Shown: one piece after another, positions 1 to 51,227 of the stretch | Numbering within the stretch: the first letter of the stretch is position 1 | How the letters are laid out: every line of letters begins with the position of its first letter | Origin: an uncultured Gammaproteobacteria bacterium | Lineage (GTDB): Bacteria > Patescibacteriota > Microgenomatia > UBA12405 | Reading direction: 5' to 3' | DNA: 51,227 bases | NCBI GenBank assembly: GCA_964549165.1 | Contig: CAZJUH010000001.1 | Coordinates: forward strand, 140,566 to 191,792 | Notes under the pieces: model-generated | Database searches by the model: none | Told to the model about the DNA's origin: nothing | Seen by the model: the letters and a program-made list of their open reading frames with translations, nothing else | Made by a program: the position numbers and the translations under genes

Positions 1-632
1 AAGACCATTTTATTCTTTCTGCCGGCCATCTTTGCCCTGCTTTTTACGCCGTTTTGGCTCGAAAAAATCTCATTCCTCGGTCTGAGCTTCTCACTTATGG
101 TCTTTTTTCTTCCCGACTTCAGGGTCATTCAAATTTAGATACCCCTGGGGTCGAATATGCCTCAGGAGCCCTTGGTCAGGGTCTATCTTTTGCCTCAGGT
201 CTAGCTCTTGGTGACAAAAGTCATCATACGGTCTGTCTGACTACTGACGGTGAACATAACGAAGGTCAAATTTGGGAAGCCATCGCCTTTGCCAGTAAAT
301 ATCATCAGGGCAATCTCATTAATATTGTTGACTCAAATGGCTATCAGCTCGGTGGTTCCACCGCTGAAATGATGCCCCTCGGTGAACTGGCGTCTAAATA
401 TCTTCATTTTGGCTGGACAGTCACTAGTGTCAATGGTCACAATTTTTATGAACTTGAAAAAGCCTTAAAGACGGCCAAATCATCATCTATTTATCCCGCC
501 TGTATTATTGCCAAAACCACTTTTGCCAAAGGTGTTTCCTTCATGGAAAATAAATTTGAATATCATGATGTTAAAAAATTACCTGAAGAAATTTATTTAA
601 ATGCCAAAAAAGAGCTGGAGGCCAATAAATGA
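1..632 (+). CDS. tkt: Transketolase N-terminal subunit (5' partial)
   Basis: Frame is open from the window edge (DHFILSAGHLCPAFYAVLA); RLQGH, GALGQGLS and ThDP-binding DGEHNEGQIWEA...N motifs. Confidence 0.93.
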   Translation, partial: DHFILSAGHLCPAFYAVLARKNLIPRSELLTYGLFSSRLQGHSNLDTPGVEYASGALGQGLSFASGLALGDKSHHTVCLTTDGEHNEGQIWEAIAFASKYHQGNLINIVDSNGYQLGGSTAEMMPLGELASKYLHFGWTVTSVNGHNFYELEKALKTAKSSSIYPACIIAKTTFAKGVSFMENKFEYHDVKKLPEEIYLNAKKELEANK

Positions 633-1609
633 AGATTGAAGATTGTAAATTTTCCGCCAAAGGCGGATCCGCCTCTGGCGGAAAGATTTCCTCAATCCGT
701 CAGGCTTTTGGCGAAACCTTATTTGATCTGGCTGTCAAAAACCCCAATATTTATGTGGTTAATATTGGTCTTCGTCCCTCACTTCACCTCGATAAATTTG
801 CTGCTCGTTTCAAAAGTCGTTTTATCGAGTGTGGTGTTGCCGAATCAAATGCTGCCGCCGTGGCTGCTGGTCTGTCTGCCTCAGGCAAAACTGTATTTTT
901 AACTTCTTTTGCTTGTTTTTCCCCAGCCTTAAACTGGGCCGTGATTAAGCAGTCAATTTGCTATAACCAGCAAAACGTCAAAATTGTCGGTTCTCACGCT
1001 GGTCTCATGAGCGGGGATCTTGGAGCCACCCATCAAATGCTTGAAGACATTGCTCTCATGCGCTGCTTACCCGGTATGGAAGTTTTTGCCCCTCTAGATG
1101 CCATCGAGATGAAAAAAATGCTCCCGGTTCTTGCCAGTAGCTCCCGCCCCGCCTATCTTCGTTTAGTTCGTCCTTCAACCATCGAAATTTATCCGCCTAA
1201 ATTATCCTTTACTATCGGCAAATCTCAGCTAATAAAATCAGGCCGTGACATTACCGTTCTTGGCTATGGTCCCATTTTGACTCAGCTATTTTCTGATGAT
1301 TTTAAGAAATTTTCTTTAGAGATAATCAATTGTTCTTCTCTTAAACCCCTCGATTCTGAGACAATATTAAAATCAATTAAAAAAACCGGTCGATGTCTTG
1401 TCGTTGAAGACCATCAAAAAAATGGCGGTCTTGGCGATGCTGTTTCAAATCTAATCCTAACATCAGGTATAAAATGTAAGTTTAAACATTTGGCGGTTGA
1501 TAATTCTTTTGGTCAATCAGCGACAAACTATTTTGATTTATATCACCATTATGGCCTTTCTCCTTTGGCTATCATTGAGTCTTTAAAAAAGTTATTATCT
1601 AAATCATGA
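629..1609 (+). CDS. tkt: Transketolase C-terminal subunit; N-terminus carries repeat-derived KIEDCKF-SAKGGSASGG-KI
   Basis: ECGVAE, GDLGATHQMLED and PAYLRL motifs; follows the N-terminal subunit with a 4-nt overlap. Confidence 0.92.
   Translation: MKIEDCKFSAKGGSASGGKISSIRQAFGETLFDLAVKNPNIYVVNIGLRPSLHLDKFAARFKSRFIECGVAESNAAAVAAGLSASGKTVFLTSFACFSPALNWAVIKQSICYNQQNVKIVGSHAGLMSGDLGATHQMLEDIALMRCLPGMEVFAPLDAIEMKKMLPVLASSSRPAYLRLVRPSTIEIYPPKLSFTIGKSQLIKSGRDITVLGYGPILTQLFSDDFKKFSLEIINCSSLKPLDSETILKSIKKTGRCLVVEDHQKNGGLGDAVSNLILTSGIKCKFKHLAVDNSFGQSATNYFDLYHHYGLSPLAIIESLKKLLSKS
631..651 (+). repeat. Heptamer array GAAGATT GAAGATT GTAAATT
   Basis: Read directly; same units recur at 3341-3403, 10153-10166 and 17978-17998. 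Confidence 0.9.
651..684. repeat. 34-bp near-perfect palindrome TTTCCGCCAAAGGCGGATCCGCCTCTGGCGGAAA inside the coding sequence
   Basis: Self-complementary about the central GGATCC with one mismatched pair (660/675); 666-684 is identical to 26170-26188. Confidence 0.92.
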
Positions 1610-2442
1610 TTCCTTTAAAAAAATTACTCTCAGAGTATCAACAAAAACATCAAGCCTTGCCTGCTTTTAATATCGATTCTTTTGAAATTTATCAAGCGGT
1701 CGAAATGGCTGTCTCAGAAATAAATCTTCCTTGCATTGTTCAACTTTCTCCCTCCGAAGACAAATTTATTCAGGCCGAAAGACTATTAATGCTTGTCAAA
1801 AAAGCCAATGGTGAGGGTTTACCGATTTATTTAAACATCGATCATGGCCATGATGTTCGTCGCCTTGAGTATTGTTTAAAAATTGGTTTTGACATGGTTC
1901 ATTTTGATGGTTCGAAAATGGACTATGATACCAATCTTGCGGCTACCAAATATTTTGTTAGCCACATGAAGGAAAAGTACCCAGACTCGCTTATAGAAGT
2001 TGAATTTAATCACATCAATTTGGTGGGGGCGACCCCTTCACTCGATTCTTTTACCAGTCCTTCGCAGGCCCAGTACTTTATGACCGAGACGGGTGCTGAT
2101 CTTTTTGCCTTATCTATTGGTAATTTACATGGTATTAATAATGATCTCCCCGAACATTTAAATATCAGTCTTCTTTCTGAAATTAAGGAGATTCTCGGCA
2201 CTACTTTTTTAACTCTTCACGGTGGTTCAGGTGTTCCTCTTGATCAAATCCAAAGTGCTATCAGTCTAGGAGTAGTCAAAATTAATATTAATACCAGTTT
2301 ACGTCTCAAATTTATTGAATCGCTTCGTCATCAGCTAACTCTGGGACACGGTGAAAAAATTTATGAATACCTTACTCCTGTCGTTGATGAGGTAAAAGAG
2401 GTCATTAAACAAAATTTAATAAGTTTCAACCAATATGTTTGA
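1606..2442 (+). CDS. fba: Class II fructose-bisphosphate aldolase
   Basis: ALPAFN, NIDHG, SIGNLHG, LTLHGGSG and KININT motifs. Confidence 0.93.
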   Translation: MIPLKKLLSEYQQKHQALPAFNIDSFEIYQAVEMAVSEINLPCIVQLSPSEDKFIQAERLLMLVKKANGEGLPIYLNIDHGHDVRRLEYCLKIGFDMVHFDGSKMDYDTNLAATKYFVSHMKEKYPDSLIEVEFNHINLVGATPSLDSFTSPSQAQYFMTETGADLFALSIGNLHGINNDLPEHLNISLLSEIKEILGTTFLTLHGGSGVPLDQIQSAISLGVVKININTSLRLKFIESLRHQLTLGHGEKIYEYLTPVVDEVKEVIKQNLISFNQYV

Positions 2443-3391
2443 TGTTATTTCTATTGGCGCTGCCACCGCTGATATTTTTATAAAATCTCCGGAGCTTCTT
2501 GAATCTAAGCGCTTTTTGTCCCTAAAAAGATCGAGTAAAAATGAAATTTCGGAGTCTCTAATTTGTAGTGGCGGAGGCGCCACCAATTCTGCTACCACCT
2601 TTTCTCGTTTAGGATTAAAAACAGCTCTCGTTTCCTTAATTGGAGAAGATCCTTTGTCTGAGTACATCAAGGCTGACTTAATTAAGGAAAAGATTAATCG
2701 TCATTTTTTAGTTGTCGGTAAAAAAGACCGTAGTGATTTTTCTTTAATCTTAGTTTCTTCAAATGGTACCCGCTCCATCTTAACCAGTCGGGGTTCAACT
2801 CGCCTTGAAAGTAAAAATATCCCCTGGGATAGATTAAAAACTAAATGGCTTTATCTCACCTCTCTTGAAGGTAATCTTCCCCTTCTTGAGGAATTAATTG
2901 GTTTTTCCAAAGAAAACAACATCAAAATTTCTTTTAATCCTGGCATGCGCGAATTAAAACAACGCCGTGAGCTTCTGCCTCTTTTAAAACACTTAGATTT
3001 TCTCTTACTCAATCGTCTGGAGGCCGAAATTTTAGCTGATACCAGTCATAAAAATTCTTCTTTTTACGATAAATTAAAATTATTTGCTCCTCTGATTGCC
3101 GTTACTAATGGTCGTTTGGGAGCCAAAATTTTGACATCCTCGCAGACTATTTTTTCTCCAATTATTAATACCCATCCCGAGGACGAAACTGGGGCCGGTG
3201 ATGCCTTTGGCTCCGCCTTCGTGGCCGCTTTGATGCAAAACTTTTCTTTAAACCAGTGTCTTTCTTGGGGGATTCAAAACTCCGCCTCGGTTGTTTCTGC
3301 TCTCGGAGCCAAGGCTGGTATATTATCTCTTTCCAAAATTGAAGATTGTAAATTGAAGATTGAAGATTGTAAATTGAAGATTGAAGATTGA
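2435..3391 (+). CDS. PfkB-family carbohydrate kinase with repeat-derived C-terminal tail
   Basis: GGGATNSA N-terminal motif and DETGAGDAFG anion-hole motif; ends SKIEDCKLKIEDCKLKIED. Confidence 0.9.
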   Translation: MFDVISIGAATADIFIKSPELLESKRFLSLKRSSKNEISESLICSGGGATNSATTFSRLGLKTALVSLIGEDPLSEYIKADLIKEKINRHFLVVGKKDRSDFSLILVSSNGTRSILTSRGSTRLESKNIPWDRLKTKWLYLTSLEGNLPLLEELIGFSKENNIKISFNPGMRELKQRRELLPLLKHLDFLLLNRLEAEILADTSHKNSSFYDKLKLFAPLIAVTNGRLGAKILTSSQTIFSPIINTHPEDETGAGDAFGSAFVAALMQNFSLNQCLSWGIQNSASVVSALGAKAGILSLSKIEDCKLKIEDCKLKIED

Positions 3392-3403
3392 AGATTGAAG
3401 ATT
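3334..3403 (+). repeat. Tandem heptamer array: nine GAAGATT/GTAAATT units plus one degenerate CAAAATT, spanning the pfkB stop codon
   Basis: Read directly: CAAAATT, GAAGATT, GTAAATT, GAAGATT x2, GTAAATT, GAAGATT x4. Confidence 0.95.
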
Positions 3404-3409
3404 AAATAT

Positions 3410-3982
3410 ATGTCTCTAAAATCAAATAAAAAACTTAAACAATTTCCCTCCCAGGAAGGTGAGCAGCTTGATCTCGTCGAAACTATTAATGATGTTGACA
3501 AATTAAGAAAAAAACGGACTTCAATTATTCTTTTTTTACTGCTTACGGTAGGCCTTAGCTTTTCTTTTTGGTTCTATCGGCAGTTTCAATCTTTTAATTT
3601 AAAGGAATTTAAGATGCCCAGTTTTTCTTTTTCGCTTTCAAAATTCTCTCCCAAAGTACCCGAAAACTGGTCACTTTTTGTCAGATCTGTCGGTGTCACT
3701 GATTTTTCCTATTCATCAAAATTTAATTCAACTCTCGATTTCAACTACCTTACCACTTCTCATGAACCTTCCTATGCCAAAAAATATTTACCCGAGGGGG
3801 TAAAAGTTATTGAAAAAATTAATAATAATCCTGAGTCTTTAGAAATATTTTCGCAGGTTTCTACCCCAAAAAATCAATTTGAAATATATACTAAAATTCC
3901 AGGGAAAATTAATCCAGATTCTCCAGAGATTGATTTTTTTTCGAAGCTTGTCGCCACTTTTTATTGGCATTTACTTAAATAG
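3410..3982 (+). CDS. Hypothetical single-pass membrane protein
   Basis: Long ORF with one hydrophobic helix (SIILFLLLTVGLSFSFWF); start moved from the TTG inside the repeat to ATG 3410. Confidence 0.7.
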   Translation: MSLKSNKKLKQFPSQEGEQLDLVETINDVDKLRKKRTSIILFLLLTVGLSFSFWFYRQFQSFNLKEFKMPSFSFSLSKFSPKVPENWSLFVRSVGVTDFSYSSKFNSTLDFNYLTTSHEPSYAKKYLPEGVKVIEKINNNPESLEIFSQVSTPKNQFEIYTKIPGKINPDSPEIDFFSKLVATFYWHLLK

Positions 3983-6095
3983 ATAAAATGGGAGTTGGGG
4001 TTGGTGAAAGACATTTAATTTTCTTTTCGTTACCATCATGAAACCACTCATTTTTACCACAAGCCTCAACTTTATATAAACCCGTTGGGGTTTCCCAGTT
4101 TTCATTATTTTTCTTATCGATTAAAGACTTTATGGTCCGATTCCAAATCGGGGTTGCTCCAGAAATTCCTGAGGCCACCCAGCTCATCGGTGAGCTGTCA
4201 TTGTTGCCTACCCACACCGCCACTAGATATGTTGGCGTCCAGCCAATACACCAGTTATCTTTGAGGCTATTGGTAGTTCCAGTTTTAACGGCTACTGTTT
4301 TGCCTTTTATCTGTAAAAGAGAATTGGTGCCAAAGATCGGGGCTCTGGCCTGATTATCACTCAAGGCGCTATTTATCAAAAAAGTATCAATTTCGGAGGC
4401 AATTTTTTTCTTTTTAATTTCTTTTTTATAAATGTTTTCTCCCAGATAATTATCAATTCGTATAATTGGATTGACTTCAACCTTATCTCCTAAATTAGCA
4501 AAGACACTATAAGCTCCGGCCATCTCAATTATTTTTACTTCTCCGGCTCCGAGGGCCAAAGACAGGCCAAAGCGGGATCTATCAGACCAGGTACTAATTC
4601 CCAAATCCTGCGCCAAATCAATCATTTTGTCCACTCCATTTTCATTCAGTAGTTTCACTGAGGGGATATTTAGTGAAGATGCCAGTGCCGTTCTCAGTGT
4701 TACCATCCCCAGATATTTTCCAGTGTAGTTTTGTGGGGTATAATCTTTTTGGCCGGCTATTTTATATCTTACTGGCTTATCTTCAATCGTATCCCAGAGA
4801 TTTTTTCCTCTTTTTAAGGCCAGCAAATAATTAATTGGTTTTATTGAAGATCCGGGTTGTCGAAGTGCCTGAGTAGCCACATCAAACTTCCCGTCAATAT
4901 CAGTCGCAAAATAATCTTTTGAACCGACTAGAGCCAAAATATCGCCTGTTTTTACATCTAAAACGACACTGGCTCCATTGCTAATTTTTAATCTCTTCGC
5001 TTTGCCGACTTCTTCTTTGACAATTTTTTCTGCCTCCTTTTGAATTTCATAATCTAAACTAGTTATTACTCGAAGGCCCCTTCTACCCACCTCAGTAAAT
5101 CCGAGTTTTTCTAAATAATTTTTGACATAAAAAACGAAATGAGGTGCCAAAATATTTCTTTTTTCTTCAATAATTTTTATTTCTATCTGTTTTGTCATCT
5201 CTGCTTTTTCAAAATCTAAAAGTTTGGCTCCAACCATCTCATTTAAGACATGTTCTTGTCTTAATTTTGCTAGCTTATACCCCTCTTCATTAAAAGGGGA
5301 GTATGAACCGGGTGCTGCTGGCAATCCAGCCAGAAATGCTGCTTCTGCCAAATTTAAATCTTCGACTTTTTTCCCGAGATATCGACTAGCCGCTTCTGCC
5401 ACTCCATATATATTTCCCCCATAGGGAACTTGATTAAAATATCTTTCTAAAATTTCATTTTTACTCAGCTTACTTTCAAGCATTATCGCCAGTATGGCCT
5501 CCTTTATCTTTCTTTCCCAACTTTTTTCTCCATCAAAAAAAACGTTTTTTACTAATTGCTGACTGATGGTTGATCCTCCCCTAGGTTTTGTTTCACTGGT
5601 TTTTTTAAAATTATAAATAGCGGCCCGAGCTATCCCCCTCAGACTCAGACCGCGGTGTTGATAAAAATCTTTATCTTCTATGGCCAGGGTTGCCGAAACT
5701 AAATCTTGGGGGATTTGAGATAATTTTATCCAGCTTCTGTCTTCATTTTCGTGAAATTGATACAAAAGTTTTCCCTGACGGTCATAGACCTTTGTTGACA
5801 ATTGGGGGGGGTTATAAATTTCATTAATATTTGGTAAGTTATTGAATATTTTTTGGTATGTCCAGAGAAGTAAGCCAGTTATTAATAAAGTAAATAAAAA
5901 TAATGATGGATACTTCCAGTTAGGATTATTTTTTTTTCTATCTATTCTAATAATTCTATTTTTTTTGAGTTTAATATTTCTTACTTTCTTTCTTTTTTTT
6001 AGGCTATTTTTCTTAATTTTAAAACTAAAAAGCAATTTAAATATTTTTAATAAAGGTTTTCCAATAAAAATAAAAAAACTAATTATTTTCTTCAT
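3975..6095 (-). CDS. Bifunctional penicillin-binding protein (GT51 transglycosylase plus transpeptidase)
   Basis: EDKDFYQH, GGSTISQQLVKN, QPGSSIKP, SLNIP and KTGT motifs. Confidence 0.93.
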   Translation of the reverse strand: MKKIISFFIFIGKPLLKIFKLLFSFKIKKNSLKKRKKVRNIKLKKNRIIRIDRKKNNPNWKYPSLFLFTLLITGLLLWTYQKIFNNLPNINEIYNPPQLSTKVYDRQGKLLYQFHENEDRSWIKLSQIPQDLVSATLAIEDKDFYQHRGLSLRGIARAAIYNFKKTSETKPRGGSTISQQLVKNVFFDGEKSWERKIKEAILAIMLESKLSKNEILERYFNQVPYGGNIYGVAEAASRYLGKKVEDLNLAEAAFLAGLPAAPGSYSPFNEEGYKLAKLRQEHVLNEMVGAKLLDFEKAEMTKQIEIKIIEEKRNILAPHFVFYVKNYLEKLGFTEVGRRGLRVITSLDYEIQKEAEKIVKEEVGKAKRLKISNGASVVLDVKTGDILALVGSKDYFATDIDGKFDVATQALRQPGSSIKPINYLLALKRGKNLWDTIEDKPVRYKIAGQKDYTPQNYTGKYLGMVTLRTALASSLNIPSVKLLNENGVDKMIDLAQDLGISTWSDRSRFGLSLALGAGEVKIIEMAGAYSVFANLGDKVEVNPIIRIDNYLGENIYKKEIKKKKIASEIDTFLINSALSDNQARAPIFGTNSLLQIKGKTVAVKTGTTNSLKDNWCIGWTPTYLVAVWVGNNDSSPMSWVASGISGATPIWNRTIKSLIDKKNNENWETPTGLYKVEACGKNEWFHDGNEKKIKCLSPTPTPILSI

Positions 6096-8196
6096 CTTTT
6101 GGACAATCTAAACAGATCCATTCACCTGTGGCATCTTGGACACTCAGTCTACTTTGCCATTCCGCATTAGGATTATCTTCACCTTCTTTTACGATTTTAC
6201 TAGTCGTTTTGTCAATCAGAATATTGTTTTGCAGTGATATTCTTGATTTTGGCGTAAACTCTTTTTTGAAAAGTTCATTGTGTGAATCACAGCCTCCCTC
6301 AGGTGGCAATTGCCCCGTTAAATTACAGACATTCATTGTAATTACTCCAGCAGGTCGTGTAAAATTCTTTACCGCTTTATTTTCTAGCACCTTACTCATT
6401 ATTCGATTCCAAATCGGAGCCGCGCCCGTAGTTCCAGACACTAGATAACCCATTTCAGAATTATCATTATTTCCCACCCATACTGCTACGACATATTCCG
6501 GGGTAAATCCTATTGTCCAATTATCTCTCATGTCATTGGTTGTCCCGGTTTTAACTGCCACCTCGGGGTGGCCTTTAATATTTAGCATTGACCCTCTGCC
6601 AAACACCATACTTCTGGCGCCATCGTCTGACAGTATGTTAGAGATGATATAGCTAGTTTCTGGGGATAATACTCTTTCGCCGGGAAAATAATTATATTCT
6701 TCTAGAATTTCTCCTTTTTTATCAAGCACTTTCAAAATAGAAACTAAATTTTGTTTTATCCCCATGTTTGAAAAAACGCCAAAGGCGACGGCCATATCAG
6801 TCATATAGACATCGCCTCCACCGAGAGTTAGAGATAGTCCGTAGTTACTCGGGTCTTTAAAAGTGGAAATTCCCATGGCCGAAGCTGAGGCGACAAAACT
6901 TTTTACCTCGTTTATCTTGAGCATTTTTACGGCTGGAATATTTAAAGAATTACCGAGTGAATTTCTCAAAGTTTGCAATCCAAAATAGTTATAACCATAA
7001 TTTGTTGGACAATACGCTTTTTGATTTTCAATTTTAAAACAAGTAGCTTCATCATTAAAAACTGATGCCGCCGTAACCTTACCACTGTCTATCCCGACGG
7101 CGTAATTCAATGGTTTAATCGAAGATCCTGGTTGTTGAAGCGCCGTAGCGACATTATATTTACCGTCAATTTCACTATCAAAATAATCCTTTGACCCAAC
7201 CATAGCTAGTATTTGGCCACTTTTGCTTTCTGTGATTATGGCCGCCCCATTTCCCACTTTTTGTTTTTTGAGTTTCTCAATTTCCGTTGCTACTTGCTCC
7301 TGGGCATAGTTTTGTAAATCTAAATCAAGACTTGTCCAGACTTTCAGTCCTCCCTCGGTTACTTTTTGAATACCATATTTTTCGATTAGCAGTTCTCTGA
7401 CATAAAAGACAAAGTGAGGCGCATTAATTTCATTTTTATTAAGCTTATAATTTAATTTTTCATTTTTGGCTTTCTCATATTCGTCCTTACTAATATATTT
7501 GAGTTCCTCCATTCTTTTTAGTACCAGTTCTTGTCTGTTTTTGGCCGCATCTGGATGAGCAAAAGGAGAGTATTTAGTTGGCGATCCTGGCAAGCCGGCA
7601 ATTAAGGCCGCTTCTGCGAGACTCAAATTTTTTACATTTTTATCAAAAATTCCTTTCGCTGCTGACTCTACTCCCCACATAATTCCCCCATAGGGAGTTT
7701 GATTAAAATACATTTCCAAAATTTTATCCTTGCTATACATGATTTCAGTAATTATCGTTAGAAATGCCTCTTTAATTTTTCTTTTCCAGGTTCTCTCGGG
7801 GCTGAGTAATGCATTTTTTACCAGCTGCTGGGTTATGGTTGAGCCTCCCTGAAGTCTCTTTTGAAATATAGTTCGATATAAACCTCTAATTATTCCCTTA
7901 ATATCAAAACCGACGTGTTTATAAAAATTATTATCTTCTATGGCCAGAGTCGCCTTTATCATCTTGTCCGGGATATCGGCGAGAGTTACACTTGTTCTGT
8001 TTTTATCAGTATAGATTTCATAAAGCATTTTTCCGTTTCTGTCCATTATTTGTGAAGACTCAGCAAATTCGCCAGAGCCCAATTTTTTGGGATTAGGCAT
8101 GTCCTTGAGTAGTAAATATAGTAGTATTCCGGCAGCTACTATCAATAGTAGCCAATGCCACCTTTTTTGCCTAATTTTATTTTTTCTCAAACTCAT
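6079..8196 (-). CDS. Second bifunctional penicillin-binding protein (tandem paralog)
   Basis: EDNNFYKH, GGSTITQQLVKN, QPGSSIKP, SLNIP and KTGT motifs. Confidence 0.93.
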   Translation of the reverse strand: MSLRKNKIRQKRWHWLLLIVAAGILLYLLLKDMPNPKKLGSGEFAESSQIMDRNGKMLYEIYTDKNRTSVTLADIPDKMIKATLAIEDNNFYKHVGFDIKGIIRGLYRTIFQKRLQGGSTITQQLVKNALLSPERTWKRKIKEAFLTIITEIMYSKDKILEMYFNQTPYGGIMWGVESAAKGIFDKNVKNLSLAEAALIAGLPGSPTKYSPFAHPDAAKNRQELVLKRMEELKYISKDEYEKAKNEKLNYKLNKNEINAPHFVFYVRELLIEKYGIQKVTEGGLKVWTSLDLDLQNYAQEQVATEIEKLKKQKVGNGAAIITESKSGQILAMVGSKDYFDSEIDGKYNVATALQQPGSSIKPLNYAVGIDSGKVTAASVFNDEATCFKIENQKAYCPTNYGYNYFGLQTLRNSLGNSLNIPAVKMLKINEVKSFVASASAMGISTFKDPSNYGLSLTLGGGDVYMTDMAVAFGVFSNMGIKQNLVSILKVLDKKGEILEEYNYFPGERVLSPETSYIISNILSDDGARSMVFGRGSMLNIKGHPEVAVKTGTTNDMRDNWTIGFTPEYVVAVWVGNNDNSEMGYLVSGTTGAAPIWNRIMSKVLENKAVKNFTRPAGVITMNVCNLTGQLPPEGGCDSHNELFKKEFTPKSRISLQNNILIDKTTSKIVKEGEDNPNAEWQSRLSVQDATGEWICLDCPKDEENN

Positions 8197-8743
8197 TTAT
8201 TTTCTGCAAAAGTAACAAATATTTTTGCTCATCGATTTTATCATTTTTACCCATTTCTTCAATCATCTTTCCGTATACTTCAACCATTTTTTTTATTTGG
8301 TCTGTGAATTGACTTTTAATAATTTCCTTATTTTCTATTTTATTAATTAGCTTTTTGGCATCTTTTAATTTTTCTATTGCCCTTTCGTAGCTTTTCATGG
8401 CCAAATCATATTTTCCATTTTGTCCTAAAAGTCTGGCTTCAGAGACTTTTTTATCAGCGAGTATTAACAATATTTGAATTTTATTTTCCTCCCCAAAACT
8501 AAATTTTTGCCAGGTCCAGTCTCTAATTTCTTTTAGCCAGTAATATTTATTATCAAGTAGCACCCAACTTTGAGGCAATTTATAAATTTCAACCTTGTCA
8601 ATGACAACTATCTCAGTTCTGAGTTTACCCTCTCTTTCCTCTTTGTTCATCGTTTCCAGAGAGGCCCTTGAGATTGAAATCAGTAGCATTCCGCCTGCTC
8701 CGATTAATAAGATCAAAACTAAGAAGAAATTTATTATTTTCGT
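8177..8743 (-). CDS. DUF5667-like secreted or membrane-anchored protein; start uncertain (ACG 8743 or TTG 8716)
   Basis: N-terminal hydrophobic segment; LP...YYWLKEIRD...LADKKVSEA resembles DUF5667 by recall. Confidence 0.6.
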   Translation of the reverse strand, partial: TKIINFFLVLILLIGAGGMLLISISRASLETMNKEEREGKLRTEIVVIDKVEIYKLPQSWVLLDNKYYWLKEIRDWTWQKFSFGEENKIQILLILADKKVSEARLLGQNGKYDLAMKSYERAIEKLKDAKKLINKIENKEIIKSQFTDQIKKMVEVYGKMIEEMGKNDKIDEQKYLLLLQKINEFEKK

Positions 8744-8758
8744 ATTCTCTATTGTACC

Positions 8759-9523
8759 TTAACTATTTTTATGAAAAAATGCTTGCCCTAAATTAATATC
8801 ACTTTTTTCGGGCTTTTGTTTATTTATTATTTTCATATACAAACATTGTCCTTCAAAAAGAATTTTATTAATAATTATTTTAATTCTGCTGTTATTATTT
8901 TGTTTTTTGAATTTAGATTTTTTTATTTTTTTTCGATATTCATAGCCTGTCGCTAAATACTTTTTTACCCACAGGTTTTTTTTCAAAAATTTATTATAAG
9001 TACCGTTTTTTTCTATAATTACTTTCATCAGGATAAGGTCTGAGGCATTTTTAAAGCTTCTTTTTGAAGCAGGCATTTTTAGGTTATTTTCATCTAGCCA
9101 TAAATTAAAACAAAACTCATTGGCAACCTCTTTTTTCCCAAATTTTCGGTGAGGGATCCTATGCCAGCAAATAAAAAATCTTAAATATAAGCGCCACCAC
9201 CAAAGTTCATTTTTTCGAGTCACTATTAATAGATCAATATCTTCATTATCAAAAGCAAATTCTGCTGCCACTGATCCAGTGACTCCCACCATCAAAATAC
9301 CTCCCATTTTTTTTAAATATTTTTCAGTAAATAATTTTGCTTTATTAAATTTATTTTGCCAATCATTATGACTTATTTTCTTGTTACCTTTTCCCTTTAT
9401 CTCAGTAAATCGATGCCTTTTTTTTGAAATTAATCTTATAAATAACTGCTTATCATCAAGGTTTTGTCCGTATTTTTTCGCATAACTTTTCGTGTTATTA
9501 ATTGCCGTCTTTAGCTCGTCCAT
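8759..9523 (-). CDS. Putative nucleotidyltransferase (Pol beta superfamily-like)
   Basis: GVTGSVAA...EDIDLLIV matches the hG[GS]x9-13Dh[DE]h signature. Confidence 0.6.
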   Translation of the reverse strand: MDELKTAINNTKSYAKKYGQNLDDKQLFIRLISKKRHRFTEIKGKGNKKISHNDWQNKFNKAKLFTEKYLKKMGGILMVGVTGSVAAEFAFDNEDIDLLIVTRKNELWWWRLYLRFFICWHRIPHRKFGKKEVANEFCFNLWLDENNLKMPASKRSFKNASDLILMKVIIEKNGTYNKFLKKNLWVKKYLATGYEYRKKIKKSKFKKQNNNSRIKIIINKILFEGQCLYMKIINKQKPEKSDINLGQAFFHKNS

Positions 9524-9547
9524 TAACGTATTTTACCCTCTTATTGT

Positions 9548-9553
9548 TATAAT
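9548..9553 (+). promoter_or_regulatory. Extended -10 box (TG-N-TATAAT) upstream of the GT2 gene
   Basis: TGTTATAAT, 13 nt before ATG 9567. Confidence 0.55.
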
Positions 9554-9566
9554 ACCTAAGCCTCAA

Positions 9567-11081
9567 ATGAATAAAAACACTAAAAGATATCGTTTTTATG
9601 AAATGATTCCCGGCGTTTTTGCTTGGTTTGTGATTCTTTTCCCTATCTGGGGATCATTTCTACTGCCAAAAGCTGTCGCCTATTTTGTCTTGGCATTTTT
9701 AGTTTATTGGCTCTATAAATCATTCAAGTCAGCCATCCTAGCAGTTTTTGGATATTTCAAAATTCAAAAGGCGAAAGACACTAATTGGCTTGAAAAATTC
9801 AAGCAGGATTTTCGGGCTTCTTGGCTTCGTTATCAAGATATCAATCATGTTGTCATTATTTCCTCCTACAAAGAGCCCCTCGAGATCATCGAAATGGCCT
9901 TTTCCAGCCTTGCTTCCCAAATTGATGTCGATCTTAAAAAAATTCATGTCATATTAGCTCAGGAGGCTCGGGCGGGACAGGAAAATAATCAAAAAACAAT
10001 TAATTATTTTCAAAAAAAATATAAATCCGCTTTTGGCTCCCTAACTTTTACCGAACACCCAAGTAATTTACCCGGAGAAATTGCCGGCAAGCATACCAAC
10101 GAAGCTTGGGCTGCCAAATATTTCAAAAAACATTATTTTAATAATGCTAATTGTAAATTAAAGATTGAAAACTGTACCCTGACTTCTTGTGATGTTGACA
10201 CTATCTTTCACCCCAAATATTTCTCGGCTCTAACATACCATTTTGCCTCAAATCCAAACCGTTATTTTCGATTTTGGCAATCGCCTATTTTTTGGCATCA
10301 CAATATTAATAGTGTTCCCGCTTTTATTAGAATTACCGGGACTATGGGTAATGCTATTCACATTGCCAATATTCAAGAGCCTGACGGCATTTTTTTTAAC
10401 TACTCCTGTTATTCTTCTTCTTATAAATTAATTGATTCCGTTGGTTACTGGGATCCTGACATGATTCCTGAGGATTGGCATATTTTTTTACAGACCTTTT
10501 TTGCCACCGGTGGTCGGACCTTGGTTAACCCCATTTTCTTACCCACTATTGTTGATGCCCCCGACGGTAAAAATTATTTTTCAGCTCTACAAAATCGTTA
10601 TAATCAGTGTCTTCGGCATGCCTGGGGGGCTATCGATATTCCCTATGCCATTGAGCAGTCTCGTCTTCATCCTGAGATTTCCTGGCTAACTAGAGCTCTA
10701 AGAATTTATAAACTAATTCAAACTCATTTTATCTGGTCGAGTAATTGGTTTATTCTGACCCTTGGCACCTCACTTCCAGTTGCTCTCAACCCTTATTTTT
10801 TTAATACCACTCTTGGCTATAACCTGCCCAGAATTGCCAATCTAATTTTGACAATTTGCCTTGTCCCCATGTTTGTTCTCATTGCCCTTGATTGGAAACT
10901 TAGGCCAACTTACCAAAAAAAGGGTTTTCGGAATATTCTCAAAAATATTTTTCAATGGCCGATGATGCCTATTGCCACCCTGACCATGTCAGTATTACCG
11001 GGACTACATTCTCACACCCGACTTCTTTTAGGTCGCAGGTTAGAATATAAAACTACTCAAAAGACTTCTAGTGTAAAATAA
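9567..11081 (+). CDS. Membrane glycosyltransferase, family 2-like
   Basis: SYKEP, TSCDVDT (DxD), IPEDWH and QCLRHAWG (QxxRW-like) motifs with flanking TM helices; start set at ATG 9567 after the TATAAT box. Confidence 0.85.
   Translation: MNKNTKRYRFYEMIPGVFAWFVILFPIWGSFLLPKAVAYFVLAFLVYWLYKSFKSAILAVFGYFKIQKAKDTNWLEKFKQDFRASWLRYQDINHVVIISSYKEPLEIIEMAFSSLASQIDVDLKKIHVILAQEARAGQENNQKTINYFQKKYKSAFGSLTFTEHPSNLPGEIAGKHTNEAWAAKYFKKHYFNNANCKLKIENCTLTSCDVDTIFHPKYFSALTYHFASNPNRYFRFWQSPIFWHHNINSVPAFIRITGTMGNAIHIANIQEPDGIFFNYSCYSSSYKLIDSVGYWDPDMIPEDWHIFLQTFFATGGRTLVNPIFLPTIVDAPDGKNYFSALQNRYNQCLRHAWGAIDIPYAIEQSRLHPEISWLTRALRIYKLIQTHFIWSSNWFILTLGTSLPVALNPYFFNTTLGYNLPRIANLILTICLVPMFVLIALDWKLRPTYQKKGFRNILKNIFQWPMMPIATLTMSVLPGLHSHTRLLLGRRLEYKTTQKTSSVK
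10146..10173 (+). repeat. Degenerate heptamer array GCTAATT GTAAATT AAAGATT GAAAACT (ANCKLKIEN) inside the GT2 gene
   Basis: Read directly; same register as the other copies. Confidence 0.75.
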
Positions 11082-11088
11082 ACACAGT

Positions 11089-12495
11089 ATGCTTTATGCT
11101 ATTTTGTTTTTTCTTCTCCGTCTTCCTTCCCTCTTCGAACCCTACTGGTATGGAGACGAGGGGATATACTTAGCCCTTGGGCAGGGAATTCGTCACGGTT
11201 TATTGCTTTTTCAACAGGTCCACGACAATAAACCTCCCACTCTTTATTATCTAGCCGCTTTCGCTCGCACCGTTTTTGGTTTTCGCCTTTTACTTTTGTT
11301 ATTTATGATTCCCACTGTTTACGTTTTTTATTTACTCTCAAAAAAAATTCTAGTTTCGCGTCTCTCGTTTCAGTTGTCTACTCTCTTATTTCTTATTCTA
11401 ACTTCCATTCCTTTTTTTGAGGGTAATATCGCTAATGCCGAAGTTTTCATGCTCCTTCCCACCATCCTAGCCTTTTATTTATTTTATAAATATTCTCAAT
11501 TTTCAGGCTTGCCCGCCAAAGCCTTGGCGTCGGCGGGATTACTACTTGGCCTGGCTTTTACCATCAAGGTTCCCGTGGCTATCGAGTTTGCCTTTCTCTC
11601 TCTCTGGATTTTGATTTTTTATAAATCCAAATTTAAAAATCTTTTCATTTTTTCTTTTTCTTTTTTAACCCCGATCACTTTATATCTAATCTATTTTGCG
11701 GTTAAGGGCGCTCTCCAGCCCTTTCTCTTTGCTACTTTTCTTCAAAATTTTGGCTATCTCTCTTCCTGGTCAACCGGCTCTCAGCAAGTTTCTATGGCCT
11801 CGGGTGGTTTATTTGGTCGGGGAATAATTCTTCTCATCCTTTGGCTTTTTTCATTTCTTCTTTTTCATTTTAAAAAAATTTCTAAAAACATTTTCTTTCT
11901 CTCGGCTTGGTTTTTTGCCGCTCTTTTTGGGGCCCTTTTATCGGGTCGACCCTATCCTCATTACTTAATCCAGGTTTTACCTCCTCTTTGCCTGCTCTTG
12001 TTTTTCTTTTTCAAATCAAAATTATGGGTACTTTTTGTATTTTCTCTCTTTATTGCCTCTCTTTTTCGTTATAAATTTTATTTTTATCCTGTTTTTTCCT
12101 ATTATCTTAATTTTTATAGCTATGCCATTGGTAAAAAAAATATCGATAATTATCGAGGGTATTTTGGTTACGATATGACTCAAAATTATCTCCTCGCCAG
12201 TAAAATAAAATCACTGACTAGTCCCAGTGACAAAATTTATGTCTGGGGAGATCAGTCGTATCTCTTTCCTCTCAGTGATCGACTCCCGGCTACCAAATAC
12301 ATCGTGTCTTACCATGTCGTTGATTTCAAGGCTCACGATCTGACTATTTCCGAGCTCAAACTAACTACCCCTAAAATAATAATTTATTATCCCCAGCCTT
12401 CACGCCCCTTTCCGCAGCTTGATAATTTTATCGCTAACTATTATGTTCTTATTGATCAGGTTGGGGGAGCTTACCTTTTTAAATTTCGGGAATAA
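11089..12495 (+). CDS. Polytopic membrane glycosyltransferase (GT-C, PMT/ArnT-like)
   Basis: WYGDEGIY and DNKPPTLYYL motifs near the N-terminus, many TM segments, soluble C-terminal tail. Confidence 0.75.
   Translation: MLYAILFFLLRLPSLFEPYWYGDEGIYLALGQGIRHGLLLFQQVHDNKPPTLYYLAAFARTVFGFRLLLLLFMIPTVYVFYLLSKKILVSRLSFQLSTLLFLILTSIPFFEGNIANAEVFMLLPTILAFYLFYKYSQFSGLPAKALASAGLLLGLAFTIKVPVAIEFAFLSLWILIFYKSKFKNLFIFSFSFLTPITLYLIYFAVKGALQPFLFATFLQNFGYLSSWSTGSQQVSMASGGLFGRGIILLILWLFSFLLFHFKKISKNIFFLSAWFFAALFGALLSGRPYPHYLIQVLPPLCLLLFFFFKSKLWVLFVFSLFIASLFRYKFYFYPVFSYYLNFYSYAIGKKNIDNYRGYFGYDMTQNYLLASKIKSLTSPSDKIYVWGDQSYLFPLSDRLPATKYIVSYHVVDFKAHDLTISELKLTTPKIIIYYPQPSRPFPQLDNFIANYYVLIDQVGGAYLFKFRE
11512..11537. 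repeat. GC-rich palindrome CCCGCCAAAGCCTTGGCGTCGGCGGG in frame (LPAKALASAG)
   Basis: CCCGCC/GGCGGG arms with inner GCC/GGC; a GC-rich patch in an AT-rich gene. Confidence 0.7.
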
Positions 12496-12498
12496 GTC

Positions 12499-12870
12499 AT
12501 GAACTTCTTTTCTTCATTTTTCGGCAATTTGGGTAAATTTTGGCAGGGGACTCTAAATTCACAGTTTTTTCGATATAGTCTTTTTTTATTTTTCTTTCAA
12601 ATAATTTTGATTATTTGGTTTTATAATCAGTTGCCCCCAGAAATTCCCATCTTTTTTTCTCGTCCCTGGGGTGAGTCTTGGCTTTCTTCTCCATCCTCAA
12701 TTTTTATTCTCCCCCTATTTTCCTTATTAATTCTACTTTTAAATTATTTTCTCGCCCTATATTTTTACGCCCAAAAAGTTCTACTTTCTGGGCTTTTGGT
12801 GGTTTTTGGATTTATTATTTCTCTCTTTTCCACTGTTTCACTTTTACAGATTATAAGTCTGGCAATCTGA
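12499..12870 (+). CDS. Small membrane protein (DUF1648-like)
   Basis: Three hydrophobic segments and a QLPPEIPIFFSRPWG motif. Confidence 0.6.
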   Translation: MNFFSSFFGNLGKFWQGTLNSQFFRYSLFLFFFQIILIIWFYNQLPPEIPIFFSRPWGESWLSSPSSIFILPLFSLLILLLNYFLALYFYAQKVLLSGLLVVFGFIISLFSTVSLLQIISLAI

Positions 12871-13928
12871 TGAGTTTTTTCTATTTATTGGCTTTACCTA
12901 CGGCTTTTTTTATTTCTTATTTCACCACTCCCTTCGTTATTAAATTTTTTCATTCTCACCACTGGATCGAAGATCCAAAAATTAAGCAGCAAATTAGTGG
13001 CAATGCCACCGCTACCAGGCCCGTTCCAAGAGGTGGTGGCTTGCCTATCTTTATTAGCGTTTTTATAACCTCTTTAATATTTTTGCCTTTAGATAAACAC
13101 TTAATTGGTATTTTACTGGCCTCATTTTTTGCCCTAATTATTGGTCTTTTTGATGATGTTAAAGATATTAGTCCTCTTTTTCGTCTGGCAACCAATTTTT
13201 TTTCCGCTATACTTGTCGTGGCAGCTGGCATCGGAATTGCCTATGTTTCAAACCCCTTCGGGGGTGTTTTTGATTTATCTCACCCCCAAATCTTTTTTTC
13301 CTTTTTAGGAACGCCTCATTCAATCTGGCTTCTGGCGGATATACTGGCAATTTTTTGGATTGTCTGGTGTATGAACTTTGTTGGCTGGGCTTCGGGAGTA
13401 GATGGTCAACTACCTGGTTTTATTTCAATCTCCGCTATATTTATCGGTATTCTTGGTCTAAAGTTTCAAAACGACGTCACTCAGTGGCCGGTAATTATAC
13501 TTGCTTTCACTGTCGCTGGTGCCTATTTGGGTTTTTTACCTTTCAATTTTTACCCTCAAAAAATTATGCCTGGTTATAGTGGCAAATCTCTTGCTGGTCT
13601 ATTTCTCGCCATTCTTTCTATTTTATCGGGAGCCAAGCTCGCCACGGTCATCTTTTTGCTGGGCCTTCCCATGCTAGACGCCATCTTTGTCATCATTTAT
13701 CGTCTTTGGCACCACCGTTCTCCTTTTAAATCAGACAGCAATCACCTCCATCACCAGTTATTAAAATTAGGCTGGGGGCGAAGACGGATTTCTCTTTTTT
13801 ACTGGTCTCTCAGTTTAGTTTTAGGATTTTTGTCTTTAACTTTAAACAGTCAACAAAAATTTTATGTTTTCATCGGTCTGGCTATTATCTTTTTTGGATT
13901 TACTCTTAAATTTTTTCGGCGTATTTAG
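12870..13928 (+). CDS. MraY/WecA-family undecaprenyl-phosphate sugar-1-phosphate transferase
   Basis: PVPRGGG, GLFDD, GVDGQ, FNFYPQKIMPG and HLHHQL motifs; start ATG 12870 overlaps the upstream stop. Confidence 0.9.
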   Translation: MSFFYLLALPTAFFISYFTTPFVIKFFHSHHWIEDPKIKQQISGNATATRPVPRGGGLPIFISVFITSLIFLPLDKHLIGILLASFFALIIGLFDDVKDISPLFRLATNFFSAILVVAAGIGIAYVSNPFGGVFDLSHPQIFFSFLGTPHSIWLLADILAIFWIVWCMNFVGWASGVDGQLPGFISISAIFIGILGLKFQNDVTQWPVIILAFTVAGAYLGFLPFNFYPQKIMPGYSGKSLAGLFLAILSILSGAKLATVIFLLGLPMLDAIFVIIYRLWHHRSPFKSDSNHLHHQLLKLGWGRRRISLFYWSLSLVLGFLSLTLNSQQKFYVFIGLAIIFFGFTLKFFRRI

Positions 13929-14682
13929 CAAAGATCCATCCATTTTTATTGTCAAATTTTATTTGATACCAATCAGCATTTTCCTCAAGTAGTTCATAGC
14001 TTTCTCCTGGTTTTACTCGACCAACTTCAATTCCTCCACTATTTGGTAAATTTCTTACTCGAAGCCACCCTGTTTCCGTTTCTTTAATTTTGACCATGGG
14101 GGCTATTTGTTTAACTGGGCTTAGTACTTCAATATTTTTTGCTATTTCTTCTTTTTCTAATTTTGCATCAATGATAATTTGGTAATTGTTAACCATTTTT
14201 ACGATTAAATTCACATTTTTGAAGCCGGAGTATCTTAGAGAAATTTTTTTATCACCCTCACTTACATTTTCAATTTTAGCTGGACTGCTTGCCTTCACCT
14301 CTCCGTCTATAAATATCATTGCCCCACCCGGACTAGAATTAATTAAAATACTCCCATCTTCCCCGCTTTTTTCCATCGACAGAATATAGCCACTATTAGC
14401 GTCTTTATTTAGGTTCCAATTAACCACTGTGGTGACATTATTTTGGAGCTTAATTTCTCTCTCCCAACTATTTCCCTCGTCCTCTAGTTTAATTTTTATA
14501 TTTCCAGGTTTCAAAGAATTGTTTTTATAAGGCGTCATTCCGCTTTCTTTCCCATTAAGATATACTTTAGCTATGGGTGAACTAACAATTTCAACTCCAG
14601 ATTTTTCCACCCCACAGGCTCCCAGAAATAAACTGCTCAGTAAAACGATGACCAAACTAATTTTTATTTTTTGCCTAATCAT
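13906..14682 (-). CDS. PEGA-domain plus C-terminal SH3-like exported protein
   Basis: Lipoprotein-like signal (LFLGAC), two PEGA-like repeats (SSP.A.VYLNG...G.TP), GWLRVR...WYQI...GWI SH3b-like end; start after TATAAT 14695-14700. Confidence 0.8.
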   Translation of the reverse strand: MIRQKIKISLVIVLLSSLFLGACGVEKSGVEIVSSPIAKVYLNGKESGMTPYKNNSLKPGNIKIKLEDEGNSWEREIKLQNNVTTVVNWNLNKDANSGYILSMEKSGEDGSILINSSPGGAMIFIDGEVKASSPAKIENVSEGDKKISLRYSGFKNVNLIVKMVNNYQIIIDAKLEKEEIAKNIEVLSPVKQIAPMVKIKETETGWLRVRNLPNSGGIEVGRVKPGESYELLEENADWYQIKFDNKNGWIFAKYAEKI

Positions 14683-15592
14683 TTTCTCTCTCCTATTATA
14701 TTTTATTTTTTCCCCTAAAGCTCTTTTATCTCCCCTCGTCTTGCCCTTCGTCTCGCCAGAGCTTACTAGCGAAGGCGGATCTCTTCCCACTCCTACCTTA
14801 GTCCCTACTGTCACCCTGGGTCTTGTTGGAGATTTAGGTCTCGGTCGTCATATTACTTCGACTGCCCGAAATAAAAAAGATTTTTCTTGGTCTTTTCAGC
14901 AGATTTCTCCTTGGCTATTATCAAATGATTTTAATCTGGCCAATTTAGAAAGCCCTATCATCACTGATTGTCCCCAGGGTTTAACAGGCACCTTCACCTT
15001 TTGTGGTGATGATAGATTTTTGTCCTATCTTAAGTCAAATAAATTTGTGCTAAATTTAGCCAATAATCACATTTTAAATTATGGTGGTGACGGTTTAAAA
15101 CAAACCCATTCCTTTTTATCTCAAAACGAAATAACGTATTTTCCTGAATTTAGCACTACCACCATCAGTGGCATTAGCTTTGGTTTTTTGGGATACGATT
15201 TTATTACTTATCCAAAACTAGACCCTGCCTCTCTAATTGCTGATGTCGAGAAGCATAATTCTGAGGTTGACTGGCTCATTGTTTCTCTTCACTGGGGGAA
15301 TGAATATTTGCCAAAGGCCGAAACCTGGCGGGTAAATTTAGCTAGAGAGCTCGTCGATGCCGGTGCCGATATCATTCATGGCCATCATCCTCATGTTTGG
15401 CAAGATTATGAAATTTATAAAGAAAAACCCATCTTTTACTCTTTTGGTAATTTTATTTTTGATCAGTCTTGGTCCTACGAAACCTCTCATTCCCAGATTG
15501 CTAAACTAATCCTTTCCAAAACAAAAGTTGAAAATCTCGACCTTTTTCCCATCGAAATCAAGTTCAACTCCCAACCGGTTTTAATACCCTAA
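14648..15592 (+). CDS. CapA-family metallophosphatase-like protein
   Basis: LVGDLGLG, ANLESP, LANNH, SLHWGNEY, GHHPHV and YSFGNFIFDQ motifs. Confidence 0.88.
   Translation: MTKLIFIFCLIIFSLLLYFIFSPKALLSPLVLPFVSPELTSEGGSLPTPTLVPTVTLGLVGDLGLGRHITSTARNKKDFSWSFQQISPWLLSNDFNLANLESPIITDCPQGLTGTFTFCGDDRFLSYLKSNKFVLNLANNHILNYGGDGLKQTHSFLSQNEITYFPEFSTTTISGISFGFLGYDFITYPKLDPASLIADVEKHNSEVDWLIVSLHWGNEYLPKAETWRVNLARELVDAGADIIHGHHPHVWQDYEIYKEKPIFYSFGNFIFDQSWSYETSHSQIAKLILSKTKVENLDLFPIEIKFNSQPVLIP
14745..14781. repeat. Palindromic element CCTTCG...CGAAGGCGGATC in frame (PFVSPELTSEGGS)
   Basis: CCTTCG/CGAAGG arms; 14772-14781 AAGGCGGATC is identical to 660-669. Confidence 0.55.
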
Positions 15593-15798
15593 ATACATTT
15601 TGGCTGGTATTCTCCCTTTTGATTCAGTTCCAGTATCCCTTCCCAGGTGAAAAATTTTTGTGAAAGTGGTCGAATTCTTAAACTTTTACAGTTATTTATT
15701 AAGCCTAGTTCTTTTTGGCTATCAACAACTAAAATTGCCACCAGTATTATCAAAAAGACAATAATTCCCGACCACCAATACATCATTTTTTTATCCAT
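15589..15798 (-). CDS. Small membrane-anchored hypothetical protein
   Basis: One N-terminal TM helix; overlaps both neighbours by a few nt. Confidence 0.55.
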   Translation of the reverse strand: MDKKMMYWWSGIIVFLIILVAILVVDSQKELGLINNCKSLRIRPLSQKFFTWEGILELNQKGEYQPKCI

Positions 15799-16552
15799 TT
15801 TTTACGGCTTTAATTGCTAAAAACAGAGGGAACTCGCCCCTAGCTCTGTCTTCTATTATAGCCATTGGCCCTTCAGATTTCTTTGGAGAAATCCATTCCT
15901 CTATATTTTTAATTAGAAATCCATTATCAGACAGCATTTCTGCATAGGCTGTTAGGGGATAGTGAAAACTATAAGAAATTTGATTATCTCTTTTATCAAA
16001 AGGACTGGATTCTATAGGAATTTCTAATGGTGATAAATAACTTTCCATAATTCGAAATTGTTTATTATCTTTTACTTCCCAGTCGCTATGTTTTGGAATC
16101 CTAAAAGCCGGATGGTTGATAACTATTAGAAGTTCTCCGCCTTTGTTAAGTAGCTTAGAAAAATTTCTAATTACCCCAAAAGGTTTTTTTACATTTTGGA
16201 GAGCCAAAATAATCATCCCTTTATCAAAACTCCCATAAATTTTTAATTCTTTTGAAATATCTTCAAGGAGGTAAGTATGATTAATATTTTTATCGAGTTT
16301 TTTGGCTTCTTCAATTAATTCGGTCGACAAATCAATTCCCAGATATTTATTTTTTATGTGTCTGCCCATTATGCCCTGACCACAGCCAAGGTCTAAAATC
16401 CTATTTCCGGCTTTTATATCGAGTAGTCGGAGGGAATTCGGGATCACCACTTCTTTGTGATAAAAGTTTCCCTCAGCCCCTACGCTTTTTTTATACCACT
16501 GCGCCACTTTGCCTTTCCAGGCTGTTTTATTAGTATCTTTTTTCCACATCAT
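15791..16552 (-). CDS. Class I SAM-dependent methyltransferase
   Basis: ILDLGCGQG motif I and GIDLS motif II. Confidence 0.85.
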   Translation of the reverse strand: MMWKKDTNKTAWKGKVAQWYKKSVGAEGNFYHKEVVIPNSLRLLDIKAGNRILDLGCGQGIMGRHIKNKYLGIDLSTELIEEAKKLDKNINHTYLLEDISKELKIYGSFDKGMIILALQNVKKPFGVIRNFSKLLNKGGELLIVINHPAFRIPKHSDWEVKDNKQFRIMESYLSPLEIPIESSPFDKRDNQISYSFHYPLTAYAEMLSDNGFLIKNIEEWISPKKSEGPMAIIEDRARGEFPLFLAIKAVKNG

Positions 16553-17087
16553 CCCAGTTTACCACTTGCCACCATTGCTTTATATATTCTGCCCGATTAT
16601 TGAGATAATCTAGATAATAAGCATGTTTCCACACATCTAGTACAAGTATTGGTTTCATTCCGTTCAAACCGAGTAGATTATGTTTTTCGAGCTGTCCAAT
16701 ACTTAAATTATTTTCATCGTCTTTCCAAAGTACTGCCCATCCAGACCCTTCCACACTCACTGCCGCTTGGCTAAATTCTTTTTGAAAATTTTCATAGCTG
16801 CCAAAATTTGAATTTATCATTTCCAAAATATTTCCTTCCGGCAAATTATTTTCTCTAGCTTTCCTCATATTGGCAAAAAACAATTCATGCATTTTGGCAC
16901 CATTATAGTTAAAACTAAAATCTCTCATTGCTTCGCGGTTTTTTTCAGTTTTTTCTAAAGCCGCGTTCGCCGCGTTAACGTAAGCCGCGTAATGTTTATC
17001 GTGGTGTAATTCCATGATTCGTTTGGAAATTACCGGCTCGAGTTCTTCAAGGGTATAAGGCAAGGGAATTATATTTAGTGTATTCAT
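16530..17087 (-). CDS. sod: Fe/Mn superoxide dismutase, divergent
   Basis: LPY...LEP...LHHDKH, EGSGWAVL and LDVWKHAYY (E>K versus the DVWEHAY consensus). Confidence 0.85.
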   Translation of the reverse strand: MNTLNIIPLPYTLEELEPVISKRIMELHHDKHYAAYVNAANAALEKTEKNREAMRDFSFNYNGAKMHELFFANMRKARENNLPEGNILEMINSNFGSYENFQKEFSQAAVSVEGSGWAVLWKDDENNLSIGQLEKHNLLGLNGMKPILVLDVWKHAYYLDYLNNRAEYIKQWWQVVNWDDVEKRY

Positions 17088-17166
17088 ACTACTACTATTT
17101 TAGTATTAGTATTAACCTTTTGTCAATATATTTTTCTCAACTTCTTTTTAGGGGTTATAATTACCT

Positions 17167-17925
17167 GTGATTTTAATTAAAACTCCGATTCAAATACAAG
17201 GTATAAGAGCTTCTTCAAAACTGGCTGCCGCCACCCTAAAACACACCGCCTCTTTTATAAAAGTAGGTATTTCCACCGAGGAGTTAAACAAAATTGCTCA
17301 TGATTATATTATTTCCCACGGTGCCATTCCCGCGCCTCTAAATTATGGCGGTTTCCCTAAAAGCATTTGCACATCGATAAACGATGTTGTCTGTCACGGT
17401 ATTCCTTCCAAAAAAGAAATCTTGAAAGAAGGGGATATTGTTAATATCGATATTACCACCATTTTAAATGGTTATTATGGTGACACCTCCGCTTCTTATC
17501 CAGTTGGAAAAACCAGTAAAGAAGCTCAGTTTCTAATTGAGCGTACAAAAAATTCCCTTGATTTAGCGATTAAATCTGTCAAGGCCGGCAAATATCTGAA
17601 TGATTGTGTCGGCAAAGTTATCGAGAATTACATTACTCCTTTTGGTTATTCTGTTGTCCGTGATCTGGGAGGTCACGGTGTCGGTCTTAAATTCCACGAA
17701 GATCCTTTCGTTTTTCATCATTACACTTCTCAAAATCATATTCTGTTAAAGGCGGGGATGATTTTTACCATTGAGCCCATGATTAATGGCTCTGAAAATT
17801 GGCACGTTTATCAAGATAAAAATGATGGCTGGACAATCCGGACGGAGGACGGCTCTCTCTCGGCTCAGTTTGAACACACTATTTTGGTTACTGATTCCGG
17901 AGCGGAGATTCTAACAAAAATATGA
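17167..17925 (+). CDS. map: Methionine aminopeptidase type I
   Basis: SINDVVCHGIP, NIDIT, GDTS, GHGVG, FTIEPMIN and AQFEHT motifs; GTG start 5 nt after TATAAT. Confidence 0.95.
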   Translation: MILIKTPIQIQGIRASSKLAAATLKHTASFIKVGISTEELNKIAHDYIISHGAIPAPLNYGGFPKSICTSINDVVCHGIPSKKEILKEGDIVNIDITTILNGYYGDTSASYPVGKTSKEAQFLIERTKNSLDLAIKSVKAGKYLNDCVGKVIENYITPFGYSVVRDLGGHGVGLKFHEDPFVFHHYTSQNHILLKAGMIFTIEPMINGSENWHVYQDKNDGWTIRTEDGSLSAQFEHTILVTDSGAEILTKI

Positions 17926-18695
17926 TTCTTTTAGATGGCAAATCTCTTTCAGAAAAAATTCTCTCCCATCTTAAAGTGAAGATTGAAGATTGTAAATCTA
18001 TAATTAATCTAGACATTGTCTTAGTCGGGGATAATCCCTCATCTCTTAAGTACATCGCCCTTAAACAAAAAAGAGCCAGAGAGGTCGGCATTGGCGGTCA
18101 ACTATATCATTATTCTGAGACTATCTCTCAAGACCAAATTTTAGAGTTATTCAATAAGCTAAATGAAGATCCTAATACAACTGGCTATTTCATTCAATTA
18201 CCAATCCCAAATATACGGCAAATAACACCACTATTGAATAACATAAATATACACAAAGATGCGGACGGTTTAAACCCCAGTTCGGGTGTAACTCCGGCAG
18301 TGGTCAGGGGTATTATTTCTCTTTTAAAACACTATCAAATTTCTTTTGACCATAAAAATATTGTTATCGTTAACGACTCAAATTTGATTGGTCAACCACT
18401 TAAAAAATATTTTTCTGATTTTACTTCGCAAATTATTTTACTTAATGATCAAAGCGTTGATTTAACCTCTATTACAAAAAAAGCCGATATCTTAATTTCC
18501 GCCACCGGGGTAAAAAACCTTATCACAGCTGATATGATAAAAGAAAATTCAGTGGTGGTTGATGTGGCAAATGGCGATGTCGACTTCGAATCTGTTTCTA
18601 AAATTGCCTCTTTTATCACCCCCACTTTTGGTGGAGTTGGCCCCATGACCGTCGCTTCTCTGCTTCAAAACACTTACGATCTCGCTACTAAATAA
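17922..18695 (+). CDS. folD: Methylenetetrahydrofolate dehydrogenase/cyclohydrolase
   Basis: VGDNPSS..Y...K, IQLP, KDADG, ADILISATG and GGVGPMTVASL motifs. Confidence 0.9.
   Translation: MILLDGKSLSEKILSHLKVKIEDCKSIINLDIVLVGDNPSSLKYIALKQKRAREVGIGGQLYHYSETISQDQILELFNKLNEDPNTTGYFIQLPIPNIRQITPLLNNINIHKDADGLNPSSGVTPAVVRGIISLLKHYQISFDHKNIVIVNDSNLIGQPLKKYFSDFTSQIILLNDQSVDLTSITKKADILISATGVKNLITADMIKENSVVVDVANGDVDFESVSKIASFITPTFGGVGPMTVASLLQNTYDLATK
17978..17998 (+). repeat. Heptamer array GAAGATT GAAGATT GTAAATC (KIEDCK) inside folD
   Basis: Read directly; 17978-17997 is identical to 631-650. Confidence 0.88.
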
Positions 18696-18696
18696 T

Positions 18697-20403
18697 TTAC
18701 TGTCCTGTCCCTTTTCTGTACACCGCCGCCCAGGGGACATAGCTACTGGTAAATGTTTTTTTATGAATTATTTCTCCGTTTTTGGTAACGGTCCAGTCAA
18801 AGGCCGTCTTTAATCCAGACACTCGGCTTTCGTCTTTAACGACTTTTCCGGCTGGCAGGGTAGGATCATCTATCCACACGTCTGGTGGTGCTGGAGCTGC
18901 CCCCCACTGTTTATAATTATCAATTACTGTTTTTCTTCCATCTGAAGTACCGTATATTTCATAAGTTAATTTTTTATTTTTACCATCATAATAACTTTGA
19001 ATTAAAAGGTGATGATTCGTATCATTGACAAAAGCTAAATCTGGCTTGGGAATAAACACAGTCGCGTCAAAGCCTGGTTTTGTGTCTTCTTCATAATAAG
19101 AAACCCGATATGCATGAGGCTGTCGTGCTGTAATATTGACTCCAGCATCGAGCATCGCCCTAAAGAGAGTGGTCGACACTTGGCAAATCCCTCCGCCTAC
19201 ATCCAGTTCCGTTTTTCCCTGCCTGATAATATATGCCTTTTTATAGCCATTATCGAGGCTTACTTCGCCGAGAGACTTAATAAAAGAAAAAGTTTCCCCA
19301 GGTGGCACCAAAATTCGATTTACAATTGAGGCTCCTTTTTCCACATTCCAATTTCTAATTTCACTACTATGTTTAAAACTGGAAGTACCTCTTCCGAGCA
19401 GCTCTTTTATTCCCAGACTGTTGACATCTGAATTATTAATTTTAGGCTGAACTTTAACCAGTGGCAGTTCGCTGACAATATTTTTTTCAGTTAGATTTTT
19501 CCAATTTAAAAAATCACGGCATATTTCCATTTTCATTTTTTCGCTATCTATCAAATAGCCTTCTTTGGCGGGGAGAAAATCTATCACTTTTCCATTCTCA
19601 AATTTAAAAACCGCATCCTGGGGTTCTTTCTTTAAACTTAAGCTCAAATTATCGACATATTCACTTACTTTTTGAGATTGACAATCACTTCCAAAACTTA
19701 TCCAGTTTACAAGGACCTTATCATCAATTTCAGTACTTACCTCATTACCTTTAAAAGTCACCGATTTTCCCACATATTCTTTTGCCGTTTCTAGTGCTTC
19801 TTCTTTATCTTTGTCTGTCGATAATTCCCCAATTTTTTCTACCGGAATTTCAGTTTCACTTTCTATTTCATATTTTTTTAATTTGCTGATGATAATTTCT
19901 TTAAACAATTCTTGGTTTGTAGTTTGCCCCAGCTCTCCGTCAATTATTTCGATATTTTTATTTAGAATTATTTCTACCGGGATAAAAGGTTTATCAATTT
20001 GTGAAGCTATTTCCGCAATTGTTTTATTTAATTGTTCCTCATCGAAATCAATTTCCAGTTCAAAATCCTTACTTTGAAAAAAGGCTCTAATATATTTACC
20101 AGGTCCCTCTTTAAGGCGGCGAAAAAGTAAATTTGAAGCGGTCTTGTCGGTATTAACTTTCGCTGAAATAGAGGCCAGTTCAACTGTAAAAATTCTTTCT
20201 CCTTCTCTAAAATTCAAATTTCCTTCCATGGGAAATTCTGTTTCCAGTTGATTAATTATTTCTTTTTTACCCAAGAGAGAATAGTTTTTTCCTAGTACGG
20301 TTGTCTTCTTGCCCGTCTTTCCAAACCCAAAGCCGAGTGGTGCCAAAAAACTTGCCAGGGTTAAAAATAAAACACTAATTACAATTAAAATCTTATTTTT
20401 CAT
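18697..20403 (-). CDS. VanW-family protein with putative peptidoglycan-binding repeats
   Basis: GGGICQVSTTLFRA, RQPHAY, PGFDATV and DLAFVN motifs; N-terminal TM anchor; start ATG 20403. Confidence 0.88.
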   Translation of the reverse strand: MKNKILIVISVLFLTLASFLAPLGFGFGKTGKKTTVLGKNYSLLGKKEIINQLETEFPMEGNLNFREGERIFTVELASISAKVNTDKTASNLLFRRLKEGPGKYIRAFFQSKDFELEIDFDEEQLNKTIAEIASQIDKPFIPVEIILNKNIEIIDGELGQTTNQELFKEIIISKLKKYEIESETEIPVEKIGELSTDKDKEEALETAKEYVGKSVTFKGNEVSTEIDDKVLVNWISFGSDCQSQKVSEYVDNLSLSLKKEPQDAVFKFENGKVIDFLPAKEGYLIDSEKMKMEICRDFLNWKNLTEKNIVSELPLVKVQPKINNSDVNSLGIKELLGRGTSSFKHSSEIRNWNVEKGASIVNRILVPPGETFSFIKSLGEVSLDNGYKKAYIIRQGKTELDVGGGICQVSTTLFRAMLDAGVNITARQPHAYRVSYYEEDTKPGFDATVFIPKPDLAFVNDTNHHLLIQSYYDGKNKKLTYEIYGTSDGRKTVIDNYKQWGAAPAPPDVWIDDPTLPAGKVVKDESRVSGLKTAFDWTVTKNGEIIHKKTFTSSYVPWAAVYRKGTGQ

Positions 20404-20800
20404 TTTTTTCGTCCATCGCCTTGTTGGCCAAAGCATCAGCCCGAAAATTAAGTTCTCGTCTTATTTCTTTAAAAATAATTTTTTTATTATTACCCAAATT
20501 TTGTGCAATTAGCCAAAGTTTCTTTAAGTTGTCTGCTTTTACTTTGTATTTTCCCTGCATTTGTCTAACTAAAAGCTGGGAGTCCGAATATATTTCAATT
20601 TCCGCCTCCTTTGCCTTACTATTAATCCAGTCCAAAGCCCCAATTAAGCCCAAATATTCTGCCTCATTATTAGTTTTTACCCCCAAAAATTTAGCTTCTT
20701 CAAAAAGAGTTTTTTTATTTTCATCTTCAATATATACTCCGTAACCAGCTATTCCTGGATTGCCCCTCGCCCCCCCGTCAGTAAACACCCTTATTCTCAT
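20393..20800 (-). CDS. rnhA: Ribonuclease HI family protein
   Basis: TDGGARGNPG, TNNEAEY, SDSQLLVRQ and N..ADALAN motifs. Confidence 0.92.
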   Translation of the reverse strand: MRIRVFTDGGARGNPGIAGYGVYIEDENKKTLFEEAKFLGVKTNNEAEYLGLIGALDWINSKAKEAEIEIYSDSQLLVRQMQGKYKVKADNLKKLWLIAQNLGNNKKIIFKEIRRELNFRADALANKAMDEKNEK

Positions 20801-20807
20801 GTAAGTA

Positions 20808-21539
20808 TCATAGCAAAAAATACATTATTCCCAAACCGATGAGCACTGAAACGAGTTGCCATAAACTTTGTTTAATTTTATTTTCGTGTCGGTGAAGTTC
20901 GGGAATTAAGTCGGATGCCGCTAAATAAATAAACCCCCCAGCCGTAATTGCCATTAGTTCTCCTTGTATTTTAGTCATATCGTAGACGAGCCAGATAATT
21001 AACACTCCCAAAACGCTCAAAAAGGCTGAGCCGAGGTTAAGCAGAGTTGCTCTTTTGACCGAAAATCCTCCATGAATTAAAATCGCAAAATCACCTATTT
21101 CCTGCGGAATTTCATGCATGAGTACTGCGAGGGATGTGCTTATCCCAATCGAGACACTAATCATAAAACTACTGCCAATTATCAGTCCGTCGATTAAATT
21201 GTGAATTGAATCAGCTACAATACTAATCCATACCAGTTGGTTATTCCCCTCACAGTCGATATCGTGGCAATGTCTCCATTTCAATATTTTTTCCAAAGAA
21301 AAAAAGATAAGCATACCAATGATTATCATCAGACCCGTTTTTTCGGAGCTAATCATGGCCGTTGACTCAGGAATTAAATGTAAAAAGGCATCTCCAAGAA
21401 GTGCTCCGGTGGCTATCCCCACTAGGGTCAAAAGTTCATCTTTTAGTTTGTTTTTTCTGATTTTAATAAAAAGTAATCCGAGAAGCGAGACTAGACTTAT
21501 TAAAACAGAAGCCAGCAAGGCCATTAATATTGGATTCAT
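20808..21539 (-). CDS. ZIP-family divalent metal transporter
   Basis: DSIHNLIDG and HEIPQEIGDF motifs; start set at ATG 21539, 7 nt after TAGAAT. Confidence 0.9.
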   Translation of the reverse strand: MNPILMALLASVLISLVSLLGLLFIKIRKNKLKDELLTLVGIATGALLGDAFLHLIPESTAMISSEKTGLMIIIGMLIFFSLEKILKWRHCHDIDCEGNNQLVWISIVADSIHNLIDGLIIGSSFMISVSIGISTSLAVLMHEIPQEIGDFAILIHGGFSVKRATLLNLGSAFLSVLGVLIIWLVYDMTKIQGELMAITAGGFIYLAASDLIPELHRHENKIKQSLWQLVSVLIGLGIMYFLL

Positions 21540-21589
21540 GGGCCCCATTCTACTTCATTTTTTTATCTTCCGCCAGTTATAATAGTATT

Positions 21590-23068
21590 GTGGAACCACA
21601 AGATTTTAAGTCACCTCTACCACCACGTCGGATTACTGTTCCCGATGAGTCAAGTGAGCCAACTTCTCCACAACCTCCCATAAATGCTGAAGTCGCCCCA
21701 GAAATTATTCCAAATCGCATCACCCTCGCCCCTCAAAAAAGGTCATTTATACCCTATCTCATAGGTATTTTTGTTATTGCCCTCCTCGCTTTATTGATTT
21801 TCAAATTTATCATTCCATCTTTTAATAAAAGCAGTTCCAAGCTGGTGACGATTACTTACTGGGGACTTTGGGAAGATTCCAGTGTCCTCCAGGGGATAAT
21901 TTCCGATTTTGAGAGCAAAAATCCTAATATCAAAATTAACTATAAAAAAAATGATAAGACTGATTTTCGGACTCGCTTGGCTGGACGAATAATCAAAGAT
22001 CCAGAGACCGAGGAGGTTCCCGACATTTTCCGAATTCATTCTTCTTGGCTACCTATGTTCAAGGACAATATTTCACCAGTTCCGCTTGCTACCCTCACCG
22101 CTTTAAATTTTGAGCAGGATTTTTATGATGTCTACAAAAAAGACCTAAAGATGGGTAATTCATATTATGCTATTCCCTTGATGTATGACGGTCTCGTTCT
22201 TTTCTACAATAAAGATTTAATTCAAAAAGGTGGCGTTGAGTTGCCAAAAACCTGGTGGGATTTAAAAACCGCCGCCTCAAAGTTAACCGTTAGAGACCAA
22301 AATGGCAATATTGAAATTGCCGGGGTAGCCATGGGTCTGACTGACAATGTCGACCACTGGAGTGATATTCTTGGTCTTTTATTAAAACAAAACGGGGCCG
22401 ATATTTTAAAAATAAAGAAAAGCGATGAAGACAACAAAAAAATCAAAGATGTCCTCTCATATTATATAAATTTTTACAGTGACGAGCTTCGTCCTTGGGA
22501 TGAAACTCAGCCAAGTTCCACTGATCTTTTTGCCAGCGGTAAATTAGCTTTTTATATTGCTCCTTCTTGGCGGGTTTTTAATCTTGATGAAAAAAACCCC
22601 AGTTTACCATTTGAAATTACTTCTATTCCCCAGCTGCCAATCCTTGATACTGGCAATTTAACCAATATTCACTGGGCCACCTATTGGGTTGAGGCGGTAA
22701 ATTCTAAAAGTAGACATCAGGCTGAGGCGTGGAAATTTTTGGAGTTTCTAGCCTCCAAAGAATCCCTTCAAAAAATGTATACGGCGGCCTCAGACACTCG
22801 TCGTTTTGGGGAAATATATTCTCGAAAAAGTCTTGGGGAAAGTTTAAAAAACGAACCCAAACTAAAACCTTTTATTGACAGTGCCAATTTTGCCGAGTCG
22901 GGTTATTTAGCCTCTCGCACTTTTGATGGTGGAGGTATAAATAGTGATTTTAATAAATATTTTGGTGATGCTATTAATGCCATTGTTAAAAATAATAGTG
23001 ATCCAGAAGCGGTCATGACCACCTTAAATAGTGGCATTGATCAGATAATTCAAAAATATAAACTCTAA
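21590..23068 (+). CDS. Membrane-anchored extracellular solute-binding protein (sugar ABC family 1)
   Basis: Pro-rich N-terminus, TM helix, ITYWGLW, PDIF, AIPLMYDGLVLFYNK and LPKTW motifs; GTG start 6 nt after TATAAT. Confidence 0.85.
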   Translation: MEPQDFKSPLPPRRITVPDESSEPTSPQPPINAEVAPEIIPNRITLAPQKRSFIPYLIGIFVIALLALLIFKFIIPSFNKSSSKLVTITYWGLWEDSSVLQGIISDFESKNPNIKINYKKNDKTDFRTRLAGRIIKDPETEEVPDIFRIHSSWLPMFKDNISPVPLATLTALNFEQDFYDVYKKDLKMGNSYYAIPLMYDGLVLFYNKDLIQKGGVELPKTWWDLKTAASKLTVRDQNGNIEIAGVAMGLTDNVDHWSDILGLLLKQNGADILKIKKSDEDNKKIKDVLSYYINFYSDELRPWDETQPSSTDLFASGKLAFYIAPSWRVFNLDEKNPSLPFEITSIPQLPILDTGNLTNIHWATYWVEAVNSKSRHQAEAWKFLEFLASKESLQKMYTAASDTRRFGEIYSRKSLGESLKNEPKLKPFIDSANFAESGYLASRTFDGGGINSDFNKYFGDAINAIVKNNSDPEAVMTTLNSGIDQIIQKYKL

Positions 23069-23721
23069 TGATTTTATTAAATTTTAAATTATATCCGCAA
23101 ACCTTTGGTGACAAGGCCCTAAATTTATCAGCTATCGCCAAGGAGGTTATGGAAATTACGGGAGTTAAAATAATTCCCGTTCTTTCCGCTCTTGATGCTG
23201 TCAGAGTCAAGGAAAAATTAAACATCGATGTCTATCTTCAACATGTTGATGTCTATTCGCAGGGTCCTTACACTGGATACGTCTCTGCTTTGGCTGCTAA
23301 ATCACTGGGGATAAAGGGGGCTTTAATAAATCATTCTGAGCACCGTTTAAAATTGGGGACTCTTAAACAAATTATAAAATCTTGGCCAACTGATTTTGAT
23401 TCTATTTTATGTCTCCAAAGCCATCATCAACTTTTACGTTGGGCTTCAAAATTAAAAGTAAAATATTTTGCTTATGAACCAAAAGAGTTTATCGGCAATT
23501 CTAAAACCTCTGTTGCTTCTGCCAAACCTGAGCAAATAATTAATTTTATTAAAACTTTAAACCCAGCCCCTGTTTTAGTTGGTGCCGGAATTCATTCAGG
23601 GAAAGACGTCTCAACTAGCCTAAAGCTGGGAGCTATGGGTATTTTGGTTTCTTCTTCGATTATAAAATCATCGGATCCCAAAAAAGAATTAATAGCACTA
23701 GCCTCCGCTTTTAGTGTATAA
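23068..23721 (+). CDS. tpiA: Triosephosphate isomerase, short archaeal-type
   Basis: LNFK, LINHSE, AYEP...IG and LVGAGI motifs; 217 aa. Confidence 0.88.
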   Translation: MILLNFKLYPQTFGDKALNLSAIAKEVMEITGVKIIPVLSALDAVRVKEKLNIDVYLQHVDVYSQGPYTGYVSALAAKSLGIKGALINHSEHRLKLGTLKQIIKSWPTDFDSILCLQSHHQLLRWASKLKVKYFAYEPKEFIGNSKTSVASAKPEQIINFIKTLNPAPVLVGAGIHSGKDVSTSLKLGAMGILVSSSIIKSSDPKKELIALASAFSV

Positions 23722-23732
23722 TTCATAAGTTT

Positions 23733-24422
23733 ATGGCATCAATTGATAATCTTTTAGTTTCTCTCTTCGTTGACGAGGTCGTTGGCGGTTTTATTGTTAC
23801 CGTCCCCCCTGGTCATGTTGGCTGTATTTATAGTATTTTTAGAGGGGTCTTAAAAAATGTTTGGTATCCTGGCATGCATTTTAAGATTCCGATTTTCCAC
23901 CGGGTAAAACTCTTTAATGCTCAGCTCATCGAATACACCATATCCAAGGATGTTTATCTCAAAGACAATAAAGAGATTATGGGTGATGAATTAATTCACG
24001 CTGTTACCACCGACAATAAATTTGTGGCTGTGGAGGCTACAGTTTTAATCAAACTAGATACCGACAGGTTGCCGGAAATATGGCAAAACATCGGTGAAAA
24101 TTTTGTTTCCAAGGTTGTTCGTCCAGTTACTCGAAGTCGTATTCGCAAAGTTCTTACTAATCACACCCTGGTTAAATCTTTATCAACTGATCGGAGTTTA
24201 ATCGAAGACGAAATTAAGCAAGAACTTCGTGATTCTTTGACCCAGCACGGTCTTTACGTCGAAAATTTTTATCTGTCTTCTCTCACTCCAATTGACGCCC
24301 CTTTTAATATAGAAGAAGTGGCGGAATTATCGCCTCCTCTTATTTCTGGACTCCAGCCAGAGTCAAAGCCCAGCTTAAATTCACCCCCGAATTCTTCAAG
24401 GTCTTCAATGCCGCAGTCATAG
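23733..24422 (+). CDS. SPFH/prohibitin (band 7) family protein
   Basis: VPPGHVG, PGMHFKIP and VRPVTRSRIR motifs. Confidence 0.8.
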   Translation: MASIDNLLVSLFVDEVVGGFIVTVPPGHVGCIYSIFRGVLKNVWYPGMHFKIPIFHRVKLFNAQLIEYTISKDVYLKDNKEIMGDELIHAVTTDNKFVAVEATVLIKLDTDRLPEIWQNIGENFVSKVVRPVTRSRIRKVLTNHTLVKSLSTDRSLIEDEIKQELRDSLTQHGLYVENFYLSSLTPIDAPFNIEEVAELSPPLISGLQPESKPSLNSPPNSSRSSMPQS

Positions 24423-24984
24423 TGGCCCCGCTAGTAATTACATCATCAATCAATATAATTTTTTTAGGAATTTTTTTATTGTTTACTACCTGAAAAACAT
24501 CGGTCATGTTTTTCCACTTTTCCTCTCTATTTTTTATTTTGGCCTGACTTTTTATTTTTAATTTTCTAATTATTAAATTATTTCTCCATTTCAATTTTAA
24601 AATTTTCGATAGTTTTTCGGTCAGTATTTCACTTTGATTAAAGCCTCTCCATCTAAGTCTTTGTTCGTGAAGAGGAATTGGGATTAAGGAGTATTTTTCC
24701 TTTTGCCAATATCTAACAATATTTGGATAATCTAATTTTAATTTTCTCGCCATTTTTTCAGCCATCTCCTCAACCGTGTCACTAACAAATCCGTATTTTA
24801 TTTTTTCAATAATATTTTTTATTAACCCATCATATTTATAAATTGAAATAATTCCCTCAAATCCATCTTTTTTAATTAATTCCCCATTTTTTATTTTAGC
24901 CTCACAAAAGCTACAGAGGTATCTATCTCCCTTGCCACAACCAAAACAGTTTCTCGGAAATAACCAATTGATTATTAAAGACAT
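24340..24984 (-). CDS. comF: ComF-family protein (zinc ribbon plus PRTase domain)
   Basis: LFPRNCFGC...LCSFC, PIPLH...RGFNQSE and LIDDVITSGAT motifs. Confidence 0.88.
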   Translation of the reverse strand: MSLIINWLFPRNCFGCGKGDRYLCSFCEAKIKNGELIKKDGFEGIISIYKYDGLIKNIIEKIKYGFVSDTVEEMAEKMARKLKLDYPNIVRYWQKEKYSLIPIPLHEQRLRWRGFNQSEILTEKLSKILKLKWRNNLIIRKLKIKSQAKIKNREEKWKNMTDVFQVVNNKKIPKKIILIDDVITSGATMTAALKTLKNSGVNLSWALTLAGVQK

Positions 24985-25005
24985 CTTTTAATTGTAGAAT
25001 ACACT
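24985..25005. promoter_or_regulatory. Overlapping divergent -10 boxes (TACAAT minus strand 24991-24996, TAGAAT plus strand 24995-25000)
   Basis: Each box lies 5-6 nt from its start codon in a 21-bp intergenic gap. Confidence 0.6.
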
Positions 25006-26061
25006 GTGGACTTAATAAAACGTCGAGATGCTTCAAACAGTCTATTAGATTTTCTTATCTGGGCCATTCTTAGTCTTTTCAGTGTTAGGCTATTTCTATT
25101 AATTTTTAATAATCCCGTTATCGGTCGGGGCAACTGGCACATCGCCCACGTTCTTTGGGGTGGTTTGTTTATGCTTGCGGGCATAATTATATTTATCATT
25201 TTTTCGGGCAAGTCAGCTCTTAGAATTGCCTCTATATTAAGTGGTATTGGCTGGGGTCTCTTTATCGATGAGATTGGTAAGTATCTTACACAGGACAATA
25301 ATTACTGGTTTCGACCTGCCGTTGTCTTTATCTACATTTCCTTTGTTTTAATATTTTTTCTTTATCGAATTTTAGAAAAAAATACTCGTCCCACCCGAGC
25401 CTCATTATGGCACGGGCTACTTGAAGACTGTCAGGAACTTGTCAATGACGATCTTGAAGTAAAAGAAAAGAAAATAATTCTAAACGAGATCAGTGAATTA
25501 GAATTATTATTGTCTTTACCCGCAGAAAAAAAGATATTATTGGATCTAAAAGCGCTTGTAACCTCAATTGAACCCCAAAAAGATCGTTATAAATTAAACT
25601 TAAGTAAATTTATTGCTTCAACTTTGAAAATTACTTACAATCGTCTTTTTAAAAAGAGATTAGTTTTTTACGCTCTGTTATTTTATAGTCTTTGGTACAT
25701 TGGAGACAAGCTATTAGATTTGACAAAGTTATTATTAAACCCAAACAAAATTTTGCTTCTTCAAGATTATTATCGTCATTATAATTTTTTTTCTGAGATT
25801 GATGTTTTTATGATAAGTTCAAAATTTGTTATTGATATTTTTGTTGCCCTATTCTTAATCCTAGGATTTATTTTTTTTATCAAAAAAAAGACCATAAAAG
25901 GGATTAGCTTTTTTCAACTGGGCTTATTAATTAATATCTTTTTAGGGGCCCCGATTAAATTTTATTTTGAACAGTTTAGTGCTGTTTTTTCTTTAATTTT
26001 GTCTATTTTTGTTTATTCTTGGCTCAAAGACTATTATCAGGAAAAATTATTGAAACTCTAG
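25006..26061 (+). CDS. Hypothetical polytopic membrane protein
   Basis: Multiple TM segments; WHIAHVLWGG and GLFIDE motifs; function not recognised. Confidence 0.75.
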   Translation: MDLIKRRDASNSLLDFLIWAILSLFSVRLFLLIFNNPVIGRGNWHIAHVLWGGLFMLAGIIIFIIFSGKSALRIASILSGIGWGLFIDEIGKYLTQDNNYWFRPAVVFIYISFVLIFFLYRILEKNTRPTRASLWHGLLEDCQELVNDDLEVKEKKIILNEISELELLLSLPAEKKILLDLKALVTSIEPQKDRYKLNLSKFIASTLKITYNRLFKKRLVFYALLFYSLWYIGDKLLDLTKLLLNPNKILLLQDYYRHYNFFSEIDVFMISSKFVIDIFVALFLILGFIFFIKKKTIKGISFFQLGLLINIFLGAPIKFYFEQFSAVFSLILSIFVYSWLKDYYQEKLLKL

Positions 26062-26072
26062 GCGATTTTTGC

Positions 26073-26078
26073 TATAAT
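26073..26078 (+). promoter_or_regulatory. Extended -10 box for tmRNA
   Basis: TGCTATAAT 12 nt before the predicted mature 5' end. Confidence 0.65.
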
Positions 26079-26090
26079 TCCTTGTTTCGT

Positions 26091-26539
26091 GGAGATGTAA
26101 TGAATTGACGGAGTTGTTCTTTAAAAAACTGCAAGCCGACTTTGACTCATTCAGTCGAATCGCTAACGCGATCCGCCTCTGGCGGAAAACAGAGTCAAAA
26201 CAAACATGCCAAAAATACTTTTGGTGTTGACTTAACCAAGGTAGCTCAAAACGTTAATTCGTTTTTTGCTCCCAAGGCCAATGCTTACGCTTTAGCTTAA
26301 GCACTCAACCATTGTTTATTTTCCTGTTCTAAGGGGATTTAAACAGTGTCAATAAAATTAGAATGCTCTTGTTGGAATCTCGATTTTCTAACAATTTAAG
26401 AGGGGAGTAATGTCCCCACTAATCGACATTTTAAGAAAATTAATAATTTTTTTCTTAAAAATTAAGTCTAAACTATTAAAGCTTGTAGACGTTTTTTTTA
26501 GTCAGCTTTCGGACCCCGGGTCACTCTCGGGCATCTCCT
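26091..26539 (+). ncRNA. ssrA: tmRNA with non-canonical tRNA-like domain; tag ORF 26208-26300 (AKNTFGVDLTKVAQNVNSFFAPKANAYALA)
   Basis: 5' GGAGATGTAATGAATTGAC pairs with 3' CATCTCC (26532-26538); tag ends AYALA-stop; smpB is adjacent. Confidence 0.85.
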
Positions 26540-26546
26540 CCTTCGC

Positions 26547-26614
26547 CTCGCTGAAGTCCCAATGAATTGGGACGAAAGCGGGCTTCGCCCTCATTCAGCT
26601 AAGGCTTCGGCGAG
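26547..26614. repeat. Nested palindromic (REP-like) element between tmRNA and the GIY-YIG gene
   Basis: Outer stem CTCGCTGAAG/CTTCGGCGAG; inner perfect hairpin GTCCCAAT-GA-ATTGGGAC (26556-26573). Confidence 0.75.
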
Positions 26615-26647
26615 ACACAGTCCTCAAAATTTGGTAATATTTCTCTC

Positions 26648-26896
26648 ATGTACTACGTCTATATTTTAAGGTGTTGCGATAGAGGTTTTTATGTAGGTTG
26701 CACAGATAATTTAAAATCAAGGTTTGAAAAACATTCTCGCGGGTATATTGACGCTACTAAATATCGTTTACCGCTAAAAATTGAAATGTATTTCTGCTTT
26801 AGAAATAAATATGTTGCGTATAATTTTGAAAAATATTTAAAGAGTGGTTCCGGAAGAGCCTTTACGAAAAGACATTTTACCGAAGAGTTTTTTTAG
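26648..26896 (+). CDS. Small stand-alone GIY-YIG nuclease family protein
   Basis: YYVYIL...FYVG.T.NL..R...H and FEKYLKSGSGR motifs; 82 aa. Confidence 0.85.
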   Translation: MYYVYILRCCDRGFYVGCTDNLKSRFEKHSRGYIDATKYRLPLKIEMYFCFRNKYVAYNFEKYLKSGSGRAFTKRHFTEEFF

Positions 26897-27290
26897 CCTC
26901 TTTCTTTCTAATCTTCTCTCTCTTCTCAAATTTTCTCATCTTTCTTCCAATTCCAATTTCCATCTTAAACCAAATTCCTTGCAAAAAAATTGAAATGGGA
27001 ATCATCATATATTTTTGATTTCGGTAAGACTGCAATTTTGCAATTTCTTTGGAGTTTAAAAGCAGTTTTCTCTCTCCACTCTTGTCTGTTTCCTGATTTT
27101 GACTGTATTTATAAGGAGTTATTTCTAAATTCATAACTGTCGGCATGCCATTAATTACTTCCACCTTTGCCCCCTTAAAATGAACTCCGTTGACTCGCAG
27201 GGCTTTGGCATCAGCCCCACTCAGGACAATCCCAGCCACCATCTTGTCGCTAAAACTATAGTCAAGCGAATCTTTATTAAAATATTTCAT
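26877..27290 (-). CDS. smpB: SsrA-binding protein SmpB, divergent
   Basis: AGIVLSG, RKLLLN..EI, IP...F...FKMEIGIG and basic C-terminal tail; next to tmRNA. Confidence 0.82.
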   Translation of the reverse strand: MKYFNKDSLDYSFSDKMVAGIVLSGADAKALRVNGVHFKGAKVEVINGMPTVMNLEITPYKYSQNQETDKSGERKLLLNSKEIAKLQSYRNQKYMMIPISIFLQGIWFKMEIGIGRKMRKFEKREKIRKKEAKKTLR

Positions 27291-28723
27291 TTTATTTTTA
27301 TTCGATAAATTTTCCCATTGGCGGTGAGTACTAAAACAGCCTGATTTTGGTCATCGATCCCAATGTCATTAATTATCATTTTTCCAAAATTATTTTTCCC
27401 TAGAATTCTACCATCTTTATGATAAATATAAACAGTATTATTATCGGCAACATAAGCTAAAAAATTTACTTCTTCACTTGTCTCAAGGTCCTTGTTTGTT
27501 GTTAAACTCGGGATAAAGCTCATTTCGTATTTTTTCTCTTCACCCCGACTATAATGATAGATTTTGCCCGACTTACCCAAAGCCCAGATATCACCATCAA
27601 TCGCCATTCCCGTTGTTTCTTCCCCTAAACTTATTCCTTCTTTGAGCCAGATAATTCCATTTTTCCCACTCAGTTTTTCAATTTTTTGATTGTCATTATT
27701 TAAAGCATAAAAAAGACCATTCCAGCCCTTTATATCGCCAATATTTTTTATCTCTTTAATTTCCATTTCTAGGAGATTATTTCTTTTTATTTCATAAATC
27801 TTGTTTTGATCAAATCCGTAACGCCGGTCTCCATTAATAAATGTTCCGAGCCATAGTTTAATCCGGTCATCGGTAACCATCTTTTCAGTTGACCTATTTT
27901 TAATATCGACGAGGTTTATCTGGCCCAAATCATTACTCCACAAATAGACCAAATTATCTTTTATGGTCATTCCCTTAAATTTTCCTCCTTCAGAAATCAA
28001 AGCAGTATCATAAGCCACCTCGTAATCAATACTCTCTTCCCCGAGTTCCTTTTTAACTCCCTCTATTTTACTTTTCATTGCCAGTAACTCTTCTATATAT
28101 TTTTTATCTGTTATTTTAATTTCACTAATAATTAAATCTGCTTTTTTGGCCAGTTCTAGGGCAGTATCAATATTGATCGTTCTGACTCCCTCAATTTCTG
28201 TTTCTATTTTATTTATCTCTTCTTTTGCTTTTTTAATTTTGCTTATTTCTTCATTTTGGGTTCTTTTTTGATAACCAAAAAAAGTGCCCGCAATTAATAG
28301 ACCCAGAACCACAAAACCCAAAATTAGATTAATTGTTTTATTGCTTTTTTCTTGAGACTGATTTTTTTCTTTTATGAAAATATCTTTTTTGTTATTAATT
28401 ATTTGAAGTTTTATAGCTGCCCCTTCAAAGTTTTCTCTTTTTCCGAGTTTATATTCCTCCTCAGCTATTTTATTGAGTAGCCAAATTTCGTCACCCTCTC
28501 TTACCTGACCAGTGTTTCCATCTATTAATCTGGCGACGATATTGCTTCTTTTTAAAAAAACATTTCCTTCTCCTTCAATCTTGATTTTTATTTTTTCCCG
28601 GTTAAATTCAATCTCAATTATTTTCGTGTTGTTTTCAAGACCTGTTCGATTCACTGACCTTATTTCATTCCACCCGCTTTCTCGTGCTTTTTGCCCGATA
28701 AGCCTCGTTACTCGATGTTCCAT
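27287..28723 (-). CDS. Hypothetical membrane-anchored protein with probable C-terminal beta-propeller
   Basis: Central TM helix, coiled-coil stretch, then short beta-strand repeats. Confidence 0.65.
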   Translation of the reverse strand: MEHRVTRLIGQKARESGWNEIRSVNRTGLENNTKIIEIEFNREKIKIKIEGEGNVFLKRSNIVARLIDGNTGQVREGDEIWLLNKIAEEEYKLGKRENFEGAAIKLQIINNKKDIFIKEKNQSQEKSNKTINLILGFVVLGLLIAGTFFGYQKRTQNEEISKIKKAKEEINKIETEIEGVRTINIDTALELAKKADLIISEIKITDKKYIEELLAMKSKIEGVKKELGEESIDYEVAYDTALISEGGKFKGMTIKDNLVYLWSNDLGQINLVDIKNRSTEKMVTDDRIKLWLGTFINGDRRYGFDQNKIYEIKRNNLLEMEIKEIKNIGDIKGWNGLFYALNNDNQKIEKLSGKNGIIWLKEGISLGEETTGMAIDGDIWALGKSGKIYHYSRGEEKKYEMSFIPSLTTNKDLETSEEVNFLAYVADNNTVYIYHKDGRILGKNNFGKMIINDIGIDDQNQAVLVLTANGKIYRIKIK

Positions 28724-28735
28724 TAAAAAATGATA

Positions 28736-28954
28736 CTACAGAATTGTCAAAGCCAAAAATACCAGTAGGATTGCTCCCAGCAAATGGACATAAGAAACCG
28801 TAATTAAAATGGCATTAAATTTATCTTTAACATTTTTTGACATAGTATTAACTTGCTTGACTACCACTAAAGCAAAAATTAAGTAAATAACCGATCCTGC
28901 TATTCCTAAAAACTTTTCTAAAAAATGAAAAATACTACCGAAATCACCCATCAT
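28736..28954 (-). CDS. Small two-helix membrane protein (DUF5657-like)
   Basis: IYLIFALVVVKQV..M pattern with two TM helices. Confidence 0.55.
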   Translation of the reverse strand: MMGDFGSIFHFLEKFLGIAGSVIYLIFALVVVKQVNTMSKNVKDKFNAILITVSYVHLLGAILLVFLALTIL

Positions 28955-29658
28955 TCGTTTTGTCCTCCTTTAGTTATTCCTTTTTCTTCTCGTAAAAGTT
29001 GCAGTATTTTAATTATTTTTTCCGGATGGGGGACCTTTTCAAAAGTAATATAAGAAATCTCAGCCGCGGTTTGAATATGGATTGTTCCATAATTAAACAT
29101 GGTTTGTCCAAGGCCACTGACCCGAGAAGTAACATCCTGAATCATTGACAGTTTAGCTTCAGAAAATTTTTTATCAAGCAGATTATTAAAATCAATGTCA
29201 ATCACTCTTTTGTCGGTAATGATAAAAACATCAAAATACCAGGAGAGAAAATTTTCAAAAATAATGGCAAAAGTTAGTAAATACCAAACAAGAGTCCCCA
29301 GACTAGCATATTTTGAAGGAATACCATTAATTATTGGGATAAATTTTAGTAAAGCCGGAGCAATTAACATTAAGATTGATATCAATATCCAAGACAGGTT
29401 GGTAAACCAGTGGGGTCTAGCTACCAGCAGTATTTCTTCCCGATTGTCTCTCTCTTCAAAATTAAAAACATCGGGATTTACTAAGATTGAAGACAAAGAA
29501 TGTTTTGTATGTCCCACAATTTCGTATATTTTCTCTTTTAAACTATTTGTTTTTTCTTTATTTATTTTCTCTTCTTTTACCGGGTTGGTGTCATCTTTTG
29601 ATGACATAATAACCTGGTCATCGGGTGCCACCTTATCCAAATCAATCGATCTTGTCAT
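28951..29658 (-). CDS. Bacterial PH-domain membrane protein
   Basis: E.ILLVARPHW, two TM helices, WYFDVFIITDKRVIDI, FNYGTIHIQTA and F.KVPHP motifs. Confidence 0.75.
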   Translation of the reverse strand: MTRSIDLDKVAPDDQVIMSSKDDTNPVKEEKINKEKTNSLKEKIYEIVGHTKHSLSSILVNPDVFNFEERDNREEILLVARPHWFTNLSWILISILMLIAPALLKFIPIINGIPSKYASLGTLVWYLLTFAIIFENFLSWYFDVFIITDKRVIDIDFNNLLDKKFSEAKLSMIQDVTSRVSGLGQTMFNYGTIHIQTAAEISYITFEKVPHPEKIIKILQLLREEKGITKGGQNE

Positions 29659-29662
29659 TTGT

Positions 29663-30172
29663 TTATTTTAACATTTGATTAACTTCAATTAAATCGGCGA
29701 TATTTTTTGCTAAAAATTTTGCTACTCCTCTTTTCGGTAAGTGCAAAAAAAGATGTTTTGTCATTAATTTTTTCTTATTTATTATTAGCTGGGTTTCAAA
29801 AGCAATCCAGTTGTTATTATAAGTTCCCATATTTTCCGTTATTTCAAAAATACTCGGTTCATACATCTCTATTTCCGGCAGACTTAATTCTATTTTTATT
29901 GGTGCCAGGGGATAAATTGACTCTTTTCCATAAACATTTTTTGCCATTGTCTCGATCCTTATTTTTTCTCCTTCACCCCAGTAATCTCCAAGTCCGATAA
30001 TTAAAGAATACTCATCGTTTCGAATGTATTTGTAAGCAAAAGATCTCGGATGCCCAAAAACCACCTGATAATTTATGCCCAGGCTTTGGGGTAAATATCT
30101 CTGTAGTTCACTGTAGGTTCGCCTCGATACATTAGTGCCCCATTGATTACTAAAGGCATAAATTAGGATCAT
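29663..30172 (-). CDS. Pyroglutamyl-peptidase I (C15)-like protein lacking the catalytic Cys
   Basis: IIGLG, IRIE..AKN, GTYNNN (versus GTYVCN) and FLHLP align with C15 motifs. Confidence 0.55.
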   Translation of the reverse strand: MILIYAFSNQWGTNVSRRTYSELQRYLPQSLGINYQVVFGHPRSFAYKYIRNDEYSLIIGLGDYWGEGEKIRIETMAKNVYGKESIYPLAPIKIELSLPEIEMYEPSIFEITENMGTYNNNWIAFETQLIINKKKLMTKHLFLHLPKRGVAKFLAKNIADLIEVNQMLK

Positions 30173-31917
30173 CTCTTTTCCACATTATATAAAGGTCCAA
30201 CAATAGAAATATTAGCCGGGGCTCTTATGTTAAAGAGGCTTTTGAAAGTTGAGCCACTTAGGGATACTTGACCGGCATCTCCGGAAAAAGAAAGCGTATT
30301 TGTTCGTCCCTCTTGCTTGTTCCAATCAGTAACAGAAGCGGAGCTAATTGAATTAAACGGTGTCCCCTCCCGATTTCTCAGTTCTGATTTAACCTTTTCT
30401 GGGTCCCAGGTATCAGTGCAGCCCGAAGAATTATTTTTGAAGCAAAGGTGGTTTTGAATTGAGCTATCTTTTTGATAGAGCAAAACAACATTGACAATAT
30501 CCGCCACTTCGGTGGGTTTTAGCCAAGCGGTTTTATTATATTCGGTTCTGTATCCCTGAGCTGCATAAAAACAAGGCGATTCTCGGTCATAAGCTTTGGC
30601 AAATAAATCATCAAAAGAATTAATATCGCCGTTTGTATCGCGCATTCTTTTTGTCCAGGCAGTTTCTCCTCCCCAGACATCACCTGAAGTAAAAGTGTAG
30701 CCCCCGGCTGTTGAGGCAAACCAGGCCTTAATCGGTTGACCCCCGCTGGTAATTATTTTTCCCTTTGTAGCGTTAACCGCTGCTATCCAGCGGTCATTGT
30801 TCAGTTCTTTTTTAATCACTTGATCTTTTTGGCTGGGATAGAGAAAGCCCTTTTCTCCGTTAATTCTTAAGGCATAAGATCTAGCCGCCATTGCTTGGGC
30901 TTGCAAAGCCGCTTCTGGCCAGCTAGTTGGCATTTCGTATAAATGTTTTAAATATTCTTCAATATTCATCGATTCGTTATTAAAAGTTTGGCCAAATTCA
31001 TTCTTGCCATTAACTTTCACATTTTCCCCTTCTTTTCCGCCACTAATTTCTATATTTTGATAATAAGCCTTGATAATGTCTTCAGCCGATTGACCCGCCT
31101 TGGCCCTCCCCAGGGCTCCGTATTGATTTAAACCGACATGATGGGGGATACCAAAGGTAAAAAAAGCAAAGCCAGTCCCAAAACCCGGATCTTTATTTCG
31201 ATCATCCACACAAGAAATACCCCCCGTACCCGCACTTTTTGGCAAATTTAATCCCGCTATTCTTTGAGCTTCTAAATTAATCAAATCTTGATTCAGTTTG
31301 GCTTTATAAGTTTCTGCTTTTTTAATTTCAGTGCTTAAAAAACCAAATCTATCCTCCATAGATTTTTTTAGAGCTGCCAATTTTACTTTTTGCACCTCTA
31401 AATCTTTTTTGTTTTTATTTAAAATTTCAATTTCTATCGAATAGCTACTAATTACATTTTTATCCTGAGAAATAATCGAATGGTACCAGGTATATTGCTG
31501 CAAAATATTTTCTGTCTTTTGCGATGAAAAAAACATTATCAGGGGTGAGAATTTTTTCGAATCTATATAATATTTTCTCACTCTTTGAAACATTAAAATT
31601 TTTTGAAGCTCTAAATCAGCTTCTTTATCAATTAATTTTTTTCCAAGCTCGCTTACCTGATACTCAATTCCATTAATTTGTTTTTTGGCACTAGCAATTT
31701 TTGTCTGAAGACCGGTTGATTCCATTTTTAGAGGCGCAATTGCTCCCTCCAGTTCTTTTATTTGTTTTGTCACGAGGGCAATACACGGTGTTGGATCATT
31801 TGGATTATTTTTCATACAATCATCAACTGCGTCAGCCAATACTTCTCCCTTTTTCCCCACCAAAAAACACATTCCTAAAAATACAAATATCACTATAATT
31901 TTTATCCTTTCTTTCAC
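30169..31917 (-). CDS. SpoIID/LytB-domain protein with N-terminal coiled coil
   Basis: HHVGLNQYGA, YLKHLYEMP..WP.AALQAQAMAARSYA and WFASTAGG motifs. Confidence 0.82.
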   Translation of the reverse strand: MKERIKIIVIFVFLGMCFLVGKKGEVLADAVDDCMKNNPNDPTPCIALVTKQIKELEGAIAPLKMESTGLQTKIASAKKQINGIEYQVSELGKKLIDKEADLELQKILMFQRVRKYYIDSKKFSPLIMFFSSQKTENILQQYTWYHSIISQDKNVISSYSIEIEILNKNKKDLEVQKVKLAALKKSMEDRFGFLSTEIKKAETYKAKLNQDLINLEAQRIAGLNLPKSAGTGGISCVDDRNKDPGFGTGFAFFTFGIPHHVGLNQYGALGRAKAGQSAEDIIKAYYQNIEISGGKEGENVKVNGKNEFGQTFNNESMNIEEYLKHLYEMPTSWPEAALQAQAMAARSYALRINGEKGFLYPSQKDQVIKKELNNDRWIAAVNATKGKIITSGGQPIKAWFASTAGGYTFTSGDVWGGETAWTKRMRDTNGDINSFDDLFAKAYDRESPCFYAAQGYRTEYNKTAWLKPTEVADIVNVVLLYQKDSSIQNHLCFKNNSSGCTDTWDPEKVKSELRNREGTPFNSISSASVTDWNKQEGRTNTLSFSGDAGQVSLSGSTFKSLFNIRAPANISIVGPLYNVEKR

Positions 31918-31954
31918 TCTTTCATTCTACCATCTGATATACTTTATCCAGTTT

Positions 31955-32659
31955 ATGAAAAAACTTGTTGCCTTAATATTTTGTGCTTTTTTCCTCTTAA
32001 ACATTACTCCTTCTTTTGCTCAAACGGGCACATGTGAGTGTGCTATGGGTAGCGATAATAGGTGGTATGTAGAAACAAACAATTGCGGATCAATGAACCC
32101 GACTAATTGTGACGGGGGTCCTCCAGGTGTTCCCAATAAACCTAATTGTGTGTGTAAGCCATTACCAACAACTCCGTATGCTCCAAATACTTGTGGCTGT
32201 AGCGTATTAGGTAAGCCAACGTGGAGCAACTGCCAAGGCAGTATCCCAAGAGCATCTTGTTATTGGGTAACCGTTCCTTTTGCAGAAGGATATTTTGGTT
32301 GTAAATGCGATCCTGGTTACAAAGCAACACCTACTCCAATTCCTCTTTATAAGCCCGATAGTTATCTTTGCGCCGACGGAGTTAGTGTTGATACCGCTCT
32401 TGGTTGTATTCCGGTCCAAATGGATAAGTTTATCGCTTGGCTGCTCCCGGTTTTATTTAGTATTAGCGGTGGTATTGCCTTTTTACTAATGGTCTATGGT
32501 TTTATTTTGATTACGACCAGTAACGGTGATCCCAAGGCGGTTCAGGGAGCCAGGGAAACAATTACCTCTGCCGTAATCGGACTTCTAATTTCTATTTTTG
32601 CTATTTTTATTCTTCGCTTGGTTGCGGTTGATATTTTAAAAATTCCTGGAATATCATAA
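31955..32659 (+). CDS. Pilin-like protein (CPR TrbC/VirB2-like C-terminus) with Cys-rich N-terminal domain
   Basis: Signal peptide, many Cys and Pro residues, then TALGCIP and GGIAFLLMVYGF..I.T..GDP..V..ARETIT.A..GL. Confidence 0.75.
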   Translation: MKKLVALIFCAFFLLNITPSFAQTGTCECAMGSDNRWYVETNNCGSMNPTNCDGGPPGVPNKPNCVCKPLPTTPYAPNTCGCSVLGKPTWSNCQGSIPRASCYWVTVPFAEGYFGCKCDPGYKATPTPIPLYKPDSYLCADGVSVDTALGCIPVQMDKFIAWLLPVLFSISGGIAFLLMVYGFILITTSNGDPKAVQGARETITSAVIGLLISIFAIFILRLVAVDILKIPGIS

Positions 32660-32970
32660 TGAATATAATATATGCCCTTGAGGGCAAATTACCAGATTAT
32701 CCCGCTGAAGCTGGTTTCAAATTTGCGAATAAAAATCTGGCTGAAATTATCAATCAATTGTTTCCTTATATATTTGGTTTTGCCGGCTTAGCTCTTTTTA
32801 TTATGTTAATTTGGGGTGGTATTACTTTAATGACTGCCGCCGGTGATCCAGCTAAATCCAAAGCCGGCTATGGCAAGATTTCCGCCGGTCTCATTGGTTT
32901 TTTAATTATCTTTGTTTCCTATTTTGTCGCTCAACTTGTTGAGGTCGTCCTCGGTATCAAAATTCTTTGA
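32659..32970 (+). CDS. Small pilin (CPR TrbC/VirB2-like)
   Basis: AGL..F.MLIWGG..LMTAAGDP.K......KI..GLIG pattern. Confidence 0.78.
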   Translation: MNIIYALEGKLPDYPAEAGFKFANKNLAEIINQLFPYIFGFAGLALFIMLIWGGITLMTAAGDPAKSKAGYGKISAGLIGFLIIFVSYFVAQLVEVVLGIKIL

Positions 32971-33027
32971 AACTTTTTTTAATTTCGTTTTTTTTAGACT
33001 TTATGCTTTAGAATTTAGGATTTTTTT

Positions 33028-33738
33028 TTATTTTCCCATTCTCCTCTCTCTTTCTTGATACCAAATTATCACCTTTTCCATTTCTTTCGGGGTAAAATCT
33101 GGCCACAAAATATCGGTAAAATACAATTCAGCGTAGGACATTTGCCAAAGCAGAAAATTACTTAGTCTAAATTCTCCCCCTGGTCTAATAATTAAATCAG
33201 GATCTGGCTGGTTTTTGGTATACAAATAGTCAGAAACTAACTTTTCGTTAATTTTATTTACCGGGATTTTTTCTTTTACAATTTTTTTAATTGCATTAAC
33301 TATTTCATCCCTACCGCCGTAATTTAGAGCCACGTTAAATTGCAATTTTTGTTCAACTACCGACATTTTAATCATTTTTTTTATAGCTTCTTTGACCTTA
33401 AAGGGAAAGGCCTGAAAATTTCCTAGAACAAAAAATTTAATTCCTGATTTCTTATATTTTTCGGCTTTATCTCGAACCATCTTAATTAATAAATTAAAAA
33501 TTCCCATAACCTCTTTGGCGCTTCTTTTTCGCCAATTTTCCGTTGACAGAGCATAAACTGTTAAATTTTTTATTCCTATTTTACGGCAATACTCAACCAT
33601 ATTTTCAAGGTTTTTTGATCCCTCTTCATGTCCCTTGCCGTCAGGTAAATTATGTTGTCTGGCCCATCTCCGATTTCCATCCATAATTATGGCAATATGT
33701 TTTGGAAGATTATTTGGATCGATCTTTCTCTTAATCAT
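33028..33738 (-). CDS. uppS: Undecaprenyl diphosphate synthase
   Basis: HIAIIMDGNRRWA, YALSTENWRR, NYGGRDEI, PDLIIR.GGE.RLSNFLLWQ..Y motifs. Confidence 0.96.
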   Translation of the reverse strand: MIKRKIDPNNLPKHIAIIMDGNRRWARQHNLPDGKGHEEGSKNLENMVEYCRKIGIKNLTVYALSTENWRKRSAKEVMGIFNLLIKMVRDKAEKYKKSGIKFFVLGNFQAFPFKVKEAIKKMIKMSVVEQKLQFNVALNYGGRDEIVNAIKKIVKEKIPVNKINEKLVSDYLYTKNQPDPDLIIRPGGEFRLSNFLLWQMSYAELYFTDILWPDFTPKEMEKVIIWYQERERRMGK

Positions 33739-33775
33739 ATTAGTTAAGTCGAATTATATCCTAAAAGTATTCCAC

Positions 33776-33800
33776 AAAAAATCCCCCAGAGTGGGGGATT
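33776..33800 (-). terminator. Intrinsic terminator after 16S rRNA
   Basis: AATCCCCC/GGGGGATT stem, 5-nt loop, followed by a T tract on the minus strand. Confidence 0.75.
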
Positions 33801-33845
33801 CTTAATATCAGCTTCATTATTAGCCAAATTGTTAGTACCAGAAAG
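33799..33845 (-). other. 16S trailer arm of the rRNA processing stem
   Basis: Complementary to 35497-35547 in two blocks (TTCTTAATATCAGCTTCATT; TTAGCCAAATTGTTAGTACCAGAAAG). Confidence 0.8.
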
Positions 33846-33882
33846 GTTTTGAGTAATCCGCCTCATCGGCGGACAAAACCTC

Positions 33883-35425
33883 AAAGGAGGTGATCCATCC
33901 GCACCTTCCAGTACGGATACCTTGTTACGACTTAACCCTCATCGCTGGATTTACCTTAGTCCCGATAAATCGGGATATTGGGTACCCCCAACTTTGCTGA
34001 TTTGACGGGCAGTGTGTGCAAGAGGCGAGAACGTATTCACCGCACGCTGCTGATGTGCGATTACTACCAATTCCGGGTTCATGCAGGCGAGTTTCAGCCT
34101 GCAATCCCAACTGAGGGCTAGTTTAGGGATTAGCTCCACCTTGCGGTCTTGCAACCCTCTGTTATAGCCCATTGTAGGATGTGTGTAGCCCTGGATATAA
34201 GCATCATGATGACTTGACGTCGTCCCCTCCTTCCTCCTAACAAAATAATGCTAGGCAGTCTTCTGTGACACAATAACACAGAACGGGGGTTGCGCTCGTT
34301 ACCTCACTTAAGAGAACAACTCACGTCACGAGCTGACGATAGCCATGCAACAGCTGTGTACCACCCTCAAAGGATGTCCCGATTTCTCGGGATTTGCAGG
34401 TACATTTCAAACCCAGGTAAGGTTCATCGCTTTGTATCGAATTGAACCACATGCTCCACTGGTTGTGCGCCTCCCCGCCAATTCGTTTGAGTTTCGGCCT
34501 TGCGGCTATACTCCCCAGGCGATCCGTTTAACGCGTTTGCTAACATCCCTCCCTAATAAATTAAAGAAGAACTAACGGACAATGTTTACGGCTAGGACTA
34601 CTCAGGTCTCTAATCTGATTTGCTACCCTAGCTTTCGTCTCTGAACGTCAGTATGTACCTAGTTACCCGCCTTCGCGCTTGGTGTTCTTTTTAGTATCCA
34701 CGGATTTAACCCCTACACTAAAAATTCCAGTAACCCCGATACCACTCTAGTCTTTTAGTATCTTGCCCCTTTCTCCGATTGAGTCGGAGTCTTTGAAACA
34801 AGACTTAAAAAACCGTCTACAGACCCTTTACGCCCAATAAATCCGAGTAACGCTCGTAGCCTACGTATTACCGCGACTGCTGGCACGTAGTTAGTAGCTA
34901 CTTATTCTAGTGGCCTTCATGGCCGCTAAAAAGGAGTTTACAACCCTAGGGTCTTCATCCTCCACGCGGTGTCGCTGCGTCAGACTTTCGTCCATTGCGC
35001 AAAATTCCTAACTGCTGCCACCCGTAGGTGTATGGGCCGTGTCTCAGTCCCATTGTGCCGGACTCTCCGCTAAGAGCCGGTAACCGTCATTGCCTTGGTA
35101 AGCCGTTACCTTACCAACTAGCTGGTAGTAAATAGGCCGTTTTCGTAGTGACTTGCGTCTTTCACCCGTAGGCGTATGGGAAATTACCCCCTCTTTCGAG
35201 GAGCTATGTCCCGCTTCGAAGTACGTTCCTATTTTATACTCACCCGTTTGCCACTACCCTGCGCTCCGCACTGCGTTTGAGCTTCGGAATAGCAGGCTAT
35301 CCATATTTAAGGATCGCATGCGACTCCGTAGTTCCACCGCAAAGTGGAACGAAGGATCGTTCGACTTGCATGTCTTAGGCACACCGCCAGCGTTCACCCT
35401 GAGCCACGATCAAACTCTTAGTACA
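33883..35425 (-). rRNA. rrs: 16S rRNA, stand-alone, with enlarged V1 region
   Basis: AGAGTTTGATCGTGGCTCAG near the 5' end, GTGCCAGCAGTCGCGGTAA, AAGTCGTAACAAGG and 3' GGATCACCTCCTTT; ends approximate. Confidence 0.98.
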
Positions 35426-35496
35426 AACCAAGATATTATGCTTACGCACCATCTTGGTGTAAATTGAAAATGAAATACCGAAATATATCGGTGTCA

Positions 35497-35547
35497 CTTT
35501 CTGGTACTAACGAAATGGCTAAAAAATGAAGCTGATATGTTAAAGAA
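35497..35547 (-). other. 16S leader arm of the rRNA processing stem
   Basis: Complementary to 33799-33845. Confidence 0.8.
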
Positions 35548-35590
35548 CGAAAACAAAATAATTCCCCATCTAAGGGGTAGAGGTATTATA

Positions 35591-36640
35591 TTATAAATTT
35601 TCGATTTGTGCAGTAGGCAAGTTAATTCTTTCGGTTGAAGTAAAAATTGTCTGATACTTTTGGCAAATCTCAACTACAATCTGGCGATGATTTTGGTCAA
35701 GTTCCGAAAAAATATCGTCAAGAAGCAGTATTGGTTTCTCGTTATATTGCTGCTCTAAATAATTTATTTGAGCGAGTCTCAAGGCTAAAACTGCCATTCT
35801 CTGCTGTCCCCTTGAGCCCCAAAAAGCTAAATTTTTGTCTTCAGTTTCAAACTCATCAAAATCAACTGAAAAATCATCTAAATGTGGACCACATTTACTG
35901 TGTCCGGCCGCCAGTTCCAAGGGATATAGTTTTTGTAACTTATCTTCACTAATTGTTGACGCTCCGTAGTTAATTGATAATTTGCTTATTTCTTTATCCT
36001 CATGCTCTGAAAAAAATAAATTTGCCGACTTGACCCAGTTAAAACGGAAACTTTGGATAATTTCCGCGTTTTTTATGAGTGACTGGTCCCAATAAAATAA
36101 TTCCGTTTTTTGAGCTTTACCACTGGCAATTATATCTAAAAGTTCGTTCTTATTTTTTAGAGCCTTATGATATTGAGATAAGGCCGAGGCGTAACGCCAT
36201 TCTATATTGACAAATATTCCATCTAAAAAGTCTCTTCTCCTCCCTGGTGAGCCGTTAATAAGTCTCAGGTCTTCCGGCTCAAAAACAACTATTTTAACTT
36301 TTCCCCAATATTTTGCCCTTGTTTTAATTACTTTATCAATCAAAAAACGTCGTTTTAAACTACCATTTTCTTCTCGCCAAAGCTGAACCTCAACTTCATT
36401 TTCTCCTTGTTTACCAACAACTTTAGCCCGAATGCTACTAATTTTTTCACCCCATTTTATCAGCTGTCCAGAGCCTGACAACCTGAAACTTTTTCCTGAC
36501 GACAAAAAATAAATCGCTTCCAGTAAATTGCTTTTTCCACTGCCGTTTTTACCTAAAATTAAATTGGCTTTTTTATCAAATTCCACCAGTTTTCTGTCGT
36601 ATGACCGGAAATTCTGTAACAAAACCTTGCTAATATACAT
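35591..36640 (-). CDS. recF: DNA replication and repair protein RecF
   Basis: LQNFRSY, GKNGSGKSNLLEAI Walker A, GSPGRRRDFLD, GPHLDD, SRGQQR and PILLLDDIFSELD motifs. Confidence 0.95.
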   Translation of the reverse strand: MYISKVLLQNFRSYDRKLVEFDKKANLILGKNGSGKSNLLEAIYFLSSGKSFRLSGSGQLIKWGEKISSIRAKVVGKQGENEVEVQLWREENGSLKRRFLIDKVIKTRAKYWGKVKIVVFEPEDLRLINGSPGRRRDFLDGIFVNIEWRYASALSQYHKALKNKNELLDIIASGKAQKTELFYWDQSLIKNAEIIQSFRFNWVKSANLFFSEHEDKEISKLSINYGASTISEDKLQKLYPLELAAGHSKCGPHLDDFSVDFDEFETEDKNLAFWGSRGQQRMAVLALRLAQINYLEQQYNEKPILLLDDIFSELDQNHRQIVVEICQKYQTIFTSTERINLPTAQIENL

Positions 36641-36905
36641 CTTCTGCCTATTATAACCGATTCTTACCCAAAATTCTTTATGTCCAGAGACTGTCGGTAG
36701 GTTGGAACCAATTCTTTGCTAACCTAATTTCCATCTACGAGACTCTTAAACCTATTATACCGGAAGAAAAATTAGCCTTGAGTTATATATAATAAGAATT
36801 ACCATTGGTGGAGTAGAACAATAGTAATTTCATATTTCGGGGTAATTGGTCTATATATTAACAGCAACAAACTGAATCAAATATGTGCCTATTTTGTCAT
36901 GTAGG

Positions 36906-36934
36906 TTGACAGATGGTTTCATGGTTGCTACTAT
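36906..36934 (+). promoter_or_regulatory. Sigma70 promoter of the retron operon
   Basis: TTGACA (36906-36911), 17-nt spacer, TG-C-TACTAT (36929-36934). Confidence 0.8.
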
Positions 36935-36940
36935 GATTAT

Positions 36941-37234
36941 GGAGACTCTACGAGTCGCACATTAAAATCCTTTAACACGGCAGATATTCCAACTTTCTAA
37001 ATGGTGCCTTTGGCACCGCAGGGGTTTATCCCCTGCTTTCTCCGTCGGGCTGCATCGTTACGATGATGAGTTAACGATTACTGTTACAGTAATCAGTTAT
37101 TCTTTACCTTACACGATGGCAGAGCGCTCCGCGCGAAAAAGTAATTAAGGGTTTAGGTTCAGTTTCCTTCCTATCAAGGCTAGGTCTGCTGATGGCACGG
37201 TGCAGCCATTTTTAGGGTTTGCACAGTTAAAGGA
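36941..37234 (+). ncRNA. Candidate retron ncRNA (msr-msd)
   Basis: 9-bp terminal inverted repeat TCCTTTAAC/GTTAAAGGA (36968-36976/37226-37234); hairpins at 37003-37017 and 37018-37036; 11-bp stem 37048-37058/37197-37207; directly upstream of a retron-type RT operon. Confidence 0.65.
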
Positions 37235-37245
37235 GGTGAGTTCAA

Positions 37246-37443
37246 TTGAATCACTTTAATTTTAAATGTGTCTCAACTTTGATAAATTCAAAGGTGAGAA
37301 ACGGGAAACTGAATTTAGATCAGGCTAAAGTCATAATCGGCCATGCAAAAGAAATCAAGCATGCTTTATCAACCAAGGATAACCAAAAGTTGGTCAAGGC
37401 AGTTGATAGATTCTGCAAATCGATATTTGAGTCCGATAGTTGA
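37246..37443 (+). CDS. Small helical protein, candidate retron effector
   Basis: TTG start 7 nt after a strong AGGAGGTG SD; amphipathic helical pattern; first ORF of the operon. Confidence 0.65.
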   Translation: MNHFNFKCVSTLINSKVRNGKLNLDQAKVIIGHAKEIKHALSTKDNQKLVKAVDRFCKSIFESDS

Positions 37444-37505
37444 TCCCCTTAATTTCTTTTTGTAAAAACCATTGGGTAAATGACTTTTACAAAAGGTAAA
37501 GATGT

Positions 37506-37802
37506 ATGAATTATTCCAAGACAATAAAAATTATCAGAGCTGCTATAGGCCTGTCTCAACAAGACTTCGCGTCACTAACTGAGATTGATCCTAGTTTAGT
37601 GTCCAGAATTGAATCCGGCCAAAGGTCACTGTCGGTGACCAATTTAAAAAAAATTTCAACAAAACTGTCAATTCCAGAGAGTTTGATGAAACTTCTTTCG
37701 AGTGACGAGACCGAACTAAAAGGGTTGACTAAAGACGAATACCAAAAAATGGCCGAAAGTTTACTTTCGCTTTTAATAAAAAAACAAAATGGGAGAAAGT
37801 GA
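37506..37802 (+). CDS. XRE-family helix-turn-helix protein
   Basis: IRAAIGLSQQDFA...IDPSLVSRIESGQR pattern; overlaps the RT start by 14 nt. Confidence 0.9.
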   Translation: MNYSKTIKIIRAAIGLSQQDFASLTEIDPSLVSRIESGQRSLSVTNLKKISTKLSIPESLMKLLSSDETELKGLTKDEYQKMAESLLSLLIKKQNGRK

Positions 37803-38685
37803 TTCCAGTGTGAAAAATGTTTTGTCTACGAGAAAACTCGCGAGTATTTTAAAGATCAACGTCGACGAGCTTAGAGCAGTTTCTGAAAATGCAAGCTCTT
37901 ATTACCGGCCGTTTATTAAGAAACTGCCAAAGCCTAGAGAAATTGATAACCCAACCGGTAGACTAAAGATCATCCAAAAGGCAATTGATGATAAGTTGCT
38001 AAAAAAAGTAGAGTTGCCGGAAACAGTTTTGGGAGGAGTTCCCGGGAAGTCGGTAAAGGACAATGCCATGTTTCATCTTGGTAAACCTGTGGTAGTGACC
38101 GTCGATTTGAAGAAGTGTTTCCCAAACACAAAAGACATTTCAGTATTCAAGTTATTTCGTAACTATTTCGGATATTCGACTGTAAATTCTTTATTACTGA
38201 TGAAACTAACAACGTTTAACGATCATGTGCCCCAAGGTTCACCGTGTAGCTCGTCACTGGTTAATCTTTGTCTCCTGGCTTTACATGAAGAGTTGCAAGC
38301 CTTCTCTGGGAAATATGGCTTCATGTGTACCGTTTGGGTAGACGATATAACAATATCCGGCGAAGGCGCTGAAAAACAGATTTCGGATGTGATTAGAATA
38401 ATAAAAAGGCATAAATACAACACAAGGTGTAAAAAAATTAAAGTAATGAGAGGTAGTGGAAGACAAGAGGTCACCGGAATAACTGTAAATAATTTAGTGT
38501 CTGTTCCAAAGAAGAAAATATCGGAAATAAAGAAGATTATCCATGACATTAGGGTAAAAAACCTTAACATGAATTCAAAAGAATATATTATGTTAAAAGG
38601 AAAAATGGGATTTGTAGGATATGTTAATCCTAAACAGTTCAATACATTAAATAAGTTTTTGCTCAAATGTGGGATAAAAGTCTAA
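37789..38685 (+). CDS. Retron-type reverse transcriptase
   Basis: REIDNP..RLKIIQ, region X NAMFH (NAxxH), DLKKCFP, PQGSPCS..LVN, WVDD, region Y VTG; 298 aa with no maturase or endonuclease domain. Confidence 0.92.
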   Translation: MGESDSSVKNVLSTRKLASILKINVDELRAVSENASSYYRPFIKKLPKPREIDNPTGRLKIIQKAIDDKLLKKVELPETVLGGVPGKSVKDNAMFHLGKPVVVTVDLKKCFPNTKDISVFKLFRNYFGYSTVNSLLLMKLTTFNDHVPQGSPCSSSLVNLCLLALHEELQAFSGKYGFMCTVWVDDITISGEGAEKQISDVIRIIKRHKYNTRCKKIKVMRGSGRQEVTGITVNNLVSVPKKKISEIKKIIHDIRVKNLNMNSKEYIMLKGKMGFVGYVNPKQFNTLNKFLLKCGIKV

Positions 38686-38712
38686 TAATTTTTGGGTGTA
38701 AAATTACCTAGT

Positions 38713-39387
38713 ATGGAAAACCCCGGAGAAAAAAGGTACGAAAAACAAATCATGTGTAAGGAATGCCAGCATCCAACATGGCATCGCGTTCTTAATGAAG
38801 CGAAAGGAGGTTGGGACGATGATGAATCAGGGATATGGGAGTCTAAAACTTTTTATTCTTTGCAGTGCTTGGGTTGCGATAATGTTTGCCTCGTCGTCCA
38901 CAGCATGTTTAGCGAAGATATTGGTGATGACGGGAATCCTGAATTAAACATTGCAATTTATCCCTCACCATATAAAAGTGACAGGGAACCCATCGAGAGA
39001 TTGCACCGTGTACCTAAAAATATCGGTTCAGTATATGAAGAAACAATAAAGGCTTTTAACGCTCATCTCATAATCTTAGCAGCCATCGGTGTCAGGTCAA
39101 CGATAGAGGCGATAGCAATTGACAAGGCTATTACCGCTAGAGGAATCAAAACTAAAATAGAAGCGATGAAAGGACAAGGAATTATTACCGAGGATGGCGC
39201 AAAATTATTACTTCTCGTAAAAGATATCGGGAATCTGGCTGCTCACGAGATCAAGAAACATCACCATGACGATCTCTCTTTGTGTCTTGACATCATTGAG
39301 GGTGTACTTATGGAACAGTATGTACTTCCAGAAGAAGCAAAGCGCACTAGGGAAATAATTGATGGTAGATGGGAAAGAGCGAGTTAG
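38713..39387 (+). CDS. Zinc-ribbon plus DUF4145 (HEPN-like) protein
   Basis: CKEC and CLGC pairs; YEE...A....AA...R..IE and GN.AAH motifs; start ATG 38713 (track starts at TTG 38692). Confidence 0.75.
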   Translation: MENPGEKRYEKQIMCKECQHPTWHRVLNEAKGGWDDDESGIWESKTFYSLQCLGCDNVCLVVHSMFSEDIGDDGNPELNIAIYPSPYKSDREPIERLHRVPKNIGSVYEETIKAFNAHLIILAAIGVRSTIEAIAIDKAITARGIKTKIEAMKGQGIITEDGAKLLLLVKDIGNLAAHEIKKHHHDDLSLCLDIIEGVLMEQYVLPEEAKRTREIIDGRWERAS

Positions 39388-39397
39388 AAAAAACTAT

Positions 39398-40231
39398 TTA
39401 CCTCGGAAATGTTGGTGGATTTGATACTTGGACAACTGGTTCGGTCTTGAGCATTTGCTGTAGTTCTGGATAGTCTAAGATTTCCGTTACAAGTGAGGTA
39501 GATTGAACAATACCAAGGCCAGCATTCTCCTGAAATTGGATCCTGGATTGTCCCGTTCTAGTGCTAACAGCATCCTCAATGTAGTTGAGATTGTCGCTAA
39601 TTATACCCAATAACTTTAATCCACGTCCGGAGCCAATTGAAAACGAAGATTGGCTGAATGAAGCGATGGTGGGTCTGTAAAAAACCGGACTACCACTACT
39701 GCCCGGGTAAACATTTGCGTCTATTAGGAATGTCTTATTATTCAATTTTGCCGAAACTAATCCGGCCCTAATCAATGGCGTTGATTTGTTCTCATTTGAA
39801 ACCCCGAGACCCAATGGGTATCCTAGAAAAAATACATCTTCGCCCAATGGTAGATTTTCAAAATTCTCAAATAAGTTCTGGCTCACTAACTTGATATCGT
39901 CTTCATTTTGCTTGATTGCGATAGGTGTTACAGCAATATCTACATTTTGATCGTGATGAAAAACCCATTTTAAGCCGAACTCGCGGTGTACTTGTTCAAT
40001 ACTTCTTTGCTCTTTTCCCCCATCAAGTCTATTTAAGATTACGTTTAGTCCTTTAAACTCTTCTTTTGTGTACGGATTAACCACAATGTGTCGACATGTT
40101 ACAAGAACAAAGTTTTCTTTGTAGTTGATCAAAACACCGGTACCGTGGGGTTGTAGCACACTATTATTGTTTGGTAGTTCAAACAACACTACTGTCTTGA
40201 GAAACTCTTCGTTTAACCAATTTGCAATCAT
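39398..40231 (-). CDS. Trypsin-like serine protease
   Basis: VTCRHIV (His), VDIAV (Asp), FLGYP and PGSSGSPVF (Ser) motifs. Confidence 0.85.
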   Translation of the reverse strand: MIANWLNEEFLKTVVLFELPNNNSVLQPHGTGVLINYKENFVLVTCRHIVVNPYTKEEFKGLNVILNRLDGGKEQRSIEQVHREFGLKWVFHHDQNVDIAVTPIAIKQNEDDIKLVSQNLFENFENLPLGEDVFFLGYPLGLGVSNENKSTPLIRAGLVSAKLNNKTFLIDANVYPGSSGSPVFYRPTIASFSQSSFSIGSGRGLKLLGIISDNLNYIEDAVSTRTGQSRIQFQENAGLGIVQSTSLVTEILDYPELQQMLKTEPVVQVSNPPTFPR

Positions 40232-40442
40232 AGTCTATTTTACCCTTATTTGACCCTGTGTCGACCTGTGTGGCATTTTTATATCTATAACCCAAAACTA
40301 CATAAAGCTACAAACTTTGTGCCTGACAGAGGCAAACCCCATCCGTGTTATAAGATTTTCACCATATCGACAAGAACATGAGAAAACTAGAGATTTTGTG
40401 CGTAAGGTCTTAAAAGACAGAAATACTATAAGTTAACCTTAA

Positions 40443-40757
40443 TTATTGAGTTGGCTGGTTGACTACACCAACAACAATTAGCCACAAGACCACCAATCCC
40501 CATCCAATATACTTTTGTTTCTTAGTTAACTCTTTTCTTCTCTTAAACAAATAATAGATAGCGTCCAGACCGCAAAACGAAGCAACGGCTAGTAATAGTC
40601 CACCCTTAAATAGGGTACTACCTATTATTGCGATGATTAAAAGCACGTTTATATTCCATCGGTGCATACCTAAGATTTCATCGACAGTCTTTCTTTTTTT
40701 AACCGTTACAGTCTCTGGTTTAGATATTTCTTCGTCCATATTTTTATTTATCTCCAA
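40443..40757 (-). CDS. Small membrane protein
   Basis: Three hydrophobic segments; overlaps the upstream gene. Confidence 0.6.
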   Translation of the reverse strand: MEINKNMDEEISKPETVTVKKRKTVDEILGMHRWNINVLLIIAIIGSTLFKGGLLLAVASFCGLDAIYYLFKRRKELTKKQKYIGWGLVVLWLIVVGVVNQPTQ

Positions 40758-41619
40758 CTAATAAAACTACAATCGAGCCAACTTCGGAAACCCTTGTGGC
40801 GATACACCCTTTTGTTATTGGTGTCCCGTCCTTGGTAGTCCAAAGCATAAGTTCGTTGTGTGGTGGTGAGTTTTTCCAAATAGCCAAAACATCTATGTCT
40901 CTCGCCACATTAGCAGCGAGGTTTTCCCCAATTCCTGCCCCGGAATATCTACTTGTATAACTACTAAGGCCATAGTGGTTACCAACACTACTCTCCTTAA
41001 ATGCCTCCATTTTGTTAGCCATCATCAAATTAGCCCTGGACTCGGCAATACCACATAACTCGTCGGAAACGGAAAAAAATGGTAAACCTTTACTACTTCT
41101 ATATTGATTCACTAAACCAAAGATATTACCGCCGTTTAATACTGGTAATGGGGGCTTACTGGTGTTTGTTTTCACATTACTGGTTTCGCTTGTTTTATTA
41201 ACGGTTTTCTTCGTAGGAACAAGGGTCAATGTAGGTATATCGGTAGGGAGAGAAATAGTTGGTATTACTTTCAGATATGCATTATTAGTTTTGTTGTATG
41301 AGTAACTTAATGCCTTAACAAGGATAAAAGCTCCAATAATTACCGAACCAAAAAATAATACTTGAGGTATTTTTGCTACATAGTTACTTTCGTCCTGGTT
41401 ATTTTTTCCTATGCGTTTTACAAGTCGATACAATAATAAAAAGAACGCTAAAACTCCAACAACAAAACTTACCAGCAATGAGGCAAGCGCAATACTTTTG
41501 ATAAGTGAAGGATTTTCATTAAATGGACCGTTTTGAATTCCACCAACATATAGACTGAAAAAAAAGATTACTAAACAGATGATCCAGGTCGTTAAAGGAA
41601 CTTTTGCATTATCTTTCAT
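40744..41619 (-). CDS. Membrane-anchored CAP (SCP) domain protein
   Basis: Three N-terminal TM helices, Pro/Thr linker, VNQYR...GL, GENLA and W.NSPPH motifs; start set at ATG 41619. Confidence 0.8.
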   Translation of the reverse strand: MKDNAKVPLTTWIICLVIFFFSLYVGGIQNGPFNENPSLIKSIALASLLVSFVVGVLAFFLLLYRLVKRIGKNNQDESNYVAKIPQVLFFGSVIIGAFILVKALSYSYNKTNNAYLKVIPTISLPTDIPTLTLVPTKKTVNKTSETSNVKTNTSKPPLPVLNGGNIFGLVNQYRSSKGLPFFSVSDELCGIAESRANLMMANKMEAFKESSVGNHYGLSSYTSRYSGAGIGENLAANVARDIDVLAIWKNSPPHNELMLWTTKDGTPITKGCIATRVSEVGSIVVLLVGDK

Positions 41620-41723
41620 AATTTGTTGATTTATCAAAGTGTTTTTTAGGCACAACACCGTGCTTAAATCTGAACTATATTTCCTGTTCGAATTATGGCA
41701 TACATTCCATAATTTGCCAACTA

Positions 41724-41933
41724 ATGGCAAACATATACGAGAAATTTGGACTTAATGTAAAGAGGTACAGAAAAACAACTGGTATGACTCAAGAAAAACT
41801 GGCTGAGGCAGCAAAGGTAGATCCAAAGTCGATTATTTCTATTGAGAATGGAACCCGGAACCCAACATTGAGGACCATATATAGGCTAGCCAAGGCATTT
41901 AAAATAAGCATAGGCGAGTTGGTGAAATTCTGA
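41724..41933 (+). CDS. XRE-family transcriptional regulator
   Basis: FGLNVKRYR...GMTQEKLAE......ISIENG.RNPTL motif. Confidence 0.9.
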   Translation: MANIYEKFGLNVKRYRKTTGMTQEKLAEAAKVDPKSIISIENGTRNPTLRTIYRLAKAFKISIGELVKF

Positions 41934-41998
41934 ATCTTTAGGTATCTATCTGGCTCATATAGCATCCATAAACCTACTTGAATTTATCGTAACTAATG

Positions 41999-42017
41999 GA
42001 GTAATATAATGTTACTC
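41999..42017. promoter_or_regulatory. Operator-like palindrome GAGTAA-N7-TTACTC enclosing TATAAT
   Basis: Read directly; upstream of the small-ORF/recombinase operon. Confidence 0.45.
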
Positions 42018-42126
42018 GACTGAGAGCACAAAAAAGTACACACCGCATATTTGCCTTAAAACGGCAACGAATAATTATCTTTCGGGCATATTCGTTGGCC
42101 GCTTTTTTTTGGCCTAGAGGCAAAAT

Positions 42127-42309
42127 ATGCTCAGCGTTAGTAGAGCAAAGAAGATTCTTGGAAAAACAGCAGAGCTGTACACTGATGAACAGATTGAGGC
42201 GACATTGAAGCAAATCAGAGGGTTAACAGATGCTTGCGTGGACATGATCGACCATAAGATTAAGGTGGAAGGACCGGGATTTCTGGATATTATTTCAAAA
42301 AGGCAGTAG
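42127..42309 (+). CDS. Small protein upstream of the recombinase
   Basis: 60 aa ending 1 nt before the recombinase start; MLSVSRAKKILG...TDEQIE helical pattern. Confidence 0.6.
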   Translation: MLSVSRAKKILGKTAELYTDEQIEATLKQIRGLTDACVDMIDHKIKVEGPGFLDIISKRQ

Positions 42310-42310
42310 A

Positions 42311-44020
42311 ATGAACATGATGGTAAGAGCCGTAATACTAGCTAGGGTATCTGATCAGAAACAAAAAATATACGGTGGTGATTCACTTGATGACCAGATG
42401 GCGCAGTGTCAAAAGTTTATTGACAATCAAGGGTGGACGCTTGCATGTCGCCCCTTTGTCCTGATTGAAAGTGGTAGAAAAGGTGAAAGAAAATACTTTT
42501 GGGAAGTTTACGATTATTGTAAATCTAAAAGTAAAACCAGCGAAAAAATTGATTATCTTGTGGTGTTGAATATCGGAAGATTTACCAGAGGTGGAGGTGT
42601 TGAATACATCAGACTCAAAAAGGAATATGAAGCTATTGGCGTACAAATTACTGATGTTTTTAATACTGTTGGACATAAGGTCAATACCCTTGAACAGTAC
42701 GGTTTTACTTATGATTGGAGTGTTTATTCACCAACGGAAACTGCTGAAATTCATGAGGCAGATCAAAAATGTGGCCAGGTCAGAGACATATTAACGCAGA
42801 CAGTAAGTGGCTGTATTAGGAATATCAACAAAGGTTACTGGAATGGCCCCCCACCCTTTGGCCTATTGGGTAAAAAAGTTGAGACAGTTGAAGATGGAAC
42901 ACGAAATGTGCTGGCCGAAAATACACTTGAGAGTCAATTTATAAGAAGGATTTATGAGTTGAGAGCGAGCGGTACAACTGATCCAGAAATCGCTGAAAAA
43001 ATAAACTTGATGGGTTTTAAGACAAGGTTGATGGTGAAACGAGATAGTAGAACTAGAATAAAAATTGGCACCAAAGGTGGTGTCAAACTTACAGTCAAAA
43101 AAATTCAGGAGTGGGTGGTCAATCCAATTTATTGCGGGGTGATTGTAGCAAAATGGACGAAATATCAACCAATAAAAGCATCTATGTTTTCTGGGTTGGT
43201 TGATATTGAAACTTTTAACGCTGCAAACAAGGGTAAAATTTACATCATCAAAAATGGCGATGGAAGTTTTTACATAAAGCACAACATAAAGTGGGCAAAT
43301 ATAAATCAGCCGGATAAAAGAATGAGGAATAACCCTGCCTTTCCATTCAAAAGTGTACTCTTGTGCCCAACGTGCCACAAAGAAGTAAAGGCGAGTTCTT
43401 CAAGAAGTAGATCTGGGAAGAAACATCCATATTATCACTGTGATAGAGGGCATAAACGATGGTATAAGAAGCCAGAAGAAGTACACCAAGCCTTGATAGA
43501 GAACTTAAAAAAGCTTAAATTTTCAGATTCATACGCCAAATTATTTGAAGCATCATTTATTGAGTCTTGGAAAGAGAAAATGCAAAAAGCTATGATTGAC
43601 AGCCAGGAGGCAGAAAGTTATGTCTCAGAGCTCTTGGTAAAGCGTAAAAGTAAGCTAGAAGCGATAGAAATGGCTACAAGTCCGGTAGTCAAAAAGGCCT
43701 TCGAAGAAGAGTTTGAAGATATAGATAATCAGATTAAGAAGGCAAGAGGTCAGAGAAACGTTATCGAGGATAAAGAGGTGGACGTGAAGCTTGCATTGAG
43801 GTATGGGACATATTTAATGGAACACCCAGGAGAATTACTGCTAGGTAAGGAGAATATCAATAATAGAAGATACCTTTTTGGACTGGTCTTTGAAGAGCTT
43901 CCTACTTATGACGAATTAGTTAGTGGAACCACAAAATTAAGGCCTATCTTCCAATTAAAGGGAAACGAAAACGAGTCAAAATTACAGTTAGTCCAGTGGG
44001 CAGGAGTTGAACCTGCATAA
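42311..44020 (+). CDS. Large serine recombinase
   Basis: ARVS catalytic motif, ESG, GPPPFG recombinase domain, C..C...YYHC zinc ribbon, C-terminal coiled coil. Confidence 0.93.
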   Translation: MNMMVRAVILARVSDQKQKIYGGDSLDDQMAQCQKFIDNQGWTLACRPFVLIESGRKGERKYFWEVYDYCKSKSKTSEKIDYLVVLNIGRFTRGGGVEYIRLKKEYEAIGVQITDVFNTVGHKVNTLEQYGFTYDWSVYSPTETAEIHEADQKCGQVRDILTQTVSGCIRNINKGYWNGPPPFGLLGKKVETVEDGTRNVLAENTLESQFIRRIYELRASGTTDPEIAEKINLMGFKTRLMVKRDSRTRIKIGTKGGVKLTVKKIQEWVVNPIYCGVIVAKWTKYQPIKASMFSGLVDIETFNAANKGKIYIIKNGDGSFYIKHNIKWANINQPDKRMRNNPAFPFKSVLLCPTCHKEVKASSSRSRSGKKHPYYHCDRGHKRWYKKPEEVHQALIENLKKLKFSDSYAKLFEASFIESWKEKMQKAMIDSQEAESYVSELLVKRKSKLEAIEMATSPVVKKAFEEEFEDIDNQIKKARGQRNVIEDKEVDVKLALRYGTYLMEHPGELLLGKENINNRRYLFGLVFEELPTYDELVSGTTKLRPIFQLKGNENESKLQLVQWAGVEPA

Positions 44021-44063
44021 AACGGTTTTACAGACCGTTGCCTAACCGCCCGGCACCCACTGG
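43992..44063 (-). tRNA. tRNA-Tyr(GTA) with C1:G72, A73 and short variable loop; CCA not encoded
   Basis: CCAGTGG/CCACTGG acceptor, GCC/GGC D-stem, ACGGT-CTGTAAA-ACCGT anticodon arm, GCAGG-TTCAACT-CCTGC T-arm. Confidence 0.9.
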
Positions 44064-44178
44064 TTTTATACAGAAAGGATTATATCAGAAAAACTAAATT
44101 CCCCTCTGCTCAGCAGTAGCTGATCCACGAGAGTGGAAAAGAGGGGTTAGAGGAGATTGAAAACTGGTAAAATAGACT

Positions 44179-44946
44179 ATGAATCTTCGTCTCATCTCCT
44201 GGAACCTTGCCGGTATGCGTGCTGCTGTCAAAAAAGGCCTTTGGGACTTTGTTAAAAAAGATAACGCCGATATTTATTGCTTTCAGGAAGTAAAAGCTAA
44301 GGCCGATCAGGTTCCGCTTTTGGAATGTCCCAATTCTTATCATAAATTTTGGAATCCCGCTGTCAAAGCTGGTTACTCCGGTGTGGCCACCTTCACCAAA
44401 ATAGAACCAAAATCAGTCATTATCGGCGACCGCGACAATGATTGGGACGACGAGGGTAGGGTGATTATAACCAAATTCGATGAATTTACTCTTCTCAATG
44501 TTTATTTCCCAAATGGCCAGCGCGACCTTGCTCGACTCGATTTTAAAATGAAATTTTACGATTATTTTTTAAATTATATTGACAAGCTTCGGGACAGGGG
44601 AGAGAAAGTAATTTTCTGTGGCGATGTCAATACTGCTCACACCGAAATTGATTTAGCTAGGCCAAAAGACAACATTAAAACTTCTGGCTTCTTACCAATA
44701 GAACGCGCTTGGATGGACAAATTAGTTGCTCATAATTGGACTGATACATACCGCCTCATTAATGATAACAAAGTAGAGTATTCTTGGTGGTCCCAGCGCT
44801 CTGGCGCCCGCCCCAAAAACATTGGCTGGCGCATTGATTATTTCTTTATTGATAAAAAATTAGAATCTAAAATTACTGACGCCTTTATTCTTACTGATGT
44901 TATGGGCAGCGACCATTGTCCTATCGGAATCGAAATTAAACTATAA
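44179..44946 (+). CDS. xth: Exodeoxyribonuclease III / AP endonuclease
   Basis: SWN.AG.RA, FQEVK, GYSGVA, EGR, NVYFPNG, GDVNTAH, GWRIDY and SDHCP motifs. Confidence 0.96.
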   Translation: MNLRLISWNLAGMRAAVKKGLWDFVKKDNADIYCFQEVKAKADQVPLLECPNSYHKFWNPAVKAGYSGVATFTKIEPKSVIIGDRDNDWDDEGRVIITKFDEFTLLNVYFPNGQRDLARLDFKMKFYDYFLNYIDKLRDRGEKVIFCGDVNTAHTEIDLARPKDNIKTSGFLPIERAWMDKLVAHNWTDTYRLINDNKVEYSWWSQRSGARPKNIGWRIDYFFIDKKLESKITDAFILTDVMGSDHCPIGIEIKL

Positions 44947-45616
44947 ATCTTTTTGTGCCCTCTTTTTTTAACCACTGGTTATTTTCTCTCCAGTTCTTGT
45001 CGTATACCGAGAGCTGCTCCCAGAAGGCTTTAGAATGATTTTTGACCGTTAAATGGGTCAATTCGTGAAGAATTACATGTTCAAATTTATCTACTGGGAA
45101 AAGGATTATTTGCCAGTTAAAATTTAGTGAGCCTCTCCCTGAGCAGGATCCATATCTTGAGCTTTGATTTTTTATCCCGACATTTCCATATGATAATTTA
45201 TATTTCGCAGCCAGCTGCTTGGTTTTTTCTTTTATTAATTTACTAGCGAGAACTCTCATTTTTTTATCAATTATTTTTTTAATTTCGGTTTTTTTTGAAT
45301 AGTTAATAAATATCTTTTTATCGAGAATTACCAGTGAATCGTGTAAATTTTTTTTTGATTCTACTTCATAAATTTCTCCCAAAATACTTATTTTTTTTAT
45401 TTTATTTAGATTTCTTCTCTTTTTTATCTTTTCATTTTGTCTTAGAATCCAGCTTTCGTTATTTTTTATGAATTTTTTTACGACTATAATGGGCATAAGC
45501 CAGGGGACAGTTATCACTATTTTATTTTTTTCAATTATCCTAAGCCGCATTGTCTGAACTCTTTTTTTGTTTATTTCTACCAAAAAATATTTCTCTCCAA
45601 TCTTAATTTTTTCCAT
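44936..45616 (-). CDS. YgjP/SprT-like (DUF45, M48-related) zinc metalloprotein
   Basis: SRYGSCS...LNFNW and HVILHELTHL...NHS..FW motifs. Confidence 0.88.
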   Translation of the reverse strand: MEKIKIGEKYFLVEINKKRVQTMRLRIIEKNKIVITVPWLMPIIVVKKFIKNNESWILRQNEKIKKRRNLNKIKKISILGEIYEVESKKNLHDSLVILDKKIFINYSKKTEIKKIIDKKMRVLASKLIKEKTKQLAAKYKLSYGNVGIKNQSSRYGSCSGRGSLNFNWQIILFPVDKFEHVILHELTHLTVKNHSKAFWEQLSVYDKNWRENNQWLKKEGTKRFIV

Positions 45617-45638
45617 AAATGTTAATATAGTATAAGGG

Positions 45639-46076
45639 ATGATATATATTGCTGCTGACCATCGTGGTTTTCGATTAAAAGAAGAGATAAAAAAATGGCT
45701 CGAAACTGAGCTTTACGAATTTCGTGATTTGGGCGCCTTTGAATATGACCGGGACGATGATTATCCCAACTTTGCCATAAAACTCGGAGAAACCGTTATT
45801 AGAGAAAACGCCAGGGGAATCTTGATTTGTGGCTCTGGCGCCGGCGCCTCTATTGCTGCCAATAAGGTTAAAGGCATTCGAGCTGGACTTTGTACCTCAG
45901 TCAAGCAAGCCACCTCTGCCCGAAGTGATGACAACATCAATCTCCTTTGCTTAAGTGCCGACTGGGTAAGTGTCGAAGATAATCAAAAAATTACTGAGAC
46001 TTTTTTGAAGACCTTGTTTTCGAGTGAGGAGCGCCACATTAGAAGAATTAATCAAATCAAAGACTATGAAACTTAG
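45639..46076 (+). CDS. rpiB: Ribose-5-phosphate isomerase B
   Basis: AADHRGF.LK, DDYP, ICGSGAG, ANKVKGIRA and RHIRRI motifs. Confidence 0.93.
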   Translation: MIYIAADHRGFRLKEEIKKWLETELYEFRDLGAFEYDRDDDYPNFAIKLGETVIRENARGILICGSGAGASIAANKVKGIRAGLCTSVKQATSARSDDNINLLCLSADWVSVEDNQKITETFLKTLFSSEERHIRRINQIKDYET

Positions 46077-47079
46077 AAGCGTTGAGGGAATTATTCCCCA
46101 GATTAGGGTTGTTTTGCGCTTAGACCTTGATCTTCCCTTTTTTGACAATAAAATTATTGATAACTCACGACTCTTAAAATCTCTTCCAACTATAAAATTA
46201 TTGCTAGAAAAAAATTGCAAAATTTTAATTATCGGACATCGAGGTCGGCCAAGTGGTATTGAAGACAAATATACTCTTCGCCCGATCTATCTCGAATTAA
46301 TGTCTTTGCTCGAACCAAATGGTGAGAATTTAATTGAAAGTGTTTTTATGCCAGAAATTAATTTTGAGCAGATAGATCAGGCCTTGGCCGTTAATAATAT
46401 CGTTTTTTTAGAAAACATTCGTTTTTGGCCCGGTGAAGAACAAAATAGTTCTGATTTTCTCTCTCCCTTAAGTAGTTTTTGTCAAGCCTATGTCAACGAT
46501 GCCTTTGCGGTCGCTCACCGTGCTCATGCCTCGATTACTCTTTGGCAATATTTACCCAGTTTTTATGGTTTAAGTTTTGTTGAGGAATATAATCATCTTG
46601 ATTCTTTAAGAGATCCCTCTCGGCCCCTTACTCTTATTTTAGGTGGTGCCAAAGAAGATAAGTTAAAACATCTTGATAAATTAATCCCGCAATGCGACCA
46701 CATTTTGATTGGTGGCAAACTACCCCAGCTTTTGTCTCTCAGAGATTCAAAAATTATCCCTGCCGTTTTGACTTCTGACACTTTTGATATTAACGAAGAA
46801 TCTATTGTCAAATTTACTGAAATAATAAATAGTTCAAAAACTATTATTTGGATTGGTGCTATGGGATTTTACGAAAACGAAAATTATCGAAATGGCACCG
46901 AAAAAATCGCTACCGTTATTGCTGCCACAACTGCTTATAAAGTTATCGCCGGTGGTGATACCTTGGCCTCAGTATCAAATTTAAATCTTAACCAAAAATT
47001 TGATTTTATCTGTAGTGGTGGGGGAGTTCTTCTTGAATTTTTAGTCAACCCGAATCTTCCGGCTTGGTCAAATCAATAA
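46066..47079 (+). CDS. pgk: Phosphoglycerate kinase (compact)
   Basis: RLDLDLP, GHRGRP, LENIRF, VNDAFAVAHRAHAS, GGAK, AGGDT and SGGG..LEFL motifs; start ATG 46066. Confidence 0.92.
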   Translation: MKLRSVEGIIPQIRVVLRLDLDLPFFDNKIIDNSRLLKSLPTIKLLLEKNCKILIIGHRGRPSGIEDKYTLRPIYLELMSLLEPNGENLIESVFMPEINFEQIDQALAVNNIVFLENIRFWPGEEQNSSDFLSPLSSFCQAYVNDAFAVAHRAHASITLWQYLPSFYGLSFVEEYNHLDSLRDPSRPLTLILGGAKEDKLKHLDKLIPQCDHILIGGKLPQLLSLRDSKIIPAVLTSDTFDINEESIVKFTEIINSSKTIIWIGAMGFYENENYRNGTEKIATVIAATTAYKVIAGGDTLASVSNLNLNQKFDFICSGGGVLLEFLVNPNLPAWSNQ

Positions 47080-47102
47080 AGAGTTTTGTTGTATTATTAA
47101 TT

Positions 47103-48137
47103 ATGGCAAGTAAAAAATTAAAAATCGGTATTAATGGTTTTGGTCGTATCGGCACCGTTGTTCTTCGGGCAATTTTAATGGAAAAATATGATGTTGAAGT
47201 AGCGGCCGTTAATACCCGGGGTGAGCTCGAAATGGAAGCCTATGCCTATCAGTTTAAATACGATTCCGTCTATGGGCGATTTCCCGGGAAAATTTCTTTT
47301 TCTGAGCCACAAAAAGCACGCGAAACTGGCCGTCTTCTCATTAACGATTTAGAGATTCCTTTTCTTGGAGAGGGTGATCCCGCCCAAATTCCCTGGAATA
47401 ATTATGGGGTTGATATCGTTTTAGAATGTACCGGTGCCTTTACTGATTCCAAAGCCGGCCTTCATCTCAAAGGTGGAGCCAAAAAAGTCATTATTTCTGC
47501 TCCCGCTAAAGATCCCAAGATTCCTGTTTATATTTTGGGTGTCAATGCTGATAAATATCATGGTGAAACCCTTATTTCTAATGGCTCCTGCACTACCAAC
47601 TGTGTCGCCCCGATTGTTAAATTAATTGATCAAAAAATCGGTTTTCAAGAAGGAGTCTTAACTACCATTCACGCCTATACTACCAATCAAAATATTGTTG
47701 ATGGTAGTGGCAAAGATCCCCGTCGCGCCCGCGCCGCCGCTATCAACATTGTCCCTACTTCTACTGGTGCTGCCGAGGCTGTTATTGCCGCTTATCCTGA
47801 GGCCAGAGGTCGCTTTGCCGGTACCGCCATCCGAGTTCCTGTTATTTGTGGCTCTTATTCTGATTTAACTTTTAAATTAGTTCGCTCTTCAACAGTTGAA
47901 GAAATAAATGCTCTTTTTGAAGATGCTGCCTCTCAATCTTCGCTCGTCGGGAAATTAAAAGTCTCTTATGAACCTTTAGTTTCTTCAGATATTATCGGCA
48001 ATAATTCTTCATGTCTTATCGATACTCGGATGACCAAAGTTGTCAGTGATGATATGGTCTCCATTGGCGCCTGGTATGACAATGAATATGGTTATAGCTG
48101 TCGCCTTATCGAAATGGCTCTCCACATATGGAAATAA
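47103..48137 (+). CDS. gap: Glyceraldehyde-3-phosphate dehydrogenase type I
   Basis: GINGFGRIG, SNGSCTTNC, TTIHAYT and WYDNEYGYS motifs; start ATG 47103. Confidence 0.96.
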   Translation: MASKKLKIGINGFGRIGTVVLRAILMEKYDVEVAAVNTRGELEMEAYAYQFKYDSVYGRFPGKISFSEPQKARETGRLLINDLEIPFLGEGDPAQIPWNNYGVDIVLECTGAFTDSKAGLHLKGGAKKVIISAPAKDPKIPVYILGVNADKYHGETLISNGSCTTNCVAPIVKLIDQKIGFQEGVLTTIHAYTTNQNIVDGSGKDPRRARAAAINIVPTSTGAAEAVIAAYPEARGRFAGTAIRVPVICGSYSDLTFKLVRSSTVEEINALFEDAASQSSLVGKLKVSYEPLVSSDIIGNNSSCLIDTRMTKVVSDDMVSIGAWYDNEYGYSCRLIEMALHIWK

Positions 48138-48721
48138 TCCCCACCATTCTCGAAAAAGATTTTAATTTAGCTGAAGATCGTTTTGAAAAAATAAAAAAAA
48201 TGTCTTCCTGGATTCAAATTGATGTGGTGGACAATGTTTTTGCTCCGGGAAAAAGTTTCGAGCTTGAATTAATTTCTAAATTTAGTCAAATAAATTCTAC
48301 TCTTTGGGATATTCATTTGATGGTTAAAGAGCCGGTAAACTGGCTTAAAAAATGTCTCCATGTGGATGCTTCTCGCGTTTATGCTCAAGTTGAAATGATG
48401 TCTGACAGAGAAATCTTTGTTACGGAGGCGAAAAATTCCGGTCTTGAAGTTGGTTTAGCTTTTGACATTGATACTCCAGTCGATAATATCCCCGATGAAT
48501 GTGATTTTATTTTATTGATGGGTAGACAGGCTGGTTTTGGTACATATTCTTTTGATGAAAAGATATTTCAAAAAATTGCTGAAGCCAAAAAATTCGGTAA
48601 AAAAGTAGCCATTGATGGGGGAATTAATCGAGACAATTTTTCTCAAATAAAACAATTCGGAGTTGATATTATTTATTTAGGTCAATATTTTTTAGATTTA
48701 ATTCATGAAAAAGAAAATTAA
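48128..48721 (+). CDS. rpe: Ribulose-phosphate 3-epimerase
   Basis: IQIDVVD, DIHLMV, LLMG..AGFG and IDGGIN motifs. Confidence 0.88.
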   Translation: MEIIPTILEKDFNLAEDRFEKIKKMSSWIQIDVVDNVFAPGKSFELELISKFSQINSTLWDIHLMVKEPVNWLKKCLHVDASRVYAQVEMMSDREIFVTEAKNSGLEVGLAFDIDTPVDNIPDECDFILLMGRQAGFGTYSFDEKIFQKIAEAKKFGKKVAIDGGINRDNFSQIKQFGVDIIYLGQYFLDLIHEKEN

Positions 48722-49292
48722 AAAACGTCTTCGCATTGCCTTTTTTGGCGATGCTGATGTCAAAAAAAGAAGCCCTAGTTTTATTGATGCTTATGATACT
48801 GCTCAGCTTTTAAGTAAAAATAACTTTACCATTATCAATGGTGGTGGGCCGGGCATTATGCTGGCCTCAACCCTTGGGGCAGTTTCCGTACATGGCCGAG
48901 TCGAAGCTGTAGTGATAAATCCAAAAAATCAACCAACTACTCGTTACGAAGGCCAGTATCCTGAAAATATTTCTCAGGTTAAACGAATCTATTTTTTAAA
49001 ATCTTACCAGGGCAGGCTAAATAAATTGATTAAACTCGCCAGTGCTTACGTTATTTTTTACGGTGGCACCGGCACTCTCACCGAAATGTCTTTTGTCTGG
49101 AGCGAAGCCAAATTTGCCTATCCTCGTCAAAAACCCATCATTTTTTATGGCAAAAAATGGCAAAAAATTATCAAGACCATTACCTCAGAATTAAAGTTCG
49201 AAAAAATTGAAAAACAAATCTGCTATTTTGTCGACAAACCCGAGCAGGTATTGGAAATTATCAGGACATATTCCAAATTAAAAATAAAATAA
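48705..49292 (+). CDS. LOG/SLOG family protein
   Basis: IINGGGPGIM and GGTGTL.E motifs. Confidence 0.8.
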   Translation: MKKKIKKRLRIAFFGDADVKKRSPSFIDAYDTAQLLSKNNFTIINGGGPGIMLASTLGAVSVHGRVEAVVINPKNQPTTRYEGQYPENISQVKRIYFLKSYQGRLNKLIKLASAYVIFYGGTGTLTEMSFVWSEAKFAYPRQKPIIFYGKKWQKIIKTITSELKFEKIEKQICYFVDKPEQVLEIIRTYSKLKIK

Positions 49293-49348
49293 TTTTTTAA
49301 AAAATATTTCCCTCCATTTTGAAGGGGGGGTAGGGTGGGTTTTGTTTT

Positions 49349-50434
49349 TTACTCCAGATAGTCCTGCAATTTTTTTCTTCGGCTTGGGTGTCTTAATTTT
49401 CTTAAAGCTTTAGCTTCAATTTGTCGAATTCTCTCTCTGGTCACATTAAATATTTTCCCTACTTCTTCGAGTGTTTTTGGAGTTTCTCCCATCAGTCCAA
49501 AGCGCAGTGATAGTACCTTGGCTTCTCTTTCGTCAAGGCTTTCAAGCACTTCTTCAATCGATTCCCGAAGCAATTCTTTAGAGGTTTCTTCATAAGGGCT
49601 TGGCTGGGTTAAATCCTCAATAAAATCTCCGAGAAATGAATCCTCATCATCGCCAACAGGAGTAGCGAGAGAGGTTGTATCTTGAGAAATTCGGTATATT
49701 TCTTCCACTTTTTCCACGGTTATTCCAACTTCCGCCGCAATTTCTTCAATGGTCGGTTCTCGTCCCAGTCTTTGGGTCAGAGCTCTCGTCGCTTTGTAAA
49801 CTTTATTAATTGTTTCGACCATGTGAACTGGGATTCTAATAGTTTTAGCCTGATCGGCAATTGCTCGGGTAATGGCCTGTCTTATCCACCAGGTAGCATA
49901 GGTTGAAAATTTAAAACCTCGTTTCCAATCAAATTTTTCCACCGCTCTCATTAGTCCCTGATTTCCTTCCTGAACAAGATCGAGAAAGGTCAAACCCCTC
50001 CCAATATATTTTTTGGCAATTGACACCACCAGCCTTAAATTAGCATTGATTAAATGGGCCCTTGCCTCACCCGAGCCTTTTTCAATCGCTTTGGCCAGCT
50101 CTACTTCTTTTTCAAAATTTATCAAATCAATTTTCCCAATTTCCTTTAAATACATTCGCACTGAGTCCATGCTATTTTTTTGAGATAAAAGTGCCAAAAG
50201 ATCGGCACTACTCAGTTTTCCTTTTTCAGAATCAATTATCTCTCTGGACTCGACTTTATCAAAAATGTCTATCCCTTTATCAAAGAGATAATCAAAAAGT
50301 TGATCAATTTGTTCAATAAATTTTTCCGGTTCAGGGATTAGAGCTAAAATTTCATCATTGGTTAGATATCGGAGTTTCTTTGCCTGAGCCACTAACTTAG
50401 TTTTTATTTGAGAAATATTTATTGTTGCGGCCAT
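49349..50434 (-). CDS. rpoD: Primary RNA polymerase sigma factor
   Basis: [45 protein letters not shown] and [16 protein letters not shown] motifs. Confidence 0.97.
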
Positions 50435-50463
50435 AACTTTTTATTTTATCAAAATTAGTCCTC

Positions 50464-51227
50464 TCAAGATCTAGCTCTTTGCAATATTGCCAGTTTGGTC
50501 AATATTTGAGCGTAATTTGCCTCAACTTTGGCAATTTCTTTTTCGTCTCCAGAGGCTTCTAGATTAGCAATTATACCACTTAATGATTTTAGCCTGTCCT
50601 TTAGCTCAAGTTCCTCAATTTGAATAATAATTTTCTTTCTTTCTTTTTTTCTTTCTTGGCTCTGGCCTTGTTCTTCAAAGGCCTTCAAATATATACCATT
50701 AAAAGTATCAACGAGTTCTGGGTCTATTTTTTCTACTATTTTTTTGGCGTCAAAATTTTTTATCTTTTCTATCATTTCTCCTATCTTTTTAAATCGTGGT
50801 GTTTTCCACTTGAGCAGTTTAATCGCTATTTTTGGTTTTTGCAGCCTCAACGACAAGATTAAGTATCTTTCTTCTAGCCTTTCTCTGAGGTCTCCCTTTT
50901 CTTCAACTTTGTTTATTTCTTTAAGGTTGGATATGTTTTCTTTATTTTGGTTTAAATATTTTTTAAATTCTTCAATCACGCTTTCTTCACTCGAATCTAG
51001 AGTCTGAGAGACCTTTTTTAAATAATCGGCTCTAATTACTAAATTATTTATTTTAGCGAGAAATGGCAAAACGGTCGCTAAAATTAATTTTTTTCCTCTG
51101 GGAGTCTCAGTCCCATAACTTTTAACTCCAGAAGCCAATATAAAATCCCAAATAGTTTCTGTTTCTTTTAGCTTTTTTTTAAAAAAAACTAGGTCTTTGT
51201 TTACCGTCTCATCCGGATCTTTGTATT
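50464..51227 (-). CDS. dnaG: DNA primase, C-terminal part (5' partial)
   Basis: Frame is open to the window edge with YKDPDE (end of TOPRIM); directly upstream of rpoD. Confidence 0.8.
   Translation of the reverse strand, partial: YKDPDETVNKDLVFFKKKLKETETIWDFILASGVKSYGTETPRGKKLILATVLPFLAKINNLVIRADYLKKVSQTLDSSEESVIEEFKKYLNQNKENISNLKEINKVEEKGDLRERLEERYLILSLRLQKPKIAIKLLKWKTPRFKKIGEMIEKIKNFDAKKIVEKIDPELVDTFNGIYLKAFEEQGQSQERKKERKKIIIQIEELELKDRLKSLSGIIANLEASGDEKEIAKVEANYAQILTKLAILQRARS

Follow-up and report, generated by a model that had tools for sequence, protein, structure and literature searches.

The stretch of DNA analyzed here (the window; 51,227 nt) belongs to a genome of Candidatus Shapirobacteria (CPR) and carries the gene for the transketolase C-terminal subunit (tkt) at 629..1609 on the plus strand, with an ATG that overlaps the stop codon of the N-subunit gene (54..632). 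Its product starts MKIEDCKF-SAKGGSASGG-KISSIRQ and contains the Pfam domains Transket_pyr (from residue 22) and Transketolase_C. The initial annotation had noticed a palindrome placed in frame within a heptamer repeat of tkt and adding ten codons, SAKGGSASGG, which is confirmed by the sequence and translation of 629..1609. The gene start reads ATG AAGATTG AAGATTG TAAATTT TCCGCCAAAGGCGGATCCGCCTCTGGCGGA AAGATT TCC. On the plus strand, heptamer units 1 to 3 (AAGATTG AAGATTG TAAATTT) occupy 632..652 and unit 4 (AAGATTT), the right half of the target junction TG^AAGATT, occupies 683..689, with the insert separating unit 3 from unit 4 within the 5' end of the gene. Of the span originally given for the insert, 652-681, the length of 30 nt (ten codons) holds but the boundaries do not: in the ortholog L004, the ancestral third unit TAAATTG retains its final G (TAAATTG/TCCGCC...GGTGGA/AAGATT), which has become T in the window, and this comparison fixes the element at 653-682. 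The added decapeptide lies in the N-terminal tail, ahead of the Transket_pyr domain, in what is probably a tolerant place.

The 30-nt element (653..682, no strand assigned) is composed of two 15-nt hairpins arranged head to head, TCCGCCAAAGGCGGA followed by TCCGCCTCTGGCGGA. Unit 1 (653..667, TCCGCC-AAA-GGCGGA) has a 6-bp stem and an NRA-type loop, and unit 2 (668..682, TCCGCC-TCT-GGCGGA) has a TYN-type loop; neither unit is assigned a strand. In general form, the units are T-CCGCC-NRA-GGCGG-A and T-CCGCC-TYN-GGCGG-A, meeting at GGA/TCC, and the element contains GATC/GGATCC (BamHI site). With a G+C content of 70%, compared to 37% for the window, the tkt element is the sole G+C-rich long palindrome in the window (18-nt arms, 94% complementary). 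The string CCGCCNNNGGCGG occurs three times in the window against 0.21 expected, a count reached in 0 of 100 shuffles. Stop codons are absent from five of the six frames, and both strands read alike. At the gathering score, Rfam returned no family match for the element, and its E-value mode yielded only chance-level matches to miRNA-type hairpins.

Folding as either one long hairpin or two had been anticipated in the initial annotation, and both structures were computed for the predicted RNA (-24.4 kcal/mol for the long hairpin, which is the minimum free energy fold, and -19.4 for the two hairpins). The long hairpin was ruled out as the conserved form because the loops are mostly non-complementary (full complementarity in just 24 of 122 copies among the matches listed) and because compensatory changes save the small hairpins only. 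Such changes in L001 (TCAGCC..GGCTGA), L092 (TGCC..GGCA), and L069 (CCCTCC..GGAGGG) spare each small hairpin and disrupt the long one. As a refinement, the copies compared point to a head-to-head dimer of 15-nt hairpins as the repeat unit and to the two-hairpin fold as its conserved form. The strong hairpin of the tkt copy is located 24 nt 3' of a translationally coupled start codon.

Orthologs of tkt come in filled and empty forms, as had been predicted. Empty alleles were found in P0001, P0002, P0004, and P0005 (89-91% core identity), which read ATG AAGAyTG AAGATTG TArATTG^AAGATT and contain the same four heptamers. At this junction (site A), the element is present in the window and L004-7 and missing from L008-13, and the target is not duplicated. 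The P0008 lineage, whose ortholog is more distant (84%), carries a diverged copy at the same junction, so that the nearest orthologs are empty and a more remote one is filled. In L001-3, another heptamer junction of the array is filled instead, AAGACTG^AAGATTG (site B). Both tkt insertions keep the order u1-u4 and the four-unit total, and therefore no flanking repeat was co-converted. The heptamers as a 7-nt footprint or duplication left behind by the element were ruled out because filled and empty tkt alleles share identical four units in the same order. The initial annotation had also pointed to 10153..10166 (plus strand) as an empty site. The units GTAAATT and AAAGATT are indeed adjacent and unoccupied there, but they are part of a different gene (ORF 9492..11081) and thus represent a look-alike junction only, not an orthologous empty allele.

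A further target lies in folD, at 17978..17998 on the plus strand (GAAGATTG^AAGATTGTAAATC, insertion point between 17985 and 17986). This site is empty in the window, L137, and L142 and is filled in the relative L143 (GAAGATTG^AAGATT) with a 30-mer that is identical, loops included, to the tkt copy of the window; this identity would be a sign of recent activity. The three independent protein-gene insertions in Shapirobacteria all occurred at heptamer junctions of the form TG^AAGATT. Local 5' flanks are TTG, CTG, or GTA, the overall consensus is tTy, and there appears to be no fixed tetra- or pentanucleotide of the kind found in IS608-type elements.

The window itself contains a second copy, a 27-nt double hairpin at 26160..26186 (plus strand) that combines a shortened unit, TCGCTAACGCGA, with the canonical TCCGCCTCTGGCGGA. 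The latter has the same sequence as hairpin unit 2 of the tkt element and as the single unit in L014. This copy occupies the hairpin loop of pseudoknot 1 in the tmRNA gene (26091..26542, plus strand; RF00023, 52.2 bits, E 1.3e-19); smpB is found nearby on the minus strand (26877..27290). Of 19 related tmRNAs, 16 lack the insert and three carry it, those of the window, L143, and L141, the empty site reading GTCGTA^AAACAG in L148 and the filled one GTCGTA-(27 nt)-AAACAG in L143. With the insert left aside, the tmRNA most similar to that of the window is the one of L137 (96.3%), which is empty and also bears flanking variants typical of other empty alleles; those of L143 (93.3%) and L141 (90.8%) are filled. 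As these alleles show, occupancy of the sites is patchy among close relatives, a pattern that can also come from allele exchange between strains, not from excision alone.

To place these copies in a wider context, one genome per species was scanned (596 Gb), with matches scored to a 22-base pattern. More than 120 loci among the matches listed fit this pattern, where at most one is expected by chance in 596 Gb. About half of the listed loci are from CPR, and the remainder are from Omnitrophota, PVC phyla, Ignavibacteria, and others, with the phylum names of the MAGs as given by their depositors. Across many phyla, the element resides in genes for proteins, in an RNA gene, and between genes. The initial annotation had suggested a miniature mobile palindrome with copies elsewhere, to be given up if all orthologs were filled and no other copy existed. 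Empty orthologous alleles and other copies (the second tkt junction of L001-3, folD of L143, the tmRNA, and the more than 120 loci among the matches listed) both exist, and that suggestion therefore stands. A phage vector was ruled out, with only 2 matches in 2.9 million viral contigs and no element found in cultured phages or plasmid collections.

Among the matches listed, 128 are dimers and 21 are single units, at least seven of which have a degenerate partner unit; there are no longer arrays. Among these matches, an NRA loop on the left comes with a TYN loop on the right, so that the two units are inverted. Two positions left free in the pattern are nevertheless conserved among the matches listed, a T at -1 (117/122) and an A at +28 (119/122). 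Over the same 122 copies, the flanks follow the consensus tTyT...AaAa (T-rich from -4 to -2, A-rich from +29 to +31), and the loop assignment is again NRA for loop 1 and TYN for loop 2. In Omnitrophota, about 7 of 120 homologs have a GH57 site (NKAF^KNKD) filled, and the closest homolog, P0121 (91%), has it empty; degenerate remnants of the element were found in GH57 homologs. All five filled/empty comparisons reveal an exact insertion with zero duplicated bases. They show that the element inserts as an exact dimer, without target-site duplication, at T-rich^A-rich junctions, which locally are the TG^AAGATT of heptamer arrays. The proposed targeting of heptamer arrays agrees with the three local insertions at TG^AAGATT and with an enrichment of period-7 repeats around copies in other lineages. 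Most copies elsewhere lie outside arrays, and the general target among the matches listed is the T-rich^A-rich junction.

The local association with heptamers could also arise without a transposase, if short-homology recombination, gene conversion, or template switching copied the palindrome between slippage-prone heptamer arrays acting as donors and acceptors, with AAGATTG as the homology. Every protein-gene copy in the lineage of the window is in a heptamer array, and the three Shapirobacteria insertions share the right flank AAGATT. GAAGATT arrays also flank the copy in an unrelated MAG (L076), and period-7 or period-8 arrays flank L052, L122, L069, L078, and L077. Such arrays are known to change in length here: a ten-unit array at the 3' end of a pfkB-family kinase gene (3335..3404, plus strand), which is without the element and a potential landing pad, is polymorphic among relatives, with 10, 5, or 0 units. 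The absence of target duplications fits this scenario as well. However, periodic flanks surround just about 5-10% of the 122 dimers among the matches listed, most of which share only tTy^aAa, and heptamers are absent from the tmRNA and GH57 sites. Moreover, the left-flank homology between tkt and folD amounts to just 4-7 nt, and unit order and number are undisturbed in both tkt insertions. We therefore regard copying between arrays as unlikely.

The behavior of the copies in coding sequence is strongly biased. Open frames of at least 600 nt span 58% of the copies among the matches listed, and copies in long ORFs are distributed over the three phases as 62:6:5. Intragenic copies are overwhelmingly in the phase that encodes Ser-Ala-x-Gly-Gly twice (SAxGGSAxGG; 62/73, 85%, p about 1e-19, among the matches listed). 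Host genes include rpoB, rpoC, three aminoacyl-tRNA synthetases, TsaD, DnaJ, and TIM, and the positions vary from N-termini, domain interiors, and C-terminal sorting domains to the tmRNA loop and intergenic DNA. Translational bypass of the insert, rather than its translation, is unsupported; stop-type loops account for 2 of 67 copies in coding orientation, and phase 0 dominates. Since five of six frames lack stops and the strands are symmetrical, selection would retain mainly those copies that add a flexible decapeptide at tolerant positions. The initial annotation had attributed survival in genes to frame preservation and a Gly/Ser linker, which agrees with the dominant phase, but two of the three local Shapirobacteria insertions encode Arg-rich peptides (VSQRLIRPWR and VRQRRIRLWR).

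The phase bias would also be expected of a selected module that was acquired repeatedly because it is beneficial, as an RNA hairpin influencing translation or mRNA stability at gene starts, as a protein-binding palindrome with its GATC/GGATCC, or as a flexible linker. Consistent with this, the stems are conserved and compensated, the L004 copy tolerates substitutions that yield G-U pairs on the sense strand only, and the tkt hairpin closely follows a coupled start codon. Yet the hosts and the positions in them are unrelated, the closest relatives lack the element at all sites examined, and two of the three local copies encode Arg-rich peptides in its place. In addition, at least one copy (L036) introduces an in-frame TGA into a gene. 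Repeated acquisition of a beneficial module is, in our judgment, very improbable.

An even smaller probability attaches to a technical origin, in which library preparation or metagenome assembly built a synthetic palindromic oligonucleotide containing a BamHI site into contigs. The 120 genome matches listed are all MAGs, with no isolate among them, GGATCC is part of the element, and the collections of cultured phages and plasmids are free of it. However, independent projects carry orthologous copies at the same site that have diverged by point and compensatory substitutions: L004-7 come from three JGI samples and an NCBI MAG, L001-3 from three SRA runs, and the tmRNA copy from three samples. 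Loops vary and unselected flanks are conserved, 85% of the copies share one codon phase, and the GH57 homologs hold degenerate remnants, so that we consider a technical origin hardly credible.

Taken as a whole, 653-682 is most probably a non-autonomous mobile double hairpin of 30 nt that inserts precisely. The element would fold as a single strand, which would then be cut and rejoined in trans by a putative HUH/Y1-type nuclease or transposase that recognizes hairpins (IS200/IS605 TnpA, RAYT), after which selection would retain mainly copies that add a flexible decapeptide at tolerant positions. Such hairpin-dependent single-strand movement would explain why duplications are lacking, why losses look precise, and why stems are conserved and loops are not. 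For stems to be identical across phyla, either the machinery would have to spread horizontally or a host enzyme would have to be ubiquitous. When 2401 ORFs lying within about 4 kb of 120 loci were clustered all against all, no family recurred except housekeeping genes (maximum of 5 loci). A small GIY-YIG gene beside the tmRNA was rejected as a supported mobilizer; its homologs are present at 3 of 120 element loci, and its presence among relatives does not track the tmRNA insert.

Among the known systems that come closest are repeats moved by RAYT transposases. A REP unit is a short imperfect palindrome (20-40 bp), one end of which carries an unpaired tag, GTAG or CGTC (PMC3733652), and in REPINs the inverted doublet is the replicative unit, mobilized by RAYT, for which an HUH/Y1 single-strand mechanism without duplication has been proposed (Bertels & Rainey 2011, PMC3116915; Di Nocera et al. 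2013, PMC3733652). The element shares with REPINs the short palindromic units, found mainly as inverted doublets, the non-autonomous nature, and the conserved hairpin, and some REPs are intragenic too. It differs in having a 15-nt unit and a 30-nt doublet without spacer (REPINs are about 70-110 nt), and neither GTAG nor CGTC appears in the position matrix of 122 copies among the matches listed, with flanks of tTyT and AaAa. Whereas REPs and REPINs are predominantly extragenic and REP families are species or genus specific, most copies here are intragenic and in frame, and the same sequence spans many phyla. In REP systems, a single-copy RAYT gene of the same genome is flanked by the repeats. 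No RAYT was found near the copies here, in about 4 kb around 120 loci.

IS200/IS605-derived palindrome-associated elements transpose by a single-strand peel-and-paste route, as set out in PMC6006769 and PMC3116915. In those accounts, target duplication is likewise absent and hairpins sit at the ends, and seamless resealing of the donor would explain the precise empty sites seen here. Known elements of this kind need a fixed target of 4-5 nt and guide sequences beside their hairpins; the present element comprises the two hairpins alone, and its flank preference appears loose (tTy^aAa). When examined for such a target, the left flanks are ATTG, ACTG, and CGTA and the right flanks AAGA, AAGA, and AAAC, with a consensus of just tTy^aAa; the palindromic symmetry of the element hides its orientation. 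IS200/IS605 elements use the Y1 HUH transposase TnpA, acting in cis or in trans, none of which was found near the copies (about 4 kb, 120 loci). Classical MITEs differ in having terminal inverted repeats, a target-site duplication, and a typical length of 50-500 bp, compared to 30 nt and no duplication here.

Rickettsia palindromic elements (RPEs) are about 100-150 bp long, encode a conserved peptide of tens of residues, and are found in Rickettsia only (reviewed in PMC10969869). Like RPEs, which become part of the translated host protein, the element is palindromic and in frame in unrelated, often essential ORFs; unlike them, it is 30 nt long, adds a decapeptide, and occurs in CPR, Omnitrophota, PVC phyla, and others, as well as in a tmRNA. 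Short hairpin elements also exist in mitochondria, among them the yeast GC42 cluster, which targets AG and has it duplicated on both sides (PMC4478555), and the repetitive hairpin elements of sponges (PMC2800124). Mitochondrial GC clusters and double-hairpin elements resemble the present element in size (about 30-45 nt), in being G+C rich in A+T-rich genomes, and in their sporadic distribution among strains. They further share constrained stems, free loops, the lack of an encoded transposase, and some copies in coding and RNA genes, but they are organellar rather than bacterial, unrelated in sequence, and, in GC42, accompanied by the AG duplication. Double-hairpin elements of Allomyces mitochondria were reportedly described by Paquin et al. 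in 2000. Elhai et al. are likewise said to have described, in 2008, small dispersed repeats (SDR, 21-27 nt) in Nostoc and other cyanobacteria. SDR match the element in size class, hairpin-forming inverted repeats, mobility deduced from filled and empty sites, and the absence of an encoded protein; they are not known outside cyanobacteria and are unrelated in sequence.

The 30-base mobile element is apparently undescribed so far, and a literature search on palindromic in-frame repeats in CPR/Patescibacteria retrieved nothing relevant and no prior description; published matches to the string GGCGGATCCGCC were confined to cloning primers. A broader reading, on which we are evenly divided, is that it represents the smallest bacterial mobile element so far, active now in Shapirobacteria with the same stem in CPR, Omnitrophota, PVC phyla, Ignavibacteria, and others, and moved by a horizontally shared or universal enzyme that cuts and joins at hairpins. 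Decapeptides in core proteins such as RNA polymerase, aminoacyl-tRNA synthetases, and TsaD, and segments in structured RNAs such as tmRNA, would repeatedly be added and cleanly removed, making the element a general, unrecognized source of indels in uncultivated bacteria. If confirmed, the lower size limit of bacterial mobile DNA would fall to 30 nt, and the small, streamlined genomes of CPR would still host an active intragenic parasite. Distant phyla with anoxic habitats in common carry an identical sequence, which raises the question of which enzyme moves it and how this activity crosses phyla. The element would account for odd SAxGGSAxGG, PPxADPPxAE, and RxxRIRxxR peptides and for variation in length among conserved proteins and RNAs in MAGs, and its filled and empty sites could act as fine-scale strain markers in metagenomes. 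Insertions can also upset annotation, as illustrated by the insert-bearing tmRNA, which escaped both ARAGORN and a gathering-threshold Rfam scan of the whole window.

The window (37% G+C) was judged, from the names on the closest transketolase homologs, to come from a genome that probably belongs to Candidatus Shapirobacteria (CPR/Patescibacteria). Its transketolase is split over two overlapping genes (54..632 and 629..1609). The second gene, tkt, starts with ATG AAGATTG AAGATTG TAAATTT, TCCGCCAAAGGCGGATCCGCCTCTGGCGGA, AAGATT TCC, which translates to MKIEDCKF-SAKGGSASGG-KISSIRQAFG. Since the Transket_pyr domain begins only at residue 22, the 30-nt element (653-682) sits in the N-terminal tail of the product. 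It is the sole G+C-rich palindrome in the window, in which CCGCC-N3-GGCGG occurs three times versus 0.21 expected. As proposed in the initial annotation, two folds are possible, either one long hairpin or two hairpins, the latter being the conserved form. The junction of the two units yields GGATCC, whose central GATC lies at the tip of the long hairpin, here as in all dimers.

tkt orthologs were drawn from the best 120 homologs and their DNA was compared. Among these homologs, most from Shapirobacteria start with MNSKNIENKSIRQ, and the heptamer-encoded start MKIEDCKLKISSIRQ represents one subclade. The N terminus MKIEDCKLKI is limited to a subclade, with MNSKNIENK in other Shapirobacteria. 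Empty alleles read ATG AAGATTG AAGATTG TAGATTG^AAGATT AGT (loci L008-10) and ATG AAGACTG AAGATTG TAAATTG^AAGATT AGT (L011-13), where ^ marks the insertion junction. One group of filled alleles, ...TAAATTG[TCCGCCACAGGCGGATCCGTCTCTGGTGGA]AAGATT (L004-7), shares the junction of the window between heptamer units 3 and 4 (site A); in another, ATG AAGACTG[TCAGCCAAAGGCTGATCCGCCCATGGCGGA]AAGATTG TAGATTT AAGATT (L001-3), the element lies between units 1 and 2 (site B). The filled and empty orthologs delimit the insert to exactly 30 nt, with TCCGCC first and GGCGGA last. All alleles compared retain the four heptamers in unchanged order, and no bases are duplicated; the dimer inserts exactly. The reading of a filled versus an empty site is thereby borne out, although the comparison site initially used for it (10153-10166), present as described, is located in another gene. 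Against the window, the core protein is 89-91% identical in the empty alleles, 90% in the site-B allele, and 84% in the other site-A allele, showing that tkt occupancy does not track relatedness. In a 63%-identical ortholog (L014), ATAATTG AAAATTG TAAATTA is preceded by a lone 15-nt unit, TCCGCCTCTGGCGGA.

A scan of related smpB loci revealed a new copy in the folD gene of L143, CTGAAGATTG[TCCGCCAAAGGCGGATCCGCCTCTGGCGGA]AAGATT, translated as LKLKI-VRQRRIRLWR-KDYRS. Its 30-mer is identical to that in tkt of the window, loops included, and the junction is empty in the window (17978-17998), L137, and L142. Together, the tkt and folD sites indicate three independent protein-gene insertions in close relatives, all at TG^AAGATT. 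The element has been recently active, and its occupancy is patchy relative to phylogeny at three loci. We consider it probable that it is a mobile, non-autonomous insertion; the main rival explanation is that short-homology copying between heptamer arrays accounts for the local events. Element-free heptamer arrays exist and vary by themselves, with 10 units at the 3' end of pfkB in the window, 5 in L008, and none in L004, L011, and L014. Clear arrays surround L076 (with the GAAGATT units of the window), L052, L122, L069, L078, L077, and L050. Among the matches listed, flanking direct repeats of at least 6 nt accompany 35% of copies versus 18% of controls, and the period-7 periodicity of the restored site is 0.321 versus 0.258. 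The suggested targeting of heptamer arrays thus holds in part: the local protein-gene copies at TG^AAGATT and the enriched repeats favor it, but the flanks of most listed copies show only tTy^aAa. AAGATTG/TAAATTG arrays (window 3335-3404, 632-652, and 17978-17998; L008 2030-2057 and 12677-12711) are found either immediately behind a start codon or at the end of a gene, differ in copy number between close relatives, and often have a 21-nt super-period encoding KIEDCKL repeats.

The third CCGCCTCTGGCGG of the window, at 26173, lies inside a tmRNA gene adjoining smpB (26091-26542, + strand; RF00023, 52 bits). This gene was detected only in E-value mode on a 750-nt stretch and was not picked up by ARAGORN or by scanning the whole window against Rfam at the gathering threshold. 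Its tag reading frame terminates in ...FAPKANAYALA*. From 28 related smpB loci, 19 tmRNAs were aligned. A 27-nt double hairpin (TCGCTAACGCGA plus TCCGCCTCTGGCGGA) occupies the pseudoknot-1 loop in the window, L143, and L141, and is absent from the other 16; L148 is empty (GTCGTA^AAACAG) and L143 filled (GTCGTA[27 nt]AAACAG). This insertion accounts for a pseudoknot-1 hairpin loop of 43 nt in the window versus 12 in the consensus. Outside the insert, the tmRNA closest to that of the window is the empty L137 (96.3% identity), with 93.3% and 90.8% for the filled ones. An 82-amino-acid ORF (MYYVYILRC...; 26648-26896, + strand), which we take to resemble small stand-alone GIY-YIG nucleases, occupies the gap between tmRNA and the smpB 3' end. 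The tmRNA-smpB spacing is only 13-67 nt in L137, L143, and L141, which makes this ORF itself an insertion. Homologs lie near smpB/tmRNA in L150, L151, and L138, farther away in L159, and directly beside a hairpin-unit cluster in L041 (7440-7781); no consistent link between ORF and double hairpin was found.

The other copies anticipated in the initial annotation were thus found in folD of L143 and in tmRNA, as well as in a scan of one genome per species with the pattern CCGCC-N3-GGCGGATCCGCC-N3-GGCGG, which matched at least 120 stretches (chance expectation, 0.03 to 1 for the whole collection). The element is present in many phyla, and all listed matches are MAGs. By depositors' labels, the 120 listed loci comprise 62 from CPR groups (Saccharibacteria, Doudnabacteria, Kaiserbacteria, Moranbacteria, and others), 10 Omnitrophota, 12 PVC phyla (Kiritimatiellae, Verrucomicrobia, Lentisphaerae, and Planctomycetes), 12 "Gammaproteobacteria," 4 Ignavibacteria/Bacteroidota, 2 Chloroflexota, 6 other groups, and 12 unclassified. 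A search of viral contigs yielded two matches, and one of cultured phages and plasmids yielded none. The consensus, tTyT-CCGCC-NRA-GGCGG-AT-CCGCC-TYN-GGCGG-AaAa, describes two 15-nt hairpins in inverted arrangement. Among the listed copies, pattern-free positions are conserved (T at -1 in 117/122, A at +28 in 119/122), the flanks are rich in T at -4..-2 and in A at +29..+31, and the loops follow N-R-A (loop 1; A in 114/122) and T-Y-N (loop 2; T in 117/122). The listed matches include 128 dimers, 21 singles, several of them with a degenerate partner, and no array longer than a dimer. Stems are conserved and loops are not. Only 24 of 122 listed copies have complete loop-loop complementarity, and diverged units keep their own stem by double changes that would disrupt the long hairpin (L001 TCAGCC/GGCTGA, L092 TGCC/GGCA, and L069 CCCTCC/GGAGGG), both of which identify the two-hairpin form as the conserved one. 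Other short hairpin-forming repeats lie beside units in L019 (344-600), L020 (4620-4660 and 6440-6480), and L014 (10048-10063). In a Patescibacteria MAG, CCCTGAGCGAAGTCGAAGGG adjoins two single units; in a Kiritimatiellae MAG, GTCATTCCGAGCGTAG..GAGGAATC adjoins two dimers, together forming one larger repeat; and (GCGAAG)n stands ahead of the single unit in L014. Such genomes seem to hold several mini-hairpin repeat families that merge.

Among the matches listed, 58% of copies fall within an open frame of 600 nt or more, versus 73% of positions drawn at random from the same loci. Within these frames, the codon phase is 62:6:5 (P of about 1e-19), favoring TCC GCC ..., that is, SAxGGSAxGG, in line with the earlier idea of in-frame survival as a Gly/Ser peptide. 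The element being palindromic, its two strands encode the identical peptide in this phase. A TTT^AAA target rules out one phase (TAA inside), which is insufficient to explain 62 against 5, making selection on the encoded peptide the likely cause. Hosts among the listed copies include rpoC, rpoB, a Val/Ile-type synthetase, CysRS (just before KMSKS), PheRS beta (two copies), TsaD, the DnaJ G/F region, TIM, S41 peptidase (two copies), and a GH57 enzyme. The GH57 site NKAF^KNKD of Omnitrophota is filled in L100, protein homologs P0130 and P0151, and about four degenerate variants, and empty in the rest of the best 120 homologs, including the closest (91%), which makes this a second phylum with a filled/empty polymorphism. 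In coding orientation, stop-type loops are rare (2/67 among the matches listed). One of the two, an in-phase dimer in a Bacteroidota MAG (L036, 1239-1268), has TGA as its first loop, putting a stop codon into the gene, and interrupts an apparent T9SS C-terminal sorting domain (NYPNPF^NPETKISYSLPEG); Ignavibacteria copies L045 and L059 occupy a comparable C-terminal region in homologous proteins.

Hairpin-specific HUH/Y1 single-strand movement has been proposed for REPINs and is known for IS200/IS605 (PMC3116915). By analogy, the element might move as a folded single strand, which a hairpin-specific HUH/Y1-type enzyme would handle in trans. We regard this route as possible but rather unlikely, because no HUH/Y1-type gene was found near the copies in the loci listed and the flank rule is loose. 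The element shares its doublet logic with REPINs but has no counterpart to their tag, extragenic habit, and species specificity. In-frame ORF colonization is common to Rickettsia palindromic elements, which are about five times longer and confined to Rickettsia. Size, composition contrast, and stem constraint recall mitochondrial GC clusters; these, however, are organellar, and GC42 duplicates its AG target, unlike the element. It has no Rfam family, and no description of its sequence was found in the literature searched. We rate it as miniature palindromic mobile DNA whose small size, intragenic location, and spread across phyla are unusual.

In addition, the window carries a complete 16S rRNA gene (33883-35425, - strand), with no 23S or 5S rRNA reported across the 51 kb, and the rRNA genes of this genome appear to be unlinked. 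The only tRNA in the window is tRNA-Tyr (43991-44063).

Follow-up and report, generated by a model that had tools for sequence, protein, structure and literature searches.

The tmRNA of Candidatus Shapirobacteria lacks the alanine identity set and carries an acceptor stem of the bacterial serine tRNA type

Introduction

The tmRNA encoded by ssrA is described as always alanylated, and the G3:U70 base pair of its acceptor stem has been called invariant, being reported for every ssrA and "conserved in all ssrA sequences" (PMC1168896, PMC3968760). The tmRNA of Carsonella ruddii has an A1:U72 closing pair (PMC4131195), and animal mitochondria possess tRNA-Ala species that lack G3:U70 and are served by a co-evolved AlaRS (PMC9976931).

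The identity of serine tRNAs is independent of the anticodon and rests on the variable arm, and the pairs G1-C72 and G2-C71 are absolutely conserved in most bacterial tRNA-Ser (PMC9976931). [quoted passage not shown] In the complex of tmRNA and SmpB, helix 2 of the tmRNA mimics a long variable arm (PMC3968760).

Our literature search found neither a report of a tmRNA without G3:U70 nor one of a tmRNA from Shapirobacteria. Here we describe the ssrA-smpB locus in a stretch of 51,227 nucleotides (hereafter the window) whose host is a Candidatus Shapirobacteria bacterium (CPR/Patescibacteria, Microgenomates).

Results and Discussion

Identification of the tmRNA gene and its neighbourhood

The Rfam model RF00023 matched the ssrA gene over its full length (model positions 1-374, reaching approximately position 26542) with 52.2 bits (gathering threshold 47; E 1.6e-19). 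This match was obtained only with permissive filters, and an Rfam scan of the whole window with default filters missed the gene. ARAGORN called no tmRNA in the window or in any of the Shapirobacteria loci tried, which reflects a limitation of the detector and not the absence of the gene. Since both searches miss it, annotations of Shapirobacteria genomes probably record no tmRNA. No second tmRNA was detected by ARAGORN or by the default-filter Rfam scan in the 51 kb of the window, and a scan of IMG/VR with the 5' end of the tmRNA yielded chance matches only. The coordinates of all features are compiled in Table 1.

Table 1. Features of the ssrA-smpB locus (positions refer to the window).
Feature	Position	Strand	Details
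sigma-70-type promoter of ssrA	26050-26078	+	TTGAAA, 17-nt spacer, TATAAT, extended -10 TG
ssrA (tmRNA gene)	26091-26541	+	G1 to C75
Acceptor stem, 5' strand	26091-26097	+	GGAGAUG; G1 = 26091, A3 = 26093
D-loop analogue	26098-26109	+	UAAUGAAUUGAC; one conserved G, compared with GG/GGG in canonical tmRNAs (other CPR compared)
Insertion in the pseudoknot-1 region	26160-26186	+	27 nt, two small hairpins; alignment A2 columns 61-97
Tag reading frame	26208-26300	+	resume codon GCC 26208-26210, 30 codons, stop TAA 26298-26300
T-arm	26515-26531	+	5-bp stem CCCGG/UCGGG, 7-nt loop GUCACUC (26520-26526)
Acceptor stem, 3' strand	26532-26538	+	CAUCUCC; U70 = 26536; invariant in 68/68 relatives
Discriminator U73	26539	+	read from the sequence
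C74 and C75	26540-26541	+	next base T
GC-rich multi-hairpin element	26547-26614	+	MFE -32.8 kcal/mol, z -2.1
GIY-YIG nuclease-family ORF	26648-26896	+	82 aa; PF01541, 43.7 bits
smpB	26877-27290	-	137 aa; PF01668, 98.3 bits (threshold 27)

The promoter of ssrA agrees with the consensus at 11 of 12 positions, is the sole promoter-like site between positions 25900 and 27400 and is separated by 12 nt from the mature 5' end downstream of it; in the relatives the "..aat" of the -10 box lies at an equal distance from ssrA. Metatranscriptome contigs of related strains from four sets covered positions 26100-26540 at depths of 100 to more than 1000, with a depth of zero in both flanks.

Using an nhmmer profile, ssrA was found adjoining smpB in approximately 50 genome loci and 45 metagenome loci, and the comparison set consisted of 68 distinct relatives, taken from genomes and metagenomes of Shapirobacteria. 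The two genes are convergent and lie 335 nt apart in the window. The space between them is occupied by an inserted ORF of the GIY-YIG nuclease family, which overlaps the 3' end of smpB by 20 nt and occurs at this site in a scattered subset of the tree, approximately 17 of some 100 related loci; in loci without the insertion the end of ssrA is located about 12 nt from smpB. The multi-hairpin element directly 3' of ssrA represents the leading edge of the inserted segment, and its start ("ttcgcctcg...") also follows directly after ssrA in several distant relatives.

The SmpB of the window aligned over its entire length with SmpB proteins of solved structure (E 5e-23) and covers residues 9-140 of the 144-residue protein of Thermus thermophilus, so that the C-terminal tail is reached at its beginning. 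Within the clade the protein is well conserved, with a mean column identity of 82% in the alignment, and the matches listed in a homology search were all close relatives with at least 69% identity. The initial annotation regarded the motifs NKDS, GADAKA and EKR as altered. All three are present, yet EKR is not unusual, as the SmpB of T. thermophilus contains YEKR. A co-evolution of SmpB with the variant tmRNA, as proposed at the same time, is plausible from the sequences compared: the subfamily shares at most 39% identity with the next relatives sampled.

Acceptor stem and discriminator

All seven pairs of the acceptor stem, read directly from the sequence, are Watson-Crick pairs, including A3:U70, and a G:U pair occurs nowhere in the stem. 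A shifted register of the stem that would provide a G:U pair does not exist. As the discriminator is U73, the alanine identity set of G3:U70 and A73 is absent from the tmRNA of the window, which confirms the initial reading of both the stem and the base at 26539. The T following C75 indicates that CCA is not encoded, so that the terminal A must be added post-transcriptionally, as must C75 in some of the relatives; positions 74-75 read CC in 33, CA in 25 and CT in 11 of the related sequences.

The same departure from the alanine set was detected in nearly all relatives. A3:U70 is present in 65 of the 68, accompanied by U73 in 37 and by G73 in 28 of them and never by A73 or C73, and the remaining three combine G3 with A73; other combinations of positions 3 and 73 do not occur. 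Within this comparison set the variant A3:U70 with U73 or G73 is thus clade-wide, and the two positions change only together.

On the SmpB tree, which like the other trees was constructed by neighbour-joining on short sequences, the discriminator changed at least 18 times, approximately 15 of these changes being U/G transversions, and G73 and U73 swap freely between close relatives. With an outgroup as root, the SmpB tree places the G3/A73 forms in nested positions. They belong to two types of tmRNA and tag (L277, "AKKTFGVDL"; L047, "AKSKLSALATDF"), each of which is nearest to an A3 sequence (85%). Since all three relatives with G3:U70 also possess A73, the two alanine determinants appear to flip together, probably twice, though the three G3/A73 sequences may represent either one or two events.

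T-arm, RNA body and tag

The tRNA-like domain is built from the 5' and 3' ends of the RNA and consists of the acceptor stem of 7 bp, a T-stem of 5 bp and a T-loop of 7 nt. The initial annotation had described the T-arm as a 6-bp stem with a non-canonical 5-nt loop. Based on the 68 relatives the loop is indeed non-canonical, whereas the proposed partition has to be replaced by 5 bp and 7 nt. The T-stem covaries (50:64 is CG in 33, UA in 31 and UG in 5 sequences; 51:63 is CG in 43, GC in 14 and GU in 10). The loop nucleotides U55, C56 and R57 are invariant, and the canonical T54-A58 pair is broken, position 54 being G, U or C and position 58 being U, C or A.

An RNAalifold analysis of the relatives predicted 81 nested pairs, of which 49 show compensatory changes, the acceptor stem being invariant. 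The covariation supports helix 2, helix 5 and the nested pairs of the pseudoknot body. The insertion in the pseudoknot-1 region is restricted to the closest strains of the window organism, the tmRNA lengths being 451 nt versus 423 nt.

The tag ORF, which encodes the peptide AKNTFGVDLTKVAQNVNSFFAPKANAYALA with the terminal residues AYALA, is intact as initially proposed. Its frame, the AK start and a hydrophobic end (YALA, LAFA, QALA and others) are kept across the relatives.

Resemblance of the acceptor arm to serine tRNAs

We scanned 185,579 genomes for tRNAs with the pattern GGAGATG...T-loop...CATCTCC. The 93 tRNAs obtained, all of class II, comprised 91 tRNA-Ser (90 with G73 and one with U73) and two tRNA-Leu with A73. 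By its sequence the stem GGAGAUG/CAUCUCC is thus a bacterial tRNA-Ser stem, and the tmRNA of the window contains G1:C72 and G2:C71 within an acceptor helix of the tRNA-Ser type. The serine discriminator G73 is absent from the window, which has U73 versus G73 in 90 of the 91 tRNA-Ser, and is found in the 28 G73-bearing relatives among the 65 with A3.

The tRNA-Ser of CPR bacteria has the stem GGAGAGG/CCUCUCC and G73, and the other CPR tmRNAs retrieved for comparison carry the canonical stem GGGGAUG/CAUCUCC with A73. Consequently, a single change of G3 to A and one change of the discriminator suffice to convert the alanine set into one of the serine type. Because the stem is nearly unchanged from these alanine-type tmRNAs, a part of its resemblance to tRNA-Ser could be due to chance. 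Furthermore, the junction nucleotides GAC 5' of the T-stem are the same as in canonical tmRNAs, so that helix 2 exhibits no visible adaptation to SerRS.

A tblastn search with the SerRS and AlaRS of E. coli against 2 Mb of related loci found no CPR enzyme. Exact-protein look-ups aimed at sequence beyond the window yielded short Logan contigs only. An 11.7-kb contig of the source run with a Patescibacteria tRNA-Ser match and similar depth was considered as a part of the genome of the window organism and rejected, since its 21-mer matches other CPR phyla only and the contig is therefore not of Shapirobacteria origin. The source-run contigs matching a tRNA-Ala represent a mixture of organisms; none of the variants listed places an A at position 3, although those close to the alignment ends may be missing from the list.

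Which amino acid is attached to the tmRNA

Taking into account both the lack of the alanine-charging signals and the serine-tRNA acceptor arm, the tmRNA of Shapirobacteria probably does not receive alanine but another amino acid. The suggestion in the initial annotation that this RNA is charged differently is favoured by the occurrence of complete sets only (65 versus 3 sequences, none mixed) and by the assignment of 91 of the 93 tRNAs with the same stem to serine. We consider the chances about even that ssrA and smpB of the window form a working ribosome-rescue pair in which SerRS charges the tmRNA and helix 2 acts as a mimic of the long variable arm.

That the gene is an artefact of assembly or sequencing, or a pseudogene in a genome whose canonical ssrA lies elsewhere, is hardly credible even though only 51 kb of the genome are visible. 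Logan contigs from four independent metagenomes show no variant at positions 26093, 26536 and 26539, which together with the A3:U70 pair of the 65 relatives argues against sequencing errors; the same bases recur across independent assemblies, independent runs and dozens of species, the copy adjacent to smpB is the A3 form in 65 of the 68 relatives, and the window contains no further tmRNA. It also seems very unlikely that the RNA is not aminoacylated at all, being either a decaying ssrA or an RNA with a charging-independent role while an ArfB-type factor performs the rescue. The reduced genomes of CPR bacteria, the failure of ARAGORN to recognise the gene and the T-loop off consensus would suit such a scenario. 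However, the acceptor stem, the frame and hydrophobic terminus of the tag, and SmpB are under strong purifying selection across the 68 sequences, and the discrimination at position 73 would make sense only if an enzyme reads the 3' end. The decaying system initially offered as one explanation is also at variance with the 49 covarying pairs, the near-consensus promoter and the high expression in the metatranscriptomes of related strains, and we reject it.

Charging with another amino acid, for instance by the U73-using GlyRS, or charging by some dedicated or unknown enzyme other than SerRS and AlaRS, appears rather unlikely. U73 is the discriminator of bacterial glycine and cysteine tRNAs, it is present in the window and rare in tRNA-Ser (1 of 91), and the remodelled T-loop and D-loop analogue could serve an unusual partner. 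The free exchange of G73 and U73 among close relatives nevertheless misfits GlyRS and CysRS, and both were rejected as candidates since they need C2:G71 or anticodon bases, the 2:71 pair being wrong and the anticodon absent in the tmRNA of the window. HisRS was likewise rejected, as position -1 is T, C or A and C73 does not occur. To our knowledge, all bacterial synthetases except AlaRS, SerRS and LeuRS use the anticodon as an identity element, which a tmRNA does not possess, and tRNA-Ser makes up 98% of the tRNAs with the exact stem. Similarly, it is unlikely that the tmRNA is still alanylated, whether by a Shapirobacteria AlaRS that is relaxed or altered, perhaps aided by the diverged SmpB, or by one reading other features. 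The tag starts with an alanine codon and ends like the classical ssrA degron, SmpB, which stimulates alanylation (PMC3968760), is strongly diverged in this clade, and mitochondrial AlaRS enzymes working without G3:U70 exist (PMC9976931). In contrast, the acceptor stem is free of any G:U pair, and A73, a positive element for AlaRS, never accompanies A3 despite approximately 15 discriminator changes and the easy transition from G to A. Moreover, nested lineages have regained G3:U70 and A73 together, which implies that the AlaRS of the clade still requires the canonical set. The AlaRS of changed specificity considered in the initial annotation is therefore disfavoured.

Proposed model of serine charging

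In the reading preferred here, the tRNA-like domain would have exchanged the alanine set G3:U70 and A73 for A3:U70 and U73 or G73, so that AlaRS presumably no longer charges the tmRNA. SerRS, which ignores the anticodon, may charge it instead by reading G1:C72, G2:C71, the neighbouring acceptor pairs and the variable arm, for which helix 2 in the tmRNA-SmpB complex would stand in. The seryl-tmRNA-SmpB complex and EF-Tu would enter stalled ribosomes as usual, and serine instead of alanine would join the nascent chain to the tag AKNTFGVDL...AYALA, by which the product would be directed to proteolysis. A keto base (G or U) would be needed at position 73; A73 would attract LeuRS or AlaRS, and C73 does not occur either. 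Starting from the ancestral CPR stem GGGGAUG with A73, the switch may have required the change of G3 to A and one change of the discriminator, and it would have been reversed at least once.

Slightly short of even are the chances we assign to the full proposal that Shapirobacteria possess a seryl-tmRNA as the first natural non-alanine tmRNA, its identity set by positions 3 and 73, toggled more than once and read out through a keto-specific (G/U) discriminator. A phylum-level lineage breaks the G3:U70 rule, and if the proposal is true, alanine would not be mechanistically required for trans-translation in nature. The clade would furthermore constitute a natural experiment in which the amino acid identity of an RNA was switched, and switched back, by two substitutions. 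The mimicry of a long variable arm by the tmRNA would turn into a testable functional prediction, namely its recognition by SerRS.

Comparison with known systems

The tmRNA of Shapirobacteria shares with canonical tmRNAs (RF00023) the one-piece architecture, the 7-bp acceptor stem, the T-arm, helix 2, the pseudoknots and the adjacent smpB as well as the internal tag ORF, which has a GCN resume codon and terminates in hydrophobic residues. It differs from them in A3:U70, U73 or G73, the missing 54-58 pair, the D-loop analogue with one G and its invisibility to ARAGORN. From the tmRNAs of Azambacteria and Parcubacteria (GGGGAUG/CAUCUCC) its acceptor stem is only one base away.

With bacterial tRNA-Ser it has in common G1:C72, G2:C71, A3:U70, G4:C69 and A5:U68, in 28 of the 65 relatives also G73, and potentially the anticodon-independent recognition, given the helix resembling a long variable arm in the tmRNA-SmpB complex (PMC3968760). 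Unlike tRNA-Ser, it has no real variable, D- or anticodon arm, its T-loop is non-canonical, and U73 occurs in the window and in 37 relatives.

The tmRNA of C. ruddii and the mitochondrial tRNA-Ala are, like the tmRNA described here, rare natural departures from the alanine acceptor rules in reduced genomes. However, C. ruddii keeps G3:U70, and in Shapirobacteria the determinants appear to be replaced by those of another amino acid, with a co-varying discriminator. Nameki and co-workers reportedly switched the identity of an engineered E. coli tmRNA from alanine to histidine in 1999. That work is said to have indicated that trans-translation is not intrinsically dependent on alanine and that few changes at the acceptor end re-assign the amino acid. 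In contrast to this laboratory switch, that of Shapirobacteria would be natural, clade-wide and reversible.

tmRNA gene and smpB

Sequence reading of 25500-27600 identified A3 (26093), U70 (26536) and the discriminator U73 (26539) in the tmRNA, as described in the initial annotation, in place of the G3:U70 pair and A73 by which AlaRS charges canonical tmRNA. The tag frame likewise proved to be intact, and relatives keep the frame together with the initial AK and the hydrophobic end. When the region was searched with permissive filters, 26091-26542 gave a full-length match to the Rfam tmRNA model (52.2 bits, E 1.6e-19; gathering score 47). The default-filter Rfam scan of the whole window yielded no tmRNA match at these positions, and ARAGORN did not detect a tmRNA on the window. 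The predicted promoter matches 11 of 12 positions and is the single such site in 25900-27400, and the SmpB aligns end-to-end to solved SmpB structures.

Features of the window
Feature	Position	Strand	Details
tmRNA 5' end	26091-26097	+	GGAGAUG; sequence reading
tmRNA 3' end	ends 26541	+	...GGAC CCCGG GUCACUC UCGGG CAUCUCC U CC; sequence reading
Promoter, sigma-70-type	12 nt upstream of G1		TTGAAA, 17 nt, TATAAT, extended -10 TG
Insertion in tmRNA	26160-26186	+	27 nt, two extra small hairpins, pseudoknot-1 region
Tag frame	GCC 26208 to TAA 26298-26300	+	encodes AKNTFGVDLTKVAQNVNSFFAPKANAYALA
ssrA-smpB segment	26543-26896	+	~330 nt; 82-aa GIY-YIG ORF, overlaps smpB stop
Multi-hairpin	26547-26614		GC-rich, inside the ssrA-smpB segment, z -2.1
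smpB	26877-27290	- (opposite to tmRNA)	137 aa; Pfam PF01668, 98.3 bits
16S rRNA gene	33883-35425	-	82-nt insertion near 5' domain
tRNA-Tyr(GUA)	43991-44063	-	73 nt; only tRNA in window

The T-arm, initially read as 6 bp with a 5-nt loop, actually consists of a normal 5-bp stem and a 7-nt loop, an extra G:C pair being present only in some sequences. Its loop is indeed non-canonical at position 54 (G, U or C) and position 58 (mostly U or C), so that the T54-A58 pair is lost, but U55, C56 and R57 are retained. The D-loop analogue retains a single G where canonical tmRNAs have two or three. Regarding the SmpB motifs reported as altered, NKDS and GADAKA are clade-specific, but EKR also occurs in Thermus SmpB.

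Conservation and expression in Shapirobacteria

SmpB-anchored searches of the GTDB species representatives and JGI metagenomes retrieved ~100 loci (SmpB 54-94% identical), most of them labelled Candidatus Shapirobacteria (Patescibacteria, Microgenomates), and according to an nhmmer profile the tmRNA adjoins smpB in nearly all of them. The unusual tmRNA is thereby confirmed and extends to the whole lineage: among 68 distinct full-length sequences, A3 is combined with U73 in 37 and with G73 in 28, while three have G3 and A73 and none any other combination. Position 3 alone varies in the acceptor stem GGAGAUG/CAUCUCC. The T-stem covaries freely (50:64 is CG in 33, UA in 31 and UG in five cases), and RNAalifold predicted 81 pairs for 22 diverse members, 49 of them with compensatory double changes. 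The mean column identity of SmpB over the clade is 82%.

The exact SmpB of the window is present on a Logan contig from one aquatic metagenome run. Contigs of four unrelated metagenomes contained zero alternative bases at 26093, 26536 and 26539, so that the three critical positions hold in independent data. In four metatranscriptomes from activated sludge and sediment, tmRNA contigs of close relatives reached a word depth of hundreds to >1000, all of it within 26100-26540; on either side the depth was zero. The Shapirobacteria tmRNA is a functional, expressed gene. A pseudogene or artefact was rejected on the basis of the same bases in the four metagenomes, the 68 relatives, the covariation, the kept tag frame and the metatranscriptome depth, and the decaying system considered in the initial annotation is rejected in view of the compensatory pairs, the conserved tag and SmpB and the metatranscriptome depth in relatives.

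The window shares the 27-nt insertion with a few near-identical strains (tmRNA of 451 nt); the insertion is absent in ~90%-identical relatives (423 nt). The GIY-YIG segment separating ssrA from smpB was found in only ~17 of the ~100 related loci, spread across the tree and always starting directly after C75 ('ttcgcc...'); it looks like a small mobile element targeting the ssrA 3' flank.

Coupling of position 3 and the discriminator

A73 occurs solely with G3:U70 in the 68 tmRNAs, namely in all three G3 sequences (loci L047, L276 and L277). In the outgroup-rooted SmpB tree these are nested deep within A3 lineages, the trees being neighbour-joining trees of short molecules. The L277 tmRNA (tag type 'AKKTFGVDLTKV') is nearest to the A3/G73 sequence L257 (85%), and those of L047 and L276 are nearest to another A3/G73 sequence, L264 (84-85%); the tag type of L047, 'AKSKLSALATDF', is common to A3 relatives, too. 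Since the G3/A73 forms are nested among A3 forms and fall into two tag types, the canonical alanine set returned as a pair, and probably did so twice.

On the A3 background the tree implies at least ~15 discriminator changes between U and G and none to A or C. Exchange of U and G is a transversion, while G-to-A and U-to-C are easy transitions. The recurrence of the former and absence of A and C suggest that position 73 is read by a factor accepting keto bases and rejecting A and C. A73 favours AlaRS; its being tolerated only alongside G3:U70 speaks against the A3 forms as AlaRS substrates and for a clade AlaRS that still requires the canonical set.

Candidate synthetase

Because tmRNA lacks an anticodon, the candidate enzymes are synthetases that ignore it. 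A scan of 185,579 genomes was performed for the exact pattern GGAGATG...(T-loop)...CATCTCC, and 107 loci were examined among the matches listed. Among these, all 93 tRNAs with the exact stem were class II, comprising 91 tRNA-Ser (90 with G73, one with U73) and two tRNA-Leu, both with A73. The single U73 case, tRNA-Ser(CGA) of Mesobacillus maritimus (tRNA-scan locus L157:7172-7260, stem GGAGAUG), indicates that U73 is naturally possible on tRNA-Ser. In other CPR phyla tRNA-Ser has GGAGAGG/CCUCUCC and G73.

Serine identity is anticodon-independent and based on the variable arm, G1-C72 and G2-C71 are absolutely conserved in most bacterial tRNA-Ser, and the leucine determinant is A73, whose replacement by G73 turns leucine into serine identity (PMC9976931). 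In the tmRNA-SmpB complex, helix 2 acts like a long variable arm, and SmpB stands in for the anticodon and D stems (PMC3968760). Given this mimicry, the tRNA-Ser-type acceptor helix and the non-A discriminator, the tmRNA could plausibly be charged by SerRS; an A73 would make it look like tRNA-Leu. Against serine stands U73, which is unusual for tRNA-Ser. Judging from these comparisons, charging with an amino acid other than alanine appears likely. The best-supported mechanism would be a functional tmRNA whose identity was switched off alanine, most likely to serine, although we regard serine specifically as an even call.

The first pair of the window's tRNA-Tyr is C1:G72, the variable loop is short and the discriminator is A73, as in the relatives' loci L021, L022, L028, L041 and L056. 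Bacterial tRNA-Tyr is class II with G1:C72 and a long arm, and the archaeal and eukaryal tRNA-Tyr is class I. By these features the window tRNA-Tyr is of the archaeal/eukaryal class I form, which points to an archaeal-type TyrRS recognition mode and would leave tRNA-Ser and tRNA-Leu as the sole class II tRNAs in the lineage. A prenyltransferase (UppS-like) gene directly follows the 16S rRNA gene and no 23S, tRNA-Ile or tRNA-Ala was found within the window; the rRNA genes are thus unlinked.

Comparison with other lineages and known tmRNAs

In the same SmpB-profile search, every locus with an SmpB <=39% identical had a tmRNA that ARAGORN recognised and that has G3:U70 and A73; these loci include Azambacteria, Saccharibacteria, Parcubacteria, Harrisonbacteria, Nitrospirota and Mycoplasma. 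The jump in SmpB identity from 54% to 39% results from clade-specific search patterns, the protein search listing close relatives only. Several CPR tmRNAs have GGGGAUG/CAUCUCC and A; a single G3-to-A transition and a discriminator change would therefore derive the Shapirobacteria form from the ancestral CPR one.

None of the ~50 Shapirobacteria genome loci, not even the G3/A73 revertant L047, gave a tmRNA with ARAGORN, and standard annotation probably lists these genomes as lacking ssrA. Many public MAG contigs with a Shapirobacteria-type smpB-ssrA are named 'uncultured Gammaproteobacteria', 'Candidatus Methanoperedens', 'Sphingobacterium' or 'Woesebacteria' (record titles of L001/L017, L006/L022, L008/L025, L010/L032 and others), probably through mistakes made when the source records were binned or labelled.

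A literature search on tmRNA with G3 U70, Patescibacteria, CPR, Shapirobacteria, SerRS or non-alanine charging did not find the variant reported. Burks et al. described the 3G-U357 pair as invariant in their tmRNA alignment (PMC1168896), and the sole oddity reported by Hudson et al. was A1:U72 in Carsonella (PMC4131195). Architecture and model score place the gene of the window in the tmRNA family, but it lacks the family's alanine-identity feature.

Follow-up and report, generated by a model that had tools for sequence, protein, structure and literature searches.

The question raised by positions 36895-38685 of the window, the 51,227-nt stretch of DNA analysed here, is whether they hold a complete retron and, if so, whether it is one of a new kind. 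This segment contains a promoter, a ~565-nt structured RNA with an embedded 65-aa ORF (SP), a gene encoding an XRE-type helix-turn-helix (HTH) protein and an overlapping retron reverse transcriptase (RT) gene, all on the forward (+) strand, as are all features described below. The promoter, a ~305-nt leader, the 65-aa ORF, the HTH and RT genes and the gene that follows them had been recognized in an initial annotation, and each was found again at the same position. The segment appears to be an intact type VI retron of ordinary appearance, and so of an anti-phage kind that has already been described; it is a good new example of a known system rather than a new kind of system. We put the probability at roughly 0.88 that the locus is a complete type VI retron, a three-gene abortive-infection system in which the RNA and the toxin gene are one molecule.

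The RT (37789-38685; 298 aa; Pfam RVT_1, 1.6e-14) has RT_VI as its best PADLOC profile (2e-68, 228.7 bits, 275 of 279 profile positions), with RT_III-A next at 183.3 bits, and the best 25 of the 43 PADLOC profiles that match are all retron RT profiles. It also matches the NCBIfam model retron_St85_RT (1.5e-44), below that family's cutoff, and its sequence matches in the PDB are retron RTs only (Ec86, Ec67, Kva2, Ec78). The motifs NAMFH (aa 92-96), PQG (148-150), WVDD (183-186) and VTG (228-230) are present; across 15 aligned RTs, NAxxH, PQG, xVDD and VTG are conserved, with the N, A, H, D, D, V, T and G residues invariant or nearly so, and the RT dN/dS is 0.07-0.08. Overlapping the RT gene by 14 nt is the gene for the HTH protein (37506-37802; 98 aa; Cro/C1-XRE type; Pfam HTH_3, 6e-12), a presumed antitoxin/repressor, which has HTH_VI as its best PADLOC profile (2.5e-18) and a dN/dS of 0.11. 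The protein has the features by which a type VI HTH is recognized, being of the Cro/C1 type, within the 91-110 aa size of cluster 2_1 and encoded by a gene that overlaps the RT. With RT_VI and HTH_VI as the top profiles, the earlier assignment to type VI of Mestre et al. 2020 is borne out, an assignment that for the RT is a profile comparison and not a tree with a curated set of type VI RTs. The covariation of the RNA and the match to solved structures of retron RTs exclusively provide further backing. In addition, the RT groups by profile with retron RTs and not with non-retron classes, and its homologs retain both the leader and the small ORF, two points on which the initial annotation had let its reading depend. 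WVDD, noted there as possibly new, was considered as a special feature and dropped, as the same box is present in 34 fetched related loci, distant ones included; it appears to be a common variant among related RTs, with the proportions of W and Y biased by a metagenome scan pattern that allowed only these two residues at the first position.

The SP-HTH-RT layout is common to more than 10 related metagenomic lineages (loci designated by L numbers below), is retained in relatives with RT identities of 93% to as low as 33%, and extends to type VI loci already known from proteobacteria and phage. An HTH gene is located directly upstream of the RT gene in all 9 loci with RT identities of at least 33%, as compared with 10 of 57 below this value. 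A scan of GTDB genomes with the RT gave 78 pattern matches, none of which was confirmed, and so yielded no named genome with a close relative of this RT. No match to the window RT closer than P0014 (31%) has an NCBI source tag, and the clade may therefore be missing from curated sets. The retron occupies a variable defence island, flanked by recF and tRNA-Tyr, in a small Microgenomatia-like (CPR) genome, and a CPR host is supported by the adjoining RecF, for which the closest named proteins are from Candidatus Shapirobacteria (59-61%) and the 'Patescibacteria group'. Carriage by a Patescibacterium had been regarded as a likely novelty, but there is a precedent in the type VI retron of Candidatus Levybacteria, catalogued as Mestre-729 and tested by Khan et al. 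2025 according to the account in 10.64898/2026.04.27.721009; both hosts are of the CPR/Microgenomates type.

Transcription would initiate from a sigma-70-type promoter (TTGACA-17 nt-TG-n-TACTAT; 36906-36934), in which TTGACA (36906-36911) and TACTAT (36929-36934, after a TG) are separated by a 17-nt spacer. The 10 of 12 consensus matches are alone not significant, with 15 such sites present and 11.6 expected in a 4-kb scan; the position of the promoter is, in addition, kept in the relatives aligned with the window (L001, L005, L007). A palindrome, TGTCA-N7-TGACA (36895-36911), extends over the -35 box and is a candidate operator for the HTH protein. This sequence has one match in the 51-kb window where 0.03 would be expected, and its GTCA-N7-TGAC core recurs ahead of the RNA element, in the corresponding position, in L001-L015, L017, L018, L021-L024 and L027. 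Its position suggests that the HTH protein may also repress its own promoter. As a possible HTH operator, the conserved palindrome is a small point, possibly previously unreported, that raises the testable question of whether the HTH protein functions also as a transcriptional autorepressor.

Downstream of the promoter, the hybrid RNA (hyRNA; 36941-37505, ends predicted), a structured non-coding domain plus the embedded SP coding sequence, is presumably made as a single transcript. This 565-nt stretch has a minimum free energy (MFE) of -175.8 kcal/mol, as compared with -135.3 +/- 5.7 for shuffled sequences (z = -7.05; none of 100 shuffles as stable), and the ~305-nt leader, from ~36941 up to the SP start at 37246, has a z of -2.98 when folded alone. 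In a structure-blind alignment of 7 lineages, 88.3% of the cells for 69 consensus pairs are paired, as compared with 38-52% in slid controls, and 36 pairs have changes on both sides, as compared with 4-15 in the slid controls and a number not reached by any of 500 shuffles. Folding 10 lineages separately resulted in the same 5' architecture. The MAFFT alignment of this 5' domain (A5, 10 lineages) mis-registers the hairpins of L010, L013 and L020, and the case for the 5' domain therefore rests on these independent folds, without a formal pair count. The non-coding blocks are conserved more strongly than the SP coding sequence. A search of Rfam over the leader, with gathering or relaxed thresholds, identified no known RNA family, the best matches being noise with E values of at least 0.1.

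The RNA begins with a stem-loop, GACUC-UAC-GAGUC (36944-36956), that folds independently in 10 lineages with differing stem sequences and is followed directly by a conserved single-stranded GC(A/U)C(A/U)UUAAAA motif (36957-36967). The adjacent a1-like arm, UCCUUUAAC (36968-36976), is complementary to GUUAAAGGA (37226-37234), which covers the start of the SP Shine-Dalgarno (SD) sequence. In each lineage, the 5' arm matches that lineage's own SD region, with uneven support for the stem, which in L005, L013 and L014 is no more stable as a duplex than shuffled sequences. G36980, just 3' of this arm, is invariant in alignment A3 and could, as a guess, be the priming G. Two abutting hairpins, SLa (37003-37017) and SLb (37018-37036), predicted separately in 10 of 10 lineages and with compensatory changes in their stems, are msr-like candidates for recognition by the RT. 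They are followed by a variable central stem region (37037-37135), including a perfect hairpin at 37076-37094, that by its position is the candidate msd, the template for msDNA, although where the msd begins and ends can only be guessed. This is the least conserved stretch, with 48% identity to L005 as compared with 65-78% in the flanks, and its length varies from 100 to 128 nt across the lineages, with a 23-nt insertion in L007. IR1 (37136-37151) pairs with IR2 (37446-37461), located immediately 3' of the SP stop codon, over 16 nt that are 94% complementary. In this helix (helix 3), 5 of 8 pairs have changed on both sides, and an equivalent pairing around SP is present in 15 lineages, including those of Psychrobacter plasmid pA22P5 and Yersinia phage 56.17. 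In helix 4, GGUUCAGUUUCCU (37156-37168) pairs with GGGAAACUGAAUU (37303-37315) inside the SP codons for N-G-K-L-N, and its 13 pairs, 6 with a compensatory change, are formed in 98.8% of cells. A terminal hairpin (helix 9; 37453-37499), with 21-nt arms that are 81% complementary, is located just upstream of the HTH ribosome-binding site (RBS) and is retained in 7 of 7 lineages.

SP (37246-37443; 65 aa) is the presumed toxin/effector. The ORF has a strong SD sequence and starts with a TTG located 7 nt downstream of AAGGAGGTG, a start validated by L005 and L007, in which the homologous codon is ATG. SP homologs are encoded at the same position in at least 11 lineages. The protein is predicted to form three helices (residues 6-18, 24-43 and 46-61; pLDDT 89.7, AF2 from the single sequence). 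The SP dN/dS is 0.30-0.42 and its synonymous divergence is depressed (pS 0.156, versus 0.37 in the RT), which would be expected of an mRNA that doubles as a structural RNA. No sequence similarity was detectable to the two reference SPs compared, those of Psychrobacter and Yersinia, and the long hydrophobic C-terminal tail of these proteins is missing, so that the designation of SP as a toxin is one of position and fold class only. Single-sequence searching is useless for this family; a search of 1.84 billion representatives returned two true relatives, with the remainder being spurious, long repetitive proteins. Four SP clusters, 2075, 2760, 3272 and 3897, were defined for type VI by Mestre et al. 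2020, and the window SP may instead be grouped with the SPs of the 'Large' lineage, which are unclustered.

Based on this anatomy, pairing with the 5' arm over 9 bp (36968-76/37226-34) could occlude the SP RBS, and two long-range helices, IR1/IR2 and 37156-68/37303-15, would hold the SP coding region against the non-coding domain. By analogy with Retron-Vpa2 and Retron-Sen3, SP would be a toxin held in check in the uninfected cell, silenced by folding of the RNA, neutralised by the HTH protein, or both. Binding of the HTH protein to the RT and RNA would also restrain reverse transcription, and the protein might additionally repress its own promoter through the palindrome that overlaps the -35 box. 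A phage that interferes with DNA-end processing or recombination in the host would then let the RT copy the central stem into single-stranded DNA, and this would free SP translation or activity, arresting growth of the infected cell. A CPR host may have no equivalent of the RecBCD or Red-type triggers found in the model systems.

Of the other explanations for the locus, the one with the least to recommend it is that the RT is of a different defence class (DRT/UG-Abi, group II intron-like or DGR) and merely resembles those of retrons. There are weak secondary matches to group II intron maturase (1.8e-5) and Drt2 (1.5e-4) models, but with only retron RTs among the 25 best profiles, RT_VI 45 bits ahead, the retron-specific NAxxH and VTG motifs present and a layout that matches known type VI loci, this is extremely improbable. 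Scarcely more credible is a decaying or catalytically altered retron, in which W in place of Y in the YxDD box would abolish normal polymerase activity. Vpa2 and Sen3 do have YADD and YVDD, respectively, at this site, but the W is kept in 34 of the fetched loci, including lineages that are only ~31-34% identical, neither aspartate nor any other RT motif varies, the dN/dS is 0.07 and all three ORFs are intact in every lineage. SP and the HTH protein might, alternatively, be mainly an addiction (toxin-antitoxin) module that stabilises a mobile island, rather than a phage sensor, with the RT and RNA as accessories. As described in 10.64898/2026.04.27.721009, the Sen3 HTH-SP pair is a toxin-antitoxin module that is independent of the RT and ncRNA. 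A large serine recombinase is encoded within a few kb of the retron in the window, in L002/L003 and in L011, and a small recombinase-family gene is located near the Psychrobacter plasmid retron. The link between the retron and a recombinase island, proposed in the initial annotation, is plausible; a 17-nt inverted repeat around the recombinase segment of the window is absent from every fetched locus. L005, however, has the retron and no recombinase, the low dN/dS of the RT (0.07-0.08) and extensive covariation of the RNA would be unexpected if only a toxin-antitoxin pair mattered, and both of the type VI retrons that have been studied, Vpa2 and Sen3, are reported to defend against phage. We consider a primary role in addiction improbable.

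The gene that follows the RT gene (38713-39387) encodes a protein with a Cys4 zinc ribbon and a DUF4145 (HEPN-like) domain (Pfam DUF4145, 1.5e-14), 224 aa from an ATG or 231 aa from a TTG at 38692, that is probably not part of the retron. Residues C15, C18, C52 and C55 are invariant in 22 homologs, and His178, a GN motif and R128 are also invariant. An AF2 model has a pLDDT of 86, with the zinc-ribbon part forming a four-stranded beta domain (pLDDT ~90), and the credible Foldseek matches to this model are HepT/HEPN toxins (6m6w, 7ae6, 5yep; probability 0.95-1.0, E 0.02-0.1), HEPN matches with weak E values among which no RAZR entry was returned. Searches with the protein sequence gave no PDB chain at E <= 1 and no PADLOC family at E <= 0.01. 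RAZR (PD-T7-4), a ring-activated zinc-finger RNase that is a self-sufficient, single-gene defence (Nature 2026, PMC13017515), has the same architecture of an N-terminal Cys4 zinc ribbon and a C-terminal DUF4145 HEPN-like domain in ~220 aa, and both are single genes found in defence contexts. The window protein shares this architecture, and no sequence match in these searches places it in the RAZR family. The catalytic residues of RAZR-Ec, R146 and H154, are eight apart (PMC13017515), whereas the position eight residues before His178 is a Lys in the window protein and most homologs, and an Arg in only three; unlike RAZR, the DUF4145 gene directly follows a retron RT. A recent transfer of this gene was suspected from its 92% protein identity to L005, as compared with 71% for the RT, and was dropped, as its pS of 0.62 is close to that of recF and RT (0.73). 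With comparable synonymous divergence, the difference in identity reflects mainly stronger purifying selection.

The DUF4145 gene, listed in the initial annotation among the possibly new features, might make this one four-gene system in which the HEPN RNase is a second effector, expressed from the retron promoter under HTH/RT/msDNA control. It is on the same strand, 6 nt (TTG) or 27 nt (ATG) past the RT stop codon with no terminator-like site between, the window and L005 (RT 71% identical) have an identical junction, and in L001 the spacer and ~25 nt from the start of the gene persist. Furthermore, the gene has a dN/dS of 0.034, indicating strong purifying selection, and a synonymous divergence comparable to that of recF, and has therefore long been co-inherited with the retron. 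However, it is present in only two retron lineages, being missing from the sisters L001 and L007 and from L010, L013, L014, L016 and L020-L027, homologs with 53-60% identity have no RT beside them in any of the 3 contexts sampled, and the same two-domain architecture is self-sufficient in RAZR. A four-gene system is therefore unlikely; the gene behaves as an optional neighbour and most likely represents an independent, RAZR-like defence gene within this island. Somewhat less doubtful, but still doubtful, is a joint reading of the locus as a member of an uncatalogued type VI sub-lineage, comprising SP-HTH-RT loci found so far only in metagenomes, with an extra, transcriptional layer of control through HTH binding to the palindrome at the -35 box, coupling in some members to a co-transcribed zinc-ribbon-HEPN RNase as a second effector, and the strongly covarying N-G-K-L-N helix as a physical switch opened by msDNA.

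Read as a type VI retron, the locus bears on a current disagreement. No retrons are less canonical than those of type VI, and two preprints of 2025-2026 give conflicting accounts of their control, with translational derepression by msDNA described for Vpa2 and post-translational control by HTH-SP for Sen3 (10.1101/2025.10.22.683967; 10.64898/2026.04.27.721009). A compact, strongly covarying family of homologs from distant hosts provides independent comparative support for the 'hybrid RNA' architecture, including the 5' stem-loop, the sequestered RBS, IR1-IR2 and selection for RNA structure within the codons of the toxin itself, and offers clean helices for mutation. Three over-readings are also corrected, in that CPR carriage is not new, WVDD is common and the DUF4145 gene most likely stands apart from the retron.

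Known type VI members are described as making msDNA only when derepressed and, in the census of Khan et al. as cited in 10.64898/2026.04.27.721009, six of six type VI retrons, one of them CPR, had no detectable ssDNA in E. coli. In Psychrobacter plasmid pA22P5 and Yersinia phage vB_YenM_56.17, the small ORF, HTH and RT are ordered and spaced as in the window, with an IR1/IR2-type pairing around the small ORF, although their RTs are only ~29-30% identical to that of the window and their SP families and promoter palindromes differ. [quoted passage not shown] 2025, bioRxiv 10.1101/2025.10.22.683967), has the SP-HTH-RT operon and a structured 'hybrid RNA', abundant in Vpa2 and predicted in the window, with msr-msd-like stems plus the SP coding sequence. 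In both, the SP RBS is buried in structure (predicted for the window), inverted repeats connect the 3' end with the non-coding arm and SP is small and helical (55 aa in Vpa2, 65 aa in the window). They differ in that the Vpa2 RT is only distantly related and has YADD rather than WVDD, the hyRNA is ~470 nt rather than the ~565 nt predicted here, and the host of Vpa2 is a gammaproteobacterium whereas the window is from a Patescibacterium. The type VI Retron-Sen3, of the cl2075 lineage (Garcia-Rodriguez et al. 2026, bioRxiv 10.64898/2026.04.27.721009), has a 79-aa SP and a YVDD box in place of the 65 aa and WVDD of the window, and the window SP has neither sequence similarity to the cl2075-like Yersinia SP nor the long amphipathic C-terminal helix. 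Nevertheless, in Sen3, and by prediction in the window, the RBS is sequestered in a basal stem, and IR1-IR2 lie either side of an SP coding region that is under RNA structural selection. The HTH RBS is likewise predicted to pair near the 5' stem-loop, in the window in the full-length MFE structure. Both have a long internal stem with a non-conserved centre, and the variable central stem of the window is analogous to the msd stem of Vpa2 and the variable SL3 of Sen3.

By its sequence, the element in the window is a real, intact and selectively maintained type VI retron. The stretch that holds it, together with a downstream gene encoding a DUF4145 domain, is flanked on one side by recF (35591-36640, minus strand) and on the other by a convergent protease gene. 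The initial annotation accurately described the promoter, small ORF, HTH and reverse transcriptase (RT) genes, and all are present at 36906-38685 on the plus strand. There is a sigma-70-type promoter (TTGACA at 36906-36911, a spacing of 17 nt, and TG-n-TACTAT ending at 36934), a 65-aa ORF encoding the small protein, SP (37246-37443), with a TTG start preceded by a strong Shine-Dalgarno (SD) sequence, AAGGAGGTG, a 98-aa HTH gene (37506-37802; Pfam HTH_3, 6e-12) and a 298-aa RT gene (37789-38685; Pfam RVT_1, 1.6e-14) whose first 14 nt lie within the HTH gene. The RT has the motifs NAMFH (residues 92-96), PQG (148-150), WVDD (183-186) and VTG (228-230). A match to the promoter consensus is not significant alone, as a local scan found 15 sites versus 11.6 expected; the promoter position is conserved among relatives.

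The initial annotation proposed that grouping with non-retron classes would count against a retron RT, and no such grouping was found. The best PADLOC profile is RT_VI (2e-68, 228.7 bits, nearly full length), with the next profile 45 bits lower, and HTH_VI is the best profile for the HTH protein (2.5e-18). The closest NCBIfam models are retron RTs, with group II intron and Drt2 models matching only at 1e-5 to 1e-4, and all 12 PDB sequence matches are retron RTs, Ec86 being the best (4e-23). Among 66 metagenomic RT relatives with enough upstream sequence, a homologous HTH gene is directly upstream in 9 of the 9 with RT identity of at least 33% and in 10 of the 57 below 33%. Because of these matches and counts, the RT is placed among the retrons, more precisely in type VI, by profile and relative comparison rather than by a reference-set tree.

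Sixteen RT relatives were obtained by a word-indexed search, and their contigs and a metagenome scan were inspected. The order SP (62-76 aa)-HTH-RT is kept in lineages whose RT identity ranges from 93% to 33% and is also that of annotated type VI-style loci in Psychrobacter plasmid pA22P5 and Yersinia phage vB_YenM_56.17. Homologs therefore retain the small ORF and, as judged from RNA folds shared by 10 lineages, the leader, both of which the initial annotation had expected of a genuine system. The SPs of the wider clade are mutually alignable, with the common pattern ...L.H.L..KD.K.V.KA.D+F.K..; the Psychrobacter and Yersinia SPs do not align to them. A confident AF2 single-sequence model of SP (pLDDT 89.7) has three helices, the fold class that has been described for SPs of type VI. 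SP has roughly half the synonymous divergence (pS) of the neighbouring RT gene (0.156 versus 0.37 and 0.53 versus 0.73 against the related metagenomic loci L001 and L005, respectively), as expected if the SP codons also serve RNA structure, and in the same comparisons SP dN/dS (0.30-0.42) is higher than that of the RT. Low pS combined with higher dN/dS marks a coding sequence that doubles as structural RNA.

The 565-nt stretch that begins at the predicted transcript start and reaches the HTH start codon folds far more stably than shuffled sequences (z = -7.05), and the SP coding sequence is less conserved than the non-coding blocks when four lineages are aligned. Given seven lineages aligned by MAFFT without regard to structure, RNAalifold predicted 69 pairs, with 88.3% of cells paired versus 38-52% with slid partners and 36 pairs changed on both sides versus 4-15; none of 500 shuffles equalled the observed values. 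The best helices include the inverted repeats flanking SP, IR1 (37136-37151) with IR2 (37446-37461, directly after the SP stop codon), a 13-bp helix of 37156-37168 with SP codons at 37303-37315 (98.8% paired, compensatory changes in six pairs), a hairpin preceding the SD, two helices internal to the SP coding sequence and, ahead of the HTH RBS, a terminal hairpin. IR1/IR2-type pairing around SP is present in 15 lineages, including the Psychrobacter and Yersinia phage loci. When 10 lineages were folded separately, all had a 5′ stem-loop followed by a GCUCUUUAAAA-like single strand, and two abutting hairpins with differing stem sequences; the segment from these hairpins to IR1 is the least conserved stretch and is variable in length. 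Lineage by lineage, the 5′ arm just after the GCUCUUUAAAA-like motif is complementary to its own SD region (9 bp in the window, 36968-36976 with 37226-37234), with a pairing energy that in three lineages is not better than that of shuffles.

A TGTCA-N7-TGACA palindrome (36895-36911) overlaps the -35 box. The window has a single copy, versus 0.03 expected; most related loci, down to an RT identity of 33%, carry it in the corresponding position, and it is a reasonable candidate for an HTH operator. In one lineage, a second GTCA-N7-TGAC copy (L010 8356-8370, L011 6204-6218, L012 4408-4422) falls within the small ORF that immediately precedes the serine recombinase gene, a hint that the retron and the recombinase module are regulated together.

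Two segments of the window are also found in L001 and L002: the retron (36680-38738, 91%) and an HTH-recombinase-tRNA-Tyr segment (41642-44063, 79%), with different cargo between them. In L005, the retron and DUF4145 gene run straight into tRNA-Tyr without a recombinase, and the 4.6-kb segment 39390-43990 is absent. Of the recombinase island initially annotated, what stands is that the retron occupies a variable hotspot adjoining a serine-recombinase module; mobilisation by that recombinase is plausible. The 3′ end of the recombinase ORF (42311-44020) overlaps the opposite-strand tRNA-Tyr (43991-44063) by 30 nt. The protease gene (39398-40231, minus strand; trypsin-like, Pfam Trypsin_2, 2.4e-12) matches the PADLOC candidate defence family PDC-S45 (2.1e-26) and gives a weak match to the protease domain found in RT-protease fusions of type XI retrons. 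It and the DUF4145 gene are convergent, so that three consecutive genes here are of defence type. A perfect 17-nt inverted repeat (40228-40244, TCATAGTCTATTTTACC; 44166-44182, GGTAAAATAGACTATGA), with a chance expectation roughly estimated at ~0.002 in this 7.9-kb region, has arms 3.9 kb apart, each covering an outward-facing start codon, that of the protease (minus strand) and that of an Exo_endo_phos-like ORF (44179-44946, plus strand). The segment within, with genes for a membrane protein, a CAP-domain protein, an HTH protein, the large serine recombinase and tRNA-Tyr, looks invertible or recombinase-bounded.

The protein encoded at 38713-39387 has a Cys4 zinc ribbon and a HEPN-like DUF4145 domain, the same architecture as RAZR/PD-T7-4, a stand-alone defence RNase (PMC13017515). 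As it has no match in PADLOC or PDB sequences, the resemblance is one of architecture rather than of demonstrated family membership. The junction with the RT gene is identical in the window and L005 and a stub is left in L001; the gene is absent from all other retron lineages compared, and its homologs stand alone in 3 of 3 contexts, so that its listing as a possible novelty of the retron was not upheld. Recent transfer was considered and rejected, the high identity to L005 being due to strong constraint. The family (the window protein and homologs P0018-P0038) is invariant for a GN...H motif and, separately, for an Arg (R128); most members have Lys rather than Arg eight residues before the His. 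With one named member from candidate division WWE3, it may be a CPR-enriched RAZR-like family.

The CPR host was correctly called, the closest named RecF relatives (~60%) being from Candidatus Shapirobacteria and 'Patescibacteria group'. An 80% identical RecF, P0059, is labelled 'Candidatus Methanoperedens sp.' by NCBI; because every other named relative is from Patescibacteria, the contig was probably mis-binned into an archaeal MAG. The 16S rRNA gene (33883-35425, minus strand) has no long insertions (1543 nt versus a 1533-nt model) and reads GTGCCAGCAGTCGCGGTAA around 34868-34886, where the usual 515F primer site calls for GCCGCGG; such a T-for-C mismatch could lower amplicon recovery of the lineage. 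Two features thought possibly new have precedents. WVDD is present in 34 fetched loci, distant ones included, its tryptophan is kept in the window's clade and the RT is under strong purifying selection; the motif is a common variant rather than a defect. A type VI retron from Candidatus Levybacteria was catalogued and tested earlier (bioRxiv 10.64898/2026.04.27.721009).

Two type VI retrons have been characterised. [quoted passage not shown] SP acts as the toxin, the HTH protein and RT are complexed with the RNA, and msDNA from a long stem builds up only on triggering and derepresses SP translation (bioRxiv 10.1101/2025.10.22.683967). Sen3 RNA has a conserved 5′ stem-loop, an RBS within the basal stem, a variable stem SL3, IR1-IR2 and covarying positions within the SP coding sequence; there, HTH serves as a post-translational antitoxin and inhibition of RecBCD is the trigger (bioRxiv 10.64898/2026.04.27.721009). 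An operator or palindrome is mentioned in neither preprint. Carrying these mechanisms over, we infer that SP in the window would be controlled by translational derepression, as in Vpa2, or by a post-translational HTH antitoxin, as in Sen3. The type VI assignment of the initial annotation is borne out by the RT_VI and HTH_VI profiles, the SP-HTH-RT layout and the RNA architecture. The window RNA has predicted RBS pairing and inverted repeats around SP in common with Vpa2, and the 5′ stem-loop, variable segment, IR1-IR2 and covariation inside SP codons in common with Sen3; this RNA and gene picture is the published type VI picture, and the element is therefore filed as a type VI retron.

Follow-up and report, generated by a model that had tools for sequence, protein, structure and literature searches.

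A candidate type VI retron hybrid RNA with two predicted, mutually exclusive folds in a Candidatus Shapirobacteria genome

Introduction

What kind of RNA is encoded just upstream of the retron reverse transcriptase gene of a Candidatus (Ca.) Shapirobacteria genome, and in what way might that RNA be tied to the genes which follow it? The question was raised by a preliminary description of a 51,227-nucleotide stretch of that genome, the whole of which is here called ‘the window’. That description, made from the letters alone, had pointed to positions 36941 to 37234 as a candidate msr-msd RNA, i.e., a retron non-coding RNA, displaying mutually exclusive pairings. Ca. Shapirobacteria, along with Ca. 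Levybacteria, belong to the candidate-phyla radiation (CPR).

Type VI retrons are, in terms of their control, the least understood of the retron classes. Retron-Vpa2 and Retron-Sen3 are the only such systems that have been studied, both are from Gammaproteobacteria, and their mechanisms are unlike. [quoted passage not shown] With Retron-Sen3, by contrast, ssDNA is constitutive and control is post-translational (Garcia-Rodriguez et al., 10.64898/2026.04.27.721009). Translational control is not, that is, universal among type VI retrons.

The reading that we consider likely is that 36941 to 37234 represents the 5' two-thirds of a type VI hybrid RNA, one that can take on two folds and which, by analogy with Retron-Vpa2, would be opened through the action of the reverse transcriptase (RT).

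The Locus and Its Genes

Directly 3' of the leader, and all on the same strand, are found genes in the order SP, HTH, and then RT, which is the type VI retron order. The features of the leader's edges and of these genes are as follows.

36906 to 36934, plus strand: sigma-70-like promoter (TTGACA, 17 nt, TACTAT), with TG preceding the second hexamer
37229 to 37237, plus strand: Shine-Dalgarno sequence (SD) of SP, AAGGAGGTG, recognized by sequence and overlapped by the 3' arm of helix P1 (37226 to 37234)
37246 to 37443, plus strand: SP open reading frame, 65 aa, TTG start, a candidate toxin, recognized by a family HMM and preceded by its SD
37506 to 37802, plus strand: HTH protein, 98 aa (PADLOC HTH_VI, 2.5e-18; Pfam HTH_3, 6e-12)
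37789 to 38685, plus strand: retron reverse transcriptase, 298 aa (PADLOC RT_VI, 2e-68; Pfam RVT_1)

Among 43 PADLOC RT models, RT_VI was the top match to the RT (228.7 bits, residues 8 to 285), followed by RT_III-A (1.6e-54), and the NAxxH, VDD, and VTG motifs are without variation among 10 RT homologs. The RT start at 37789 results in a 14-nt overlap with the HTH gene, while the SP start codon, TTG in the window, is an ATG at the aligned position in L004 and L006, two relatives that are roughly 70% identical. Type VI here refers to the class of that name in the Mestre 2020 classification, equivalently retron VI of PADLOC. Its gene-level hallmarks are present, i.e., an RT of the corresponding clade, a Cro/C1-type HTH gene that is upstream of or overlaps the RT gene, and an SP gene upstream of that for HTH. 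As read from its sequence, the locus thus is a type VI retron, that is, a putative phage-defence operon, in a Ca. Shapirobacteria genome. With SP, HTH_VI, and RT_VI found directly downstream, the earlier designation of the leader as a retron non-coding RNA was correct.

No open reading frame of at least 50 aa overlaps 36941 to 37234 on either strand. The promoter at 36906 to 36934 is the single consensus promoter and predicts that transcription begins at about 36941, also the point at which the preliminary description began its RNA. TTGACA-17-TAnnnT is equally placed ahead of the 5' hairpin in L010, L011, L014, and L071. Before SP, a terminator-like match is seen just once, at a hairpin within the template (37076 to 37094). 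Pairings that are conserved across the boundary between non-coding RNA and coding sequence (CDS), as considered below, would imply a single RNA molecule, and we infer that one transcript, starting at about 36941, carries template RNA and SP mRNA and then the HTH and RT genes. An RNA ending at 37234, as was earlier suggested, stops short, since the structured RNA is predicted to run on to about 37500.

The retron cassette behaves as a movable unit. The 2.06 kb from 36680 to 38738 are 91% identical to a metagenomic contig (L001) in which the cassette is set in another neighbourhood. The neighbouring RecF of the window is 79 to 87% identical to RecF from three Ca. Shapirobacteria metagenome-assembled genomes, and in these no retron cassette is seen beside recF, with homology ending near 36686.

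Beginning 7 nt past the RT stop codon, at 38692 to 39387 (plus strand), is a gene for a 231-aa protein that has an N-terminal CxxC...CxxC and a DUF4145 domain. A DUF4145 gene is found 3' of RT also in L004, the RT of which is 71% identical. It is missing from L001 (RT 93% identical), where there are instead an HNH-domain gene, a small open reading frame, and a YaaC-domain gene. The DUF4145 gene may be an accessory gene or it may be mere neighbouring cargo. Next to it, at 39398 to 40231 (minus strand), is encoded a trypsin-like peptidase (Pfam Trypsin_2) with a match (2.1e-26) to PDC-S45, a candidate defence family in PADLOC, and peptidase along with retron suggest a small defence island beside recF. 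Also adjoining recF, at 33883 to 35425 (minus strand), is a complete 16S rRNA gene. The 51-kb window has no 23S rRNA gene anywhere, so that the rRNA genes apparently are unlinked.

Relatives and Their Comparison

A scan of genome contigs using the single RT protein found no relatives, so that alignment-based scans were needed. Close RT relatives are few (14 proteins at E <= 1e-20). Contigs of RT relatives, along with genomes and metagenomes searched with alignments, yielded 129 loci altogether. An SP-family HMM places SP upstream of HTH and RT in about 28 distinct loci, with a strong SD in each case. These SP-bearing loci span Patescibacteria, Acidobacteriota, Binatia, and other groups. The leader itself can be divided as follows, going from 5' to 3'.

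36944 to 36956, plus strand: stem-loop P0, GACTC-TAC-GAGTC (5 bp), then GCAC and a T/A-rich linker, supported by covariation
37003 to 37008 with 37012 to 37017, and 37018 to 37024 with 37030 to 37036, plus strand: two msr-like hairpins, supported by covariance model R1
37048 to 37135, plus strand: variable middle, a candidate msd interior
37136 to 37199, plus strand: conserved 3' block, consisting of inverted repeat IR1, an arm that pairs with CDS, a CCTT/AAGG hairpin, the 3' arm of helix P2, and an ACGG motif

Identity to L004 and L006 is 75% over the 5' module and 69% over the RT gene. It is only 39%, with indels, over the middle, and then rises to 88% over the block, reaching 97% at 37160 to 37189. 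What the preliminary description viewed as ‘msd’ thus has a variable segment first and, behind it, the best conserved element that the locus contains. In eight closer sequences, P0 and the SP start are 290 to 319 nt apart.

HMMs of the 5' module that used sequence only did not reach past their seed set. MAFFT, furthermore, misplaces hairpins in distant members, making RNAalifold uninformative on those alignments. Covariance model R1, for which four close sequences were used, detects L010, L011, L017, and L014 at E of 0.011 to 1.2, and it misaligns some hairpins and misses L056, L071, and GC-rich members. Given these limits of R1, long-range helices were assessed instead by comparing cognate with non-cognate duplex energies. 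That is, the 5' window of each lineage was paired with its own 3' window and with those of others, using an identical optimal-duplex search throughout. Some of the lineages are interrelated, which weakens rather than inflates the cognate signal. R1 additionally gives a weak match within the window at 49264 to 49383 (plus strand; 10.4 bits, E 7.7), which is probably chance.

The 5' Module and the Variable Middle

RNAfold of 36941 to 37240 yields -98.9 kcal/mol, compared with -79.4 +/- 4.6 kcal/mol for 200 dinucleotide shuffles (z -4.26, with none as good), and that minimum-energy fold holds all of the helices listed in the preliminary description. Searching the region against Rfam gave no match at the gathering threshold and only chance-level ones at E up to 5. 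Stem-loop P0 is equivalently anchored in 13 lineages but with differing pairs, e.g., AACTC/GAGTT, AACCA/TGGTT, AGTCT/AGACT, and CACAC/GTGTG, with double changes at four of its five pairs, and it is followed in relatives by GCxC and then a T/A-rich linker.

The two hairpins that had been described as msr-like, GGTGCC-TTT-GGCACC (37003 to 37017) and GCAGGGG-TTTAT-CCCCTGC (37018 to 37036), are indeed present and covary in homologs, relatives having either two or three such hairpins. A covariance model of homologous loci had been named as one means of checking on the RNA, and covariation is what R1 finds in these 5' hairpins. R1 places the 5' module correctly in L010, L011, L017, and L014. On its alignment, which is model-fitted and favours structure, 95.9% of cells are paired versus 75.9% in shuffles. 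Double changes are seen at 14 of 18 pairs, a number matched in 0 of 500 shuffles.

The hairpin GATTACTG-TTA-CAGTAATC of the variable middle is present at 37076 to 37094, as had been noted, but by alignment it is not kept. Its distribution is patchy: CGATTACTG...CAGTAATC is found near-unchanged in L010, the RT of which is 48% identical (at about 266 to 288; CGATTACT-AGGGC-AGTAAT), while L004 lacks the hairpin through deletion and in L006 it has been replaced, their RTs being about 70% identical. The alternative partners that had been proposed for CATCGT (37053 to 37058), namely ACGATG at 37060 to 37065 and at 37113 to 37118, both exist, and ACGATG occurring twice in the leader has a P of 0.002 in shuffles. 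The 6-bp pairing with the copy at 37060 would require, however, a 1-nt loop, so that only CATCG-TTA-CGATG (5 bp, 37053 to 37065) is sterically possible. This local hairpin displays three double changes in L004. Pairing with the copy at 37113 was rejected, having an ensemble probability of 0.06 and a partner that is not retained in L004 and L006.

A Closed Fold

Three helices make up the closed fold.

36968 to 36976, plus strand: 5' arm of P1, an anti-SD strand, TCCTTTAAC, pairing with GTTAAAGGA at 37226 to 37234 (-9.4 kcal/mol)
36978 to 36985, plus strand: 5' arm of P2, CGGCAGAT, pairing with GTCTGCTG at 37184 to 37191 and including G36979 and G36980
37200 to 37224, plus strand: hairpin P3, GTGCA with TGCAC, beginning at the ACGG motif and found with differing sequences in most lineages read

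P3 sits between the 3' arms of P2 and P1, giving a predicted three-way junction which encloses both the two msr-like hairpins and the variable middle. P2 is 100% paired in near relatives, and its strands are swapped in L010 (GTCTGC with GCAGAC). Its lineage-specific complementarity, as measured in windows that here and in the other duplex tests were chosen by the analysts, has a z of -6.9, a value that no derangement retained out of 20,000 permutations matched.

Comparative support for P1 is modest, consisting of two double changes in near relatives along with a cognate test giving a z of -2.3 (p 0.013). Position controls in this P1/P2 testing were null. Every P1 that was found overlies part of the SD, with its register sliding between lineages, which fits with selection for SD hiding rather than for a fixed helix. 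L014 has no clear P1. The repeat TCCTTTAAC/GTTAAAGGA, earlier described as closing the RNA, is present and does pair, but it is an anti-SD stem that lies over the SP ribosome-binding site.

An Extended Fold

A repeat search over 36900 to 37520 revealed two further pairings, these reaching from the conserved block into and past the SP gene. Together with two hairpins, they involve the following features.

37136 to 37151, plus strand: IR1, pairing with IR2
37446 to 37461, plus strand: IR2, CCCTTAATTTCTTTTT, 16 nt located just past the SP stop codon and 94% complementary to IR1 (15/16)
37221 to 37243 with 37248 to 37271, plus strand: SD hairpin, enclosing SD and start codon, as seen in the full-length minimum-energy fold
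37456 to 37496, plus strand: SP-HTH intergenic hairpin, an inverted repeat with its 3' arm over the likely HTH SD

In near relatives, three double changes from A-U to G-C are seen in the IR1-IR2 pairing. Positions 37158 to 37167 of the block are perfectly complementary to 37304 to 37313 of SP, the extended pairing being 37152 to 37168 with 37303 to 37319 (-19.9 kcal/mol). That pairing of block with CDS is 97% paired in near relatives, with changes that are only G-U-compatible. In cognate tests, block with IR2 gave z of -4.9 (10 lineages) and -6.6 (22 lineages), and -3.5 (p 2e-4) for the 12 lineages outside of the set from which the hypothesis was formed. For block with CDS the corresponding values were -5.0, -6.3, and -4.65. 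SD with early CDS gave -3.2 (p 0.001; 10 lineages) and -3.16 (p 0.0013; 22 lineages). Position controls were mostly null, the exception being block with the rest of the CDS (22 lineages; z -1.87, p 0.035).

The fold of 36941 to 37510 is built on IR1-IR2, block-CDS, and the SD hairpin, and has an energy of -176.3 kcal/mol versus -166.0 kcal/mol with P1, P2, and P3 enforced, although at 570 nt such thermodynamic predictions are indicative only. Among relatives, some of the full-length minimum-energy folds are extended and some are closed. The SP ribosome-binding site is hidden in closed and extended folds alike. What comparison across lineages predicts is a closed fold and an extended one that exclude each other, with comparative support for both. 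Mutually exclusive pairings are thus supported, as was initially proposed, but the set in question is a different one, i.e., P1, P2, and P3 versus IR1-IR2, block-CDS, and the SD hairpin.

A hairpin of 10 to 20 bp between SP and HTH is seen in 10 of 10 lineages (the window, L004, L010, L011, L014, L017, L056, L071, L058, and L095), with sequences that differ, and in several of these its 3' arm lies over the likely HTH SD. As the 5' arm of this hairpin overlaps IR2 in the window, hairpin and IR1-IR2 compete there. A match to the HDV-F-prausnitzii ribozyme at 37268 to 37335 (plus strand), inside the SP CDS, was set aside as probably chance, scoring 22.1 bits versus a cut-off of 44 and being absent from eight relatives.

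Direct Repeats

The block and the loop side of P3 share a direct repeat, AGGGTTT, located at 37148 to 37154 and 37214 to 37220. Across 19 lineages, the longest word shared between the block and the stretch 22 to 44 nt before the SP start averages 5.89 for cognate combinations versus 4.94 otherwise (z 4.45, p < 1e-4), with three controls null. It is not the sequence of the direct repeat that is conserved across lineages but instead the relative positions. Significance was seen with this narrow test; a broader duplex test, of block cDNA versus the region from P3 to SD, was not significant.

Alternative Readings

Were the leader a canonical msr-msd, then P1 would be the pairing of a1 with a2, the branching G would be 36979 or 36980, an 11-bp stem (GGCTGCATCGT at 37048 to 37058 with ACGGTGCAGCC at 37197 to 37207) would close an msd of about 160 nt (37048 to 37207), and overlap with the SD would be incidental. 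That stem, earlier described as msd-like, is present in the window, with one G-U and enclosing 138 nt. It is the stablest helix of the isolated leader (-19.3 kcal/mol, ensemble probability 0.86), a leader for which folds with this stem (-99.4 kcal/mol) and with P2 plus P3 (-98.6 kcal/mol) are nearly isoenergetic, and its inner 6 bp persist in L004 and L006 by way of G-U-compatible changes. The stem as a whole nevertheless is not kept in relatives: it has no double changes, L004 and L006 cannot form 4 of its 11 pairs, and the family-wide test yields a z of -0.33, leading us to reject it as a family feature. It also conflicts with two conserved helices, crossing P2 while using the 5' arm of P3 (which its own 3' arm overlaps), and like P1 and P2 has a probability near 0 in the ensemble of the full transcript (36941 to 37510). 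Concerning the branch point, a G does occur 1 to 6 nt past the 5' arm of P1 in the lineages read, and G36980 lies within AGC in L001, L004, and L006, a context which we take to resemble canonical branch sites. G36979, on the other hand, is an A in those same three relatives, while G36980 is conserved no further than near relatives, and P2 pairs it. Behind neither of the long-range 5' arms is there a conserved unpaired G, that of P2 having no G after it at all, so the priming site cannot be placed, nor can the previously suggested branch point be assigned by conservation. With in addition no Rfam msr match, and with P1 covering part of the SD in every lineage that has P1, we view a canonical msr-msd as improbable.

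Still less probable, we would say, is that the RNA serves solely as a translational leader, i.e., as a riboregulator for SP-HTH-RT, with the template found elsewhere or unused. It is the case that the SD is hidden in both folds, that the strongest conserved pairings involve SP mRNA, and that a census, to the extent that it is cited in the Sen3 preprint, failed to detect ssDNA for six type VI retrons expressed in E. coli, one of these retrons being from Ca. Levybacteria (via 10.64898/2026.04.27.721009). Against this, in both Vpa2 and Sen3 the corresponding upstream region gives rise to RT-dependent DNA, the msr-like hairpins, closing stems, and variable middle look retron-like, and direct repeats that are lineage-specific make sense solely if a DNA copy of the block is made. 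A functionless chance structure in AT-rich intergenic DNA, lastly, deserves next to no credence. Short stems generally are easy to find in such DNA, and nothing else argues for chance, whereas the fold z of -4.3, a block that is better conserved than the RT gene, and covariation along with cognate-specific complementarity in up to 22 lineages all argue against it.

A Possible Mechanism

The type VI hybrid RNA that we favour could be expected, by analogy with Retron-Vpa2, to function as follows. The RT would copy the template, the conserved block included. The resulting DNA would bear AAACCCT, which is complementary to AGGGUUU (37214 to 37220) beside the SD hairpin. That pairing, combined with the block being lost or masked, would then open the RNA, allowing the candidate toxin SP to be translated during phage infection. 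Opening could come about by two routes, possibly in combination: pairing of the repeat near the SD hairpin, or instead removal or masking of the block that holds the SP mRNA. The earlier suggestion that refolding is tied to reverse transcription is consistent, by analogy, with the published work on Retron-Vpa2.

A more ambitious proposal, and one that we consider doubtful, is that template and toxin mRNA form a single bistable switch by which reverse transcription turns the toxin on and HTH off in one step. Consumption or masking of the block, that is, would unfold the toxin mRNA and at the same time let the HTH hairpin close. If true, then the novelty would lie in HTH translation being controlled reciprocally as well as in template-to-CDS pairing serving as a lock on reverse transcription, though such a switch has in part been sketched already in the Sen3 and Vpa2 preprints.

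Comparison with Known Systems

In comparison with canonical msr-msd RNAs (Ec86/Eco1), the RNA considered here similarly lies upstream of a retron RT, is closed by terminal inverted repeats, and has msr-like hairpins followed by a variable template region. It differs in that the closing stem would double as an SD sequester, in having one more long-range helix and also an inserted hairpin, which give a three-way junction, in lacking an identifiable conserved branching G as well as an Rfam match, and in having a template that is predicted to pair with downstream coding sequence.

[quoted passage not shown] Unlike with Retron-Vpa2, where the repeat sequence is conserved among relatives, that sequence is not conserved across lineages here. 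IR1 here, in addition, is located within the template, and the candidate template is about 145 to 190 nt versus 63 to 86 nt for Vpa2 msDNA.

Shared with Retron-Sen3 and cl2075 are the SP-HTH-RT order, an RNA with structure that lies no more than about 300 nt from the SP start, a 5' stem-loop (P0), inverted repeats at the ends whose basal stem contains the SP RBS (P1), a long internal domain the centre of which is not conserved, an IR1 in the 3' part of that domain which pairs with an IR2 past the SP stop, and an alternative conformation that re-pairs the RBS. The host differs, being Ca. Shapirobacteria (Patescibacteria/CPR) rather than Proteobacteria, and covariation of IR1 with IR2 is clear here while not significant in cl2075 (10.64898/2026.04.27.721009).

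Feature for feature, the predicted RNA of this locus thus matches the Retron-Vpa2 and Retron-Sen3 RNAs of the 2025-2026 preprints. This is not a new kind of system. The locus instead carries the type VI RNA architecture into a CPR bacterium, and its diverse relatives provide clear comparative support for the two competing folds, IR1-IR2 covariation included. The outcome is a set of defined helices that can be mutated in studying how reverse transcription may be coupled to toxin translation.

Follow-up and report, generated by a model that had tools for sequence, protein, structure and literature searches.

A new example of ribosome-binding-site sequestration in a type VI retron RNA from a probably Patescibacteria-like genome

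How is the small protein (SP) of a retron controlled when the Shine-Dalgarno (SD) sequence of its gene lies within the structured RNA of the same locus? The question was raised by a locus in a 51,227-nt stretch of DNA, here called the window, in which a structured RNA is followed in 5' to 3' order by a 65-aa SP, an HTH protein and a reverse transcriptase (RT). A preliminary description of the locus had noted that the SD overlaps the 3' arm of a terminal inverted repeat, and this was confirmed, with AGGA of the SD (37231-37234) lying inside the 3' arm of a perfect 9-bp repeat (the closing stem). It had also proposed that translation of the probably toxic SP is gated by the folding or the RT-bound state of the ncRNA. 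Here we describe the locus, its relatives and the RNA structures that bear on this proposal. The coordinates of the features are collected in Table 1.

With its SP-HTH-RT layout the locus is a type VI retron in the classification of Mestre et al. 2020. The type VI assignment of the RT is by HMM typing only; RT_VI was the top PADLOC model with 228.7 bits over the full model, and RT_III-A came second with 183 bits, 45 bits lower. In the PDB, the RT matched the RT of retron Ec86 (4e-23). The HTH and RT genes share a 14-nt overlap. If the predicted promoter at 36906-36934 is used, the transcript would start at about 36941, and in many related loci, among them L001, L004 and L012, an equivalent TTGACA-containing box directly precedes the 5' hairpin. 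The segment from 36941 to about 37500, the presumed extent of the transcript, is on balance best read as a hybrid RNA (hyRNA), in which an msr-msd-like structured RNA is fused to the SP mRNA. No retron RNA family was found in Rfam searches with permissive thresholds over 33500-40500 or with gathering thresholds over the whole window. An HDV-ribozyme-like match at 37268-37335 reached 22 bits where the gathering score is 44 (E = 1) and was treated as chance, and the other Rfam matches were to 16S rRNA and one tRNA only. The sequencing runs with the locus were DNA metagenomes only, with no RNA run among them, and one metatranscriptome shared 4% of words.

Table 1. Features of the retron locus, in window coordinates, and the basis on which each was assigned
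Feature	Position	Strand	Basis or remark
Predicted sigma-70-type promoter	36906..36934	+	TTGACA, 17 nt, TACTAT; 10/12 matches, best promoter-like site in region
5' stem-loop GACUC-UAC-GAGUC	36944..36956	+	Stem sequences covary in relatives
Closing stem 5' arm UCCUUUAAC (= TCCTTTAAC), anti-SD	36968..36976	+	Complementary to 37226-37234 over all 9 bp
Two msr-like hairpins, GGUGCC/GGCACC (37003-37017) and GCAGGGG/CCCCUGC (37018-37036)	37003..37036	+	MFE and centroid folds
Putative msd (RT template), hairpins 37053-37065 and 37076-37094	37040..37132	+	Boundaries inferred
Direct repeat copy 1, GATGGCA	37115..37121	+	Inside putative template
IR1, 5' arm of long-range repeat bracketing the SP ORF	37133..37151	+	Pairs with 37446-37463
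Anti-CDS segment	37150..37168	+	Pairs with SP codons 20-25, 37303-37321
Direct repeat copy 2, GATGGCA	37191..37197	+	Linker 5' of hairpin 37200-37224
Conserved hairpin GUGCAG / UUUGCAC	37200..37224	+	RNAalifold; abuts closing stem 3' arm
Closing stem 3' arm GUUAAAGGA (= GTTAAAGGA)	37226..37234	+	Exact reverse complement of 36968-36976
Shine-Dalgarno AGGAGGTG (= AGGAGGUG)	37231..37238	+	Read from sequence; 7 nt before TTG
Start-codon hairpin GGUGA.UUC / GAA.UCACU	37235..37255	+	MFE/centroid folds; cognate specificity p = 0.009
SP gene, 65 aa, TTG start, predicted three-helix, putative toxic effector	37246..37443	+	ORF, profile search, AlphaFold2
SP coding segment, codons N-G-K-L-N-L	37303..37321	+	Pairs with anti-CDS
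IR2	37446..37463	+	Begins 3 nt past SP stop; pairs with IR1
SP-HTH intergenic hairpin	37453..37499	+	Compensatory changes, RNAalifold columns 572-612
HTH gene, 98 aa, Cro/C1 type	37506..37802	+	Pfam HTH_3 6e-12; PADLOC HTH_VI 2.5e-18
Retron reverse transcriptase gene, 298 aa	37789..38685	+	RVT_1 1.6e-14; PADLOC RT_VI 2e-68

The upstream neighbours of the retron are recF (35591-36640, minus strand) and a 16S rRNA gene (33883-35425, minus strand). In the latter, an insertion of 82 nt stands in place of 4 nt of the Rfam model (at about model positions 79-82), and the 23S gene is absent from the 33.8 kb downstream of it, so the rRNA genes are unlinked. Unlinked rRNA genes would suit a Patescibacteria-like genome. 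On the other side, a DUF4145 gene (38692-39387, plus strand) begins 7 nt past the RT stop codon. Among all loci compared this gene was found only in L004/L005, and there its protein was 92% identical, compared with 71% for the RT, 60% for the HTH protein and 48% for the SP. The DNA identity with L004 rises from about 0.65-0.74 to 0.80-0.89 near 38600, and the homology with L004 ends near 36850 and 39400. The distribution of the DUF4145 gene, the step in identity and the two homology limits suggest that the ncRNA, SP, HTH, RT and DUF4145 genes form a mosaic mobile unit. A convergent trypsin-like protease gene (39398-40231, minus strand) matches the PADLOC candidate defence protein PDC-S45 (2e-26), so that the retron lies within a small defence island.

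The SP reading frame runs for 65 codons from TTG (37246-37248) to the stop codon TGA (37441-37443). The preliminary description had named a weak TTG as its start and had made conservation of the ORF a check of its proposal. Both points stood: the TTG lies at 7-nt spacing from the SD and is aligned exactly with the ATG of L004 and L006, in which the same SD, AGGAGGTGA, is located 7 nt before the start codon. An iterated HMM search placed an SP homologue directly 5' of HTH-RT in 32 distinct related loci, and the ORF is thus real. The homologues are 62-72 aa long, each with a strong SD, and all start with ATG except those of the window and its closest relative, L001, which start with TTG, and that of L013, which is ambiguous. 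Length, start context and residue pattern are kept across the 32 loci, which come from several phyla. The RT homologues, at 93, 71, 68 and 45-48% identity, were from groundwater and aquatic metagenomes, and more distant RT relatives were found in MAGs of Patescibacteria, Saccharibacteria, Acidobacteriota, Nitrospirota and Binatia.

The SP had no significant match in Pfam, NCBIfam or PADLOC. A profile search collected 87 protein clusters, none of them named and none with a Pfam family. The AlphaFold2 model consisted of three helices with a pLDDT of 82.5, and a search of the PDB with this fold returned nothing at E below 0.001. The SP is probably toxic, judging from its position in the operon and its equivalence to the SPs of Retron-Vpa2 and Retron-Sen3. 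When the SP gene was compared with that of L001 (2458-2655), there were 6 synonymous and 8 non-synonymous codon changes, compared with 66 and 21 in the RT gene. This ratio fits fast evolution of the SP, a constraint of RNA structure on its silent sites, or both.

The closing stem was present in both the MFE and the centroid folds of 36940-37260 (z = -4.07 against shuffles). As a match in a single sequence it is suggestive but weak when set against chance, as its 9-mer has three occurrences on both strands of the 51-kb window where 0.95 are expected, with about 0.003 expected per 300-nt upstream stretch. The 9-mer alone is only modestly improbable and the case therefore rests on the comparison with relatives. 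In these, the RNA begins with a 5' stem-loop whose stem varies, for example as AACUC/GAGUU, AGUCU/AGACU or GGCCGCC/GGCGGUU; in a 7-sequence alignment two of the five pairs of this stem were changed on both sides and 77% of cells were paired. The stem-loop is followed by a linker, GCACAUUAAAA (36957-36967), that is kept across the family. In 13 of the 22 family representatives the segment right after the linker is complementary to the locus's own SD and spacer, counted when the best duplex started no more than 2 nt from the linker end and covered the SD. The pairs differ by lineage, with UUUACACCUC/GAGGUGUAAA, UUGUUUCUCC/GGAGAACAAA and AUCUCCUUGCGGCAG/CUGCCGG..CAAGGAGA as examples.

To assess the specificity of this pairing, the 30 nt that follow the linker were matched with the 22 nt that precede the start codon. 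Whole-region RNAduplex scans were noisy, with pyrimidine-rich segments pairing with any SD, and an uncorrected cognate test was confounded by GC content, so the scans were replaced by double-centred tests from which row and column effects were removed. Cognate anti-SD/SD pairs then exceeded non-cognate pairs (p = 0.006, or p = 0.0014 when the windows were widened), while control segments gave p = 0.44 and 0.29. Column by column, 67.8% of the closing-stem cells were paired, a value weakened by register shifts between lineages. Together with the fold, these results bear out the earlier view of a retron in which the SD of a small ORF is occluded by conserved RNA structure. One could still suppose that chance complementarity lies beside a spurious small ORF, since AT-rich DNA makes a single 9-mer match only modestly unlikely and the SP is without a Pfam family. 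The conservation of the ORF across phyla, the covariation statistics and an ncRNA that is more conserved than the RT gene refute this explanation, and we consider it to be extremely improbable.

In the full-length MFE structure, the anti-SD arm was paired through CCUUU (36969-36973) with the SD of the HTH gene, AAAGG (37492-37496), and not with the SD of the SP gene. A similar pairing between anti-SD and HTH SD was predicted for Sen3 (10.64898/2026.04.27.721009). A matching AAAGG upstream of the HTH start was not found in L004.

Only the 5' half of the SD is buried in the closing stem. The 3' half, GGUGA (37235-37239), is paired with codons 2-4 (37248-37255) in a separate hairpin, with the UUG start codon (37246-37248) in its loop and 3' stem. 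The overlap that had been noted concerns one half of the SD, and the other half and the start codon belong to the second hairpin. Start hairpins of other sequences were found in relatives, such as UGAACUC/GGGUUCA in L004, UUUUAUG/CAUAAAA in L009 and AUAUGC/GCAUAU in L012. In the folding model, 9.5 kcal/mol were needed to open 37229-37250 when the full RNA was folded, and 13.7 kcal/mol in the ncRNA-plus-start form with the closing stem. The cost was 8.9 kcal/mol when everything 5' of 37226 was removed and fell to 1.9 kcal/mol when the early CDS was masked. Because removal of the non-coding part changed the cost only from 9.5 to 8.9 kcal/mol and masking of the CDS brought it down to 1.9 kcal/mol, the local hairpin between the SD and the early CDS dominates the occlusion in silico, with the 5' arm adding to it. 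The closing stem as the main occluder was therefore not supported by the model. When copy 2 of the direct repeat was masked in silico, the SD stayed closed.

The inverted repeat could also simply be the a1/a2 priming duplex of a retron that places the branching G, and would then cover the SD only because the genes are tightly packed, with no part in regulation. In the canonical retron geometry of the Ec86 type, the 5' arm is followed 3-4 nt on by a conserved G. The stem geometry of the locus is that of a canonical retron, with G36980 in the motif AGCAGAUA as the candidate branching G, and this G is kept in L001 and L004, whereas the neighbouring G36979 is not. However, the register of the 3' arm shifts by lineage and yet still covers the SD and spacer, and the arm therefore tracks the SD rather than a fixed template distance. 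A second, independent hairpin also covers the start codon, and in Vpa2, deletion of the non-coding part led to derepression of the SP (10.1101/2025.10.22.683967). We therefore regard a priming duplex with a merely incidental overlap as unlikely.

The remaining helices tie the SP coding region to the structured RNA. The two msr-like hairpins (helices 3 and 4) are kept in relatives, with 78-81% of cells paired, and the putative msd differs in both sequence and length from one relative to the next, in line with published accounts of type VI msd stem-loops. IR1-IR2 (helix 5) showed 84% of cells paired and 8 of 15 pairs changed on both sides. The anti-CDS segment forms 19 contiguous pairs with the CDS, five of them G-U; in this helix (helix 6), 93% of cells were paired and seven pairs were changed on both sides. 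Both helices were recovered by RNAalifold, and the cognate value was reached by 0 of 5,000 permutations for each. Perfect GC-rich anti-CDS helices are present in distant loci (L059, L018, L093, L066 and L067). The conserved pairing between ncRNA and CDS implies that the two are co-transcribed. In the hairpin that abuts the closing stem (helix 7), 90.5% of cells were paired and four of six pairs were changed on both sides. For all helices together, 82.3% of cells were paired, compared with 75.2 +/- 0.9 in shuffled columns, which never reached the observed value in 500 attempts, and 40-52% with slid partners. The ncRNA is 97% identical to that of L001 and the RT gene 89%. Because helix pairing exceeds its controls and the ncRNA is more conserved than the RT gene, the comparison indicates that selection acts on the RNA itself.

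The closing stem crosses both the IR1-IR2 and the anti-CDS helices, and these elements must therefore form alternative conformers or a pseudoknot. The hairpin between the SP and HTH genes overlaps IR2, competes with IR1-IR2 and buries the SD of the HTH gene. Since IR2 can pair either with IR1 or inside this hairpin, translation of the HTH protein may depend on the same conformational choice. One extension of these observations is a bistable RNA, in which the closing stem and the combination of IR1-IR2 and anti-CDS helices would be mutually exclusive and IR1-IR2 would be the true priming duplex, with G37462 as the primer. IR1-IR2 lies just 3' of direct repeat copy 1, and G37462 lies downstream of the SP ORF. 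We find this improbable, more so than the incidental priming duplex. If it were true, the effector ORF would be nested in a permuted msr-msd fold, and the choice between a conformer with exposed and one with hidden SD would be made by the initiation of reverse transcription itself.

Two further candidate helices were rejected. An "msd stem" in the MFE structure (37048-37058/37197-37207) was absent in L004 and was not recovered in the RNAalifold consensus, and the inverted repeat I2 (36865-36884/37423-37442) was excluded from the RNA since its 5' arm lies 5' of the predicted -35 box. We also observed that AAACTGAAT at 37306-37314, in the SP segment that pairs with the anti-CDS, recurs at 36869-36877, 5' of the predicted -35 box, and that 36869-36881 is about 85% complementary to 37153-37165.

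The preliminary description had pointed to recent reports of translational control in type VI retrons and had asked for its novelty to be checked. This caution was justified, as sequestration of the ribosome-binding site (RBS) has been published twice (10.1101/2025.10.22.683967; 10.64898/2026.04.27.721009). [quoted passage not shown] Derepressed SP was toxic when the non-coding part was deleted; msDNA was necessary for SP translation, and msDNA supplied in trans was sufficient to induce it (10.1101/2025.10.22.683967). For the 7-nt direct repeat, Zhang et al. 2025 (10.1101/2025.10.22.683967) propose that msDNA acts there and so lifts the repression of SP translation.

The locus described here resembles Vpa2 in its SP-HTH-RT operon with a structured RNA continuous with the SP CDS, in the placement of the RBS and start codon in conserved stems, and in the sequence after the SP stop codon that pairs back to the msr-msd arm through IR1/IR2. 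It also has a 7-nt direct repeat whose copies lie in the putative msd and close to the RBS element, likened to that of Vpa2 by length and placement as given in the published description. The columns of copy 2 were unpaired in the RNAalifold consensus. The two copies co-vary in relatives, where the repeat reads, for example, TGATAGCA, TGCAGCACG, ACAGCAG, GTAGCACG, GACGGAC or GGACGCG. The longest common substring averaged 6.65 nt for cognate and 5.35 nt for non-cognate pairs, and 0 of 10,000 permutations reached the observed value. In contrast to Vpa2, which is from a gammaproteobacterium, the host here is probably Patescibacteria-like, the SP has 65 aa instead of 55 aa and a TTG start, and the 5' end of the RNA holds part of the SD in a long-range stem, as described for Sen3.

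The direct repeat, an SD that is occluded twice and the TTG start lead us to favour translational gating as in Vpa2, which is the most likely reading and, in our estimate, has a slightly better than even chance of being correct. In this reading, the AGGA half of the SD is held by the anti-SD arm (36968-36976), and the GGUGA half together with the weak UUG by the start hairpin. The coding region is tied to the scaffold by the 19-bp helix with 37150-37168 and by IR1-IR2 across the ORF. By analogy with Vpa2, in an uninfected cell the RT and the HTH protein would bind the RNA, little msDNA would accumulate and the SP would stay untranslated. A phage would trigger the accumulation of msDNA, and the cDNA, as the complement of repeat copy 1 (37115-37121), could anneal to copy 2 (37191-37197) beside the helices that occlude the SD. 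Reverse transcription with RNase H may also strip the template strand. Either annealing or removal of the template would remodel the fold so that the SD becomes accessible together with the start codon, and the SP, as a toxin, would then halt the infected cell. The production of msDNA, the toxicity of the SP and the derepression step are all carried over by us from Vpa2 to this locus as presumptions.

The second report, on Retron-Sen3 and 53 relatives (Garcia-Rodriguez et al. 2026, 10.64898/2026.04.27.721009), points to a different type of control. The RBS of the Sen3 SP lies in a basal stem of 5' and 3' inverted repeats, a conserved 5-bp stem-loop is found upstream of the 5' repeat, IR1-IR2 flank the SP, and covarying pairs are present inside the SP CDS (10.64898/2026.04.27.721009). 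The SP of Sen3 is nevertheless made constitutively, and the HTH is a protein antitoxin that neutralises it without RT or ncRNA (10.64898/2026.04.27.721009). In the locus studied here, the SP could likewise be translated at a basal level despite the structure, with the HTH protein as the real antitoxin that binds the SP. The RNA fold would then serve mainly as a scaffold for RT/HTH binding and for priming, and burial of the SD would only tune expression. The SD in a basal stem, the upstream 5-bp stem-loop, the IR1-IR2 around the SP and the structure inside the SP CDS, which are shared with Sen3/cl2075, are all found here, and an HTH_VI protein is present and conserved at the locus. On the other hand, this lineage has the co-varying direct repeat that marks the Vpa2 riboregulator, which is not mentioned for Sen3 in the accessible part of the report; the SD here is buried in two structures, and translation would begin at a TTG. 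The SP has 65 aa, whereas that of Sen3 has 79 aa with an amphipathic C-terminal extension. Control as in Sen3 is in our judgement a possible but clearly less probable explanation than translational gating as in Vpa2.

The claim in the preliminary description that a translational switch operates "instead of protein-protein antitoxin binding" is, for this reason, not established, as Sen3 has the same arrangement and yet is controlled at the protein level by its HTH. Sen3 differs from the present locus, as read here, in that control of its SP is post-translational through the HTH, with constitutive ssDNA, and in that its lineage is reported from Beta- and Gammaproteobacteria. The length of the SP (65 compared with 79 aa) and the host phylum argue against membership of the locus in cl2075. 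A type VI retron from Candidatus Levybacteria was already in the Mestre dataset, and its msDNA was undetectable in E. coli (10.64898/2026.04.27.721009), which counts against the gating favoured here.

With regard to more distant systems, the locus is like Ec86 (Retron-Eco1) in its homologous RT and in an ncRNA that has terminal inverted repeats and in which a G follows closely on the 5' arm. In canonical retrons of the Ec86 type, in contrast, the ncRNA is non-coding, the msDNA is abundant and is the antitoxin, and the effector is a separate gene outside the RNA fold. In type I toxin-antitoxin systems of the hok/sok type, long-range 5'-3' pairing together with local SD occlusion blocks translation of the toxin mRNA until it is remodelled. 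The fold-back inhibition of a small-toxin mRNA is a likeness without homology; those mRNAs are activated by 3' processing and have an antisense RNA as antitoxin, whereas the activator proposed here is a reverse-transcribed DNA.

Every structural feature in the window is already in the Vpa2 paper, in the Sen3 paper, or in both. The locus is thus a new example of RBS sequestration in a type VI retron RNA, an arrangement that is itself already in the literature, and reveals no new mechanism. With it, the hybrid-RNA design of type VI retrons reaches Patescibacteria-like, Acidobacteriota and further environmental lineages, and a previously unnamed SP family of 87 protein clusters comes with it. Occlusion by a basal stem as in Sen3 and a direct repeat as in Vpa2 are combined in one lineage, which makes this lineage a useful comparator for asking which RNA features predict translational and which predict protein-level control.
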